This document shows, in pieces, positions 1 to 64,000 of a DNA stretch of 64,000 bases. The DNA is from Thiotrichales bacterium. GTDB lineage: Bacteria > Pseudomonadota > Gammaproteobacteria > Francisellales > CACEW01. The stretch spans positions 6,145 through 70,144 of the forward strand of contig CANJUQ010000005.1 of NCBI GenBank assembly GCA_947478175.1. The letters are read 5' to 3'. The stretch's first letter is position 1; the number at the start of each line of letters is the position of its first letter. The notes below the pieces were generated by a model. The model made no database searches. It saw nothing but the letters and a program-made list of their open reading frames with translations, and was not told the DNA's origin. A program made the translations under genes and the position numbers.

Positions 1-2159
1 GGGGGGGAATTTAAAACAGTTATGAGGGTGTTTGTGAAAGCAGCATTAAGCAGTTCTGGTTTGAGTCGAATCATGATCAACGCCAAATTCCAACGTTCAA
101 CAACAAGGGCTTCTTTCAAAATAAGTTCAAACCATTCAGATCTTGATTCTAAGAGTTTTAGAACAAACGCAATTTTTTCATAGGCCAATTCAGGGGTGTT
201 TAAATCAAAATCACTGGCTTGTTCGAGATAATTGTAGAGAGCCGTTGTTTTTCGCAGCACTAATGTTTTCAAAGATTCAAGAAACCCTGAGGGTTCTAAC
301 GGTGGAGTGACTCTTCTGAATTTTTCAATCAAAACACCTGGAATAGAAAAATCAGAAGAGCCTGCTTTGGAATTTAAAAAACTGACAAGATTAAATGGGT
401 TGGGAATTTCTAATTTTGGCTCAGCCATGAGTGTTAATGCCCAATCTTTATCTTCCTTAGGAATATTTGTGGAAGATAAAACCCAATCTAATAATGCAAA
501 ATTTTCAGTACGAATACCCAGTAAAATCGTCAGTGCAATTAATAATCGATCTGGATTTTTAATAAAGATATTGCTTGCAAATGTCAGAGGCCCTAGAGGA
601 ATAAAAGCTACCTGCTCAGGAATATAATAATAACGGGGACCTGAAGGTTTTAATCTTGCTAAAAGGTTTTCTAATTTTGGAATAGGGATATCGGTGGCAG
701 TGAGGGAGTCGGTACGGGGGTATAGATAATTTTGGAAAGATTTTTCATTTTTAATCGTCTTAGAAGTAGGTGGTGTTGTTATTAGCCATGAAGAGGCGCG
801 ATTTGATGAATCAAAGATATAAAAATTTAATAGGTTTTCTGGAAAGCCATAGGTAAATAAGATCGTGAGGGTTTGAAAAATAAATTTAATTTCTTCTGGC
901 ATGAGAGGGGTTCTCGGGTCGCTTGTAAAAGCTTGAAGATAGTTTGAAAGAATTTCATAACGTTCGCCTTTAGCTTCTTTGGGGCATAAATCTCCCGCAA
1001 GTGCTTTGATATGATCAAGTAAATTTTCGGCGTCATGAAATAATTTAATCAACGCTAAGAAATCACCATGACGTCCTGTTGTAGACAGTTTTTTAGTTTC
1101 ACAAACAGTTTTGAATGTCTTAAAAAGTGAGCGCTCTGGCTTTAATAAATCTTCAGCGATACGGGCAATTGTAGGGTGAAAATTCAAAGAGGCACCAGGG
1201 GTGCTTTGTGATTTTATTTGGATGTGCAATAGAGCAATCAAGGCTTGAAATCCAGATGATTTTATAATTTCTGAAGAGAATTCAGAATGTTGGATCCGGT
1301 CGACAATAGGTTGAGAACTAGTCGGTGCATAAGCCAAATAGAGCAAAAGCATTTCCCATTGGTTTCCGATAAATTTCATATGAATCGCTTCACGGCAGAG
1401 CCTTGGATCTCTCATGAAAAAACCAAAAAGTTCGGAAAGCCCTCGACCTCTGGTGGCGAGTAAATCTTGCTTGGGAAAATAATCTAAGGGATTAGCCTGT
1501 GGGGTCTCGGAGAAAACAAAATCGTTAGAGAGTAATTCATATAAATTCAGCCAAAAAATATACGGCTCTAAATCTAATGGAAAAGAATCTTGGTCATATA
1601 TTTTAGGAATTAGTAATAAATTTCTGAGAAATTGGGTGGGGATTAAATTTTTTCTAAATTGTTGAATTAATGCTTGTCCGAGGGGATCGGCTGGATTTAA
1701 AAGCGCTATTTTGGCTTCAATTAAAATTCTTTCAGGTTGGTAATAGGTTTGAAAGTAATGATTGAGAACCACCATCAAACAAGCCATTTGTTGGCAATGT
1801 GTTTTGATATCAGGATTTTTTTCTGGATCAGGGCAGCTGAGTTCAAGAATAAATTGGCACAGCAAACTTTCATCAAATTCACTAGGTATATCAGTTGAAT
1901 TAAGACTATTAGTAAAAATCAAAAGAGCCTGTAGATGCCCAGCAGTGTCATGTTTCAAGCAGGCCCAGCCTAGTTCAAGCAATAAAGGCAAAACAGAATA
2001 ATTGCGATCTAGACAGAAAGTTCTGAAAAGGCTTTGAAGTTCTTTTTGAAGTATAGGCGCATGATCTGGTGTTCCATGAAGGGTTAAAAACCGATGCGTA
2101 AATCCAATGGTTTCTAAAAAATCTAAAGAGGTTTCTGTTGAGAGATCTGTTCCTGACAT
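1..2159 (-). CDS. Large orphan protein with complete N-terminus and C-terminus beyond the window edge (at least 719 codons); paralog of 2191..5025
   Basis: Absent from the ORF track because it runs off the left edge. ATG at 2159 follows AGGAG (TTAGGAGCTTTTTATGTCAGGA). No in-frame stop in the stretches checked codon by codon (3-120, 591-660), and none seen in a by-eye translation of the rest. N-terminus MSGTDLSTETSLDFLETIGFTHRFLTLHG... aligns with the N-terminus of the next ORF. Confidence 0.7.
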   Translation of the reverse strand, partial: MSGTDLSTETSLDFLETIGFTHRFLTLHGTPDHAPILQKELQSLFRTFCLDRNYSVLPLLLELGWACLKHDTAGHLQALLIFTNSLNSTDIPSEFDESLLCQFILELSCPDPEKNPDIKTHCQQMACLMVVLNHYFQTYYQPERILIEAKIALLNPADPLGQALIQQFRKNLIPTQFLRNLLLIPKIYDQDSFPLDLEPYIFWLNLYELLSNDFVFSETPQANPLDYFPKQDLLATRGRGLSELFGFFMRDPRLCREAIHMKFIGNQWEMLLLYLAYAPTSSQPIVDRIQHSEFSSEIIKSSGFQALIALLHIQIKSQSTPGASLNFHPTIARIAEDLLKPERSLFKTFKTVCETKKLSTTGRHGDFLALIKLFHDAENLLDHIKALAGDLCPKEAKGERYEILSNYLQAFTSDPRTPLMPEEIKFIFQTLTILFTYGFPENLLNFYIFDSSNRASSWLITTPPTSKTIKNEKSFQNYLYPRTDSLTATDIPIPKLENLLARLKPSGPRYYYIPEQVAFIPLGPLTFASNIFIKNPDRLLIALTILLGIRTENFALLDWVLSSTNIPKEDKDWALTLMAEPKLEIPNPFNLVSFLNSKAGSSDFSIPGVLIEKFRRVTPPLEPSGFLESLKTLVLRKTTALYNYLEQASDFDLNTPELAYEKIAFVLKLLESRSEWFELILKEALVVERWNLALIMIRLKPELLNAAFTNTLITVLNSP

Positions 2160-2190
2160 AAAAAGCTCCTAATTAAATATATTTGATTAA

Positions 2191-5025
2191 TTACAAACCC
2201 AGGGCCAGCAAGTCTTCTGGTACTGACTGGGGATCTCTGGGTTGATGTTGAGCTAAAAATAATACGCGGGCTTGAACCGAGGGAGCGTCTTGTTTTTCGC
2301 CAGCGAGCAAAAATAAATCTAAATCGAGGCCAGGAGAGAGCTTTAGATGGCTCAGTGCTTCAAAGAAAAACTTTAGGGTTTCTAATTTTTTTGATTCGTC
2401 TTCTCTAAATTCAACATCCAAAGGGTTTGGTGATGCAGTGGTTTCTTGGTCTGGGTCCCGCATGGCTGAACCAAATAAAATTTTAAAAGCGGTGTAGCGT
2501 TGGCCGCTTAAATTTGAAGGTTTTAATGTTTGTAAGGTGCGAAAAATATGGATGGGCCAATTAGAGGGTTCCATAGCAGCAGCGGTGCATACAAAATCTT
2601 TAGATTGGGCATGGAAACCATTGAGGTGGGGCATCCATTTTTGGAGTACAGAGGGTAGGTATGAGGGCACGCTTAATAAGCGATTTAATTTTTGTAGTTG
2701 GATCACTTTTGGATTAGTTAAATCAAAATTAAATCTCACTCGCAAAGCAATTCCTGCGGGTGTTTCGGGAAGGAGCGGCAAAATTTTTTCTAGAGATTCT
2801 TGAACTGAACGATAGAACTCTAGTGGCATGGTAGTGCTGGAAAAAGAGAGCAAGTGGAGAATTTGAGCGCTGGGGATTGTCGATGGGCCTAAAGCTTGAA
2901 GTGTTTTTCTGAGGCCCCAGAAAATACTGTAATGCTCAGGAGAGCGGCGGGGCACAGGTAGATGTGAGGCTGCCCTGATTTCTAACTGGGCTTTGGCGTG
3001 TTCGAATGAAGCTAAAATAACTCCGATTTTGCTAATGTTGCTAGTGACCGACAAGCTGGCGGGAAGGGTGTCTGGAGTAAAACCAGGAACACTCGGGGAA
3101 GCCATGGGCCTAGGACGGAAAGTTGGAATAGAGGGTTCATAATTTTGGTGAATAAATCGGTGTTTGACGGCAGCTAAAATTTTGAATAAAGCACCTGGTG
3201 CGGATCCAATAATAATGCTGGAGAAATCTGGATGAATGCTAGCTAAATAGTCCAGAAGGGCATCGTAGCGAAAAGTTTCTGTAGAGAGTTTGGGTGAGCT
3301 GAGAATATGAGATAAAGCTTCTTGAGCGCTGCGAGAAGTTAGTAATTGCTGATTAAGTTTCCAATAAAATTCATGAAAGAATGCGGCATTCAAAGGAATT
3401 TGAGTCGAGAGAGCTTTTTGAAGACTTTGAAAACCTGTGAGAGTGTTTAAATTGGCATAAATAGATCCAATAGGATCGGATAGCCATGAATTGGATGTAA
3501 TAACTAAGCGTCGATAGGGCTTATTGGGATGAGAGCTACCTGATATGACAAAGTTAAGTTCAGGTGTCAGGAATTCTGGTTTTAAATTAAGCAAGATCGT
3601 GAGTAAGTTCCAATTTTGTTTTTCTAGGGTTTTTGAAATTAATTTTTGAATGACTAAAGGGTTCTTTTGGATAAGAGCTAAGCCAAAAGCAATTTTTGCA
3701 TAAGCCAATCCGACGGGGTTTTTAGAGAGATCCGCTGCATTTTCTATAAAATCTTTAAAATTGATTAAGCCCTGAGAAATTAATTCTGACAAGCCTGGTT
3801 GAATGGCTCGAAATGTCTCGGGGTCTTTGGCGATTTCAAAAAATTTTTCTAAAAAATCAGTCGGTATTTGAGCTTGTTTAAAATAAGGGGAAAGTGATTT
3901 TCTGAAGTGACGAAGTGCCGTTTTTTCTTCAGGGGGTGTTAGATCTAATGGCTGTAATAAAGTACGTAAATCTTGTCGGTGGATTCCTAATTGGTCAGTC
4001 CAAATTTGCTTTAAGCAGCCTAAGAGCCAGAGTGGGTCTGAGAGAATGAAATCTGGGTGAGAAAGTATTTTGAGCACGAATTTTTTTTCTTTAGGGGTGC
4101 TCTCGGGGGAAGTGAGCAGGAGGGTCAAAAGTTCAGAGTTTTGGTAGCTGGCAGCAAATAAGGTCAGTAATAGCATGATGCGTGCACGGGAATTTTTATT
4201 AAGGGCCGTCAGTGAAAAAGATAAACCAGAAAAAATGACTCCTCCTGATTGAATAAACATTTCGTCATAAACAGAGTCATTAGGAGTAAAACCAAATGGC
4301 ACAATATCACTGATTTTGACCCCTAGTGCCAGGCCATTCAAAACATAAAGGTCAAAACCTTCTTGAGTAGTTATCGGTGGTTTTTGAGATGTATTAAATT
4401 TAATAGCCCAGCTCGGTTTGGAACTAGCAGTGCCTAGTGCTGCTGGTGATGAGATTGAATAATTAGTTATTTCTGCTGGGAATTGATGGGTTTCTAAGGC
4501 TTGAATCAATTTTGTTTTAATTGATAAAGATTCTGCGCTGCCATCGAGTAATTCTAATCTAGCCATTATTTCTTTGACTACAGGGGTGTAAAACTCTTCC
4601 CAATAAGCCCATAAACTTTGCACGAAAAAAATAAATTGTTCGCGATGCGTTGAAATATCTGGAGCACGGGTTTTGTCTAATGCTGGAATAGCCAAGATGA
4701 GCTGTTTTAGAAAAGAGGGCGCTGTTTCTGTTTTTATCTCAGAGGTTTTAGGGGTTAGCTCTTGAGAGAGCTGATTAGCCAAAATCAAAATAGCTCTGAG
4801 ATGTATTTGATAAGCAGGATTTCGGGTTTTGATACAGGCGAGAATTAATTCTGAACACAGATCTAATTTTGAAAAAGAATTTTTTACACAATAGGTAAAG
4901 AGCGCTTCTTCGAGGGCTTGTTGGATTTTTTTTGGATCTGTGAGATTTAAAAAATAATGAATAAATCGGGATGATTTTAAAATATTTAAATCAACGATTG
5001 GGGTCGTAGCTGGGGCTCCTGACAT
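2191..5025 (-). CDS. Large orphan protein (944 aa), Leu-rich and probably helical, no recognisable domain; candidate secreted effector
   Basis: Long uninterrupted ORF. Start context is TAATAGGAGTGTTACATGTCAGGA. The N-terminal 90 aa share a pattern with ORF <1..2159 (F-H-FL-L ... LF-T-C ... EL--AC-K ... HL-A-LI--N-L). Confidence 0.75.
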   Translation of the reverse strand: MSGAPATTPIVDLNILKSSRFIHYFLNLTDPKKIQQALEEALFTYCVKNSFSKLDLCSELILACIKTRNPAYQIHLRAILILANQLSQELTPKTSEIKTETAPSFLKQLILAIPALDKTRAPDISTHREQFIFFVQSLWAYWEEFYTPVVKEIMARLELLDGSAESLSIKTKLIQALETHQFPAEITNYSISSPAALGTASSKPSWAIKFNTSQKPPITTQEGFDLYVLNGLALGVKISDIVPFGFTPNDSVYDEMFIQSGGVIFSGLSFSLTALNKNSRARIMLLLTLFAASYQNSELLTLLLTSPESTPKEKKFVLKILSHPDFILSDPLWLLGCLKQIWTDQLGIHRQDLRTLLQPLDLTPPEEKTALRHFRKSLSPYFKQAQIPTDFLEKFFEIAKDPETFRAIQPGLSELISQGLINFKDFIENAADLSKNPVGLAYAKIAFGLALIQKNPLVIQKLISKTLEKQNWNLLTILLNLKPEFLTPELNFVISGSSHPNKPYRRLVITSNSWLSDPIGSIYANLNTLTGFQSLQKALSTQIPLNAAFFHEFYWKLNQQLLTSRSAQEALSHILSSPKLSTETFRYDALLDYLASIHPDFSSIIIGSAPGALFKILAAVKHRFIHQNYEPSIPTFRPRPMASPSVPGFTPDTLPASLSVTSNISKIGVILASFEHAKAQLEIRAASHLPVPRRSPEHYSIFWGLRKTLQALGPSTIPSAQILHLLSFSSTTMPLEFYRSVQESLEKILPLLPETPAGIALRVRFNFDLTNPKVIQLQKLNRLLSVPSYLPSVLQKWMPHLNGFHAQSKDFVCTAAAMEPSNWPIHIFRTLQTLKPSNLSGQRYTAFKILFGSAMRDPDQETTASPNPLDVEFREDESKKLETLKFFFEALSHLKLSPGLDLDLFLLAGEKQDAPSVQARVLFLAQHQPRDPQSVPEDLLALGL

Positions 5026-5059
5026 GTAACACTCCTATTACATTCAATATTGGAAGGGT

Positions 5060-5086
5060 GGGCGAATACAAGATTCGCCCCTACAC
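5060..5086 (-). repeat. REP element (GTAG-headed palindrome)
   Basis: The reverse complement reads GTGTAGGGGCGAATCTTGTATTCGCCC, identical to the copies at 31780 and 50217. Intergenic. Confidence 0.85.
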
Positions 5087-5128
5087 CCCCCGAAACAAAA
5101 CAGTCACGGAGTTTGTCATGGGGCGTTG

Positions 5129-6592
5129 CTAGAAAGAATGCCCTGGCGTTAATTTTGGAGCCAATTTTTCTTGAAGATAGATTTGTAACTCGGCGAGTAA
5201 GTTTTTTTGTTTAGAATCTAATTCGCGTTTTTCAGCCGTTTGAAAATCAGCCTGAAAATCCGCTAGGCCATATTGTTTCTTGCCCATAAAATCGATGGGT
5301 CGATCTGCTAGATCATGAGAGTAAATATTTTTCTGGTGAGTTAGATAATTTTCTTGAAGAGAGCCATTTGAAAATTCTGGGAAATCTCTTGCCAGAATTC
5401 GCTGACCTAATGTTTGAATAACAAGATTATTGATTTTCAAAAGGGCCTGGTATTTATCAGCAGGATTAATAGCGTGATGGAATGCTTGAATTTGTCTGGT
5501 TTCTAGCGGTGTCCAAAAATCAGATTGATAGAGACCCGCTTGGACATCGGTGTTTGGATAATTGGGATATTTAAAATGTCCCCAGTATTCTTTGATGCCA
5601 TTAAATAAAATTGGATTTTCTAGTAAAAATTTTATGTTTTTTTGAGCGATAGCCAGGCGGTCTTTTTTAATATGGGTTTGATATTTTTCTTGATAGGGCA
5701 ATAAAAATCCGACTTCGCCCAGTTTTTTTTGAACGACAAAAGTTTTATCAGAAAGATTATCTAGCGTGGCATTGGATAACTCTGGGAGATCTAATCTCAG
5801 CCAGCCATATTGGTTTTTATAATGGTAATGCTGACCTAAGCCTAGAACAGGCGCTTGGTATAAAAACTTTGTTCCTAATTTAGGTAAAACTAATAAACCC
5901 GTTGGGGCAGTTTGATGATTAGAAAAATTAACTTTGGGTAGCTTGGTTTGTCTTTCTTCGTCTGTTTTTTTCTGAAAATAGCCAGACAAATAATTCCACA
6001 TGGCGGGTTCTTTTTGGAATCTTTTGGCAAGTTCTAGAGTTGCTTCGACGTCAGTCATGGCGTTATGGGCTTGGCCTGTGGCGAGTTTATTGAGTGAAGA
6101 AATCTTTTCGAGCTTTAAAGACGGTGCGCCATCTTTCATGGGCCATTCTAAAGGCGAAGGTTGTTGGAAAAGATAAAACATGACGGTCATGGGATAGAGA
6201 TCCATCCGAGAGCAATTATTGGCATATTGATGGGTGTAGGGAGTTAGAAGATTTCTGTAAAAACTAAATCTTAAAAATTCATCATCGAATGTCAGCGTGT
6301 TGTAGCCAATAGAGATCGTCCCCGGGATATTTAATAACGCGTGAATTTCGCGCATAGCCTGATATTCCGTTTGGCCATTTTTTAAAGATTCCAGAGAAAT
6401 TTGATGGGTAATACTGGCAAGGGGCGAAGGAATGACATCAGGTTTGAGTTTGATCCAAATTTCATGCCGTGAAATTTCGTTCAGATTTAAGTCTGTTCGG
6501 ATAGCCGCAAATTGAAAGACTTGATCAAAGGGCTTGCTGAGACCTGAGGTTTCAATGTCATAAAAAAGATAGGTGGGGGCAGTGATAGACAT
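5129..6592 (-). CDS. sbcB: Exodeoxyribonuclease I
   Basis: N-terminal DEDDh exonuclease motif YLFYDIETSG..FDQVFQFAAIRTD. Also GYNTLTFDDEFLR and HNAMTDVEAT. Length of 487 aa is typical of ExoI. Confidence 0.9.
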   Translation of the reverse strand: MSITAPTYLFYDIETSGLSKPFDQVFQFAAIRTDLNLNEISRHEIWIKLKPDVIPSPLASITHQISLESLKNGQTEYQAMREIHALLNIPGTISIGYNTLTFDDEFLRFSFYRNLLTPYTHQYANNCSRMDLYPMTVMFYLFQQPSPLEWPMKDGAPSLKLEKISSLNKLATGQAHNAMTDVEATLELAKRFQKEPAMWNYLSGYFQKKTDEERQTKLPKVNFSNHQTAPTGLLVLPKLGTKFLYQAPVLGLGQHYHYKNQYGWLRLDLPELSNATLDNLSDKTFVVQKKLGEVGFLLPYQEKYQTHIKKDRLAIAQKNIKFLLENPILFNGIKEYWGHFKYPNYPNTDVQAGLYQSDFWTPLETRQIQAFHHAINPADKYQALLKINNLVIQTLGQRILARDFPEFSNGSLQENYLTHQKNIYSHDLADRPIDFMGKKQYGLADFQADFQTAEKRELDSKQKNLLAELQIYLQEKLAPKLTPGHSF

Positions 6593-6618
6593 GAAATTGC
6601 CTTAAATTTAGATAAATC

Positions 6619-6644
6619 GTAGGGGCGGACCCGTGTGTCCGCCC
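6619..6644 (+). repeat. REP element, GGAC/GTCC stem variant
   Basis: GTAGGGGCGGACCCGTGTGTCCGCCC in the sbcB / 6834 divergent intergenic region. Confidence 0.8.
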
Positions 6645-6833
6645 ACGTTCGGTGGTAGGTAAAAAACAGGCGAGGATACAGGAATAAACCAGAGCAGTGC
6701 TAGAAAAAATAGAGAGGGATTTAATGATTTTTAAATTAGTTTTTAATTTGGCTAGTTAATCAAAATTTAATAATAAAAGTTTTTTCTCACCTAGGATTTA
6801 CAAAAATAATAATTATTTAAAAAAGGTGATCAT

Positions 6834-7916
6834 ATGTCTTATTTTTCACAAGACCCCAATCGATATTTATTTATTACGGCCTGTCTTAATGGAAATCCTG
6901 CCACGGCAAAATTGTTGATGGCCGCGAATCAAGACATAGGTAATCCCTATGAAAAAATAGCCGATAGGGTCCAGTTAATGGAGCATGCCCTTGAAGAAAT
7001 TAAGTATTCTGTGGCCGTGCGGGATCAAGACGGTTTAGATCAATTTAAAGCAATTATTAAATTATTAGATCCAGATAAATCTTATCTTACAGAGCAGCTT
7101 TATATCGCCGCCATGACACATGATGAAAATCGATTGAAAGTTTTGATTGATGGAGGTGCGGATATCAATCAAAGCAGCATGGGTTATGGTTCTGTGAAAG
7201 ACGCTGTGAGGACGTTGAAGGTCTCAGATGACGTGGATTTTAAATTAAAATTAGATAAATGGACTGCAGAAGCTTCAGCGCCATTATCTTCAACGATGTC
7301 CTCTCCTTCGGGAGCAGTTGCTTTAGCTAGGCCTTTTTTGCGTTTGGATGATTTCGCTAAGAAACATGCGCTCTATCGAGTGAAGTTAGGAGAGAATCTA
7401 GATAGTCCCATTTTTGAAGGCGCAGCAGAAACCCTCATCAGTTTTGCAAGCCGTGCGGGGTTTGGGGGTGAACTTATGTCACAACATGCGTTGAAACATA
7501 AGCAGCTACCGAAAGGTTTAGAGAGAGAAACAAAAGAGGCATTACTAAGAGAGGCAGCAACTAAAGTTTCTATGGCGGCCAGTGATTATGAGCTAGATAA
7601 AATTGCTATGGCATATACCCCTCTTTTGGCCCTACATCGAGATGATAGGTCTTATGGACAGACAGCTTCTATAAAAGCTTTCGACAAATTTAAAGAAGAA
7701 AAATCTGATCAGCTAGCCCGAGGAGAAGTCTCTCCTGCTGCAAGTGCTCATGCGTTTTTTGGTTCTCCAGCCATAGGTGCTTTAGGTCCTGTGAAGCCTG
7801 TCCCTCTTCCTGGGTCTCCAGGTCCAGATGATCAAAGTTCTGTTTCTTTTGGTGGTGCAGGTTCTGGCGCTGGTATAGGTACTGGAGCAGGTGGGCCGAG
7901 TTCACCAGGTTTTTAA
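6834..7916 (+). CDS. Hypothetical protein with ankyrin-like repeats and a Gly/Ser/Pro-rich C-terminal tail
   Basis: RBS AAAGGTGA precedes the ATG. LFITACLNGNPATAKLLMAANQDIG and LYIAAMTHDENRLKVLIDGGADINQ resemble ankyrin consensus (A--G----vk-Li--GAdiN). The tail is GSPGPDDQSSVSFGGAGSGAGIGTGAGGPSSPGF. Confidence 0.6.
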   Translation: MSYFSQDPNRYLFITACLNGNPATAKLLMAANQDIGNPYEKIADRVQLMEHALEEIKYSVAVRDQDGLDQFKAIIKLLDPDKSYLTEQLYIAAMTHDENRLKVLIDGGADINQSSMGYGSVKDAVRTLKVSDDVDFKLKLDKWTAEASAPLSSTMSSPSGAVALARPFLRLDDFAKKHALYRVKLGENLDSPIFEGAAETLISFASRAGFGGELMSQHALKHKQLPKGLERETKEALLREAATKVSMAASDYELDKIAMAYTPLLALHRDDRSYGQTASIKAFDKFKEEKSDQLARGEVSPAASAHAFFGSPAIGALGPVKPVPLPGSPGPDDQSSVSFGGAGSGAGIGTGAGGPSSPGF

Positions 7917-8839
7917 AACCATTGATTAATAGTTTTCTTAAAATCCTTCGCATTCGGCTGGCCGTAATACAGCCCCAGCATATGGCGAGTGATGGAATGC
8001 AACGTCCGATTTTTTTGAGAAGTTTGTTCAAGAACCCAGGGTTTTAATTTCTGTAAAATGTCTTCACGAGACATTGAAAAATCAGGATCAAAATAGGATT
8101 TTTCAATTTGGGTCAGTAAATACGGATTGTGATACGCCGCGCGGCCAATCATGACACCGTCGGTATGTTTTAGATGATCGTCTATTTGGGAAATTTGCGT
8201 GATACCGCCATTAATCTGAATAGAACAGTCAGGGAAATCTTGTTTAAGTTGATAGACCCGCAAGTAATCTAGTGGCGGAATTTCACGATTTTCTTTGGGG
8301 CTTAGTCCAGACAACCAGCCTTTTCGAGCATGGATAATAAATTCTCGGCAGGGAGTTTGCGTTTTAATTTGGTCTATAAAATTTTGTAAATTCTCATAGC
8401 TATCTAAATCATCGACGCCTGTTCTGGTTTTGACGGTGACAGGAATATTTTTACTGGATTCAGCGATGGCGTTTAAACAATCAATCACTCGGGGTGGGTC
8501 TTTCATCAGACATAGACCGAACATACCAGACTGAACTCGGTCAGACGGACAGCCAATGTTTAAATTAAATTCGTCATAGTTAAATTCAGTACTGATTTGA
8601 GTGGCTTTAGAGAGTATTTCTGGATTAGACCCGCCGAGCTGTAAAGCAATGGGGTGTTCCATAGAGTCATCAAAACTTAATAATCTTTCAGGATCACCAT
8701 GAGTGATGGCTTGGTCTGTGATCATTTCTGTATAGAGCCAAATATGGGGTGATAAAATTCTGTGAAAATATCGGCAGTATTGATCGGTCCAATCCATCAT
8801 GGGTGCGACGGAGATTTTGGGGGTGGGTTTTATCTTCAC
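7913..8839 (-). CDS. dusA: tRNA-dihydrouridine(20/20a) synthase
   Basis: SVAPMMDWTDQYCRYFHR, NLNIGCPSDRVQSGMFGLCLM and IIHARKGWLSGLSPKENREIPPLDY match E. coli DusA closely. GTG start at 8839 overlaps the vapC stop (GTGA). Confidence 0.9.
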   Translation of the reverse strand: MKIKPTPKISVAPMMDWTDQYCRYFHRILSPHIWLYTEMITDQAITHGDPERLLSFDDSMEHPIALQLGGSNPEILSKATQISTEFNYDEFNLNIGCPSDRVQSGMFGLCLMKDPPRVIDCLNAIAESSKNIPVTVKTRTGVDDLDSYENLQNFIDQIKTQTPCREFIIHARKGWLSGLSPKENREIPPLDYLRVYQLKQDFPDCSIQINGGITQISQIDDHLKHTDGVMIGRAAYHNPYLLTQIEKSYFDPDFSMSREDILQKLKPWVLEQTSQKNRTLHSITRHMLGLYYGQPNAKDFKKTINQWF

Positions 8840-9240
8840 TCAGGTGAGACCATTCTGACTTTTGGGTAGTAGGTTTTGTAACGCGAAGCATCTCGGGTGA
8901 GTAGAATTAAATTTTCGGTTAAAGCATGAGCGCCAATGAAAAAATCAGGGAGCGTAGAGGCTTTAGTTCCCCCTTTTTTCTTATATTGAATAAAAGATTT
9001 CCCTGCTAAAAAAGCAGCTTCCCACGGTAACGAAACACGCAAAATTTCAGAGGGTAAAGATTTGTCGAGCTCTTCAGATGTTTTAAATCGGACAGAGATT
9101 TCGCCATAGATAATGGGATTAATACAAAGCGTATTATGTTCAGAAAGCTCGGCGAGCTGTTCTGAAGACCACGAGAACCAGAGAGGATCTTCGGTGAAAA
9201 TATCTAATAAAATATTGCTATCGATCAAAACTCTTTTCAC
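8836..9240 (-). CDS. vapC: Type II toxin VapC (PIN-domain ribonuclease)
   Basis: 134 aa. PIN acidic residues are in context: LIDSN, YGEIS, PDFFIGAHA, LLTRD. It sits directly downstream of an AbrB-fold antitoxin gene. Confidence 0.85.
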   Translation of the reverse strand: MKRVLIDSNILLDIFTEDPLWFSWSSEQLAELSEHNTLCINPIIYGEISVRFKTSEELDKSLPSEILRVSLPWEAAFLAGKSFIQYKKKGGTKASTLPDFFIGAHALTENLILLTRDASRYKTYYPKVRMVSPE

Positions 9241-9256
9241 AGATTATTTTCCCTTC

Positions 9257-9487
9257 TTATTTCTCACCACGAGTCATAGCCATGATCTGATCGGTTGAGA
9301 GTTTGGTGCTGCCCTTGCCTCGTAATTGTTCTATTAGCGACTGGCTTCTTTTGGAGGGGGATTCACTTTTTTCTAAGTAAACCCGTCCATTTTCTAGTAA
9401 GAATTCGATTTCTGTATGAGGTAATAATCCCAAAGATTCTCGAATGTGTAATGGTATGGTCACTTGTCCTTTGCTCGTAATATGCAT
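9257..9487 (-). CDS. vapB: Type II antitoxin VapB (AbrB/SpoVT fold)
   Basis: 76 aa. SKGQVTIPLHIRESLGL is the SpoVT/AbrB looped-hinge-helix motif. The gap to vapC is 16 bp. Confidence 0.8.
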   Translation of the reverse strand: MHITSKGQVTIPLHIRESLGLLPHTEIEFLLENGRVYLEKSESPSKRSQSLIEQLRGKGSTKLSTDQIMAMTRGEK

Positions 9488-9532
9488 GGCTCGCTCTTTT
9501 TTCTTACTTTCACAGGTAGGAATTTTAAGGAG

Positions 9533-10999
9533 TTATTTTTTAAAAACAAGGGGCTTTGTCTTAATTTTGACTTTATCTCCCTCGCGATAGAGCAAATATT
9601 CAAATAGTCCTGAGGGATAATTTGTTTCTAAAATCCCCTGATATTCCGGCTGGCATTGCTTCCAGATTTCATAGACGGGGGTATCAAAACTTAAATAAAT
9701 CCCCGGGGTATTTTCTTGGGTATAAACCTGACGCCAGGCATAACAAAAATCAGCCAAATTTTTTAAATAGGGAAATTGTTTGGTGCATTCAAATTGGGAT
9801 AAATAATCTGAAAAATCTTCGCCATAGGTATTTAAATTAAAATCTTGAACAAAATTCTCATTGGCATAATTAAAAATACACCCGTCAAATAAATCAGGCT
9901 CTAAAATTTTTGAGAGGGGCTTAAAAGTTTTTTTTAAAATTTTCTCGCGAGAGCCCACCATGCTTTTGTAATAAATATGGGCCCGAGATTCTGGGGAAAT
10001 ATTTGGAAAAATAGTGGGTGAAATTATTTTATATAAATCTAGAGGATCACCCGTTAGATAATTTATCCAGGCAGATTCTGAGTTTTGTTTTGAATTTTGT
10101 TTTGAATTTTGTTTTGAATTTTTTTCTGGGATTTTTTTATTAGGAAAAAATAAAAGATTAGATTTTTCTATCTCTGCAGAGAGTTTGGGTTGAGGGTTTT
10201 GAATAATTTTTTGGATAGTCTGGGTCTCTTCCAGAATTTTATTAAAGCTGGGTAAGTCATTATCCCATTCTAAACAAGTGGGGATGGGGCCATGCTGAGC
10301 TTGAATCTCTGCAAAACAATTGAGGACCCTCTCGGAAACAGCCCGGCTGTGGGTGTCGATCCATAGGCCGTCGTGATATTCAGCACCTGCCAAGTGAATT
10401 TGTTTGACGGAATTAAACGGAATTTCTTGTAAAAATGGTTCAGGTGATTCGCCATGATTGTCAGCCGTTACGAAAATATTATTAATATCTAATAACAAAC
10501 CGCAGCCTGTTTTTTGAGTGAGTTTTTTTAAAAATTCAGCTTCAGAAAGAGGGGAATCTAAAAATCTAAAATAAGACGAAATATTTTCGATTAAAAAATT
10601 TTTCTTAAATCTTGTTTGTAATAAATCAATGCGCCGAGCAACGCGATCTAAAATTTTATAGTCCCATGGGATGGGTAATAGATCATGAGTAAAAATAGGG
10701 CCCACTTTGGAAAAACACAGATGGTCTGAAATCCATTCGGGTTCATAGCGATGAATTAAATTTTCTAGAAATTTTAAATAGCGAGAAGATATTCTTGCTT
10801 GGCTCGCCAGAGATAAATTGACACTGTGTAAAACGCAGGGATAAATTTCTCGAAGCTGATCTAATTTTTTTAATAAAAATTCTGGGACTTCAAAATATTG
10901 ATCTGCTAAAAATTCTAGCCACTGAATAGAGTTATATTTTTTCTCTAGTAAATCTTGAAAATACTGAGATCGAAGCCCCAGGCCTGTGTTGATAATCAT
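9533..10999 (-). CDS. MNIO (DUF692, BufB-like) oxidase fused to a DUF2063 (BufC-like) partner domain
   Basis: The N-terminal ~275 aa carry DUF692 hallmarks: GLGLRSQY, LHSVNLSLAS, ISDHLCF, LIENISSYF, TGCGLLLDINNIFV, IHLAGAEY, IDTHSRAV, CLEWDNDLP. The linker is PEKNSKQNSKQNSKQNSES. The C-terminal ~180 aa fit the DUF2063 pattern: RAHIYYKSMVGSREKILKKTF..., NLNTYGEDFSDYL, YLKNLADFCYAW. Confidence 0.85.
   Translation of the reverse strand: MIINTGLGLRSQYFQDLLEKKYNSIQWLEFLADQYFEVPEFLLKKLDQLREIYPCVLHSVNLSLASQARISSRYLKFLENLIHRYEPEWISDHLCFSKVGPIFTHDLLPIPWDYKILDRVARRIDLLQTRFKKNFLIENISSYFRFLDSPLSEAEFLKKLTQKTGCGLLLDINNIFVTADNHGESPEPFLQEIPFNSVKQIHLAGAEYHDGLWIDTHSRAVSERVLNCFAEIQAQHGPIPTCLEWDNDLPSFNKILEETQTIQKIIQNPQPKLSAEIEKSNLLFFPNKKIPEKNSKQNSKQNSKQNSESAWINYLTGDPLDLYKIISPTIFPNISPESRAHIYYKSMVGSREKILKKTFKPLSKILEPDLFDGCIFNYANENFVQDFNLNTYGEDFSDYLSQFECTKQFPYLKNLADFCYAWRQVYTQENTPGIYLSFDTPVYEIWKQCQPEYQGILETNYPSGLFEYLLYREGDKVKIKTKPLVFKK
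10083..10118 (-). repeat. In-frame 12-bp x 3 tandem repeat (KQNS)3 in the interdomain linker
   Basis: The plus strand reads ttttgttttgaa three times, perfectly. Confidence 0.9.
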
Positions 11000-11025
11000 T
11001 TAAATTTTTAGATTATTTTTTTGAA

Positions 11026-11424
11026 TTATTTTTTTGAATTATTTTTTGGATCAGGTTTTTTTTCGAGTTTGCCTAAAACACCGCCTTTAACATTCATGCA
11101 AACGCCTTTGGGAATGGCGATCCAAGCTGCAGGAGAATTATTGACGGCGGCTGTTCCACCACAGGCCGTGCTATTTGTCGCGCAATCGTTTTCTCCAGCG
11201 GCTGCAACGCCATAACATTCGACATAGTCATCGGCGGTCACGTCGACCATTTGGGTGTGGGCTAATTTTTCGCAAATGCCTTTGGTTGTCATGAGGGGGG
11301 CGTCAGGGCTTGCTTTAGAGATGCCATAACACTCGACTAATTTATCTTGAGGATTGCCGCCACTACAGCCGGCTAATAATAAAATGGAACTGAGAGTTGC
11401 TGTATTGAGGATAATTTTTTTCAT
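11026..11424 (-). CDS. DUF2282 (bufferin-type) RiPP precursor; lipoprotein signal, partial plus full Cys-rich core
   Basis: Signal MKKIILNTATLSSILLLAG|C contains a lipobox. The full DUF2282 core is VECYGVAAAGENDCATNSTACGGTAAVNNSPAAWIAIPKGVCMNVKGG. It is preceded by a shortened copy, VECYGISKASPDAPLMTTKGICEKL. The gene lies 26 bp upstream of the MNIO gene. Confidence 0.85.
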   Translation of the reverse strand: MKKIILNTATLSSILLLAGCSGGNPQDKLVECYGISKASPDAPLMTTKGICEKLAHTQMVDVTADDYVECYGVAAAGENDCATNSTACGGTAAVNNSPAAWIAIPKGVCMNVKGGVLGKLEKKPDPKNNSKK

Positions 11425-11439
11425 GTTGGATTTTCCGTG

Positions 11440-11952
11440 TTATTTAATTTGAACCCAGGGGGCATTTTTGTTTGAACTGCGATGAGTTAAATGGCCCCAT
11501 TTTTTGTGAATAAAATAATCTAAAGAAAACCGCCCCATGCCATGGAACATCAGCATCATGAGCAATAAACCCCAGAGTACATGGTCGTCGAAACCAGCAT
11601 CGCCTGAGGGAGTCCATAAAAAATGAAAAGAAAGAACGCAGATAACATTGTAAATAAGGAACATGAAGATAAATAAACGCCCACCGAGTCCCAGGACTAA
11701 AAGTATGGGAAAAAGTAGCTCTACGAAGGTTCCCAAATAGGCTGCAAAGGCGGGGGACATAAACGGTGTTGAATAGACATATTTAAATAAAACTAAAGTT
11801 GTATCCCAATCCGTGAGTTTGCTCAGCCCTGAAGTAAAAAAAACTTGAGCGATCCAGAGTCTAACAACCAAGTCTCCTAAATCTCGACAGCGGTTAAAGA
11901 TGTGAAGTAGTGGACTGAGTAATTTGGATGAAATCTCGATGTGTTTTTTCAT
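11440..11952 (-). CDS. DoxX family membrane protein
   Basis: 170 aa with about 4 TM segments. DoxX pattern: VRLWIAQVFFTSGLSKL, GTFVELLFPILLVLGLGGRL, GMGRFSLDYF. The gap to the precursor gene is 15 bp. Confidence 0.8.
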   Translation of the reverse strand: MKKHIEISSKLLSPLLHIFNRCRDLGDLVVRLWIAQVFFTSGLSKLTDWDTTLVLFKYVYSTPFMSPAFAAYLGTFVELLFPILLVLGLGGRLFIFMFLIYNVICVLSFHFLWTPSGDAGFDDHVLWGLLLMMLMFHGMGRFSLDYFIHKKWGHLTHRSSNKNAPWVQIK

Positions 11953-12012
11953 AAAAAATATTTCTGACCGGGCTTGTTAAAACGGGCGGGAATATAGCAT
12001 AGCTTGCTTACA

Positions 12013-12834
12013 TCAGACTACTCTCACCAAAGCTTTCAAGGCTCTCATCAAATTGTTTGTCAGACTCCTCAAGAAATTCAGCAATTCCCTGCATATTTGT
12101 TTTTGGAGAAGATGGGTGTGGGTTAAGCGTTGTATCATCGGTAGCATCAAAAAAGAAAATTCCCATGAAGCTCGAACTTTTTTTGCGAGCTCACAATGTG
12201 CAGAAGAAAGCGCGGGGTCTTTGATTAAATAGTGATCCAAACAATTTATGATGTTCATATAGAAGGTGAAATTTTTTTCAGAAATAAAATCTTCTTGAGA
12301 TTGGCTGCTGATACAAAGCGCTTTAACGGGTTCATAGATGTGTTTTTTAAAAATGGCCTCTCTTAAATAATCTTGGGCACCTTGGGCGGCGGCTGCTTCT
12401 AATTGAGCTACTGCAAGTAAAAAAGCAGAGATGATGGCTCCTAAATTAGAAGTGGCAGTTGTTATTATTTTTAATTTCAAAGGATTTTTTTCTTTCAATA
12501 CCAACGCTTTTTGGATTGCAACTTTGTCTGTTATCATGCTGATTAGAAGTTCCGATAAATTAGATGTGAGTAGGGCTGGAACGTCATGGATGCTGTAGAT
12601 CTTCTCGAAAATATTTTTATGTGTTTCGTTAAAATTAGTGTCATATTCAGCGGCTTTTTCTGGGGTCATAGCAGTTTTATCTTTGACTAACTGGAGTAGC
12701 TCTTGAAGAAGCTGCGAAAAACCTTTGACCATTTTTTTTAAGTCTTGAATTTTTTCCCTGCCGTAGGCAGACATTGGAATGGTGGGCCTGGTGGGCCTGG
12801 TGGGAATGGCGACTGCAAACGCTGATCCTGACAT
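12013..12834 (-). CDS. Orphan protein (273 aa), MSG N-terminus, PTR repeat
   Basis: Long ORF starting ATGTCAGGA. A 9-bp repeat ggtgggcct at 12781-12804 encodes (RPT)n. No recognisable domain. Confidence 0.55.
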   Translation of the reverse strand: MSGSAFAVAIPTRPTRPTIPMSAYGREKIQDLKKMVKGFSQLLQELLQLVKDKTAMTPEKAAEYDTNFNETHKNIFEKIYSIHDVPALLTSNLSELLISMITDKVAIQKALVLKEKNPLKLKIITTATSNLGAIISAFLLAVAQLEAAAAQGAQDYLREAIFKKHIYEPVKALCISSQSQEDFISEKNFTFYMNIINCLDHYLIKDPALSSAHCELAKKVRASWEFSFLMLPMIQRLTHTHLLQKQICRELLNFLRSLTNNLMRALKALVRVV

Positions 12835-12903
12835 GAGAGATATCCGATTTTTATTATAGTAAGCGCGGATTTTACTGCTGGAAATATAGATTTTTATGTT
12901 TTT

Positions 12904-13668
12904 TTAGGTCCAAATGGCCACGACAGCCATGAGTCCAAAGCCTATGAGAAGCAGGCTGAAATATTGTAAATGGTGAAGTTTGTCTTTTGGATTTTTATCT
13001 AGATTTTTATTTGGGTTTTCTGGGCCATGAGAGATTCCCAAATAAATAAAAGTACCCGCAGCCAGGCTATTAAAACAAGGTTCTAAAAGAGGGGCTTGTG
13101 AAAAATCATGATGAATCGCTGTACCGATTAAAATCCCCAAGGGGGTCATGAAAGCAAAGATTAAAAATAGAAAAACGCGTGATAAAAATCCGTAATGGCT
13201 TTGATTAATTTTGACAGCAATCGCAAATCCCGCAGCCCATTTATGAGCCAAGATGGCGGTAAGAATAATCCCTGCCATGACGAGATTATTAGTGAGACCT
13301 AATGCAGAGCCTTCTAATAAAGAGTGAATCGAAAGCATCAACGTTCCAATGAGGGCCATTGAAGTAATAGGGATACTTTCTTCGAAGATCCAAAGTAATA
13401 AAAAAGCCAGGCCAGCTAATAAAAAAGCAAAAGGGTATTGATAGCCTAATGTTAAAAATTGACTGGAGGCATCGCCTAATAAATGGATTAACCCAGCGCC
13501 TAGAAAAACCCCCTGGGAAAAAGCGAGTGCCCAAGAAAAGTTAGAGGGAAACAAAGAATTTTGAGTGTTTTTAAATTTTTGATGAAAGGGCAAATAACCC
13601 GAAATTAAAGTCATTATGAGTAATAAAAAAATAGAAATTAATTTGAAATGAAAAAGTGAAGTGTGCAT
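12904..13668 (-). CDS. ZIP family divalent-metal transporter
   Basis: Multi-TM protein with ZIP signatures SIHSLLEGSALG and AILAHKWAAGFAIAV. Confidence 0.75.
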   Translation of the reverse strand: MHTSLFHFKLISIFLLLIMTLISGYLPFHQKFKNTQNSLFPSNFSWALAFSQGVFLGAGLIHLLGDASSQFLTLGYQYPFAFLLAGLAFLLLWIFEESIPITSMALIGTLMLSIHSLLEGSALGLTNNLVMAGIILTAILAHKWAAGFAIAVKINQSHYGFLSRVFLFLIFAFMTPLGILIGTAIHHDFSQAPLLEPCFNSLAAGTFIYLGISHGPENPNKNLDKNPKDKLHHLQYFSLLLIGFGLMAVVAIWT

Positions 13669-13669
13669 G

Positions 13670-14803
13670 TTAAGCGGCCAATTCCATGGATAGAAAATAA
13701 GACATGGCAGGATTTAACAGAACGTAATAACCGTCAGTACGTTTATAAACCAAGTCCAATTGAATTAAGTCAGCAAGGCTTTTTTGAATGACGGAAGGTG
13801 AGGAATTCACCTCCATGGAAAACGCATGGCTCTGAGGTTCGCAAGAGGGTTGTTTCGCCAGAGCAATAAGCAATTTTCGGCGATTGAGGGTTAGCTTTGA
13901 GAAGTCAGAGACAATCCATGAAGCTTGCTGCGTCACATAGTCATGCCATGTTTTTCGAATGGTTGACAGATCTGGAAGTGTGTCGTTGTGCCAAAGTTTT
14001 CGACAGAGTGTATTGACATAGTAAGGGTGGTTTTCAGTGAGGTGCATGATTTCCAAAAAACAATCTTCTGGTAATTTTTTACCCCAGTTTTTTTTAGCTA
14101 AATGGTTTAAAAAAGTTTGATAAGACGGGGTTTCTATACGGTCTAAAGTAATTAAATCGCATAGATGATAAAGCGGTCTGGATTTATCACTGAACATTTT
14201 GTTTAACAGGTGTCGCGCACTACCACAAAAAATATAAGTGACATATTGGCTTCGTTCGACGGCATGGCGAATAGCCGCTTCAATACTGTGATTTTCTTTG
14301 AGCTCGCCAATTTGTTGAAACTCATCCAAGACCATGACGCATGTTTTTTTAGTTTCTTGAGCACATTGGTCAAGGGTTAATAAAAGTTCGGTCAGATTTT
14401 TTTCTGAACTTTGTTTAGAAGAAAGTTCTAGTTTTTGGCCTAAAAATTGAAACGTGAGTTTTGGATTGAGAGTAATCAACTGATTAATAATTTTGGATCG
14501 CGTGGCCTGACCTTCAGGAAGTAAATCATTCATGAGCGCTGAAACGCCTTCTGAAATAGCTTTCAAAACATCTGATTGTGAAGTCGAAAAGAAGAAATCA
14601 ATTCGAGTACCTGGGAAAGTATTTTCGTGTAAAACCTGCATGATCAAACTGGTTTTTCCGTAACGTCGGGGCGCTGTCAGTACTAAATGCTCATGTCGTT
14701 CGATGCTTTTTTTGAGTAATTCACGTTCTTTTTCTCGGTTGCAAAAGGCGTCTTCAGTGGCGATGCCTTGGGGAAATTGTGGAGAGGTGTTTGGAGGAGG
14801 CAT
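13670..14803 (-). CDS. AAA+ ATP-binding protein (archaeal-ATPase-like) with C-terminal winged-helix-like region
   Basis: Walker A is APRRYGKTS and Walker B is VMVLDEFQ. Sensor-like IFCGSARH is present. The stop lies 1 nt before the ZIP gene start. Confidence 0.6.
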   Translation of the reverse strand: MPPPNTSPQFPQGIATEDAFCNREKERELLKKSIERHEHLVLTAPRRYGKTSLIMQVLHENTFPGTRIDFFFSTSQSDVLKAISEGVSALMNDLLPEGQATRSKIINQLITLNPKLTFQFLGQKLELSSKQSSEKNLTELLLTLDQCAQETKKTCVMVLDEFQQIGELKENHSIEAAIRHAVERSQYVTYIFCGSARHLLNKMFSDKSRPLYHLCDLITLDRIETPSYQTFLNHLAKKNWGKKLPEDCFLEIMHLTENHPYYVNTLCRKLWHNDTLPDLSTIRKTWHDYVTQQASWIVSDFSKLTLNRRKLLIALAKQPSCEPQSHAFSMEVNSSPSVIQKSLADLIQLDLVYKRTDGYYVLLNPAMSYFLSMELAA

Positions 14804-14871
14804 GTTTGAAAAATCTTGTGTTAGTTGGATGGAGATTGTGATTTTTTAAGATCGTTTTTATATCATATAGT

Positions 14872-14904
14872 TTTGATCATATAAACTATATGATTATATT
14901 TACT
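14872..14904. promoter_or_regulatory. Operator-like repeat cluster in the divergent ATPase/prpB intergenic region
   Basis: The 11-bp inverted repeat atcatatagtt (14872-14882) / aactatatgat (14894-14904) flanks a third direct copy, atcatata (14886-14893). Confidence 0.35.
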
Positions 14905-15016
14905 TGATAAACAATGTTTTTTAATTTTAAAAAATTAATTAAAGCAATACGCAATTTGGCGTACCTAGGATTTTCTGATTTTATGACTTGAATATTTAAA
15001 CATTTGGAGCCCCATT

Positions 15017-15922
15017 TTGAACACAAAACCCTTATCTCCCAAGCTAACCCCCGGCCAACGTTTCCGAGAGGCTTTAAAATTAAATTCTCCCTTGCAAATA
15101 CTGGGAACCCCCAATGCTTACACGGCTTTGATGGCTAAAAAATTAGGGGCGAAAGCCATTTATATTTCTGGCGGAGCGCTGGCTGTAATGTCGTATGGTT
15201 TGCCTGATCTAGGAATATTTGGCTTAGAAGATTTATTAATAGATGCCCAGAGAATCACAGATGCTGTCCCTGATGTGCCATTGATCGTTGATGTTGATAC
15301 GGGATTTGGGGGTGTTTTTAATATCGAAAGAACCATCAAAAAATTAATCAAAGCAGGGGTGGCGGGGGTTCACATAGAAGATCAAGTTTCACAAAAAAGA
15401 TGCGGTCATCGGCCCAATAAAGCCTTGGTCAGTCCTGAAGAAATGTGTGATCGAATTTCAGTCGCAGCTAAGACAAAACAAGATTTAGATCCTGATTTTT
15501 TCTTGATCGCCAGGACAGATGCTTATGGAAATGAAGGCTTAGAGTCAGCAATAGAAAGATCCAAAAAATATATCCAAGCAGGTGCCGATGGGATTTTTGC
15601 TGAGGCTTTGGGGAGTCTGGACGATTACAAAAAGTTTTGTTCTGAAATAAAAGTTCCCGTGTTGGCGAATATGACTGAATTTGGAAAAACGCCGTTATTT
15701 AATTTAGATGAATTAAAAGCTGTAAAAGTTTCTATGGTTTTATATCCCTTTGCAGCAACCCGAATGATGAATGCGGGGGCTGAGAAAGCTTATAAAATTT
15801 TATTAGAACAAGGGACCCAGAAAGAATTAATTTCTCAGATGCAAACTCGAGAACAGATGTATGAATATATTAATTACCATGATTATGAAAATAGGCTGGA
15901 TCAGTTATTGAAGCCTGCATAA
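15017..15922 (+). CDS. prpB: 2-methylisocitrate lyase (PEP mutase/isocitrate lyase superfamily)
   Basis: TTG start after GGAG. IEDQVSQKRCGHRPNKALVSPEEM, ARTDA and LANMTEFGKTPLF are near-collinear with E. coli PrpB. Confidence 0.85.
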   Translation: MNTKPLSPKLTPGQRFREALKLNSPLQILGTPNAYTALMAKKLGAKAIYISGGALAVMSYGLPDLGIFGLEDLLIDAQRITDAVPDVPLIVDVDTGFGGVFNIERTIKKLIKAGVAGVHIEDQVSQKRCGHRPNKALVSPEEMCDRISVAAKTKQDLDPDFFLIARTDAYGNEGLESAIERSKKYIQAGADGIFAEALGSLDDYKKFCSEIKVPVLANMTEFGKTPLFNLDELKAVKVSMVLYPFAATRMMNAGAEKAYKILLEQGTQKELISQMQTREQMYEYINYHDYENRLDQLLKPA

Positions 15923-16036
15923 CGAATTTTTGGGGTTTCTGTTGTTTTGCCGTTGTTTTACATAGCGCCGGCCGGCTTCAGTGGGTATACTCCGCCCCCT
16001 TTATTTTGAGCTGTTTTTTGGGGGTTATATAAGCCT

Positions 16037-18763
16037 ATGTCGACGACGTCTTCACCTATGAATCCATCTGTTAATCCATCTAACGAAATCATCCCTGTTA
16101 ATATTGAAGAAGAGTTAAAACAGTCTTACTTAGACTATGCCATGAGTGTAATTGTCGGGCGTGCCTTGCCTGATGTTCGCGATGGCTTAAAGCCAGTCCA
16201 TCGTCGCGTTTTATTTGCGATGAGAGAATTAGGAAATGATTTTAATAAGCCCTATAAAAAATCGGCTCGTGTCGTGGGGGACGTGATTGGTAAGTATCAC
16301 CCTCATGGTGACACGGCGGTTTATGACACGATTGTTCGGATGGCGCAGTCTTTTTCTTTAAGATATCCCTTGGTCGATGGCCAAGGTAACTTTGGATCGA
16401 TCGATGGCGATTCACCCGCGGCGATGCGTTATACCGAAGTCAGAATGGCCAAGATTGCGCATTATTTATTGAGTGATCTGGATAAAGAGACTGTAGATTG
16501 GGTTCCCAACTATGACGAAACAGAACAGATCCCCGCTGTTTTGCCGACAAGACTCCCTAATTTATTAATCAACGGAACAACGGGTATTGCCGTTGGGATG
16601 GCGACGAACATTCCGCCTCATAACCTGACAGAGATTGTGAAGGCTTGTCTTGCTTTGATTGACGAACCAACTTTATCTATTGATGACTTGATGGAATATA
16701 TCCCGGGTCCTGATTTTCCAACGGCAGGTATTATTTCGGGAAGAGCTGGGATTGTTTCGGCTTATAGAACAGGCCGTGGGTCTATTCAGGTTCGCGCTAG
16801 AACGCATATTGAAACGGAAGATAATGGCAAAGATAAAATTATTATCGCCGAGCTGCCTTACCAAGTTAACAAAGCTAGATTAATTGAAAAAATTGCTGAG
16901 CTCGTCAAAGAGAAAAAGCTCGATGGCATTACAGAGCTTCGAGATGAATCTGATAAAGATGGTATGAGAGTGGTCATTGAAATCCGTCGGGGTGAAGTGA
17001 CAGAAGTGGTTTTGAATAATTTATTTATTCAAACCCAGATGCAAACGTCGTTCGGCGTCAACATGGTGGCTTTAGTTGATAATCGGCCACAGACTTTGAA
17101 TTTAAAACAAGTCTTACAGGCCTTTATTCGACATCGCCAAGAAGTTGTGACAAGACGGACTATTTTTGAATTACGCAAAGCGCGCGAAAGAGCCCATTTG
17201 TTAGAAGGTCTGACAGTGGCCTTGGTTAATATCGATGAAATGATCGAGTTAATTAAAAAATCTAAGACACCGTCTGAAGCCAAAGAACAAATTTTAAATA
17301 GAACCTGGCGTGCGGGTCAGGTCGTCGATATGTTATCCCGTACAGGTTCTGAGACGTCACGTCCTGAGAATTTACCTGACAATTTTGGATTGTTAAAAAC
17401 CGCTGAATATAAATTATCACCCGCCCAGGTCGATGCGATCTTAGAAATGAAACTCCATCGGTTGACTGGGTTAGAACAAGATAAAATTCTGGAAGAATTT
17501 AAAAATTTATTAGATGCCATTAGAAATTTGTTAGAAATTCTGGGCGATGTCACAAGACTCATGAAAGTCATTCGAGATGAACTGACAGAAATTTTAGAAC
17601 TCTTTGGAGATGCCAGAAGGACAGAGATTACAGCGTCGAGCTTAGATCTTTGTATGGAAGATTTGATTACCCAAGAAGATCTTGTGATTACTTTGTCGGG
17701 CGATGGCTATGTGAAATCTCAGCCGGTCAGTGATTATCAAGCCCAGCGTCGTGGCGGTCGAGGTAAATCGGCGACTGGACTAAAAGAAGAGGACTATGTC
17801 AAACGTCTGGTTCTTTCGCATTCTCATGCGACGGTTTTATGTTTCTCTTCGTTAGGTAAAGTTTACTGGAAAAAAGCCTATGAATTCCCACAGGCTACTA
17901 GAACAGCTCGTGGTCGACCGATTAATAATTTATTACCGTTAGAGCCGAACGAAGTCATTGAGGCCATGTTACCCGTCCGTGAATACAGTGAGGATCACTT
18001 TATTATTATGGCGACCGGGGATGGGACCATTAAGAAAACATCTTTAGCGGCTTATTCACGCCCTAGAGCGAATGGAATTAAGGCCATTGAGCTAGTTGAA
18101 AATGATCATTTGATTGGTGTTGAAATTACGACGGGTCAGTCTGAAATCATGTTGTTCTCAGATGCCGGTAAAGCGGTCAGATTTAAAGAAAGTAATGTAC
18201 GTGCGATGGGTCGTGTGGCTCGTGGTGTTCGGGGTATGCGTTTGCAAAAAGACCAGCAAGTGGTTTCTTTGATAGTGGTCACGAATCCTGATGGGCATGT
18301 TTTGACAGCCACGCAGCATGGTTTCGGTAAACGGACCAAGCTCGAAGAATATCGTTTGGTCGGTCGTGGAGCGCAGGGTGTGTTATCTATTCAGACTTCT
18401 GAACGAAATGGCCAAGTGGTCAAAGCTGTCATGGTCTGCGATAGCGATGAAGTTTTATTAATTACGAATGGCGGTGTTTTAGTTAGAACCCGTGCAGAAG
18501 GAATTAGTTTAATTGGCCGAAATACGCAGGGTGTGAAATTAATTAACCTGGGAGAAGGCGAGGCGTTAGTGGGTCTACAAAGAGTCGATGAACCTTCGGA
18601 AGAAGAAATCGAAGCTTTGGCATCTTTGCCACCACCAGTGATATCTAGCCAGTTTGATGAAGGGGAATCTTCTGTAGACCAGCCGGATGATACGGTGGAT
18701 GAAGAGTTGCCTGAGGAGTCAGCGGAATCTGAAGATCCAGAAGACGAAGAAGAATCTGAATAA
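16037..18763 (+). CDS. gyrA: DNA gyrase subunit A
   Basis: [19 protein letters not shown] and AAMRYTE (active-site Tyr). Length is 908 aa, with an acidic C-terminal tail. Confidence 0.97.
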
Positions 18764-18775
18764 TCCGAATAATCT

Positions 18776-18854
18776 GTAGGGGCGAACCTTGTGTTCGCCC
18801 GTGATCGGCACCTGCTACTTGAACGAGGGCGGACACGCAGGTCCGCCCCTACAC
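18776..18854. repeat. REPIN (two inverted REPs)
   Basis: GTAGGGGCGAACCTTGTGTTCGCCC at 18776-18800. An inverted copy at 18827-18854 reads GTGTAGGGGCGGACCTGCGTGTCCGCCC on the minus strand. Confidence 0.85.
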
Positions 18855-18918
18855 CCTTGCTATTAGATAGGCCAATCCAATCTTAAATTTATTATTTTAA
18901 CGGGGGCATATTTGCATA

Positions 18919-19992
18919 ATGGATCCTAAAAATTGTTATAACTTTTGTGCTGGACCGGCTGTCTTCCCAGAAGAAGTTTTAATCAAAGCCCAAGATGATT
19001 TATTAAATTATTCACAATTGGGAACATCGATTTTATCTATCTCGCATAGATCTAAAGAATTTTTAGAACTGGCTAACAGGGCCAAAAAAAATCTTAGAGA
19101 GTTATTAAATATTCCCAGCGATTATGAAATTTTATTTCTCCATGGTGGCGCTAGCTGGCAAGCAGCCATGATTCCTGCGAATTTTTTATTGCCCGGCCAG
19201 ACGGCTAATTATATTAATACGGGGCATTGGTCCCAAAAAGCGATTAAAGAAGCCGAATATTTCGGAAAAATTAAAACCATTGCATCTGGCACCGACGCCG
19301 CCATGAATTCAAATTGGCCCATTGATCCAACAGCCGCTTATTGCCATTTTACGCCCAATGAGACTATTGATGGCATTGAGTTTTATGATTTCCCTAAAGA
19401 TTCGCCAATCCCATTGATGGCTGACATGTCATCGACCATTCTTTCTCGAGAATTTGATATCAGTGGATTAGATTTAATCTATGCAGGGGCTCAGAAAAAT
19501 ATGGGGCCGTCAGGATTATCCGTGGTTATTTTGAAGAAAAAATTATTAGAAAAAACTAATAAAAACTTGCCGACCATGATGTCGTATCAAGTCCATGTTG
19601 ATGCAGATTCGATTTATAACACGCCTGCGACGTTCTCTTGGTACTTGATGGGTGAATTTTTAGAATGGGTTAAACAGCAGGGCGGTTTGGCTGAGATGGG
19701 TCGCCGTAGTCTTGAAAAATCTAGTTTGCTTTATGATTTTATTGATCAAAGCGATTTTTATGAAAATAAAATGCCTGTCAAAATTAGGTCCCGTATGAAT
19801 ATTCCGTTTTTATTAGCCAGGCCTGAGCTAGATAATTTATTTTTGAAAGAAGCCGAGCAAACGGGTTTAATCAATCTACAAGGCCACCGAGTGACAGGAG
19901 GCATGCGAGCGTCTTTATATAACGCGATGCCGTTAGAGGGCGTGAAAGCTTTAATTAATTTTATGAAAGAATTTGAGAGAAAAAATGGCTGA
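18919..19992 (+). CDS. serC: Phosphoserine aminotransferase
   Basis: NFCAGPA N-terminus and GAQKNMGPSG (PLP lysine region). Length of 357 aa. Confidence 0.9.
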   Translation: MDPKNCYNFCAGPAVFPEEVLIKAQDDLLNYSQLGTSILSISHRSKEFLELANRAKKNLRELLNIPSDYEILFLHGGASWQAAMIPANFLLPGQTANYINTGHWSQKAIKEAEYFGKIKTIASGTDAAMNSNWPIDPTAAYCHFTPNETIDGIEFYDFPKDSPIPLMADMSSTILSREFDISGLDLIYAGAQKNMGPSGLSVVILKKKLLEKTNKNLPTMMSYQVHVDADSIYNTPATFSWYLMGEFLEWVKQQGGLAEMGRRSLEKSSLLYDFIDQSDFYENKMPVKIRSRMNIPFLLARPELDNLFLKEAEQTGLINLQGHRVTGGMRASLYNAMPLEGVKALINFMKEFERKNG

Positions 19993-20719
19993 TCAAAAAC
20001 CTAAGATTAATAAAATAATTACGATTGATGGCCCGAGTGGCGTTGGAAAAGGCACGGCGGCTAGATTAATTGCTAAGCAGCTTGGCTGGAAATGGTTAGA
20101 TTCTGGGGCTTTATATAGATTAACAGCCTTGGCGTCAGAGCGTCTGGGTGTCTCTGTAGATGATCAAGAAAAATTAGCTCAAATTGCCCGAAATTTAAAA
20201 GTTGAATTTGTGCCAGATGAAGAAGGTTTAGAAAGTTTGGATCCACCGATTTTATTAAACGGTGAGAAAGTAAATAATTTAATTAGAACAGAAACCTGTG
20301 GCAACCGGGCTTCTTCTATTGGGATTCATCCTGAAGTTAGAGCGGCGTTATTTGATTTACAACGATCTTTTTATGATCCAAAGATTGGATTAGTGACCGA
20401 TGGGCGAGATATGGGGACCATTATTTTCCCCGAAGCCCCGCTCAAAATCTTCTTAACCGCGAGTGCAGAAGAGCGTGCGAAGCGGCGCCAGCGGCAGTTG
20501 AACGGACAGGGTATCGATGTTAACATCGCGCCCCTTTTGGCTGAGATAGAAGCACGGGATTTACGTGATAGAACACGGAAAGTCGCGCCTCTCGTCCCTG
20601 CCAAGGGTGCGTTGGTGATCGATACTTCGTGTTTGGGTCCCTCGCAGGTGTGTCGATTAATTTTTGATCAAATTCATGTTGCTTTTAGCCTGCCGGTTTT
20701 AGAGCAAACTTTGAATTAG
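19985..20719 (+). CDS. cmk: Cytidylate kinase
   Basis: ITIDGPSGVGKGT P-loop, LDSGALYR, DGRDMGT. I prefer the ATG at 19985, which overlaps the serC stop (ATGGCTGA), over the track start at 19973. Confidence 0.88.
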   Translation: MADQKPKINKIITIDGPSGVGKGTAARLIAKQLGWKWLDSGALYRLTALASERLGVSVDDQEKLAQIARNLKVEFVPDEEGLESLDPPILLNGEKVNNLIRTETCGNRASSIGIHPEVRAALFDLQRSFYDPKIGLVTDGRDMGTIIFPEAPLKIFLTASAEERAKRRQRQLNGQGIDVNIAPLLAEIEARDLRDRTRKVAPLVPAKGALVIDTSCLGPSQVCRLIFDQIHVAFSLPVLEQTLN

Positions 20720-20802
20720 TTTAAAAATTAATTCGGCAATATTTTTAATTAACCAATAGTTTCTAGATTTATTTTTATATTTCTAGACCAAGGAAATTTT
20801 TC

Positions 20803-22479
20803 ATGAGCGTAAGCTTTGCACAATTGCTTAAAGAAGAAGGTTTAAGCGAACTCAATACCCAGCCAGGAACCGTTCTCAAAGGTAAAATTCTGGCCATCGA
20901 TGATACCCATGTTTTAGTCGACGCCGGGATGAAATCCGAAGCGTGGATTTCAAAAGACCAATTTAGAGACGCTAATGGCGATATGACCATTAATGTCGGC
21001 GATGCTATCGATGTGGCACTTGATGCCATTGAAGATAATCACGGCGGTACCCGTTTATCTCGTGAGCGTGCAAAACGAATGGAAGCTTGGACAGAGCTTG
21101 AAAGAGCGGCTCAAGAAGGCACCATCGTTCATGGTGTGATCACTGGCAAAGTCAAAGGCGGTTTCACTGTCGATTTAGCCAATGTCCGTGCGTTCTTGCC
21201 TGGATCTTTAGTCGACGTCCGTCCGTTGCGTGATACCAGTTTCTTAGAAGGCAAAGATCTAGAATTCAAAGTCATCAAGATTGATGTTAAGAGAAATAAT
21301 ATTGTTGTTTCTCGTCGTGCAGTCATTGAAGCTGAAAGCTCCGCTGAAAGAGATGCGTTATTAGAAAATCTCCATGAAGGTCAAGTGACAGCTGGTATTG
21401 TTAAAAATCTAACCGATTACGGCGCATTTATTGATCTAGGTGGAATCGATGGCTTGTTACACATTACAGACATGTCCTGGAAACGTATTAAGCATCCTAG
21501 TGAAATGATCGCTGTGGGCGATGAGCTTCAAGTTAAAATTTTGAAATTTGATGCTGAGAAAAATCGTGTTTCTTTGGGCTTAAAACAATTAGGCGATGAT
21601 CCATGGAAAAACATGGTCGCAGAATTCCCAGAAGGCACCCGTGTTCATGGTCGTGTGACGAATATTGCTGACTACGGTTGCTTTGTTGAATTACGTGAAG
21701 GCGTTGAAGGCTTAGTGCATGTGTCTGAGATGGATTGGACGAATAAAAACGTTAACCCATCTAAAGTTGTTCAGTTGGGCCAAGAAGTAGACGTCATGGT
21801 TCTCGAAGTAGATCCAGAGCGTCGCCGTATTAGCTTGGGCTTGAAACAATGTATTGAAAATCCATGGAACCATTTTGCTAAAACTCATCAAAGAGGCGAC
21901 AAAGTCAAAGGTAAAATCAAATCTATTACTGACTTTGGTATCTTTATTGGTTTAGATGGAAACATCGATGGATTGATTCATCTATCAGATCTTTCTTGGA
22001 ACAAAACCGGCGAAGATGTGGCTCATGAATTTAAGAAAGGCGACGAGATCGAAGCCATTGTTTTGGCTGTTGATGCTGAACGTGAGCGTATTTCTCTAGG
22101 TATGAAACAAATGGATGATGATCCTTTATCTAATTTCACAGCCAATTGCGAAAAAGGGACAATCTTGAAAGGGACTGTGACTGAAGTCGATGAAAAAGGC
22201 GTGATGGTTAAATTATCAGACGGTGTGATGGGCTTTATTCGTTCGTCAGAACTTGCTGAAGAGCGCGTTCAAGATGTCAGTCGTTATGCGACCGTTGGTC
22301 AGGAAATCGAAATGGCCTTCATGGGCGTCGATCGTAAAAACCGTTTGGTGAATTTATCGCTTCGTTTGTTAAACCAAACTCAAGAGCGTGAAGCAAGAGC
22401 TGCGTTTGATGCGGTTCAAGATGCGGATAAAAGAACCACGACGATTGGTGATTTAATCAAAGAAAAATTAAATAAATAA
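20803..22479 (+). CDS. rpsA: 30S ribosomal protein S1
   Basis: Six S1 repeats (for example [20 protein letters not shown]). Length 558 aa. RBS is AAGGAA. Confidence 0.97.
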
Positions 22480-22516
22480 TAAAAATTATTTAAATTTTTT
22501 GAGATTAATTTGAGAT

Positions 22517-22547
22517 TAAAAAAGGCGCTGATGGCGCCTTTTTTTAT
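22517..22547 (+). terminator. Rho-independent terminator after rpsA
   Basis: aaaaaaGGCGCtgatgGCGCCttttttt, a GC stem followed by a T-run. Confidence 0.75.
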
Positions 22548-22618
22548 TTTTTATTTTTCTATTGAATTTCAGCAGCGTTTCCGGGAATCTCCGCGCTGTT
22601 TTTCAACAGGAGAGAGTG

Positions 22619-23347
22619 ATGAAAATTATGACCAGAACAAGTGCGTTTAACTTTATGTATAAAGCGATTTTTGTAGCAACAGGAATCACAATGATGGCAA
22701 GTGTCGCTATGGCGTTTGGAGCAGAAAGGGCGCTTTATACGGCACGACTACGTGCTTCTTCCCGTCCTTCTTACGATTGTTCTTTAACTGATTTGGCGAC
22801 TTATTGGTTCGTCAATACGACGGCGTATGTTAATTTTAAAGTTTTACAGTGGGGGGACAATGCTTGTCCTTCAGGTGTGATCTCTGCGTTTAGATCAGTT
22901 GTTTCAAAAGTTAATATTTCTGATATTGCTAGGGTATCGAGCGCACCGGTTGGTATTATTGAAGGTTCTGGCGCAATCGGAACACGTTGTACTAATACGA
23001 GGTCTTTTACAGGGGATACTTGTGCTCCAGCGCAGTATTCTTTTATTAATACAGGTACTGTGCCACTTTCTCAGGACGCATTAAATAAATTAAAAAGCGT
23101 GGTTGCTTATTTTGAATCAGTCCGATCTGGGTCAATAGTAACAGGTGCAATTATCGTGGGTGTGGTCGTGGGATCTATTGCTTTGGTAGCATTATTTGTA
23201 GGTATTAAAATTTATTGTCAGAAAGAAGCGCAACGAGATGCTGCTTCCAATATCCAAAGCGCTGCAGTTTTCAACGCTAACACAACAGCCATAACCACAA
23301 TTACAGCGCCATCAAGCCAAATTGAAAATCCCCTGCAACGCATATAA
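22619..23347 (+). CDS. Orphan membrane protein (signal/anchor, 4-Cys ectodomain, C-terminal TM)
   Basis: ATG at 22619 follows AGGAGA. N-terminal hydrophobic segment is AIFVATGITMMASVAMAFG. The second TM is GAIIVGVVVGSIALVALFVGIKIY. No family recognised. Confidence 0.55.
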   Translation: MKIMTRTSAFNFMYKAIFVATGITMMASVAMAFGAERALYTARLRASSRPSYDCSLTDLATYWFVNTTAYVNFKVLQWGDNACPSGVISAFRSVVSKVNISDIARVSSAPVGIIEGSGAIGTRCTNTRSFTGDTCAPAQYSFINTGTVPLSQDALNKLKSVVAYFESVRSGSIVTGAIIVGVVVGSIALVALFVGIKIYCQKEAQRDAASNIQSAAVFNANTTAITTITAPSSQIENPLQRI

Positions 23348-23438
23348 CTATATATTGGCGAAGGTCGATTTTGTGTTTGCTTGGTTTTTGAGCCTCCTGT
23401 AAACTCGCGCGTTTTTAAATTTTACTAAGGGGTTTTTC

Positions 23439-24242
23439 ATGGGTTTGTTAACAGGTAAAAGAGCATTAATTACGGGCATTATGAGCCATCGGTCGATTGC
23501 CTATGGCATTGCAGAAGCTATGCATCGTGAAGGTGCTGAGTGTGCGTTTACTTATTTGAATGCTGACATGAAAGATCGCGTTGAAAAATTAGTGAAAGAT
23601 TTTAATCCAAAAGCTTTATTGCCCTTAGATGTCGGTCATGATGATCAAATTAACCAAGTGTTTAAAGATTTAAGCCAAGTCTGGGATGGCTTGGATATTA
23701 TTGTTCATGCCATTGCTTATGCCCCAGCGGATCAATTAGATGGGGATTTCTTAGCCCATGTGACTCGGGATGGTTTTAAGATTGCGCATGATATCTCTGC
23801 GTATTCTTTCTGTGCTTTAGCTCAGGCAGGCCGTGCCATGATGCAAGGTCGTCAGGGATCTGTTTTGACTCTGACTTATTTTGGCGCTGAAAAAAGCATT
23901 CATAATTACAATACGATGGGCTTAGCCAAAGCTAGTTTAGAAGCCAGTGTCAGATATGGCGCAGCCTGTTTAGGGCCTCAGGGCATTCGTATGAATGCGA
24001 TTTCAGCGGGTCCCATTAGAACCCTGGCTGCTTCAGGGATTAAAGGCTTTAGAAAAATGCTTGATCAAAACGCAGCGATTGCACCGTTGCGTCGTAATGT
24101 GACTATCGAAGAAGTGGGTAATGCGGCTGCGTTCATGTGTTCAGACTATGCGTCAGGAATTACCGGTGAAATTCTGCATGTGGATTGCGGATATAACACG
24201 GTGGGAATTCCTGTTCCCATGGATGAAAGAGAAGATGCGTAG
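23439..24242 (+). CDS. fabI: Enoyl-ACP reductase (NADH)
   Basis: GKRALITGI, the Y-x6-K region ([13 protein letters not shown]) and [14 protein letters not shown]. Confidence 0.93.
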
Positions 24243-24248
24243 AAATAT

Positions 24249-25223
24249 ATGGGCCCCCTCTCTGTCCCTCAACGCGGCTGCGTTTCGGGCCTGTCTCTCC
24301 CGCAGGGGGAGAGACGAGATCTATCGAATTTTTCGGTATTTTTCTCAAATTCCCATGACCCTTATTTAAATTTGGCCCTGGAAGACTGGATTTTTAAAAA
24401 TCTTGTTCATGAAAATAATACAGGGCCTATTTTATTTTTTTATATTAATAAGCCTTCTGTGATTATCGGTCGTGCACAAAATCCGTGGTTAGAATGTAAT
24501 TTACAAACAATGTCAGAAGATAAAATTTTGCTAGTCCGGCGCCAGAGTGGTGGCGGGGCGGTTTATCATGATTTGGGTAATTTAAATTTTTCTGTTTTAG
24601 CCAATTTAAAATTTTTTAATAAAACTCAAAATTTAGATTTAATGATTCAGGCCCTAAATTTTTTTAATATCAAAGCTCATAGAGGGCCACGCCATGATTT
24701 ATGGGTAGGCAATAAAAAAATTTCAGGCTGTGCTTTTAGACAAACTAAAGATAAAGCTTTTCATCATGGGACTTTATTAATTAATGCTGATCTAGCAGCT
24801 TTAGGGAATTATTTAAAATCACCTGACGAAAATAAGATTCAAGAATCTAAGGGTGTTAAGTCTGTTAGATCTTCTGTTATGAATTTGTCTGAATTAATTA
24901 AAAATTTAAAACCAGAAGATTTAATTAATAAAATTTCTGAAAAATTTGCAGAATATTATTCCTTAGGAACGCAATTGATTAAGCCCAGATTGATTACGCC
25001 TGGGATGATTCAAGATGCTACGGCCATGATGGAAGAATTTAAAAATTTTGACTGGCTCTATGGCAAAACATTGCCGTTTGAAATAACGCGCGAGATTAAG
25101 TTATCTGATGGGAAAGTATTAAAAGCTAATTTATGGATTGAGCAGGGATTAATTAAAAAAATATTGGATCCTGTAGATGATTTGAGATTAGATTTTTTAT
25201 TGAACACGCCATTATTTTTTTAA
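24249..25223 (+). CDS. lplA: Lipoate-protein ligase A; start uncertain
   Basis: SNSHDPYLNLALEDWIF aligns with SDSYDPWFNLAVEECIF in E. coli LplA. RRQSGGGAVYHDLGN and KISGCAFR are present. The only canonical in-frame start (24249) adds about 25 codons that span a GC-rich hairpin. Confidence 0.8.
   Translation: MGPLSVPQRGCVSGLSLPQGERRDLSNFSVFFSNSHDPYLNLALEDWIFKNLVHENNTGPILFFYINKPSVIIGRAQNPWLECNLQTMSEDKILLVRRQSGGGAVYHDLGNLNFSVLANLKFFNKTQNLDLMIQALNFFNIKAHRGPRHDLWVGNKKISGCAFRQTKDKAFHHGTLLINADLAALGNYLKSPDENKIQESKGVKSVRSSVMNLSELIKNLKPEDLINKISEKFAEYYSLGTQLIKPRLITPGMIQDATAMMEEFKNFDWLYGKTLPFEITREIKLSDGKVLKANLWIEQGLIKKILDPVDDLRLDFLLNTPLFF
24293..24315. repeat. 9-bp-stem GC-rich hairpin inside the predicted lplA 5' end
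   Basis: gtctctccc gcagg gggagagac. Confidence 0.7.
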
Positions 25224-26356
25224 TCCATGATTTTTAAGCGAGCGTCAGGCAGCGCAGGTTCAATTTCTAGTGATAACCCATGCGGTAGAGATAAATCTAC
25301 GGATTCAATTTTTTCAAATCTTGAAGAAATTTTCTTGGCGGAAATATTAATATTTTTGACGTCGTCATTGGCCTGGGAAATATGTCTTTCTAAATCATCC
25401 ATGCGTTTTTGAAAGCGATCGAAATCTTTGGATAAAAACCCCAGGTGCTCTTGAATTTCATGGACCTGTTGTTTGGTTGCATCATCTTTTAAGACCGCTT
25501 TAGCCGTCGTTAAAATTGCCATCATGGTGGTCGGTGAAGCGAGCCAGACTTTGTTTTGATAAGAAAGCTCTACTAAATCTGGATAATGTGCATGGATCTC
25601 AGCAAAAATAGCTTCAGCGGGAATAAACATCACAGCGCCTTCGGCGGTTTCTGGCGGGCAGATATATTTACTCGCAATATCTTGAATATGGGTTTTGATA
25701 TCTTTGCGAAAATTTTGTTCAGCGATTTTTTTGTCCATTTCGCCAATATTTTGATCCATCAGTCTTTGAAAATTTTCTAAAGGAAACTTTGCATCTATGA
25801 CAATATTTCCGCTCGGTTCTGGTAAAAATAATAAACAGTCACAGCGCTTGCCATTTTTTAACGTATGTTGGAGCGAAAAAGATTGGGCGGGCATGAGATT
25901 TTTAATTAAAACTTCGAGTTGAATTTCGCCGAAAGCGCCTCTAGATCTTTTGTCTTGTAAGATTTCTTTCAAGCTAGTGACATTGCCAGAAAGTTCTGAA
26001 ATTTTTTGTTGAGCTTGATCAATCAAAGCTAATCTTTTGACAATATCAGTAAAAGTCGCCGTGCTTTTTTCAAAGCCAGCCGCCAATCTTTTTTCAACTT
26101 GTTGATTGATTTCTTGGAGGCCTTGCAAAGTCGTTTGGTTTAAATGCTGAACGCGTTCGGATAATAAGCGAGTATTAGATTCTAAAGTTTGTTTCAAAGT
26201 ATCGGCTGTCTCTCGACGGCCTTGTTGCAAAGTATTTTGCATCTCAAGAGAAAGCTGATGAAATCGTTCTGACATTTCTAATCGAATCAAAAATTTCAAA
26301 ATAAAACCCAATAAAACCAGGGCGATAATAACAATCAAAATCAAAACAAATGGCAT
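25220..26356 (-). CDS. rmuC: DNA recombination protein RmuC
   Basis: N-terminal TM, long coiled coil, then the RmuC C-terminal nuclease-like region (DCLLFLPE..IVIDAKFPLE, MFIPAEAIF). I prefer the ATG at 26356 over the TTG at 26416. Confidence 0.8.
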   Translation of the reverse strand: MPFVLILIVIIALVLLGFILKFLIRLEMSERFHQLSLEMQNTLQQGRRETADTLKQTLESNTRLLSERVQHLNQTTLQGLQEINQQVEKRLAAGFEKSTATFTDIVKRLALIDQAQQKISELSGNVTSLKEILQDKRSRGAFGEIQLEVLIKNLMPAQSFSLQHTLKNGKRCDCLLFLPEPSGNIVIDAKFPLENFQRLMDQNIGEMDKKIAEQNFRKDIKTHIQDIASKYICPPETAEGAVMFIPAEAIFAEIHAHYPDLVELSYQNKVWLASPTTMMAILTTAKAVLKDDATKQQVHEIQEHLGFLSKDFDRFQKRMDDLERHISQANDDVKNINISAKKISSRFEKIESVDLSLPHGLSLEIEPALPDARLKIMD

Positions 26357-26471
26357 GGAAAAACACTTTAAAATTTTTGAGCGCGCAAGGGTAAGTTGTA
26401 CCCCACTCGCGGTCAATCCATGTTTACGATATGAATGCCGGCTTTATTCAGGATGGAATGATATTTAATCA

Positions 26472-47177: not shown

Positions 47178-48452
47178 ATGACCAAAAATATCCAAGCCAT
47201 TCGTGGCATGAATGATTTATTACCCAGCCAGTCCGGACTTTGGGGATTTCTAGAACAGACTTTACGAGACTTAGCCAAACAATATGGTTATTCAGAAATC
47301 AGAACACCTATTTTGGAATCCACGGATTTATTTAAGCGCTCGATTGGCGATGTGACGGACATTGTCGAAAAAGAAATGTACACGTTTGAAGATCGTAATG
47401 GAGACTCTTTAAGTTTAAGACCTGAAGGAACGGCATCCATTGTCAGAGCCGGGATCGAACATGGTCTGCTTTATAATCAAACTCAGAAGCTTTGGTACAT
47501 GGGGCCGATGTATCGACATGAACGTCCTCAAAAAGGGCGGTATAGACAGTTTCATCAGTTTGGTTTGGAAGCCTATGGTTTTGCAGGCGCCGGTGCTGAA
47601 GCTGAAATCATGATGTTCGCTCAAAGATTATTTAAAAAATTAGATTTGTTATCCCATGTGTCTCTCGAGATTAATACTTTGGGAAGTTTAATAGAGCGCC
47701 AAAATTATAAAGAAATCTTGGTTAATTATTTTACAAGCCATGAGAGTGAATTAGACGAAGATTCCAAAAATAGGCTGCACAGAAATCCATTAAGAATCTT
47801 AGATAGCAAAAATTTAGCCATGCAGGATTTGATTAATCAAGCGCCAAAATTAATCGATTATTTAGGCCCTGAGTCTTTAGAAAGATTTAAAAATTTTAAA
47901 AATTATCTGGAAGCTGTCGGAATTAAATACACTGTTAATACCCGATTAGTAAGAGGCTTAGATTACTACGCGCATACTGTTTTTGAATGGGTGACGAATA
48001 GTTTGGGTGCTCAAGGGACGGTGCTAGCAGGCGGTTGTTATGACGGCCTAGTTGAACAGTTGGGTGGACAGGCAACATCAGCGGTCGGATGTGCGCTGGG
48101 TATAGAGCGTGTGATTTTATTATTAGAAAATTTAAATCTTGTGCAGGTTCAAAATAACCCGTTAGATATTTATTGGATCGTCGTGGGAGAGTCAGCTTTG
48201 GCTAAAGCCTTTGAGCTAACTGAAAAATTAAGAGACTCACAGCCAGATTTAAAAATAGAAATTAATTTATCGGGTGGCAGTTTTAAAAATCAATTTAAAA
48301 AAGCAGATAAATCAGGGGCTAGATTGGGCCTAGTTTTGGCAGAAGATGAATTAAAAAATAATCAGGTTTTGATTAAATTTTTAAGAGAAGAAAAAGAGCA
48401 GATTGCTGTGAGTTTTGAGGGATTCTGCCAGTATTTTGATTGCATAGATTGA
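47178..48452 (+). CDS. hisS: Histidine-tRNA ligase
   Basis: [38 protein letters not shown]. Confidence 0.95.
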
Positions 48453-48460
48453 TGGTTTCC

Positions 48461-48586
48461 GTAGGGGCGGACCTGTGTGTCCGCCCGCAAAAAAAGGGGC
48501 ATCAATAAAATAAAAAATGGGCATCAATAAAATAAAAAATGGGCATCAATAAAATAAAAAAAGGGCGCAATGAATTGCGCCCCTAC
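48461..48586. repeat. REPIN whose spacer holds a 22-bp x 3 tandem repeat (48497-48562)
   Basis: GTAGGGGCGGACCTGTGTGTCCGCCC at 48461-48486. Three copies of gggcatcaataaaataaaaaat follow. An inverted variant REP at 48563-48586 reads GTAGGGGCGCAATTCATTGCGCCC on the minus strand. Confidence 0.85.
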
Positions 48587-48600
48587 AGGAAATTTTTTTC

Positions 48601-49092
48601 ATGATACTGATTAAGAAACTCTCCCTCTCTGATTTACCCGCCTACAAAACCCTTCGTCTTGAAGCCCTGGTTTCTCACCCAGAAGCTTTTTTATCGTCGT
48701 TTGAAGAAGAAAATGTTTTAAGCCTGGAAGCCTGGGAAGAAAAATTTAAAACTAATCACTATTTCGGGGTGTTTACTCCTGAAAATAAACTGGTTGGCAT
48801 TGCCGGTTTTTTTATAGAAAAAAATTTCAAATCGACTCATCGCGGTGTTTTATTTTCTGTGTATGTTCAGCCGGAATATAGAGGCTTGGGATTGGCTAAA
48901 AAATTAGTTGAAGCTGTTTTGGATTTTGCAAAATCTCAAGTCGAGCAAGTGCATTTAACCGTCACAGTCGGGAATGATGGGGCTAAGAAAATCTATGAGT
49001 CTTTAGGTTTTGAATTATATGGCGTGGATCCCATGGCAATAAAAATTAAAGATCAATATTTTGATGAAAATTTGATGGTTTTAAGATTTTAA
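48601..49092 (+). CDS. GNAT family N-acetyltransferase
   Basis: VQPEYRGLGLAKKLVE is motif A. Confidence 0.8.
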   Translation: MILIKKLSLSDLPAYKTLRLEALVSHPEAFLSSFEEENVLSLEAWEEKFKTNHYFGVFTPENKLVGIAGFFIEKNFKSTHRGVLFSVYVQPEYRGLGLAKKLVEAVLDFAKSQVEQVHLTVTVGNDGAKKIYESLGFELYGVDPMAIKIKDQYFDENLMVLRF

Positions 49093-50147
49093 AATCTAAA
49101 CGGATTAAATTTAGTTTTGATATCAAAATAATCTTCATGGTCGCTTTTCTTAAGATAATTAACCACGGCATAAGTAATGGGCGTCGCCAGAATTTCAATG
49201 CCTACTTTGATGGCGTATTGCCATTGGGTGATATTTACAATAATTGAAAAAGGCAGAACGCCTGTAAAAGCAATTAAGTTAAAAATTAAACTATCTACTA
49301 AGTTTCCAATAACCGTCGAACTAACAGTCCGAGTCCAGAGCCAACGGCCCTGAGTGAGAATTTTTAATTTGGCCAAAATAAAAGAGTTTAAAAATTCGCC
49401 GCACAGAAAACCGCAGATAGATGCAAAGACAATACGTGGGATATTTCCTGCAATAATTTGATAAGCCGTTTGTAGATGCCAAGCAGAATCTCCAGGCAGC
49501 CAGGTACTAATTTGTAATAAAAAGACCATTGCAAGATTACAAAATAAGCCTGACCAGATCAGTCTTCTTGAAACGCCATAGCCATAGACTTCTGTAAAAA
49601 TATTATTAAATAAATAAGTGATAGGAAAATAAAGTGTCCCGACATCGACTGAAATAATTTTCCACTGGATAACTTTTTGAGTGGTGATATTGGAGACTAA
49701 TAAAATGCCTACGAAGACCATGCTAATCCAGGTTAGATGGCGATAACGAGGTGGGGAAAGTATTTTTGTTTTTGAGAAAAATAAAGAAAAAAACAAAATA
49801 ATTAAAAAAATAATAAGTAAGCCAACTATGAGAAATCCCAAAGTATTGGGGCTGATTTTTAAAATTTGTGCATAGGCTGTTTGAAAAGGCCAAGTAGGCG
49901 TGGCTGGAAGCGCAATGGCAAAGTGAAAAATTCCAAAGGTTCCTAAAAGAACAAACATTAAAAATAAAAATCGCAGGATTAATGCTTTTTTATTAATTTT
50001 GAGGCCAAGAAAAATTCCCAGTAACAAAATCAAAAACAAGGGAATCAGTGCAGCATTGATAGATCCCAATAAAATTTTCTGAGAAAGAATCATGGCAGTA
50101 ATAGTCAGTGTGACCATGAGCATGGCGGAGAGGGTTTGAAAGTTCAT
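49089..50147 (-). CDS. YhhQ/VUT-family (queuosine-precursor) transporter with an extra ~125-aa N-terminal TM extension
   Basis: The C-terminal two thirds carry GTLYFPITYLFNNIFTEVYGYGVSRRLIW, which is typical of YhhQ/DUF165. Confidence 0.65.
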   Translation of the reverse strand: MNFQTLSAMLMVTLTITAMILSQKILLGSINAALIPLFLILLLGIFLGLKINKKALILRFLFLMFVLLGTFGIFHFAIALPATPTWPFQTAYAQILKISPNTLGFLIVGLLIIFLIILFFSLFFSKTKILSPPRYRHLTWISMVFVGILLVSNITTQKVIQWKIISVDVGTLYFPITYLFNNIFTEVYGYGVSRRLIWSGLFCNLAMVFLLQISTWLPGDSAWHLQTAYQIIAGNIPRIVFASICGFLCGEFLNSFILAKLKILTQGRWLWTRTVSSTVIGNLVDSLIFNLIAFTGVLPFSIIVNITQWQYAIKVGIEILATPITYAVVNYLKKSDHEDYFDIKTKFNPFRF

Positions 50148-50216
50148 AGGGATAGAATTTTTAATTTAAAAAAAGAGGCGAGGATTTTAAGGGGGCGAGG
50201 GGTATATTGGAACGGT

Positions 50217-50241
50217 GTAGGGGCGAATCTTGTATTCGCCC
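50217..50241 (+). repeat. REP element
   Basis: GTAGGGGCGAATCTTGTATTCGCCC. Confidence 0.85.
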
Positions 50242-50267
50242 ATAAAAAGAATCGAACATTACATTAA

Positions 50268-51467
50268 TTACTCAGATCTCAAAGTCTCAATTGGGTCTAA
50301 CTGTGAAGCTTTATAGGCTGGGTAAAAACCAAAGAAAATCCCAATCAAAATAGTCACTATGCAGCCCAAAATGGGAGGCAAGAAAAAAATTGCAAAAGGC
50401 CACGATTTTATAAAAGCGACGGTATAAGCAATGGCTATGCCCAAAATCATGCCCGCGATTCCGCCAAATAAAGACAACACAATGGCTTCGATTAAAAACT
50501 GTAAGATTATATCTTTGTTTTTAGCCCCAACAGCTTTGCGAATGCCAATCTCTCGATGCCGTTCGGCGACGGAAACTAACATGATATTCATGATGCCAAT
50601 CCCGCCGACTAACAAAGAAATTCCGCCAATCAGTGCTAAAAGCAAGGTCATGGTTTCTGAAGATTGAGCCATGGAGTCAATTAAACTTTTGGGGCTTCGG
50701 ATAATAATTTCTTGATGGCGAGTATGAGATTTTATATAGATTTTTATCTGCTCTTCTGTTTTCGAAAGTTCTTGGGTGGTTTTAATTCGAAGGGCAATAT
50801 TATCGACAGAAGAATTTTTTTGACTGCCCAGAGCGGTTGAGAGTGGAATTAAAATAGAGCTATTAAAATCCGTATTGAAAAAAAAGTTAGTTGGCCAAGG
50901 TTTTAATATCCCAACGATTGTAAAAATATTATTGCCAATTTGGATTTGAGTATTTAAGAGTGATTCTGGTGATTTTTGATGGGACTCTGTCAGGACTCTT
51001 TTGGCTAAATCTTGGCCCAAGACACAGAAATAATCATTGGTATCTAGAAAGCTTAAGAGTCTTCCGTTCTGTAAAGAAAGCTGAGCAATATTAAACATGG
51101 CGGGTGTAATGCCTACAGCGGTAGCGTTTTCACTGTTGCCTTGATAGATCACATTGCCATAGTCCCCGGTGTAGGGTGCGATGAGAGAAATATTAGGGGA
51201 GCTGTGAATTAAATTTTCAGCGTCGTCTAAGTGCAAACTGTCATGAATGTTGGGGGCTGAATATTCATCGCCTTGGCTATAAATAGACACGGCTAATAGA
51301 TTAATGCCTAGGGATCTGAATTGCGCCAAGATTTGGTTTTCAGCCAATTGGCCAATGAAGACCATGGCGACCAGAGAGGCTGTTCCGACCAAGATGCCGA
51401 GGACCGCTAAAAAAGCCCGAAGTTTTGAAGAAAGCAGTTGTCGAATGGCTTCTCTGAAATGGATCAT
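50268..51467 (-). CDS. MacB-type ABC transporter permease (periplasmic core domain plus FtsX), no NBD
   Basis: N-terminal TM, ~220-aa periplasmic domain, and a C-terminal FtsX block GGIGIMNIMLVSVAERHREIGIRKAVGA. No Walker motifs. Confidence 0.8.
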   Translation of the reverse strand: MIHFREAIRQLLSSKLRAFLAVLGILVGTASLVAMVFIGQLAENQILAQFRSLGINLLAVSIYSQGDEYSAPNIHDSLHLDDAENLIHSSPNISLIAPYTGDYGNVIYQGNSENATAVGITPAMFNIAQLSLQNGRLLSFLDTNDYFCVLGQDLAKRVLTESHQKSPESLLNTQIQIGNNIFTIVGILKPWPTNFFFNTDFNSSILIPLSTALGSQKNSSVDNIALRIKTTQELSKTEEQIKIYIKSHTRHQEIIIRSPKSLIDSMAQSSETMTLLLALIGGISLLVGGIGIMNIMLVSVAERHREIGIRKAVGAKNKDIILQFLIEAIVLSLFGGIAGMILGIAIAYTVAFIKSWPFAIFFLPPILGCIVTILIGIFFGFYPAYKASQLDPIETLRSE

Positions 51468-51521
51468 GTTAATGGACCGTCATTTTTAGAAGAGAGAATC
51501 CAAATTAAAAAAACCTTTTTT

Positions 51522-52754
51522 TTACGAGGGCAATACAATTTGTTCTCCCTGAATTAATCCAGATAAAACTTGAACAGAAGTCGCCATGATTTTACCCGTC
51601 GTAATAATTTGAGGGCTTAATTTTTTTGTGCTGGGGTCATAAAGTTGGACCATGCTTTGGTTTTTAGAATTTTGTGTGACGGCTTGTATGGGGACAGTGA
51701 TTTGCTGATTTTCTTGATAAACCTGAATCGCTAACTGGGCGTCCATACCTGATCGAATCCATTTTTTCTGTTCAGGCGTGAGAGTCTTAACAATGGCGAC
51801 TGCTGGAAAAGTTGGTAAAGAACCGCCGTCTGAAGACGATGCCTGAGCGCCAACTTCAGACACAAGGCCCTGTAAAATAATATTCGGGAAGCCAGCACCT
51901 GTAATGCTCACAGGTTGGCCTGAGTTAATCTGGTTAATATTAATTTCGGGAATATCAAAATTAATTTGTAGGCCAGACATATCTCCAATGTTCATTAAGA
52001 CTTGTTGATATTGGACGCTAGATCCCACATCGATTTTTCCTGAAGTGGTTTTTTGAGAATTTCCTGAACTAGAGACTTGATTCCCTGTGGGTTCTAAAAT
52101 AATGCCATCAGCAGGAGCTAAGACAGTATGTGCATCGACTTGGGCTTGGAGGGACTCATATTTATCTTGATCCACTTGAAGGGCCAATTGTGCAGCGGTC
52201 AAATTATCGCCAGTGCCGCGAGCCATGACATCTGAGAGGGCTCGTTCAGATTGTTTTTCACTGCTCTGAGAATCGTAATAGCTATCTCGACTTTGGTTTA
52301 AATCGTTCAGAGAAATAATGCCCAATTGATAGAGTTTTTGATTTTCTTCCCAGGTGTTTTTGCTTTCGGTGAGGGCTCTTTTAGATTTAGTTAAACTCTC
52401 TTGGGCATTGATGACATCGTCAGAGCTATTCCAATTTAATTTATTTTGATAGTCATCGAGGGCTTTTAAATAGGCCACCTGAGCCTCTCGCATGTCGTTT
52501 TGAATTTTGGCGGACTGAATATGGAGTAAATTTTTGTTTTTTTGAATGACCTGGCCGTAAATGAAATTTTTCTGATCAACCACACCTTCTGTTGGGCTAA
52601 TAACAGGGGTGTTTTTAATCGGTGAAATAGTCCCTGAATAATAAAGCGTCTGACTAATATTGTTTTGGCCGACGGTATAAAGATTAGGTTGTGAAGCGGC
52701 ATAAGTGATAACAGAGATAAAAAATATTATTAGGAAAGTTTTTATTTTGAACAT
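51522..52754 (-). CDS. Periplasmic adaptor (HlyD/MFP family)
   Basis: Signal/anchor, then a lipoyl-like segment (ISPTEGVV), then a long coiled-coil hairpin, then a beta-barrel (VLAPADGIILEP). Confidence 0.8.
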   Translation of the reverse strand: MFKIKTFLIIFFISVITYAASQPNLYTVGQNNISQTLYYSGTISPIKNTPVISPTEGVVDQKNFIYGQVIQKNKNLLHIQSAKIQNDMREAQVAYLKALDDYQNKLNWNSSDDVINAQESLTKSKRALTESKNTWEENQKLYQLGIISLNDLNQSRDSYYDSQSSEKQSERALSDVMARGTGDNLTAAQLALQVDQDKYESLQAQVDAHTVLAPADGIILEPTGNQVSSSGNSQKTTSGKIDVGSSVQYQQVLMNIGDMSGLQINFDIPEININQINSGQPVSITGAGFPNIILQGLVSEVGAQASSSDGGSLPTFPAVAIVKTLTPEQKKWIRSGMDAQLAIQVYQENQQITVPIQAVTQNSKNQSMVQLYDPSTKKLSPQIITTGKIMATSVQVLSGLIQGEQIVLPS

Positions 52755-52759
52755 AATTT

Positions 52760-54373
52760 TTAACTTCTTTTTAGATTATTTTGAGTATTTTGAGTGGTGA
52801 CATTCACATGCCAGTGATCTAGCAAAGTCCCGACAAGCTGTTCATAGGCCATATATTGTTTGAGATAAGAAATTTTAAGATCCACGACGTTTTGTTCAGA
52901 ATCAATGGCACTTTGTTGCTGCTGTTGAAGAGAAAAAGCGTCGATTTTCCCATAGTGATATTCGACTTGGGCGGCTTTAAAAGAAGCTTGGGATAGGGTC
53001 AGTTTTTCTTGAGAAATTTGGAGCTGTAACCATTGGCTTTGTAAATTATGAACAGCTGAAATGACATTGTTTATCACCGTTCTTTTTTCTTGAGCTTCAG
53101 AAATTTGCTGATTTTCTAACGCAATGGCTGAAGAGAGTTCTGTTTGATCGAGAGTGACTTGGTTTAAAGGAATCGACAGATTTAAAGCGACTGAAGAATT
53201 ACTAGATAGCTGAGAAGTGTCTTGTGAGTCAGGATCATCGTAGTCTGTGTCAGAATGAGAGCGGGCACCGCTGACCACTAGATTAAGTTGCCAGAGTCGA
53301 GAGTTCTGACTTTTTTTGATATTTCTCGAATCTTGTTCGGATTGAAGCGCTTGAATTTTTAAATCAATATTATTTTTGAGGGCTGATTTTAAACTTTCTG
53401 AAAGATCAAAAGTTGGGGGTTTTATGTCTACTTGGTCTTCGACGGAAAAACGGGTTTCTGGTGGTAAACCCAGGGTATTTAAAAAATCAGCTTTTGCTGT
53501 CGATAAAGCCTCGCTCGCAGATTCCAGAGATTGTTGTTGTGTCATTAAATCAATCTGAGCTTGAGTGACGTCAGTCGCTGGAATTTGCCCAGCGGCGAGT
53601 TTTGCCTGGCGTTTTGTTAATTCTTTTTGGGCGTTGTCAAAACTGCGTTCGGAAATTTGATAAGACTGCTCAGCTGCCGCAACGGCATAGTACGCATTTG
53701 CGACGTTGATAATGGTTGTTTGGGTTGTTTTTCTGAGCGTTAAGTCATCGATGATTTGTTGATCATAAGCATTGTTTAAATCGACTTCGTTGACGGCTGT
53801 TCCAAAATTTTGAAGAAGAGGCTGCGTGACCGTGATTGAATAACCAAATTGATCGCTGGAATACGCGGCAGTGCCCGATTGATGAGTGGGGTCATAATTC
53901 ACACTCGTTTGAAGTTGTGTCCCCAGCGGTAGGGTCCAGGTCATGCCAGGGCCAACGGATGCAGATTGTGTCGCGAAGTCAGGGGTTCCTGCATCAGAAG
54001 TCTTCGCGTAGGTAATTGAATTATTGAGGGTGAATTGAGGCTGGAATTTTTGTTCAGCCGTCAGTAAATCAAAATTTTGTAATTGGCGATTATTTAAACT
54101 GGTGAGTAAATCCGTGTTATGTCTCAGGCCTAGATAAATAGCTTGTTGAAGGGTGAGGTCGCTTTGAAGTTCCAATGGGATGGGGGTGTTTGGAATAACT
54201 GGGGCTGAGAGGGAAACAGTCACGGCTTTAGTAGGCAAAAAAGGAGGCTGGTCTGGAAAATTTTGAATATTGTTTTGAGTATTATTTTGGGTTTGATTTT
54301 GATTGAGTGAATCATTCGCGAAAATAAAAAAAGGTGTCATGGCGAGCAAGAGAAATAAGGCTACGCGTAACAC
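52760..54373 (-). CDS. TolC-family outer membrane channel
   Basis: Signal peptide, [18 protein letters not shown] (OEP motif), duplicated helical repeats. GTG start. Confidence 0.8.
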
Positions 54374-54492
54374 GATCTTGCAGAATCCTAGGGGTTGTCA
54401 AAAAAGAAGTGCACGAGTGTAAAGGAAAGCAGGTTAAGCAATCAAAGAAATTATTAGATAGAATCGCGCGCTTTGTTTTGCAGGGAAAAACT

Positions 54493-55530
54493 ATGATTGA
54501 GTTTGATGGATTATCTGAAGAATTTTCTGAGAGTTTAGTAAAAAGCGATTTACAGCCAGAAGAATTAATGATTGATCGAGCGATCAGACCTCAGTCTTTA
54601 GATGACTACGAGGGCCAGCAGCCTGTGAGAGACCAGATGCGGATTTTTATTGAAGCCGCAAAACAAAGACAAGATGCGTTAGATCATGTTTTGATTTTCG
54701 GGCCGCCTGGTTTAGGCAAAACAACGCTGTGTCATATTATTGCGCACGAAATGAACGTGTCTCTTAAACAAACTTCTGGGCCTGTCTTAGAAAAGCCAGG
54801 AGACCTAGCGGCCTTATTAACTAATTTAGAGCCCAATGATGTTTTATTTATTGATGAGATTCATAGGCTCAGTCCCGTCGTCGAAGAAGTGTTATATCCG
54901 GCGATGGAAGATTATAAATTGGACATCATGATCGGAGAGGGCCCAGCTGCAAGGTCAATTAGATTAGATCTTCCCCCTTTTACGTTAATTGGTGCAACGA
55001 CAAGAGCGGGGTTGCTCACGTCGCCTTTAAGAGACCGCTTTGGAATCGTTCAAAGATTAGAGTTTTATGCGATTGAAGATTTGAAAAATATTATTGAAAG
55101 ATCCGCTCGAATTTTAAATTTAAATTTAGATCCTTCAGGGGCATTAGAAATTGCCAAAAGATCTCGAGGGACGCCTCGGATTGCAAATAGATTATTAAGA
55201 CGAGTGAGAGATTTTGCACAAATTAAATCACAGGGAATAATCTCGCGAGAGGTTGCTGACGCAGCACTGAAATTATTAAATATCGATGCGCTAGGTTTTG
55301 ATCAAATGGATATTAAATTTTTAGATTTATTAATTAATAAATTTTCTGGAGGCCCCGTTGGCTTAGATAATTTAGCCGCAGCGATGGGTGAAGAACGAGG
55401 GACATTAGAAGACGTTCTTGAGCCGTACTTAATTCAGCAAGGATTTATTAATAGAACACCGAGAGGGCGTTTGGCGATGCCTAGAGCGATTGAGCATTTG
55501 AGTAAATTAAATACTCTCCAAAATAACTAA
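54493..55530 (+). CDS. ruvB: Holliday junction branch migration helicase RuvB
   Basis: MIEFDG...[18 protein letters not shown] and [13 protein letters not shown] are collinear with E. coli RuvB. I prefer the start at 54493 over the track start at 54334, which overlaps the tolC-like gene. Confidence 0.93.
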
Positions 55531-55558
55531 GCCCAGCAGAATTGCTTCAACTGGGCTT
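55529..55558. terminator. Hairpin between the convergent ruvB and 55656..56000 genes
   Basis: aagcccag-N14-ctgggctt. There is no clear T-run. Confidence 0.3.
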
Positions 55559-55655
55559 AGGAGGAGTGTGCAGTTGTTTAGACTGCGGGCGGAATGCTAA
55601 GTTAAAAAATAGATGATTGCAATTGAATTATTTCCTAAATATTTTTTAGTTTTTC

Positions 55656-56000
55656 TTAGCGTTTTATTCCATAGTTTGTGGGCTTAGGAACAGCGGCTTG
55701 TTGATAGGCTCGCTGATGATTTTTTTGATAGATCGCGTTCAAATAAATTGGATCAAAAAATATGTTTGCTGACTGATAGCGGGCGACTCGAGAATCTAGT
55801 TGAATCGTTATGTCTATTGTGCAGGGCAATAATGTTAGATATTCAGGTGCCCCACCGGCATGTCCTGAAACTGCAGGGGTCCCAAAAAATGGTGCTGCAG
55901 TGGCTGAGCAATCTTGAGAAGACACAAACAAGGGTGAATCTTGAGCATAGATTTCATTTAAATTGATAATTTTAGAAGTGTGAAAGTCAGATCCGGACAT
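55656..56000 (-). CDS. Orphan protein (114 aa), MSG N-terminus
   Basis: Strong RBS AAAAGGAGCTTCTTCCATGTCCGGA. No family recognised. Confidence 0.5.
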   Translation of the reverse strand: MSGSDFHTSKIINLNEIYAQDSPLFVSSQDCSATAAPFFGTPAVSGHAGGAPEYLTLLPCTIDITIQLDSRVARYQSANIFFDPIYLNAIYQKNHQRAYQQAAVPKPTNYGIKR

Positions 56001-56113
56001 GGAAGAAGCTCCTTTTAATTTTTATTTGTAATTTATGTTTTTGTATTAACATAGAACCAAAAAAGCTTGAAGCCTTTGTGGGGCGCGGAGTCTAAATCTA
56101 AATAGACGCCGAG

Positions 56114-56129
56114 ATCCAGGATCCTGGAT
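56114..56129. promoter_or_regulatory. Perfect 16-bp palindrome in the divergent region between the orphan gene and the tRNA operon
   Basis: atccaggatcctggat is its own reverse complement. Confidence 0.4.
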
Positions 56130-56182
56130 ATTTTAAATAGAAGATCTAAGAAAAATAAATTCAAGTTTGAATCTGGTTTGGA

Positions 56183-56211
56183 TTGACACTGAAAAACCTG
56201 CTCTGTAAGAT
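56183..56211 (+). promoter_or_regulatory. Sigma70 promoter of the tRNA Pro-Arg-His-Leu operon
   Basis: TTGACA (56183-56188), 17-nt spacer, TAAGAT (56206-56211), then a GC-rich discriminator TCGCGGGC. Confidence 0.6.
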
Positions 56212-56225
56212 TCGCGGGCTTTTTT

Positions 56226-56302
56226 CGGGGTATAGCGCAGCCTGGTAGCGCGCTTGCTTTGGGAGCAAGATGTCGAGAGTTCAAATCCCTCTACCCCGAC
56301 CA
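56226..56302 (+). tRNA. tRNA-Pro (UGG)
   Basis: CGGGGTA.../...TACCCCGACCA. Anticodon loop CTTTGGGA. Confidence 0.93.
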
Positions 56303-56330
56303 AATTATTGAAAGAAGTAAAGAGTAACGA

Positions 56331-56407
56331 GCGCCCGTAGCTCATCTGGATAGAGCATCGACCTTCTAAGCCGAGGGTAGCAGGTTCGAATCCTGCCGGG
56401 CGCGCCA
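56331..56407 (+). tRNA. tRNA-Arg (UCU)
   Basis: GCGCCCGTAGCTCATCTGGATAGAGCATCGACCTTCTAAGCCGAGG... resembles E. coli argU. Anticodon is TCT. Confidence 0.93.
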
Positions 56408-56434
56408 GATTTTGTATGTTGTGAGATTTTTAAT

Positions 56435-56511
56435 GGTGGATGTAGCTCAGTTGGTAGAGTCCCGGATTGTGATTCCGGTCGCCGTGGGTTCAAGTCCCAT
56501 CATCCACCCCA
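56435..56511 (+). tRNA. tRNA-His (GUG)
   Basis: Has the extra 5' G(-1). GGTGGATGTAGCTCAGTTGGTAGAGTCCCGGATTGTGATTCCGG...CCACCCCA. Confidence 0.95.
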
Positions 56512-56535
56512 TGTCTTGATTGTTTTCTAGCCCAT

Positions 56536-56620
<85 letters not shown>

Positions 56621-56772
56621 AATTCTTAAATTTATTTACTATATCCCCAGTTTTTTTTGGGGGCTTTCTAGACATCGAGCATCGATCTCCGTAAACTCTG
56701 CGCCCGAATTTAAGCCGCTCTTTAAGCAATTTATGGCTTCAAAGATCTAGATATATAAATAGGGAATAGAAC

Positions 56773-58176
56773 GTGTCTACTAACAATCTAACGACTCAGT
56801 CGAATCTATCGAATTCAAATTTAAATATGAAAATCGATTTGCAAACCGGTGCTCACAGTAACCAACGCGTAATGGTTATCGAAGTTGAAACTAAAACTGT
56901 TGATCGCGATATGATTTTAGAGCTTCAAAAATTGGCTAATAGCCCCAATCATCCTCATATTGATGGATTTCAGAACGGTAAGCCATTGCCTCTTAAAGTC
57001 GCTCAGCAACATTTTGGTGAAGCGATCCGTCAAGATTTAATTGCTAAGACAATGCAACAAAGTTTCGAAACAGCAGTTCGTGATAATAAATTACGTCCAG
57101 CTGGGTTGCCCAATGTTGAAATTCTTCAAGATAAAATGGGGCAGCCTTTAATTTTTAAAACCATTTTTGATGTGATTCCGACGATCGATAAAGTAAACGG
57201 CTTGGATAAAATAAAAGTTGAAAAAATCGTTGCTGAAATTACCGATGCTGATTTGAACCAGATGTTAGAAACCATGCGTAAACAGCATGCGAATTGGCTT
57301 CCAGTCACAGATCGTGGTGCAGCAGAAGAAGATCGTTTGACCATCGATTTTGAAGGTTTCATGGATGGGGTGAAATTTGATAATGGCAGTGCTAATGATG
57401 TGCCGTTAGTTTTGGGTTCAAAATTTATGATTGAAGGCTTCGAGTCCGGTTTAATCGGCACACAAGTGGGTCAAGAATTAAATTTAAATTTAAACTTCCC
57501 TCAGGAATACCATGTAGCTGAATTGGCTGGAAAACCTGTCGAATTTAAAGTCAAAGTGAAAGAAATCGCTGTGGCGCAGTTGCCTGAGATTGATCATGTC
57601 TTTGCTGAAAAATTTAATGTAACTTCGGTGGAAAAATTATTATCAGAAGTTCGGGCCAATATGGAACGTGAATTGGAATTTGCTTTGAAAGATAAAGTCA
57701 AAAACCAAGTCATGAATATCTTGATTGATAATAATACAGTCGATGTCCCTGGGCCGTTGTTAAGCCAAGAAGTCAGTCGTTTGAAAGAACAAGCGATTGC
57801 GCGTTTAGGGCTAACCCCAGAACAAACTAAACAGTTACCTGCGATGCCAGAAGATATTTTCACAGAGCAAGCACGGCGCCGTGTAGCTTTGGGAATTATT
57901 CTTAGCCGTTTGGTTGAAGATCTAGAAGTTCGTCCTGATCAAGCGCGTGTTGAAGCCATGATTAATAAACTTGCTTCTGTTTATGAAGAACCAGAATCTG
58001 TGGTTGATTATTATCATCAGAATCCAGAGCAAATGTTGGAAGTCGAGCAATCTGTTTTAGAAGAACAATTGGTTGAAAAATTAATCAGCCAAGGTGAAGT
58101 CGTTGAGAAGCAAATGGCCTTCTTTGATGTTATTCGTTCAATGGCTCCTAACATGATGAACGCAGCTGGACAATGA
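56773..58176 (+). CDS. tig: Trigger factor
   Basis: GFQNGKPLPLKVAQQHFG corresponds to the GFRxGKVP ribosome-binding motif. FKBP-type middle domain. The start is GTG 56773 or ATG 56827. Confidence 0.92.
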   Translation: MSTNNLTTQSNLSNSNLNMKIDLQTGAHSNQRVMVIEVETKTVDRDMILELQKLANSPNHPHIDGFQNGKPLPLKVAQQHFGEAIRQDLIAKTMQQSFETAVRDNKLRPAGLPNVEILQDKMGQPLIFKTIFDVIPTIDKVNGLDKIKVEKIVAEITDADLNQMLETMRKQHANWLPVTDRGAAEEDRLTIDFEGFMDGVKFDNGSANDVPLVLGSKFMIEGFESGLIGTQVGQELNLNLNFPQEYHVAELAGKPVEFKVKVKEIAVAQLPEIDHVFAEKFNVTSVEKLLSEVRANMERELEFALKDKVKNQVMNILIDNNTVDVPGPLLSQEVSRLKEQAIARLGLTPEQTKQLPAMPEDIFTEQARRRVALGIILSRLVEDLEVRPDQARVEAMINKLASVYEEPESVVDYYHQNPEQMLEVEQSVLEEQLVEKLISQGEVVEKQMAFFDVIRSMAPNMMNAAGQ

Positions 58177-58251
58177 TCTGACGTACTCTACAATACCTTC
58201 CCCGAAAGGGTTGGCCTGTCTGAGTCTCAAGATTTTTATCTGATTGTTGAT

Positions 58252-58280
58252 GGGGGATAAAGATCCCCCTTTTTTATTTT
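58252..58280 (+). terminator. Rho-independent terminator/attenuator between tig and clpP
   Basis: GGGGGATaaagATCCCCCtttttta. Confidence 0.75.
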
Positions 58281-58295
58281 TTAAGGAGAGAGTTT

Positions 58296-58973
58296 GTGAT
58301 ATCTAATTCCCTATTAGTCCCGATGGTTATTGAGCAAACTGCACGAGGTGAACGTTCGTTTGATATTTATTCTCGTTTGCTCAAAGAACGTGTGGTATTT
58401 GCCGTCGGTGAAGTGAATGATCACATGGCAAATCTAATCATCGCGCAGTTACTATTTTTAGAATCTGAAAATCCTGATAAAGATATTTTTCTTTATATTA
58501 ATTCCCCAGGGGGTGCCGTGACGGCAGGAATGGGTATTTATGACACGATGCAATATATTCGTCCTGATGTGAGTACTTTGTGTGTTGGCCAGGCGGCTAG
58601 TATGGGAGCTTTATTATTGACGGCAGGTGCGCCAGGTAAACGTTTTTGTTTGCCTAATTCTTCCGTCATGATTCATCAACCTTTAGGCGGTTATCAAGGC
58701 CAAGCGTCTGATATCGAAATTCATGCAAAGCAAACGATCAAAGTCAAAGAAACTTTGAATAGAGTGATTGCGCAACATACGGGAAGACCCTATGAAGAAG
58801 TTTGTCGTGATACGGATAGAGATAATTTCTTAGATGCTTATCAAGCTAAAGCTTATGGCTTAGTCGATGATGTTTTAGTGAGGGCCAGTGATCGAAAAGA
58901 TCATAAAAAAGATAAGCCTGAAGTTAAGCTAGAAAATAAAACAGAAGTTAAATTAGAAAATAAAAAATCTTAA
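58296..58973 (+). CDS. clpP: ATP-dependent Clp protease proteolytic subunit, with a ~27-aa Lys-rich repeat tail
   Basis: [34 protein letters not shown] (Ser) and MIHQP (His). GTG start follows AAGGAG. The tail is [27 protein letters not shown], encoded by a 24-bp x 2 repeat at 58920-58967. Confidence 0.95.
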
Positions 58974-58989
58974 AATTTTAAATAATTTT

Positions 58990-59014
58990 GTAAGGGCGAA
59001 TTTTGTGTTCGCCC
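58990..59014 (+). repeat. REP element, GTAA-head variant
   Basis: GTAAGGGCGAATTTTGTGTTCGCCC. Confidence 0.75.
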
Positions 59015-59054
59015 AGTGTAATAAAATAAAATAATTGATTGAGTGAGGCGCAGC

Positions 59055-60347
59055 ATGGCTAAGAAAGGCAAGAGTTCAGGAGAATCTAGCGTTGTACTGT
59101 ATTGTTCCTTCTGCGGCAAAAGCCAAAATGAAGTGAAGAAGTTGATCGCTGGACCGTCAGTCTATATCTGTGATGAGTGCGTGACTTTATGTACGGATAT
59201 TATTACGGAAGAACTAGCGCAAGTGACAGGGCTTCCCGTTGAAAGTACACCTTTGCCGAAGCCAGTCGAGATTAAGGCAAAATTAGATGAGTATGTGATT
59301 GGTCAAGAATTAGCCAAAAAAGTATTAGCAGTCGCGGTTTATAATCATTATAAAAGATTAAGAACCCATCGAGAAAAAGACAAAGATGTTGAACTCAGCA
59401 AAAGCAATGTTTTATTACTCGGCCCGACGGGGAGTGGTAAGACTTTATTGGCTCAAACATTGGCTAGATTATTAAACGTTCCTTTTGCGATGGCCGATGC
59501 GACGACATTAACAGAAGCGGGCTATGTGGGTGAAGACGTCGAAAATGTGATTCAGAAATTATTACAAAATGCTGATTACAGTGTTGAGAGAGCACAAGAG
59601 GGAATTATCTATATTGACGAAATTGATAAGATTGCTCGGAAATCTGAAAACCCGTCTATTACTCGCGATGTGTCTGGGGAAGGCGTTCAGCAGGCTTTGT
59701 TAAAATTAATAGAGGGCACTGTCGCTTCTGTGCCACCTAAAGGTGGAAGAAAACATCCTCAGCAAGATTTTGAACAGATAGATACTTCTCGGATTTTATT
59801 TATTTGTGGTGGTGCGTTTGATGGCTTAGAGACCATTATTCGAAATCGTTCAGAGAAAGCAGGGATTGGTTTTTCAGCTGATATTAAAAGTCAAAAAGAT
59901 TCTAAGACACGCTCGGAATTATTAGCCTCTGTTGAGCCGAGTGATTTAATTAAATTTGGATTAATCCCTGAGTTTATTGGTCGTTTGCCTGTCATTGCGA
60001 CATTAGAAGAATTAGACGAAGAAGCTTTGGTTAGTATTTTGAAAAATCCAAAAAATGCTTTAGTTAAGCAATATGCGAAATTATTTGATATGGAAAATGT
60101 CAAAATTGAATTTCGTGAAGAGGCCATTCGAGAAGCTGCGCAAATGGCTATGAAACGTAAGACAGGTGCTCGGGGGCTTCGTTCTATTATGGAGCAGGCT
60201 TTGCTTGAAACTATGTTTAACTTGCCATCGATGCAGGGTGTTTCTCATGTCATTGTTGACGCGGATACGATTAGAGGCTTAAAAACGCCGCTCTTGGTCA
60301 TGCAGGGTGATGAAGAAAGACGATTAGCTGCGAATGATAAGTCTTAG
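59055..60347 (+). CDS. clpX: ATP-dependent Clp protease ATP-binding subunit ClpX
   Basis: Zinc ribbon [11 protein letters not shown]...CDEC and Walker [10 protein letters not shown] prefer the ATG at 59055. Confidence 0.96.
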
Positions 60348-60429
60348 GTCTTGTCTGAGATGAGAAAAGAGAAAGTGAGTCAGGTCTTGTTAAGTATTAG
60401 ATTTAAATTTTAAGAAGGGCCATAAAACA

Positions 60430-62865
60430 ATGAGCGATGAGATAGAACCCGTTGAAATTATTGGTACTCATTTTCCTGTTTTGCCTTTAAAAGACGTAGT
60501 GGTTTATCCCAATATGGTGATTCCTCTATTTGTCGGAAGAGAACGGTCTGTCAAAGCACTAGAAGCAGCAATGGGGGAGAGTCAACAAGTATTGTTAGTT
60601 GCGCAGAAAAACTCTCAAGAAGACGTGCCTCAATTACCTGATTTGTTTCAGACGGGAACAGTCGGTCGAGTTCTACAATTGCTGAGATTGCCTGATGGGA
60701 CTTTTAAAGTTTTAGTGGAAGGCTTGGAAAGAGCTAACGTAAAAAAATACCAGTGGGGCGACGATTACACGACTGCGGATGTCAAATTAGACTCTGAAGA
60801 TCCAGAATTTTTTGGAGATACTGAAGGTGCAATGCGTTCTTTAATTTCTCAGTTTGAGCAATATATAAAATTAAATCGGAGAATCTCTCCTGAGGTCATA
60901 CAAGCGCTGTCAGGAATTGAAGAGATTCAAAAATTAGCGGATACGATTGCGGCTCATTTGGTTTTAAAAATTAAAGATCGACAAAATATTTTAGAAAGTA
61001 AAAATTTAGATAAACGCGTCAGTTTGCTTTTAGAATTAATCAATAAAGAAATAAAATTTTTGCAGGTGGATAAAAAAATCCGCACGAAAGTAAAAGGCCA
61101 GATCGAAAAAAATCAGCACGAGTATTATCTGAACGAACAGATAAAGGCCATTCAAGAAGAATTAGGCCACGGAAAAGAAGCGGCAGATAATCTAGAAGAG
61201 CTTGATAAGCGCCTGAAAAATGCCAACTTGACTAAAGAAGCCAAAGAAAAAATAGAGTCAGAACTCCGTAAATTGCGAGCCATGGCACCTATTTCAGCCG
61301 AAGCGACGGTTACGCGAAACTATATTGATCAGTTGTTAAGTGCCCCTTGGAAAAAATCGACTCAACTAAAAAAAGATTTGAAATTTGCCAGTAAAATTTT
61401 GGATCAAGATCACTACGGCTTGAAAGAAGTCAAAGATAGAATCTTGGAATATCTCGCTGTTTCTCAGCGTGTGAATGCCGTCAAAGGGCCAATCTTATGT
61501 TTAGTCGGGCCACCAGGTGTGGGTAAAACTTCTTTAGGCCAGTCTATTGCCAGAGCAACAGGTCGTGTGTTTACCCGCATGGCTTTGGGTGGCATTCGTG
61601 ATGAAGCAGAGATTCGAGGACATCGTCGAACTTATGTGGGCGCGATGCCTGGGCGCGTGATGCAAAAAATTATCAAAGCGCAGTCGAATAATCCGCTTTT
61701 TTTATTAGACGAAATTGACAAGATGAGTGCTGATTTTCGGGGTGATCCGTCTTCGGCGCTCTTAGAAGTTTTAGATCCAGAGCAAAATAAAGCGTTTGCA
61801 GATCATTATTTAGAAGTTGACTTTGATCTTTCAAAAATTATGTTTGTCGCCACGGCGAACTCTCTCAATATTCCTGACGCCCTACGAGATCGTATGGAAA
61901 TTATCCATTTATCTAGTTACACGGAAGAAGAAAAATTTCATATTGCTAAGAATCATTTGATTTCAAAAATTCGATTAGAGGCTGGGCTAAAACCTAATGA
62001 AATGATTATTCCCGATGAGTTAATTATGAAACTCATTCAGCACTACACGCGTGAAGCTGGCGTGAGATCTCTAGAAAAAGAAATCTCTAAGCTCTGTCGT
62101 AAAGCAGTCAAAGAATTATTAATGACGCCCGCGCTGAAACAAATTGTGTTGACAGAAGCGAAACAAGAAGAATATTTAGGCGTGCCGAAATATCGTTATG
62201 GTTTGGCTGATGAAGAAAATCAGATTGGCCAAGTAACTGGTCTGGCTTGGACTGAAGTCGGTGGGGAGTTATTAAAAATAGAGACCATTGCAGTGCCAGG
62301 AACGGGAAAGACACAATTTACTGGGCGCTTAGGGGATGTCATGAAAGAATCCATCCAAGCAGCGGTGTCTATTGTTCGTGCGCGTTCTCATGCTTTTGGA
62401 ATCTCAACAGAGTTTCATAAAGATCAAGATTTGCATATCCACGTCCCTGAGGGGGCAACGCCGAAAGATGGCCCCAGCGCTGGGATTGCCATGTGTACAG
62501 CTTTGGTTTCAGCACTTTCGAATAATCCAGTCAGAGCAGATGTTGCCATGACGGGAGAGATTACTTTGCGTGGAGAGATTTTGCCGATTGGAGGATTAAA
62601 AGAAAAAATTCTAGCGGCGCATCGAGGTGGGATTAAAATTATTATTATTCCTGAAGAGAATCGAAAAGATTTGGTGGAAATTGAAGCGTCTGTTTTAGAA
62701 AAGCTTGAAATTCATCCGTGCAAAAATATAGATCAGGTCCTTCGAATAGCGCTTGCCAAGCCAATTTCAAGAGGGTGTGATACACCTGTGACAACAAAAA
62801 AACTTGGTGCTAGACTCAGCCCGCCTTCGAATCGGCGTGGAATCACGCAGGTGAAAGGGAATTAG
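60430..62865 (+). CDS. lon: Lon protease
   Basis: GPPGVGKTS, and the catalytic Ser in PKDGPSAGIAM. Confidence 0.96.
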   Translation: MSDEIEPVEIIGTHFPVLPLKDVVVYPNMVIPLFVGRERSVKALEAAMGESQQVLLVAQKNSQEDVPQLPDLFQTGTVGRVLQLLRLPDGTFKVLVEGLERANVKKYQWGDDYTTADVKLDSEDPEFFGDTEGAMRSLISQFEQYIKLNRRISPEVIQALSGIEEIQKLADTIAAHLVLKIKDRQNILESKNLDKRVSLLLELINKEIKFLQVDKKIRTKVKGQIEKNQHEYYLNEQIKAIQEELGHGKEAADNLEELDKRLKNANLTKEAKEKIESELRKLRAMAPISAEATVTRNYIDQLLSAPWKKSTQLKKDLKFASKILDQDHYGLKEVKDRILEYLAVSQRVNAVKGPILCLVGPPGVGKTSLGQSIARATGRVFTRMALGGIRDEAEIRGHRRTYVGAMPGRVMQKIIKAQSNNPLFLLDEIDKMSADFRGDPSSALLEVLDPEQNKAFADHYLEVDFDLSKIMFVATANSLNIPDALRDRMEIIHLSSYTEEEKFHIAKNHLISKIRLEAGLKPNEMIIPDELIMKLIQHYTREAGVRSLEKEISKLCRKAVKELLMTPALKQIVLTEAKQEEYLGVPKYRYGLADEENQIGQVTGLAWTEVGGELLKIETIAVPGTGKTQFTGRLGDVMKESIQAAVSIVRARSHAFGISTEFHKDQDLHIHVPEGATPKDGPSAGIAMCTALVSALSNNPVRADVAMTGEITLRGEILPIGGLKEKILAAHRGGIKIIIIPEENRKDLVEIEASVLEKLEIHPCKNIDQVLRIALAKPISRGCDTPVTTKKLGARLSPPSNRRGITQVKGN

Positions 62866-62945
62866 GCCATACATGTTTCTAGGATTGGATAATGACGTCC
62901 AATCGGTGGCTTCATGTGATCTAACTAACAGAGAGGATAGTTACT

Positions 62946-63218
62946 GTGAATAAGACAGATCTTATTAATGCCGTTGCAAAATTAACCAGTCTTTCTAAAG
63001 CTGATGCAGGTCGTTCTGTAGATGCTTTTATTGAAAGCGTGACCAAATCATTGAAAAAAGGTGATCCCGTTACATTGGTTGGTTTTGGTACATTTGCTGT
63101 TAAAAAGCGTGCTGCACGTAAGGGTCGTAACCCGCGTACTGGCGCTGAGATTAAAATTGCAGCTGCCAAAGTTCCAGGCTTCCGTGCTGGTAAATCTTTG
63201 AAAGATGCTGTTAGATAA
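62946..63218 (+). CDS. hupB: DNA-binding protein HU-beta
   Basis: [11 protein letters not shown]...[24 protein letters not shown] start. Confidence 0.93.
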
Positions 63219-63245
63219 TATTTAATATTGTTTAACGCTTGACAG

Positions 63246-63282
63246 AGGTGTGCTTTTTACGAAGCATGCCTCTTTTCTTTTT
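63246..63282 (+). terminator. Probable rho-independent terminator after hupB
   Basis: Imperfect stem gaggtgtgc/gcatgcctc (7 of 9 pairs) followed by ttttcttttt. Confidence 0.5.
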
Positions 63283-63397
63283 CAGGCCCTTATCCCGCTG
63301 ATGTTATGAATGCTTTCACCTCGCCCTTGTGGGAGAAGTCGAGCACTTTGTTGCGAGGGAGAGGGGAAAAATAATTTTTATTAATGGAGCCCTCGGC

Positions 63398-64000
63398 ATG
63401 CTACAAGCCATTCGTGACAAAACTCAAAGCTGGATCTCAATTGTCATCATTGGTTTTCTAATCTTAATGTTCGGGATGTGGGGTATTAGTTATTATCTCA
63501 GCGCTTCTTCTGTCGGAACACAAGAAGCTGTAAAAGTTAATGGGCAATCTATTCCGCTTCAGTCTTTTCAGTCTTTATATAATTTAGAACGTCAGGCGGC
63601 TGCAGATCAGGTGAATTCAGGGCAGTTATCGCTTTCAGATTTGAAATCATTGATTTTAAATTCTCTTATTCAAAACGAGTTGCTCTATCAAGGTGCAGTG
63701 TCTGCGGGTTTGGGCTTGAGTATTAAAACAATTGATTCTTATATTATCTCCATGCCTCAATTTCAGGACCATGGTATTTTTTCTCAGGCGTTATATCAAA
63801 ATTATTTACAGCGAGAAAATCTAACAACGGATGGACTTCGTCAAAAACTTCAACAAAATATTTTAATTAATCAATGGCAGTTAGGTTTTTCTCAAACTGA
63901 TTTTGTGCTGCCAAAAGAAGTTCAACAGTATAGTGATTGGGATAATCAAAAACGTCAGATTGAATGGACAGCTATTCCGGAATCTTTAGGCAATACGCCT
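63398..64000 (+). CDS. ppiD: Periplasmic chaperone/peptidyl-prolyl isomerase PpiD; N-terminal part, runs off the window
   Basis: Absent from the ORF track because its end is open. ATG follows GGAG. MLQAIRDKTQSWISIVIIGFLILMFGMWGISYYL has the PpiD-type N-terminal anchor. The position after hupB is conserved. Confidence 0.8.
   Translation, partial: MLQAIRDKTQSWISIVIIGFLILMFGMWGISYYLSASSVGTQEAVKVNGQSIPLQSFQSLYNLERQAAADQVNSGQLSLSDLKSLILNSLIQNELLYQGAVSAGLGLSIKTIDSYIISMPQFQDHGIFSQALYQNYLQRENLTTDGLRQKLQQNILINQWQLGFSQTDFVLPKEVQQYSDWDNQKRQIEWTAIPESLGNTP

Follow-up and report, generated by a model that had tools for sequence, protein, structure and literature searches.

We propose that three minus-strand genes, doxX-bufA-bufBC, within the 64,000-nt window (the whole stretch of DNA that we analysed) form an operon whose product is a bufferin-1-type metallophore with a lipid anchor (a 5-thiooxazole RiPP or 'captophorin'), and we put the probability of this reading at about 0.75. 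Judged from its sequence, the locus is very probably a bufferin-1-type (5-thiooxazole metallophore) cluster. Our explanation draws on the gene set and its families, the MNIO ligands, the in-frame partner fold, the lipobox, the seven-Cys pattern and the conservation of the module; counted against it were a BufB score below its cut-off, the failure of the precursor to pass any NCBIfam precursor model, a truncated RRE and the lack of an adjoining regulator. The cluster is a real variant of the bufferins, each unusual trait of which has precedents, and nothing points to novel chemistry or to a system of a new kind.

Gene order, conservation and neighbourhood of the module

The ORF list confirmed three minus-strand reading frames at 11440-11952 (170 aa), 11026-11424 (132 aa) and 9533-10999 (488 aa), with gaps of 15 bp between doxX and bufA (11425-11439) and 26 bp between bufA and bufBC (11000-11025). 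The preliminary description had reported this tight spacing, and both the gaps and all the motifs it quoted agree with our data. Its assignment to a bufferin-type cluster is likewise borne out: in profile-HMM searches all four Pfam families (DoxX, DUF2282, MNIO or DUF692, and DUF2063) exceed their curated cut-offs, the MNIO ligand columns are invariant and the C-terminal fold resembles that of MNIO partner proteins.

A genome-collection scan using an alignment of close homologues as the query yielded 18 loci; the same kind of scan with the fusion protein alone found no relative. We found the doxX-bufA-bufB(C) order again in nine or more further metagenomic loci whose flanks are unrelated, the neighbours differing around each copy of the module (L001, L002, L005-L009, L023), which indicates a conserved functional unit, and the repetition of gene set and order across independent assemblies is far above chance. 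No paralogues of doxX, bufA or bufBC occur elsewhere in the 64,000-nt window. The related loci are metagenomic, and the isolate names given to some of the MAGs resemble lake-sampling codes.

The first gene, doxX (bufD/hvfX-like; 11440-11952, minus strand), encodes a 170-aa integral membrane protein matching DoxX (PF07681; 1e-13, 52.2 bits against a cut-off of 23.6) and DoxD (1.6e-6), with HvfX as its best NCBIfam family at 51.5 bits, below the cut-off of 80. At 65–82% identity in the related loci it is the most conserved of the three genes. It is also 58–60% identical to the DoxX genes placed last in two related clusters (L025 and L026), to which it is orthologous. Such conservation fits oddly with a dispensable accessory role.

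A ZIP transporter gene lies two genes upstream of the module on the same strand (12904-13668, minus strand; Pfam Zip, 2.7e-28), as the preliminary description had noted, but it is not a conserved neighbour of related modules. The other neighbouring genes encode orf273 (no family), an ATPase_2 protein and a VapBC-like pair. We considered ZIP and orf273, together or singly, as parts of the system and rejected them: by tblastn neither is found in any related locus, so the adjacency looks incidental. One relative carries ZnuA two genes from the module. ECF sigma factors and NrsF anti-sigma factors adjoin many Buf1 clusters, frequently though not obligatorily. A Pfam search of the genes neighbouring the window's module found no adjoining sigma/anti-sigma pair or other metal regulator, and copper responsiveness is therefore an assumption. 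The promoter scan returned seven promoter-like sites, fewer than in shuffled controls (13.3 ± 4.0), the terminator scan five terminator-like sites against 4.7 ± 2.5 in shuffles, and Rfam tRNAs only. The window holds ordinary housekeeping, porin and efflux genes, and its Lon protease is at most ~62% identical to that of any named taxon. The reduced, intracellular-type host and the host vacuole raised in the preliminary description found no support in what we analysed.

The BufA precursor and its two modules

The bufA gene (11026-11424, minus strand) encodes a 132-aa precursor composed of a predicted lipoprotein signal, a two-Cys N-terminal module (N-module) and a four-Cys DUF2282 module. Its Cys residues (20, 32, 51, 70, 81, 88 and 109) are each at least 90% conserved in 57 relatives, taken as cluster representatives. 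The N-terminus consists of MKK, a hydrophobic stretch and LAGC, by motif a signal-peptidase-II-type Sec signal, the L-A-G-C lipobox spanning residues 17-20 (11365-11376, minus strand) with Ser at +2, a position occupied by Asp in the relative L002.

The DUF2282/BufA1 core module (residues 67-116; 11077-11226, minus strand) matches PF10048 over residues 69-116 (1.4e-18, 67 bits against a cut-off of 22.4), and the motif ECYG..NDCA..AC.G..W..IPKG.C is present in the translation. Its C70, C81, C88 and C109 align with canonical Buf1 cores. [quoted passage not shown] By analogy with C. vibrioides Buf1, we predict that C81 and C88 of BufA carry the thiooxazoles and that C70 pairs with C109 in a disulfide (PMC11626156, PMC12452194). 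BufA passes none of the NCBIfam precursor models, Cu_RiPP_BufA2 giving 24.1 bits against a cut-off of 60.

The N-module (residues 29-55, LVECYGISK...KGICEKL; 11260-11340, minus strand) is a half-copy of DUF2282 that retains the outer Cys residues only (C32 and C51). Its profile aligns with that of the DUF2282 module in hhalign (89.5% probability, E 2e-6), and in this alignment a 20-residue deletion removes the central Cys pair. The Pfam DUF2282 model run on the N-module alone is not significant (E=0.16, 12.4 bits), so the homology is argued from the profile-profile comparison; in the distant member L027 the W-I-A..G.C.K motif is clearer in the N-module. The preliminary description had spoken of a duplicated core. 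A homologous module is indeed there, but without the two Cys modified in Buf1 it is a degenerate half-copy and not a second core. This degenerate form is conserved across about 55 sequence clusters, better than the linker behind it. The detail of the N-module, a degenerate half-copy with outer Cys only, is finer than published descriptions.

The natural BufB::BufC fusion

The 488-aa bufBC product (9533-10999, minus strand) is a natural fusion of MNIO and partner, encoded by an uninterrupted ORF, whose full-length AlphaFold2 model reached pLDDT 92 and pTM 0.90. The MNIO (DUF692) TIM-barrel domain, residues 5-266 (10202-10987, minus strand), matches MbnB_TglH_ChrH (PF05114) at 5.3e-86 and carries the motifs GLGLR, HSVNLSL, SDHLCF, ENISSYF, TGCGLLLDINN, HLAG, DTHS and EWDND. 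Residues H58, H93, E138, D171, N174, H202, D215, H217 and E244 are invariant across 40 MNIOs, D215/H217 aligning to D208/H210 of MbnB, and the metal-ligand set is intact. Foldseek placed the domain closest to 3bww (TMt 0.88), then TglH and MbnB. Among NCBIfam families the best is MNIO_BufB (NF050167, 'MNIO family bufferin maturase'), at 279.7 bits below the equivalog cut-off of 310; HvfB comes second (193.1 bits against 360), and methanobactin MbnB (TIGR04159) gives 58 bits against 325, the precursor type also being different.

A disordered linker (residues 270-305; 10085-10192, minus strand; pLDDT 47–59) joins the two domains. It contains a tandem repeat at 10079-10122 encoding (NSKQ)n (TRF: period 12 nt, 3.7 copies, 96% matches), and its length varies in the homologue alignment. 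The pTM of 0.90 together with the disordered linker suggests that the two domains would pack as in a BC complex.

The partner (BufC/PME1-like) domain (9548-10084, minus strand) comprises the helical DUF2063 part and a three-stranded sheet, with the RRE helices missing. DUF2063 (PF09836) is matched at residues 328-400 (7.7e-7, 29.7 bits against a cut-off of 27.2), and the modelled domain (pLDDT 85) has confident PDB matches only to TglI (8hci_A, 8hi7_A) and NGO1945 (3dee), with probability 1.0 and TMq 0.52–0.56. In the model BufBC terminates right after strand 3 with no further helices; by comparison, the separate BufC of L025 (255 aa) and distant fusions continue for another 40–110 residues. 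NGO1945_C (PF22106) has no Pfam match in BufBC. The full RRE-type domain is thus missing from the partner, again a finer point than in published descriptions, although partial RREs are known within the DUF2063-type partner family (bioRxiv 10.64898/2026.07.17.739211). Because the RRE part is truncated, substrate recognition may differ from that of the Caulobacter system.

The fusion is found in the same frame in L001, L002, L005, L006, L023 and P0001. We rejected the idea that it is rare or novel, since, of the 150 best representative clusters, about half are of fusion length (at least 460 aa) and all ten of those sampled carry both MNIO and DUF2063. A single origin was also rejected, fused and split forms being interleaved in a neighbour-joining tree of the MNIO domain; the fused L006 and the split L007 are sisters (100% bootstrap) separated by a 20-nt indel at the junction. 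In the literature searched we found no discussion or test of natural MNIO::DUF2063 fusions, and in the supplements of PMC12452194 nothing on fusions or lipoproteins.

Known systems, proposed mechanism and alternatives

The same four families make up Caulobacter vibrioides BufA1B1C1D1 (CCNA_03363-03366) and the 'gig' operons of Cupriavidus and Legionella pneumophila. The likeness to these Buf1/'gig' systems extends to a four-Cys DUF2282 precursor, Sec export, the expected two 5-thiooxazoles and one disulfide, and copper chelation. The window differs from them in gene order (D-A-BC against A-B-C-D, with B and C in one polypeptide), in its shorter partner (~180 residues without RRE helices against ~255), in the lipoprotein-type signal and the extra two-Cys half-domain before the core, and in having no adjacent sigma/anti-sigma pair. 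Its enzyme shares only 34–38% identity with the MNIOs sampled from canonical DUF2282 loci with a single module (L012-L021).

The order DoxX, precursor, MNIO, partner is common to the window and to hvf of nontypeable Haemophilus influenzae (NTHI1440 DoxX/HvfX, HvfA, HvfB, HvfC; oxazolin) (PMC11252979). The Hvf precursor has EGKCG repeats rather than DUF2282, a motif absent from the window's BufA, and Haemophilus B and C are naturally separate whereas those of the window are fused. An engineered HvfB-HvfC fusion modifies HvfA fully, so the fused format works (bioRxiv 10.64898/2026.07.17.739211). Public MNIO::DUF2063 fusions (P0016 from a Bdellovibrionales MAG, P0299 and P0114) combine PF05114 and PF09836 as the window does, and a DUF2282 gene adjoins the fusions L027 and L028. 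P0299 (478 aa) resembles the window further, with its short partner and a two-module precursor of lipoprotein type. In contrast, public fusions are only 27–34% identical to the window's, most are 530–620 aa with a full-length partner, and DoxX either stands at the end or is missing.

A lipobox on an MNIO substrate is known from the lipidated RiPPs DybA/DybH (chryseobasin-like), in which cytoplasmic modification precedes the lipoprotein pathway (PMC13056109); unlike the window's enzyme, DybH belongs to the ChrH subfamily, forms a macrocycle/hydantoin and comes from Bacteroidota. In DybA the lipoprotein signal on the MNIO substrate leads to actual lipidation, and such signals are also predicted for some bufferins (PMC13056109). 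Among Buf2, 16% are predicted lipoprotein bufferins (PMC12452194); lipidation of a bufferin is so far a prediction. Tandem precursors (Buf1/Buf1 OAD22792.1 and 12-Cys Buf2) also have more than one bufferin-derived module, but the window's first module is degenerate by comparison, having no loop with the two modifiable Cys and failing the DUF2282 model on its own. The preliminary description had called the architecture non-canonical. DoxX does stand first, BufB and BufC are fused and a lipoprotein signal is present, but the novelty was overstated given the DoxX-first order of hvf (PMC11252979), the abundance of fusions and the predicted lipidated bufferins (PMC12452194, PMC13056109).

We modelled the steps of the mechanism (modification, export, disulfides, copper binding and the role of DoxX) on characterised relatives. 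In the cytoplasm, the iron-dependent BufB::BufC would bind the BufA core and oxidise C81 and C88 to 5-thiooxazoles, the fusion hard-wiring a 1:1 enzyme-partner complex. The precursor would be exported via Sec, diacylglycerylated at C20, cleaved by signal peptidase II and N-acylated. Ser at +2 would direct Lol sorting, probably to the inner face of the outer membrane, by the +2 rule of E. coli; the relative with Asp at this position counts against that destination. In the periplasm, C70-C109 would form a disulfide as in Buf1 and C32-C51, the equivalent outer pair of the N-module, a second one, making the N-module a stapled spacer between lipid anchor and metal-binding domain. The tethered peptide would chelate Cu(I)/Cu(II) by its thiooxazoles and buffer periplasmic copper. 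DoxX would be a conserved membrane partner, the modification itself being independent of it; in bufferins, modification needs BufB and BufC but not DoxX, and the peptide binds copper (PMC11626156, PMC12452194).

Other roles can be imagined for the N-module. It could be a second active site with C32 and C51 also converted, giving a two-site metallophore with four heterocycles: both residues are at least 90% conserved, DUF2282-type MNIOs are weakly selective around the target Cys (PMC13097082), and tandem Buf1/Buf1 and 12-Cys Buf2 precursors exist (PMC12452194). We consider this rather improbable, as C32 and C51 align to the first and last DUF2282 Cys, which in Buf1 form the disulfide and stay unmodified (PMC12452194), and the deletion takes out exactly the loop bearing the modified pair. 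An unlikely alternative to the spacer, too, is a built-in leader-like recognition element that docks to the truncated partner. Buf1 recognition uses a part of the core and not the signal peptide (PMC11626156), no leader motif has been identified for DUF2063-associated RREs (PMC12710340), the RRE helices are missing in the window's clade, and the N-module is conserved more than the linker that follows; yet two-module lipoprotein precursors also occur with long partners (255 aa in L025, 238 aa in the P0292 locus), so the N-module is not tied to RRE truncation, and its retention in the mature lipoprotein points to a periplasmic role. Compensation for the truncated RRE was accordingly rejected as a general rule.

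The lipid-anchored copper buffer that we favour must also be weighed against readings centred on another metal such as zinc, or on a redox or sulfur-stress function of DoxX with the peptide as an accessory. The ZIP gene at 12904-13668 on the same strand, the ZnuA gene of one relative, the high conservation of DoxX and the response of bufferin operons to gold, cadmium or copper depending on the species, together with the existence of MerC fusions (PMC11626156, PMC12452194), would fit such a function. It seems quite unlikely to us: ZIP and orf273 are missing from all related loci, all characterised thiooxazole peptides bind copper (PMC11626156, PMC13097082), and C. vibrioides buf reporters answer Cu but not Zn, Fe or Mn (PMC11626156). 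We give equally little weight to a variant in which the lipid-anchored bufferin with its two modules, instead of buffering copper freely, would serve DoxX as a dedicated partner in the periplasm, the half-domain docking on DoxX or relaying electrons or metal in a membrane-bound redox/metal-handling pair; cited behind it are the strong conservation of DoxX and its move to first position. Least probable by far is a decaying cluster, or a 488-aa fusion that is an assembly artefact of a mis-joined repeat, the genes being separate or broken. The linker harbours the 12-nt tandem repeat, inside which two independently made assemblies from the same organism stop, and the exact 488-aa product is absent from the protein collection while its neighbours are present. 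A copy-number error in a 12-nt unit would nevertheless keep the frame, fusions lacking this repeat occur in at least five related assemblies, the catalytic columns are all intact and both domains are modelled confidently.

Bufferins, which are copper-binding modified peptides, were defined as a class only recently; the class is very large, and its DoxX component, substrate recognition and localisation are poorly understood. Together with some 55 relatives the locus makes up a compact subfamily in which the system is conserved despite the partner's loss of most of the recognition element. Fused and split forms of enzyme and partner in sister lineages amount to a natural test of whether a 1:1 BC complex is needed, and the natural single-chain enzyme could be a handy reagent for biochemistry and structure work. 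With a predicted lipoprotein product bearing an extra disulfide-stapled half-domain, the subfamily could be used to test membrane-tethered bufferin action; and the reading of the peptide as a partner of DoxX, if true, would give the DoxX of bufferin clusters a function.

The doxX-bufA-bufBC module and its surroundings

Three minus-strand genes, doxX (11440-11952), bufA (11026-11424) and bufBC (9533-10999), lie exactly where the preliminary description placed them, with intergenic gaps of 15 and 26 bp, and all the motifs that it quoted are found in the translations. Profile searches put every product in the family proposed for it: DoxX (170 aa, 1e-13), DUF2282/BufA1 for the 132-aa BufA (1.4e-18, residues 69-116) and, for the 488-aa BufBC, MNIO PF05114 (DUF692; 5.3e-86, residues 5-266) together with DUF2063 (residues 328-400; 7.7e-7, 29.7 bits against a cut-off of 27.2). 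The same doxX-bufA-bufB(C) order recurs in related genomic loci (L001, L002-L004, L005, L006-L009 and L023). Locus L010 carries bufA, bufB and a split bufC of the same kind; there the contig stops about 430 nt 5' of bufA, so that the doxX position lies beyond its end. Since the order recurs amid differing flanking genes (TauE/MarC; amino-acid permease/glycosyltransferase; metallophosphatase/histidine kinase; others), the three genes mark themselves out as a self-contained module. Within the subfamily gene order is fluid, as the same lipoprotein two-module precursor also occurs in the arrangements A-B-C-D (with a 255-aa or 188-aa partner), B-C-A-D and A-BC(fused)-DoxD-like, and a DoxX-first arrangement has already been published for the Haemophilus hvf operon (PMC11252979).

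The ZIP transporter gene mentioned in the preliminary description is present upstream (12904-13668; 2.7e-28), but its link to the module did not survive comparison. Neither it nor orf273 (12013-12834; 273 aa, between ZIP and doxX), which Pfam and NCBIfam searches assigned to no family, was found in any of the related loci examined, so the adjacency looks incidental. A promoter-like site at 12912-12883 precedes orf273, which may be co-transcribed with the module. Directly downstream of bufBC, on the same strand, is a VapBC-like toxin-antitoxin pair (PIN-domain protein, 8836-9240; MazE/AbrB-type antitoxin, 9257-9487). An archaeal-type AAA ATPase domain (ATPase_2) occurs in two window genes (13670-14803 and 34561-36150), one of them directly upstream of ZIP. 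Locus L002 carries genes for a pertussis-toxin-S1-like ADP-ribosyltransferase (11692-12447) and a ZnuA zinc-binding protein (8389-9261) near its module. The bufA/bufBC junction of the window holds 2.8 tandem copies of a 13-nt unit, ATTATTTTTTTGA (11012-11047; 100% matches), which extend from the final codons of bufA through its stop into the 26-bp gap, most of which they fill. Read on the coding strand, the repeat yields three A7 runs just 5' of the bufBC start, which could make the junction slippage-prone or alter translational coupling.

Judged by sequence identity to the related loci, DoxX is the best-conserved component of the module at 65-82%; BufA reaches 44-82%, the MNIO domain 46-64% and the partner domain 31-49%. 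Its closest NCBIfam family is HvfX, with a score below the cut-off, and the DoxX genes placed last in two further loci, L025 and L026, are its orthologues at 58-60% identity. Motifs such as DWDTT.VLFK and FHFLWTP.G..G.DDH are invariant across the related loci. That DoxX should be the most strongly conserved is odd, given its reported dispensability in Caulobacter. L024, a split-gene relative, lacks DoxX and has a cytochrome-b561-like (Ni_hydr_CYTB) membrane protein gene (5853-6386) directly after the partner gene, a hint that the fourth, interchangeable component is a membrane redox protein.

The rest of the window holds ordinary genes (gyrA, rpsA, serC, fumC, gatB, aspS, hisS, clpX-lon), an OprB porin, an MFS transporter, an HlyD/TolC efflux set and eight tRNAs in two clusters (37009-37441, Val, Ala, Glu, Glu; 56226-56620, Pro, Arg, His, Leu). 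A 944-aa ORF without a detectable domain (2191-5025) and a 360-aa protein with weak ankyrin-repeat matches and a Gly/Ser/Pro-rich tail (6834-7916) resemble effector-like orphans and are neutral as to lifestyle. GC skew is positive in nearly all 2-kb bins, and the cumulative skew climbs across the window despite genes on both strands. Window Lon is 77-82% identical to metagenomic proteins, including one on the L001 contig, and at most about 62% identical to those of named taxa (Sulfuriflexus, Pseudoalteromonas, Salinivibrio). Named members of the family are all titled 'MAG: Gammaproteobacteria bacterium'. The MAGs of L005 and L007, which carry the closest genomic relatives of the module, bear lake-code-like isolate names and are labelled 'Francisella tularensis subsp. 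holarctica'. Because Lon of the window lineage is so distant from named Gammaproteobacteria, this doubtful label looks like a deposit error. None of these results lends support to the reduced, intracellular-type host of the preliminary description, or to the host-vacuole role derived from it.

The BufBC fusion and its split relatives

The proposal that BufB and BufC are joined in one chain is borne out by domain matches and by the fold of the C-terminal domain. The full-length AlphaFold2 model of BufBC has a pLDDT of 92 and a pTM of 0.90, disorder being confined to residues ~270-305. Against the PDB, the N-terminal domain model retrieved the DUF692 structure 3bww first (TM 0.88 on target), followed by TglH and MbnB. 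In an alignment of 40 MNIOs, nine positions occupied by His, Asp, Glu or Asn show no variation (H58, H93, E138, D171, N174, H202, D215, H217 and E244); D215 and H217 align with MbnB D208 and H210, the latter a site mutated by crystallographers (PDB 7tcw). The C-terminal domain, modelled separately (pLDDT 85), found confident PDB matches only in TglI (8hci_A, 8hi7_A) and NGO1945 (3dee), at probability 1.0 and TMq 0.52-0.56, with all remaining matches below a probability of 0.13. As TglI and NGO1945 are MNIO partner proteins, BufBC is a genuine BufB::BufC fusion. Its partner part is short, comprising the helical DUF2063 region and three strands before the chain ends. The chain runs 40-110 residues further in more distant fusions and in L025, whose BufC is a separate 255-aa protein, so the helices of the peptide-recognition element (RRE) are absent from BufBC. 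Incomplete RREs have precedent among partners of this family (bioRxiv 10.64898/2026.07.17.739211).

The disordered linker is encoded in part by a 12-nt tandem repeat (10079-10122; 3.7 copies, 96% matches) that translates as (NSKQ)n. L029 and L030, from two independent assemblies of this organism, match the window at 100% identity across 907 nt, and both end within this repeat. The exact 488-aa BufBC is absent from a 15-billion-protein collection in which its contig is represented by DoxX, BufA, orf273 and Lon, and BufBC had no match of at least 90% identity in either protein search. Assembly breaks at the repeat are the likely cause of the missing product, though they may not account for it fully. 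Together, these observations make the repeat copy number in the window uncertain or variable; that the cluster is an artefact or in decay is nevertheless very improbable, and the fusion itself is not in doubt, because a 12-nt unit is unable to shift the frame and related fusions lack the repeat.

Loci with DoxX first form a clade with 100% bootstrap support, in which the window groups with the related protein P0001 and with L001 and L005, all fused (100%). Elsewhere in this clade L002 and L023 are fused, and in L007-L010 and L024 enzyme and partner are encoded by two separate genes that overlap. The fused L006 is sister to the split L007 with 100% bootstrap, and a 20-nt indel at the junction, which brings the partner frame into the enzyme frame and loses the stop codon, separates L006 from L007-L009. 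When 1.84 billion representative proteins were searched exhaustively, 5193 MNIO relatives were recovered; among the best 150, about half were at least 460 aa long, and all ten long relatives sampled carried PF05114 and PF09836 together. Most long relatives measure 530-620 aa and have full-length partners, and a few (466-487 aa) are window-like. Fusions also adjoin DUF2282 genes in L027 and in L028, from a Bdellovibrionales genome. The abundance of fusions and the fused/split sisters L006 and L007 rule out a unique or stable fusion. When HvfB and HvfC were fused by engineering, the substrate was still modified in full (bioRxiv 10.64898/2026.07.17.739211), and fusion is best read as an easy, recurrent means of fixing a 1:1 enzyme-partner complex.

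The two-module precursor

At the N-terminus of BufA, MKK leads into a hydrophobic stretch, and a lipobox, LAGC, follows with Cys20 as its last residue and Ser in the +2 position, in agreement with the lipoprotein signal previously described. Two modules follow: an N-module with two Cys (residues ~29-55, LVECYGISK...KGICEKL) and the core, a full DUF2282 module with four Cys (residues 67-116). In more distant loci, the precursors are canonical Buf1 peptides, each with one module behind an ordinary signal peptide. A search of a 5.8-billion-protein collection gave 57 cluster representatives, nearly all 131-176 aa long; all pass DUF2282, and the lipobox Cys, both N-module Cys and the four core Cys are each at least 90% conserved among them.

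The preliminary description spoke of a duplicated core, which holds in part. The Pfam DUF2282 model did not recognise the N-module alone (E=0.16), but a profile of the N-module from eleven relatives matched the DUF2282-module profile with 89.5% probability (E 2e-6), both flanks being aligned and 20 residues skipped, namely the loop with the two central Cys. In Buf1 it is the central Cys that become thiooxazoles, the outer two being joined in a disulfide (PMC12452194), with a mass change of -10 Da (PMC11626156). Since the alignment skips exactly the loop with the thiooxazole-type Cys, the N-module is, on this profile evidence, a degenerate half-copy of DUF2282 in which the disulfide pair alone is kept, and not a second core.

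Class assignment and proposed mechanism

The locus has the sequence features that define a Buf1-type cluster: DoxX, an MNIO with its DUF2063 partner, and a precursor that combines an export signal with a four-Cys DUF2282 domain. Under stricter Buf1 tests the window falls short of the NCBIfam BufB equivalog score and of a complete RRE: the best model for BufBC, 'MNIO family bufferin maturase', scores 279.7 bits, below the curated cut-off of 310. The NCBIfam search ruled out Hvf/oxazolin, Buf2 and methanobactin identities. We assign the locus to a bufferin-1-type class, with a probability of roughly 75% for this class and the following scheme. The cytoplasmic iron enzyme BufB::BufC would turn C81 and C88 of BufA into 5-thiooxazoles. 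BufA would then undergo Sec export, lipidation on C20 and cleavage by signal peptidase II, Ser at +2 probably routing it to the outer membrane. Disulfides are predicted for C70-C109 and, by homology, C32-C51; the tethered peptide would bind copper, and DoxX would have a non-biosynthetic membrane role. The chemistry, lipidation, localisation and metal we infer from Buf1, Hvf and DybA (PMC11626156, PMC11252979, PMC13056109, PMC13097082), and the sequence-level parts come from the present analysis.

The N-module might instead serve as a recognition element for the RRE-short partner, which we find doubtful because the same precursor type also occurs with long partners. Modification of the N-module Cys as well is an unlikely departure from the scheme, in which these residues would form the C32-C51 disulfide. 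A metal other than copper, or a function centred on the strongly conserved DoxX, is similarly improbable beside the copper-binding bufferin-1-type scheme.

Each trait that had been called non-canonical has precedent in databases or papers, which removes the claim of a novel architecture. What goes beyond published descriptions is the combination of traits, the degenerate half-domain kept in about 55 clusters, the RRE-short partner and the labile fused/split state. The locus would be no surprise to a specialist and is a good candidate for biochemistry.

Follow-up and report, generated by a model that had tools for sequence, protein, structure and literature searches.

A conserved gammaproteobacterial clade of bufferin precursors with a predicted lipoprotein signal and an additional, loop-deleted DUF2282 module

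The window, by which we mean the whole 64,000-nucleotide stretch of DNA that was analysed, contains three close-packed genes on its minus strand (9533-11952), in the order doxX, bufA and a fused MNIO-DUF2063 gene. To judge by these genes, the locus is a bufferin (buf1-type) gene cluster with a fusion of the MNIO to its partner protein. Bufferins form the largest family of MNIO-modified RiPPs and are a widespread means of copper defence. The upstream gene, doxX (11440-11952, minus strand), encodes a BufD/HvfX-like membrane protein of 170 aa and ends 15 nt upstream of the precursor start; its product scored 52.2 bits with the Pfam DoxX model and 51.5 bits with the NCBIfam HvfX family, which is under that family's cut-off of 80. 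The maturase gene (9533-10999, minus strand; 488 aa) begins 26 nt past the precursor stop codon. Residues 5-266 of the maturase make up a BufB-like MNIO part (PF05114, MbnB_TglH_ChrH; 288.6 bits), and residues 328-400 (PF09836, 29.7 bits) together with the C-terminal part constitute a BufC-like DUF2063 part. The best NCBIfam model for this protein was MNIO_BufB (NF050167) with 279.7 bits, followed by HvfB with 193 bits; since MNIO_BufB is the best model, yet its score fails the equivalog cut-off of 310, we regard the maturase as a divergent or fused bufferin-type MNIO. The protein also matched PDB entry 3BWW with an E-value of 1.7e-32.

Precursor, MNIO, DUF2063 and doxX genes were found together in all 14 loci that have enough flanking DNA (L001-L014), where they occur in three gene orders and with MNIO and DUF2063 either fused or separate; doxX was present in 16 of 16 related loci. 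A ZIP transporter gene and a 273-aa ORF, both neighbours of the cluster in the window, were considered as parts of the system and discarded, as they are not conserved beside the cluster in other genomes. A scan of positions 9000-13000 for promoters and terminators returned sites no more frequently than in shuffled sequence, and an Rfam scan returned tRNAs only. When the window was searched by tblastn with a canonical DUF2282 core, no second DUF2282 gene was found, and the matches were confined to the two modules of the precursor described below (E 2e-12 for module 2 and E 0.004 for module 1).

The middle gene (11026-11424, minus strand; stop codon at 11026-11028) is of the bufA type, has 57 homologues and encodes a DUF2282/BufA1 precursor of 132 aa, in which Pfam detected one DUF2282 domain only, at residues 69-116 (PF10048, DUF2282/BufA1; 67 bits, cut-off 22.4, E 1.4e-18). 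Seven Cys are present: C20, C32, C51, C70, C81, C88 and C109. Residues 1-20 of the translation, MKKIILNTATLSSILLLAGC (11365-11424; this and all following segments are on the minus strand), hold the signal peptide and the lipobox Cys, MKKIILNTATLSSILLLAG|C, with C20 as the predicted lipidated N-terminus of the mature product. The signal is of the Sec type, with a basic n-region (K2, K3) and a hydrophobic region (I4-L17), and its cleavage motif is of the lipoprotein type. It is followed by a tether (residues 21-28, SGGNPQDK; 11341-11364) that is rich in Ser, Gly and Asn, variable in length and weakly conserved. Module 1 (residues 29-57, LVECYGISKASPDAPLMTTKGICEKLAHT; 11254-11340) corresponds to the DUF2282 fold without the 20-residue CysII/CysIII loop; in the alignment, its C32 and C51 are the counterparts of CysI and CysIV. 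A linker of 9 residues, as delimited by the alignment (58-66, QMVDVTADD; 11227-11253), leads to module 2 (residues 67-118, YVECYGVAAAGENDCATNSTACGGTAAVNNSPAAWIAIPKGVCMNVKGGVLG; 11071-11226), a complete DUF2282 core with C70, C81, C88 and C109. One sub-clade of the relatives carries an extra two-Cys insert in the linker region. The protein ends in a basic tail (residues 119-132, KLEKKPDPKNNSKK; 11029-11070) that is predicted to be disordered; a 13-bp tandem repeat at 11012-11047 encodes the 3' end of this tail. Mean pairwise identity in the family was 0.66 for module 2 and 0.50 for module 1, as compared with 0.33 for the tether, 0.33 for the linker and 0.19 for the tail. The peptide strings quoted in a preliminary description of this DNA, including a Lys-rich tail, recur exactly in our translation; the spacer between the two cores, given there as 14 residues, in fact counts 13 (residues 55-67), from the end of ...CEKL (L54) to the second VECYG (V68).

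In module 2, the family alignment shows no variation at the four Cys, Y71, G72, N79, D80, W101 and P105, and four Cys were counted in 256 of the 275 full-size DUF2282 domains in our sample. In bufferin 1, modification affects the central Cys, and the outer two are joined in a disulfide (PMC12452194, PMC11626156); the modified residues, CysII and CysIII, carry the thiooxazoles and are the metal-binding residues (PMC11626156, PMC12452194). The predicted thiooxazole sites of module 2 are C81 (in NDC) and C88 (in AC), and its predicted disulfide is C70-C109.

Because Pfam detects only module 2, the homology of module 1 was assayed separately. The 57 homologues were aligned, and the module-1 columns were compared with the module-2 columns by hhalign. 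All 32 module-1 columns were covered, with a probability of 95-97% and a score of 47.4, and the alignment contains a single gap of 20 columns, which is exactly the 'NDCaT..tACGGt..v.r' loop with CysII and CysIII. One hundred column-shuffled module-1 controls scored 8.8 +/- 1.8, with a maximum of 14.8, so the resemblance of the two modules is far beyond chance. Isolated module-1 peptides from seven diverse members were also searched against all of Pfam (24,736 families, E <= 10); DUF2282 was the sole family matched, by four of the seven peptides and with E-values of 4.6e-4 to 0.2. A module-1-only profile, which took in module 1 and, as flanks, the tether and the linker, gave 64 matches in a search of 5.8 billion proteins (best E 3.7e-6), all of them canonical four-Cys PF10048 proteins of 80-116 aa. 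These matches extend from ECYGVSKAG to PKGxCEKLAGG, and no stand-alone two-Cys module-1 protein was found among the 64. The two-module clade's own members were also absent from these matches. By hhalign, Pfam, profile search and tblastn alike, the shortened copy that the preliminary description had recognized by its first and last Cys motifs and its lack of the central NDC/AC pair is a true DUF2282 homologue; the alignment thus shows that the first segment is more than ordinary leader sequence devoid of homology to the core.

The loop-deleted form is also a distinct size class. Of 70 module-1 sequences, 68 contain two Cys and 67 have 16-18 residues separating the two, as against full domains with four Cys, the outermost of which are separated by 38-40 residues. 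Across 54 aligned full-length members, C32, C51 and K53 do not vary, and G34, G49 and L54 hardly do; on the evidence of its sequence, module 1 is under purifying selection. An AF2 model calculated from the family alignment (mean pLDDT 77; 82-95 in module 1 and about 53-55 in the tail) predicts a strand-strand-helix-strand topology for both modules, with E29-33, E44-47, H48-53 and E58-61 in module 1 and E67-71, E101-105, H106-111 and E116-118 in module 2; strand 1 of either module holds its first Cys, and the short helix its last. The disulfide of bufferin 1 likewise runs from strand 1 to the short helix (PMC11626156). A search of PDB sequences with the family profile yielded no match, and Foldseek of the AF2 model against the PDB yielded no meaningful one (best E 0.99). 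Profile, size-class and AF2 evidence together point to module 1 as a bufferin scaffold that has kept the disulfide pair and lost the metal-binding loop. The loss of this loop and of both modifiable Cys from the N-terminal copy accounts for the single Pfam domain in the window protein, and the architecture is therefore invisible to surveys that count domains, in which the degenerate copy is missed.

We collected 71 sequences with the two-module architecture, all of them from uncultured Gammaproteobacteria; the genome matches were all metagenome-assembled Gammaproteobacteria, from lakes, groundwater and sea ice. The GyrA of the window's own organism shares at most 79% identity with database entries, the closest of which come from Gammaproteobacteria MAGs, and 74% with Legionella and Endozoicomonas. 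When 1.84 billion cluster representatives were searched exhaustively by HMMER with the family profile (E <= 0.001), 1124 DUF2282-type proteins were returned. Among the best 150 of these 1124 representatives, about 21 were covered over both modules, while the others matched module 2 only. The two-module clade is small, amounting to about 2% of the DUF2282 representatives. The two-module architecture itself appears nearly certain from the sequences compared.

The lipobox rule, which we take to be that of PROSITE PS00013, reads {DERK}(6)-[LIVMFWSTAG](2)-[LIVMFYSTAGCQ]-[AGS]-C; it also requires the Cys to lie within positions 15-35 and a K or R to occur near the N-terminus. L17-A18-G19-C20 (LLAG|C), which comes after a basic n-region and an unbroken hydrophobic stretch, fits this rule. 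The strict lipobox pattern was found by script in 60 of the 71 two-module relatives, and 53 of 54 aligned full-length members have a Cys at the C20 position. Among single-core DUF2282 proteins, the frequency, estimated from the sample of this analysis, was about 4 of 122, or ~3% (P0077, P0114, P0178, P0057/P0233). Lipidation thus appears to be characteristic of the two-module clade and rare elsewhere in Buf1. Most of the lipobox exceptions have either truncated or mis-started N-termini, or AxA signal peptidase I sites. The orthologues with AxA sites (P0036, P0060, P0066, P0067 and P0072) contain six Cys, not seven; because they carry exactly one Cys fewer, C20 is likely to lack a partner for a disulfide; its presence changes along with the signal type, as expected of a lipidated Cys. 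Because these few members have signal peptidase I sites instead, the two-module design also seems to be independent of lipidation. The residue at +2 is Ser in the window and mostly Ser, Gly or Asn in the relatives, with Asp in a few; according to the E. coli +2 rule, Ser at this position leads to Lol-dependent sorting to the outer membrane (PMC13056109). The LLLAG|C lipobox named in the preliminary description is borne out by its fit to the pattern and by its conservation, and the residues directly before C20 (L-A-G|C) lack the small residues at both -3 and -1 of a signal peptidase I site. On this sequence evidence, the precursor is very probably lipidated.

Comparison with bufferin 1 of Caulobacter vibrioides (bufABCD; PMC11626156) reveals several shared features: the four-Cys DUF2282 core of module 2, including N-D-C; the Sec-type signal of the precursor; the adjoining genes for MNIO, the DUF2063 partner and DoxX; and the predicted fold, in which strand 1 and the short helix bear the disulfide Cys. 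In contrast to bufferin 1, the window precursor has a lipoprotein (signal peptidase II) signal and an extra N-terminal, loop-deleted copy, MNIO and DUF2063 are fused in one ORF, and doxX is located upstream, not downstream. The two clusters also differ in that no sigF/nrsF regulator genes were seen near that of the window. With a PF10048 score above threshold, four Cys, a Sec signal and linkage to MNIO, DUF2063 and DoxX genes, the precursor is a member of Buf1. Across the compared loci, no link was found of module 1 to a short or fused BufC.

The preliminary description had set this precursor apart from described bufferins, which were said to have a single core behind a Sec signal. This generalization does not hold. 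Lipoprotein signal peptides occur in about 16% of Buf2 bufferins (PMC12452194), Buf1/Buf1 fusions and duplicated 12-Cys Buf2 proteins are listed (PMC12452194), and DAG-RiPPs have been defined, with DybA and the EGKCG peptide NedA, an oxazolin-type peptide, shown to be triacylated and with signal peptidase II signals in subsets of bufferins and oxazolins (PMC13056109). Like the DAG-RiPPs, the window protein has a lipobox Cys directly after the signal of an MNIO-modified, Sec-exported precursor, with the same expected order of cytoplasmic modification followed by export and triacylation. By the pattern rule, it has the sequence hallmarks of a DAG-RiPP, namely a lipobox Cys in a RiPP-cluster precursor with the MNIO gene adjacent, although the products for which experiments have demonstrated lipidation are chryseobasin-like and EGKCG peptides, and no DUF2282 protein is among them (PMC13056109). 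Members of the published lipidated 'bufferin-like' cluster are Buf2 (6/12-Cys) sequences, unlike the Buf1 type of the window (supplement of PMC12636315, the preprint version of PMC13056109), and Buf1-type lipoproteins occur in this preprint supplement only as unclustered 'other' entries (PMC12636315). As the string ECYG is absent from the PMC12636315 supplement, the two-module clade lies outside that lipidated list; the supplements of PMC12452194 contain no lipoprotein entries.

Like Buf1/Buf1 fusions (e.g. OAD22792.1) and 12-Cys Buf2 proteins, the window precursor has two bufferin-fold modules behind one signal peptide (PMC12452194). In those proteins both copies are complete, with 8 or 12 Cys (P0073, P0076, P0175), whereas the N-terminal copy of the window protein is devoid of the 20-residue loop and both modifiable Cys. 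Not having two complete four-Cys domains, it is related in architecture to the Buf1/Buf1 tandems without being one of them. No description of a loop-deleted, two-Cys Buf1 copy, including on a lipidated Buf1, was found in the literature searched. The clade is a conserved, previously unremarked variant of the known bufferin system rather than a new kind of system and, on the sequences at hand, the first group of DUF2282 bufferins with predicted lipidation to form a coherent clade.

Starting from what was observed directly, i.e. the anatomy of the precursor, the homology of module 1 to DUF2282, the conservation of architecture and lipobox, and the operon context, we propose the following course of maturation. 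In the cytoplasm, the downstream-encoded, fused MNIO-DUF2063 protein would turn C81 and C88 into 5-thiooxazoles, as expected from homology with Caulobacter bufferin 1. The precursor would then be exported via Sec and, given the conserved lipobox, undergo lipoprotein processing, in which Lgt would transfer diacylglycerol onto C20, signal peptidase II would cut LLAG|C, and Lnt would N-acylate the product. If the E. coli rule applies, Ser at +2 would direct Lol sorting to the periplasmic face of the outer membrane. Disulfides C32-C51 and C70-C109 would form in the periplasm, as suggested by the AF2 topology and by the disulfide between CysI and CysIV in bufferin 1. The mature product would be a membrane-tethered copper chelator of 113 residues with one metal site, and module 1 would serve as a disulfide-stabilized scaffold or stalk that holds or stabilizes module 2 away from the membrane. 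The membrane-anchored product with two modules that the preliminary description had envisaged remains the best reading, in view of the conserved lipobox and the homology of module 1. We consider this picture as a whole, of a lipidated Buf1 precursor with one Cu site and module 1 as its scaffold or stalk, to be reasonably probable. The scaffold or stalk role of module 1, taken by itself, is at best evenly balanced: it is the default explanation, and K53, L54 and the Met-rich strand could just as well have been conserved for a function in binding.

One such function would be recognition by the maturase. Module 1 might be an uncleaved, leader-like docking element, bound by the DUF2063/RRE part, which then presents module 2 to the MNIO. 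Recognition of BufA1 resides in the core, not in the signal peptide (PMC11626156). Module 1 retains just the core minus its loop, and these parts, among them the ancestral ECYGVSKAG and KGxCEKLAGG, are better preserved in it than in module 2. Together these two points render docking plausible. Moreover, the partner part of the closest relatives measures about 175-190 aa as compared with the typical 250-260 aa (PMC12452194), and altered recognition is possible. However, module 1 co-occurs with full-length BufC as well (243-255 aa; L006, L007, L014), and since long and short partners both occur, its presence is uncorrelated with BufC length. In addition, canonical single-core Buf1 proteins are modified without such an element, and module 1 is presumably kept in the mature, exported protein, where the AF2 model suggests that it is folded and disulfide-bonded. 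As C32 and C51 are, by homology, the disulfide pair of bufferin 1, we favour a disulfide-only module 1 over a leader-like one, and consider docking unlikely. A second metal site is another conceivable binding function: C32/C51 (e.g. in the E-C32 motif) might be modified by the MNIO, or the Met-rich strand might bind Cu(I). The consensus of this strand is PLMMTKGMC, and in many relatives the region of the second strand and the helix contains 2-3 Met, with M46 in 39 of 54 members and M45 and M50 in about 20 of 54; furthermore, NMR of bufferin 1 implicates residues on the beta-sheet face in Cu binding (PMC11626156). Yet a single Met stands there in the window protein (PLMTTKGIC), which shows the Met motif to be no conserved requirement, and the thiooxazole-bearing loop is wholly missing from module 1. 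As for C32 and C51, their equivalents CysI and CysIV are unmodified in bufferin 1 (PMC12452194). We hold a second metal site in module 1 to be quite improbable.

It is harder still to believe that module 1 has no function of its own and is the relic, now decaying, of a Buf1/Buf1 tandem. Our sample contains 8 full Buf1/Buf1 tandems, and such proteins have been published (PMC12452194), so loop loss from one copy is a plausible origin; decay, however, is at odds with the identity of module 1 (0.50), which exceeds that of tether, linker and tail, and with its invariant Cys, Lys and Leu positions and fixed length in proteins that are only 35-60% identical overall. We give the remnant explanation hardly any credence. 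With regard to the signal, the precursor might be cut by signal peptidase I to give a soluble, periplasmic two-module product, in which C20 would be incidental. The five or six relatives with AxA sites and without the lipobox Cys indicate that a soluble form is viable. In the window protein, however, small residues do not occupy both -3 and -1 (L-A-G|C), and the hydrophobic region continues straight into the lipobox; among the relatives, the Cys at the lipobox position (53/54) and the strict pattern (60/71) are too widespread for an incidental residue, and the odd number of Cys (7) occurs only where the lipobox is present. A non-lipidated product is thus very improbable, and a lipidated precursor with module 1 as scaffold or stalk is the reading that we prefer.

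On the preferred reading, the clade amounts to a natural dissection of the Buf1 fold, with the disulfide scaffold alone in one module and the scaffold plus thiooxazole loop in the other. It could reveal which parts of the precursor are recognized by the maturase, and what share the scaffold has in stability and metal binding. It would also extend the DAG-RiPPs to the DUF2282 class, with membrane tethering as the rule in one lineage. A more far-reaching reading, which we regard as decidedly unlikely, takes module 1 to be a former copy of the core, repurposed in cis as an uncleaved domain for recognition or scaffolding of the fused maturase, with the anchor placing the Cu module at the outer membrane or on vesicles. 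If this were true, module 1 would be a natural RiPP leader-like element born by duplication and degeneration of a core. The same reading places the cluster in an uncultured, possibly host-associated gammaproteobacterium.

The maturase gene next to the bufferin precursor is a fusion of an MNIO (BufB-like) and a DUF2063 (BufC-like) part in a single 488-aa ORF (9533-10999, minus strand). The low-complexity linker KNSKQNSKQNSKQNSE of this ORF is encoded by a tandem repeat with 3.7 copies of a 12-bp unit (10079-10122). Among the related loci in other contigs, the same fusion is found in L001, L002, L009, L010 and L011, and MNIO and DUF2063 are separate genes in L003-L007 and L012-L014. The DUF2063 part of the nearest relatives is short, with ∼175-190 aa compared with the typical 250-260 aa. 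PMC12452194 makes no mention of MNIO-DUF2063 fusions.

Two further bufferin architectures were observed among the homologues. P0116, a 150-aa protein recovered in the representative search, consists of two DUF2282-like domains in tandem; CysII and CysIII are absent from both copies (NDC being replaced by NDG), and only the CysI/CysIV pair is kept. P0116 is an independent example, from another lineage, of a 'disulfide-only' bufferin fold. Within the two-module family, one sub-clade (P0042, P0044-P0050, P0052, P0053, P0055 and P0056) has modules 1 and 2 separated by an additional insert of ∼25 residues, located at columns ∼90-117 of the family alignment A1; the insert contributes a further two Cys (C..W.......C), and the total Cys count of these proteins is 9-10.

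Two of the lake MAGs with a two-module bufferin, L001 and L004, bear the record label 'Francisella tularensis subsp. holarctica'. A GyrA comparison sets the organism of the window well apart from all named genera, so both labels are apparently misassigned.

At the 3′ end of the precursor gene, a perfect 13-bp tandem repeat, ATTATTTTTTTGA, extends with 2.8 copies across the stop codon (11012-11047); the last residues of the Lys-rich tail (NNSKK*) are encoded within it. Since its copies are identical, loss of one of them would not alter the precursor C-terminus.

The two ORFs directly upstream of doxX, on the same (minus) strand at 12013-12834 and 12904-13668, are a gene for a metal transporter of the ZIP family and one of 273 aa without Pfam match. 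Both accompany the bufferin cluster in the near-identical contigs L017-L019, and neither was matched in L001-L016. Directly downstream of the cluster is a toxin-antitoxin pair, likewise on the minus strand (8836-9240 and 9257-9487), with a VapC-like toxin of the PIN-domain type and an antitoxin of the MazE/AbrB type.

Elsewhere in the window, there are two plus-strand tRNA clusters of four genes each (37009-37438 and 56226-56617); no Rfam family other than tRNA reached threshold within the window. Two long ORFs, of 944 aa (2191-5025, minus strand) and 360 aa (6834-7916, plus strand), had no Pfam match at E ≤ 0.001, and the C-terminal tail of the 360-aa protein is Gly/Ser/Pro-rich.
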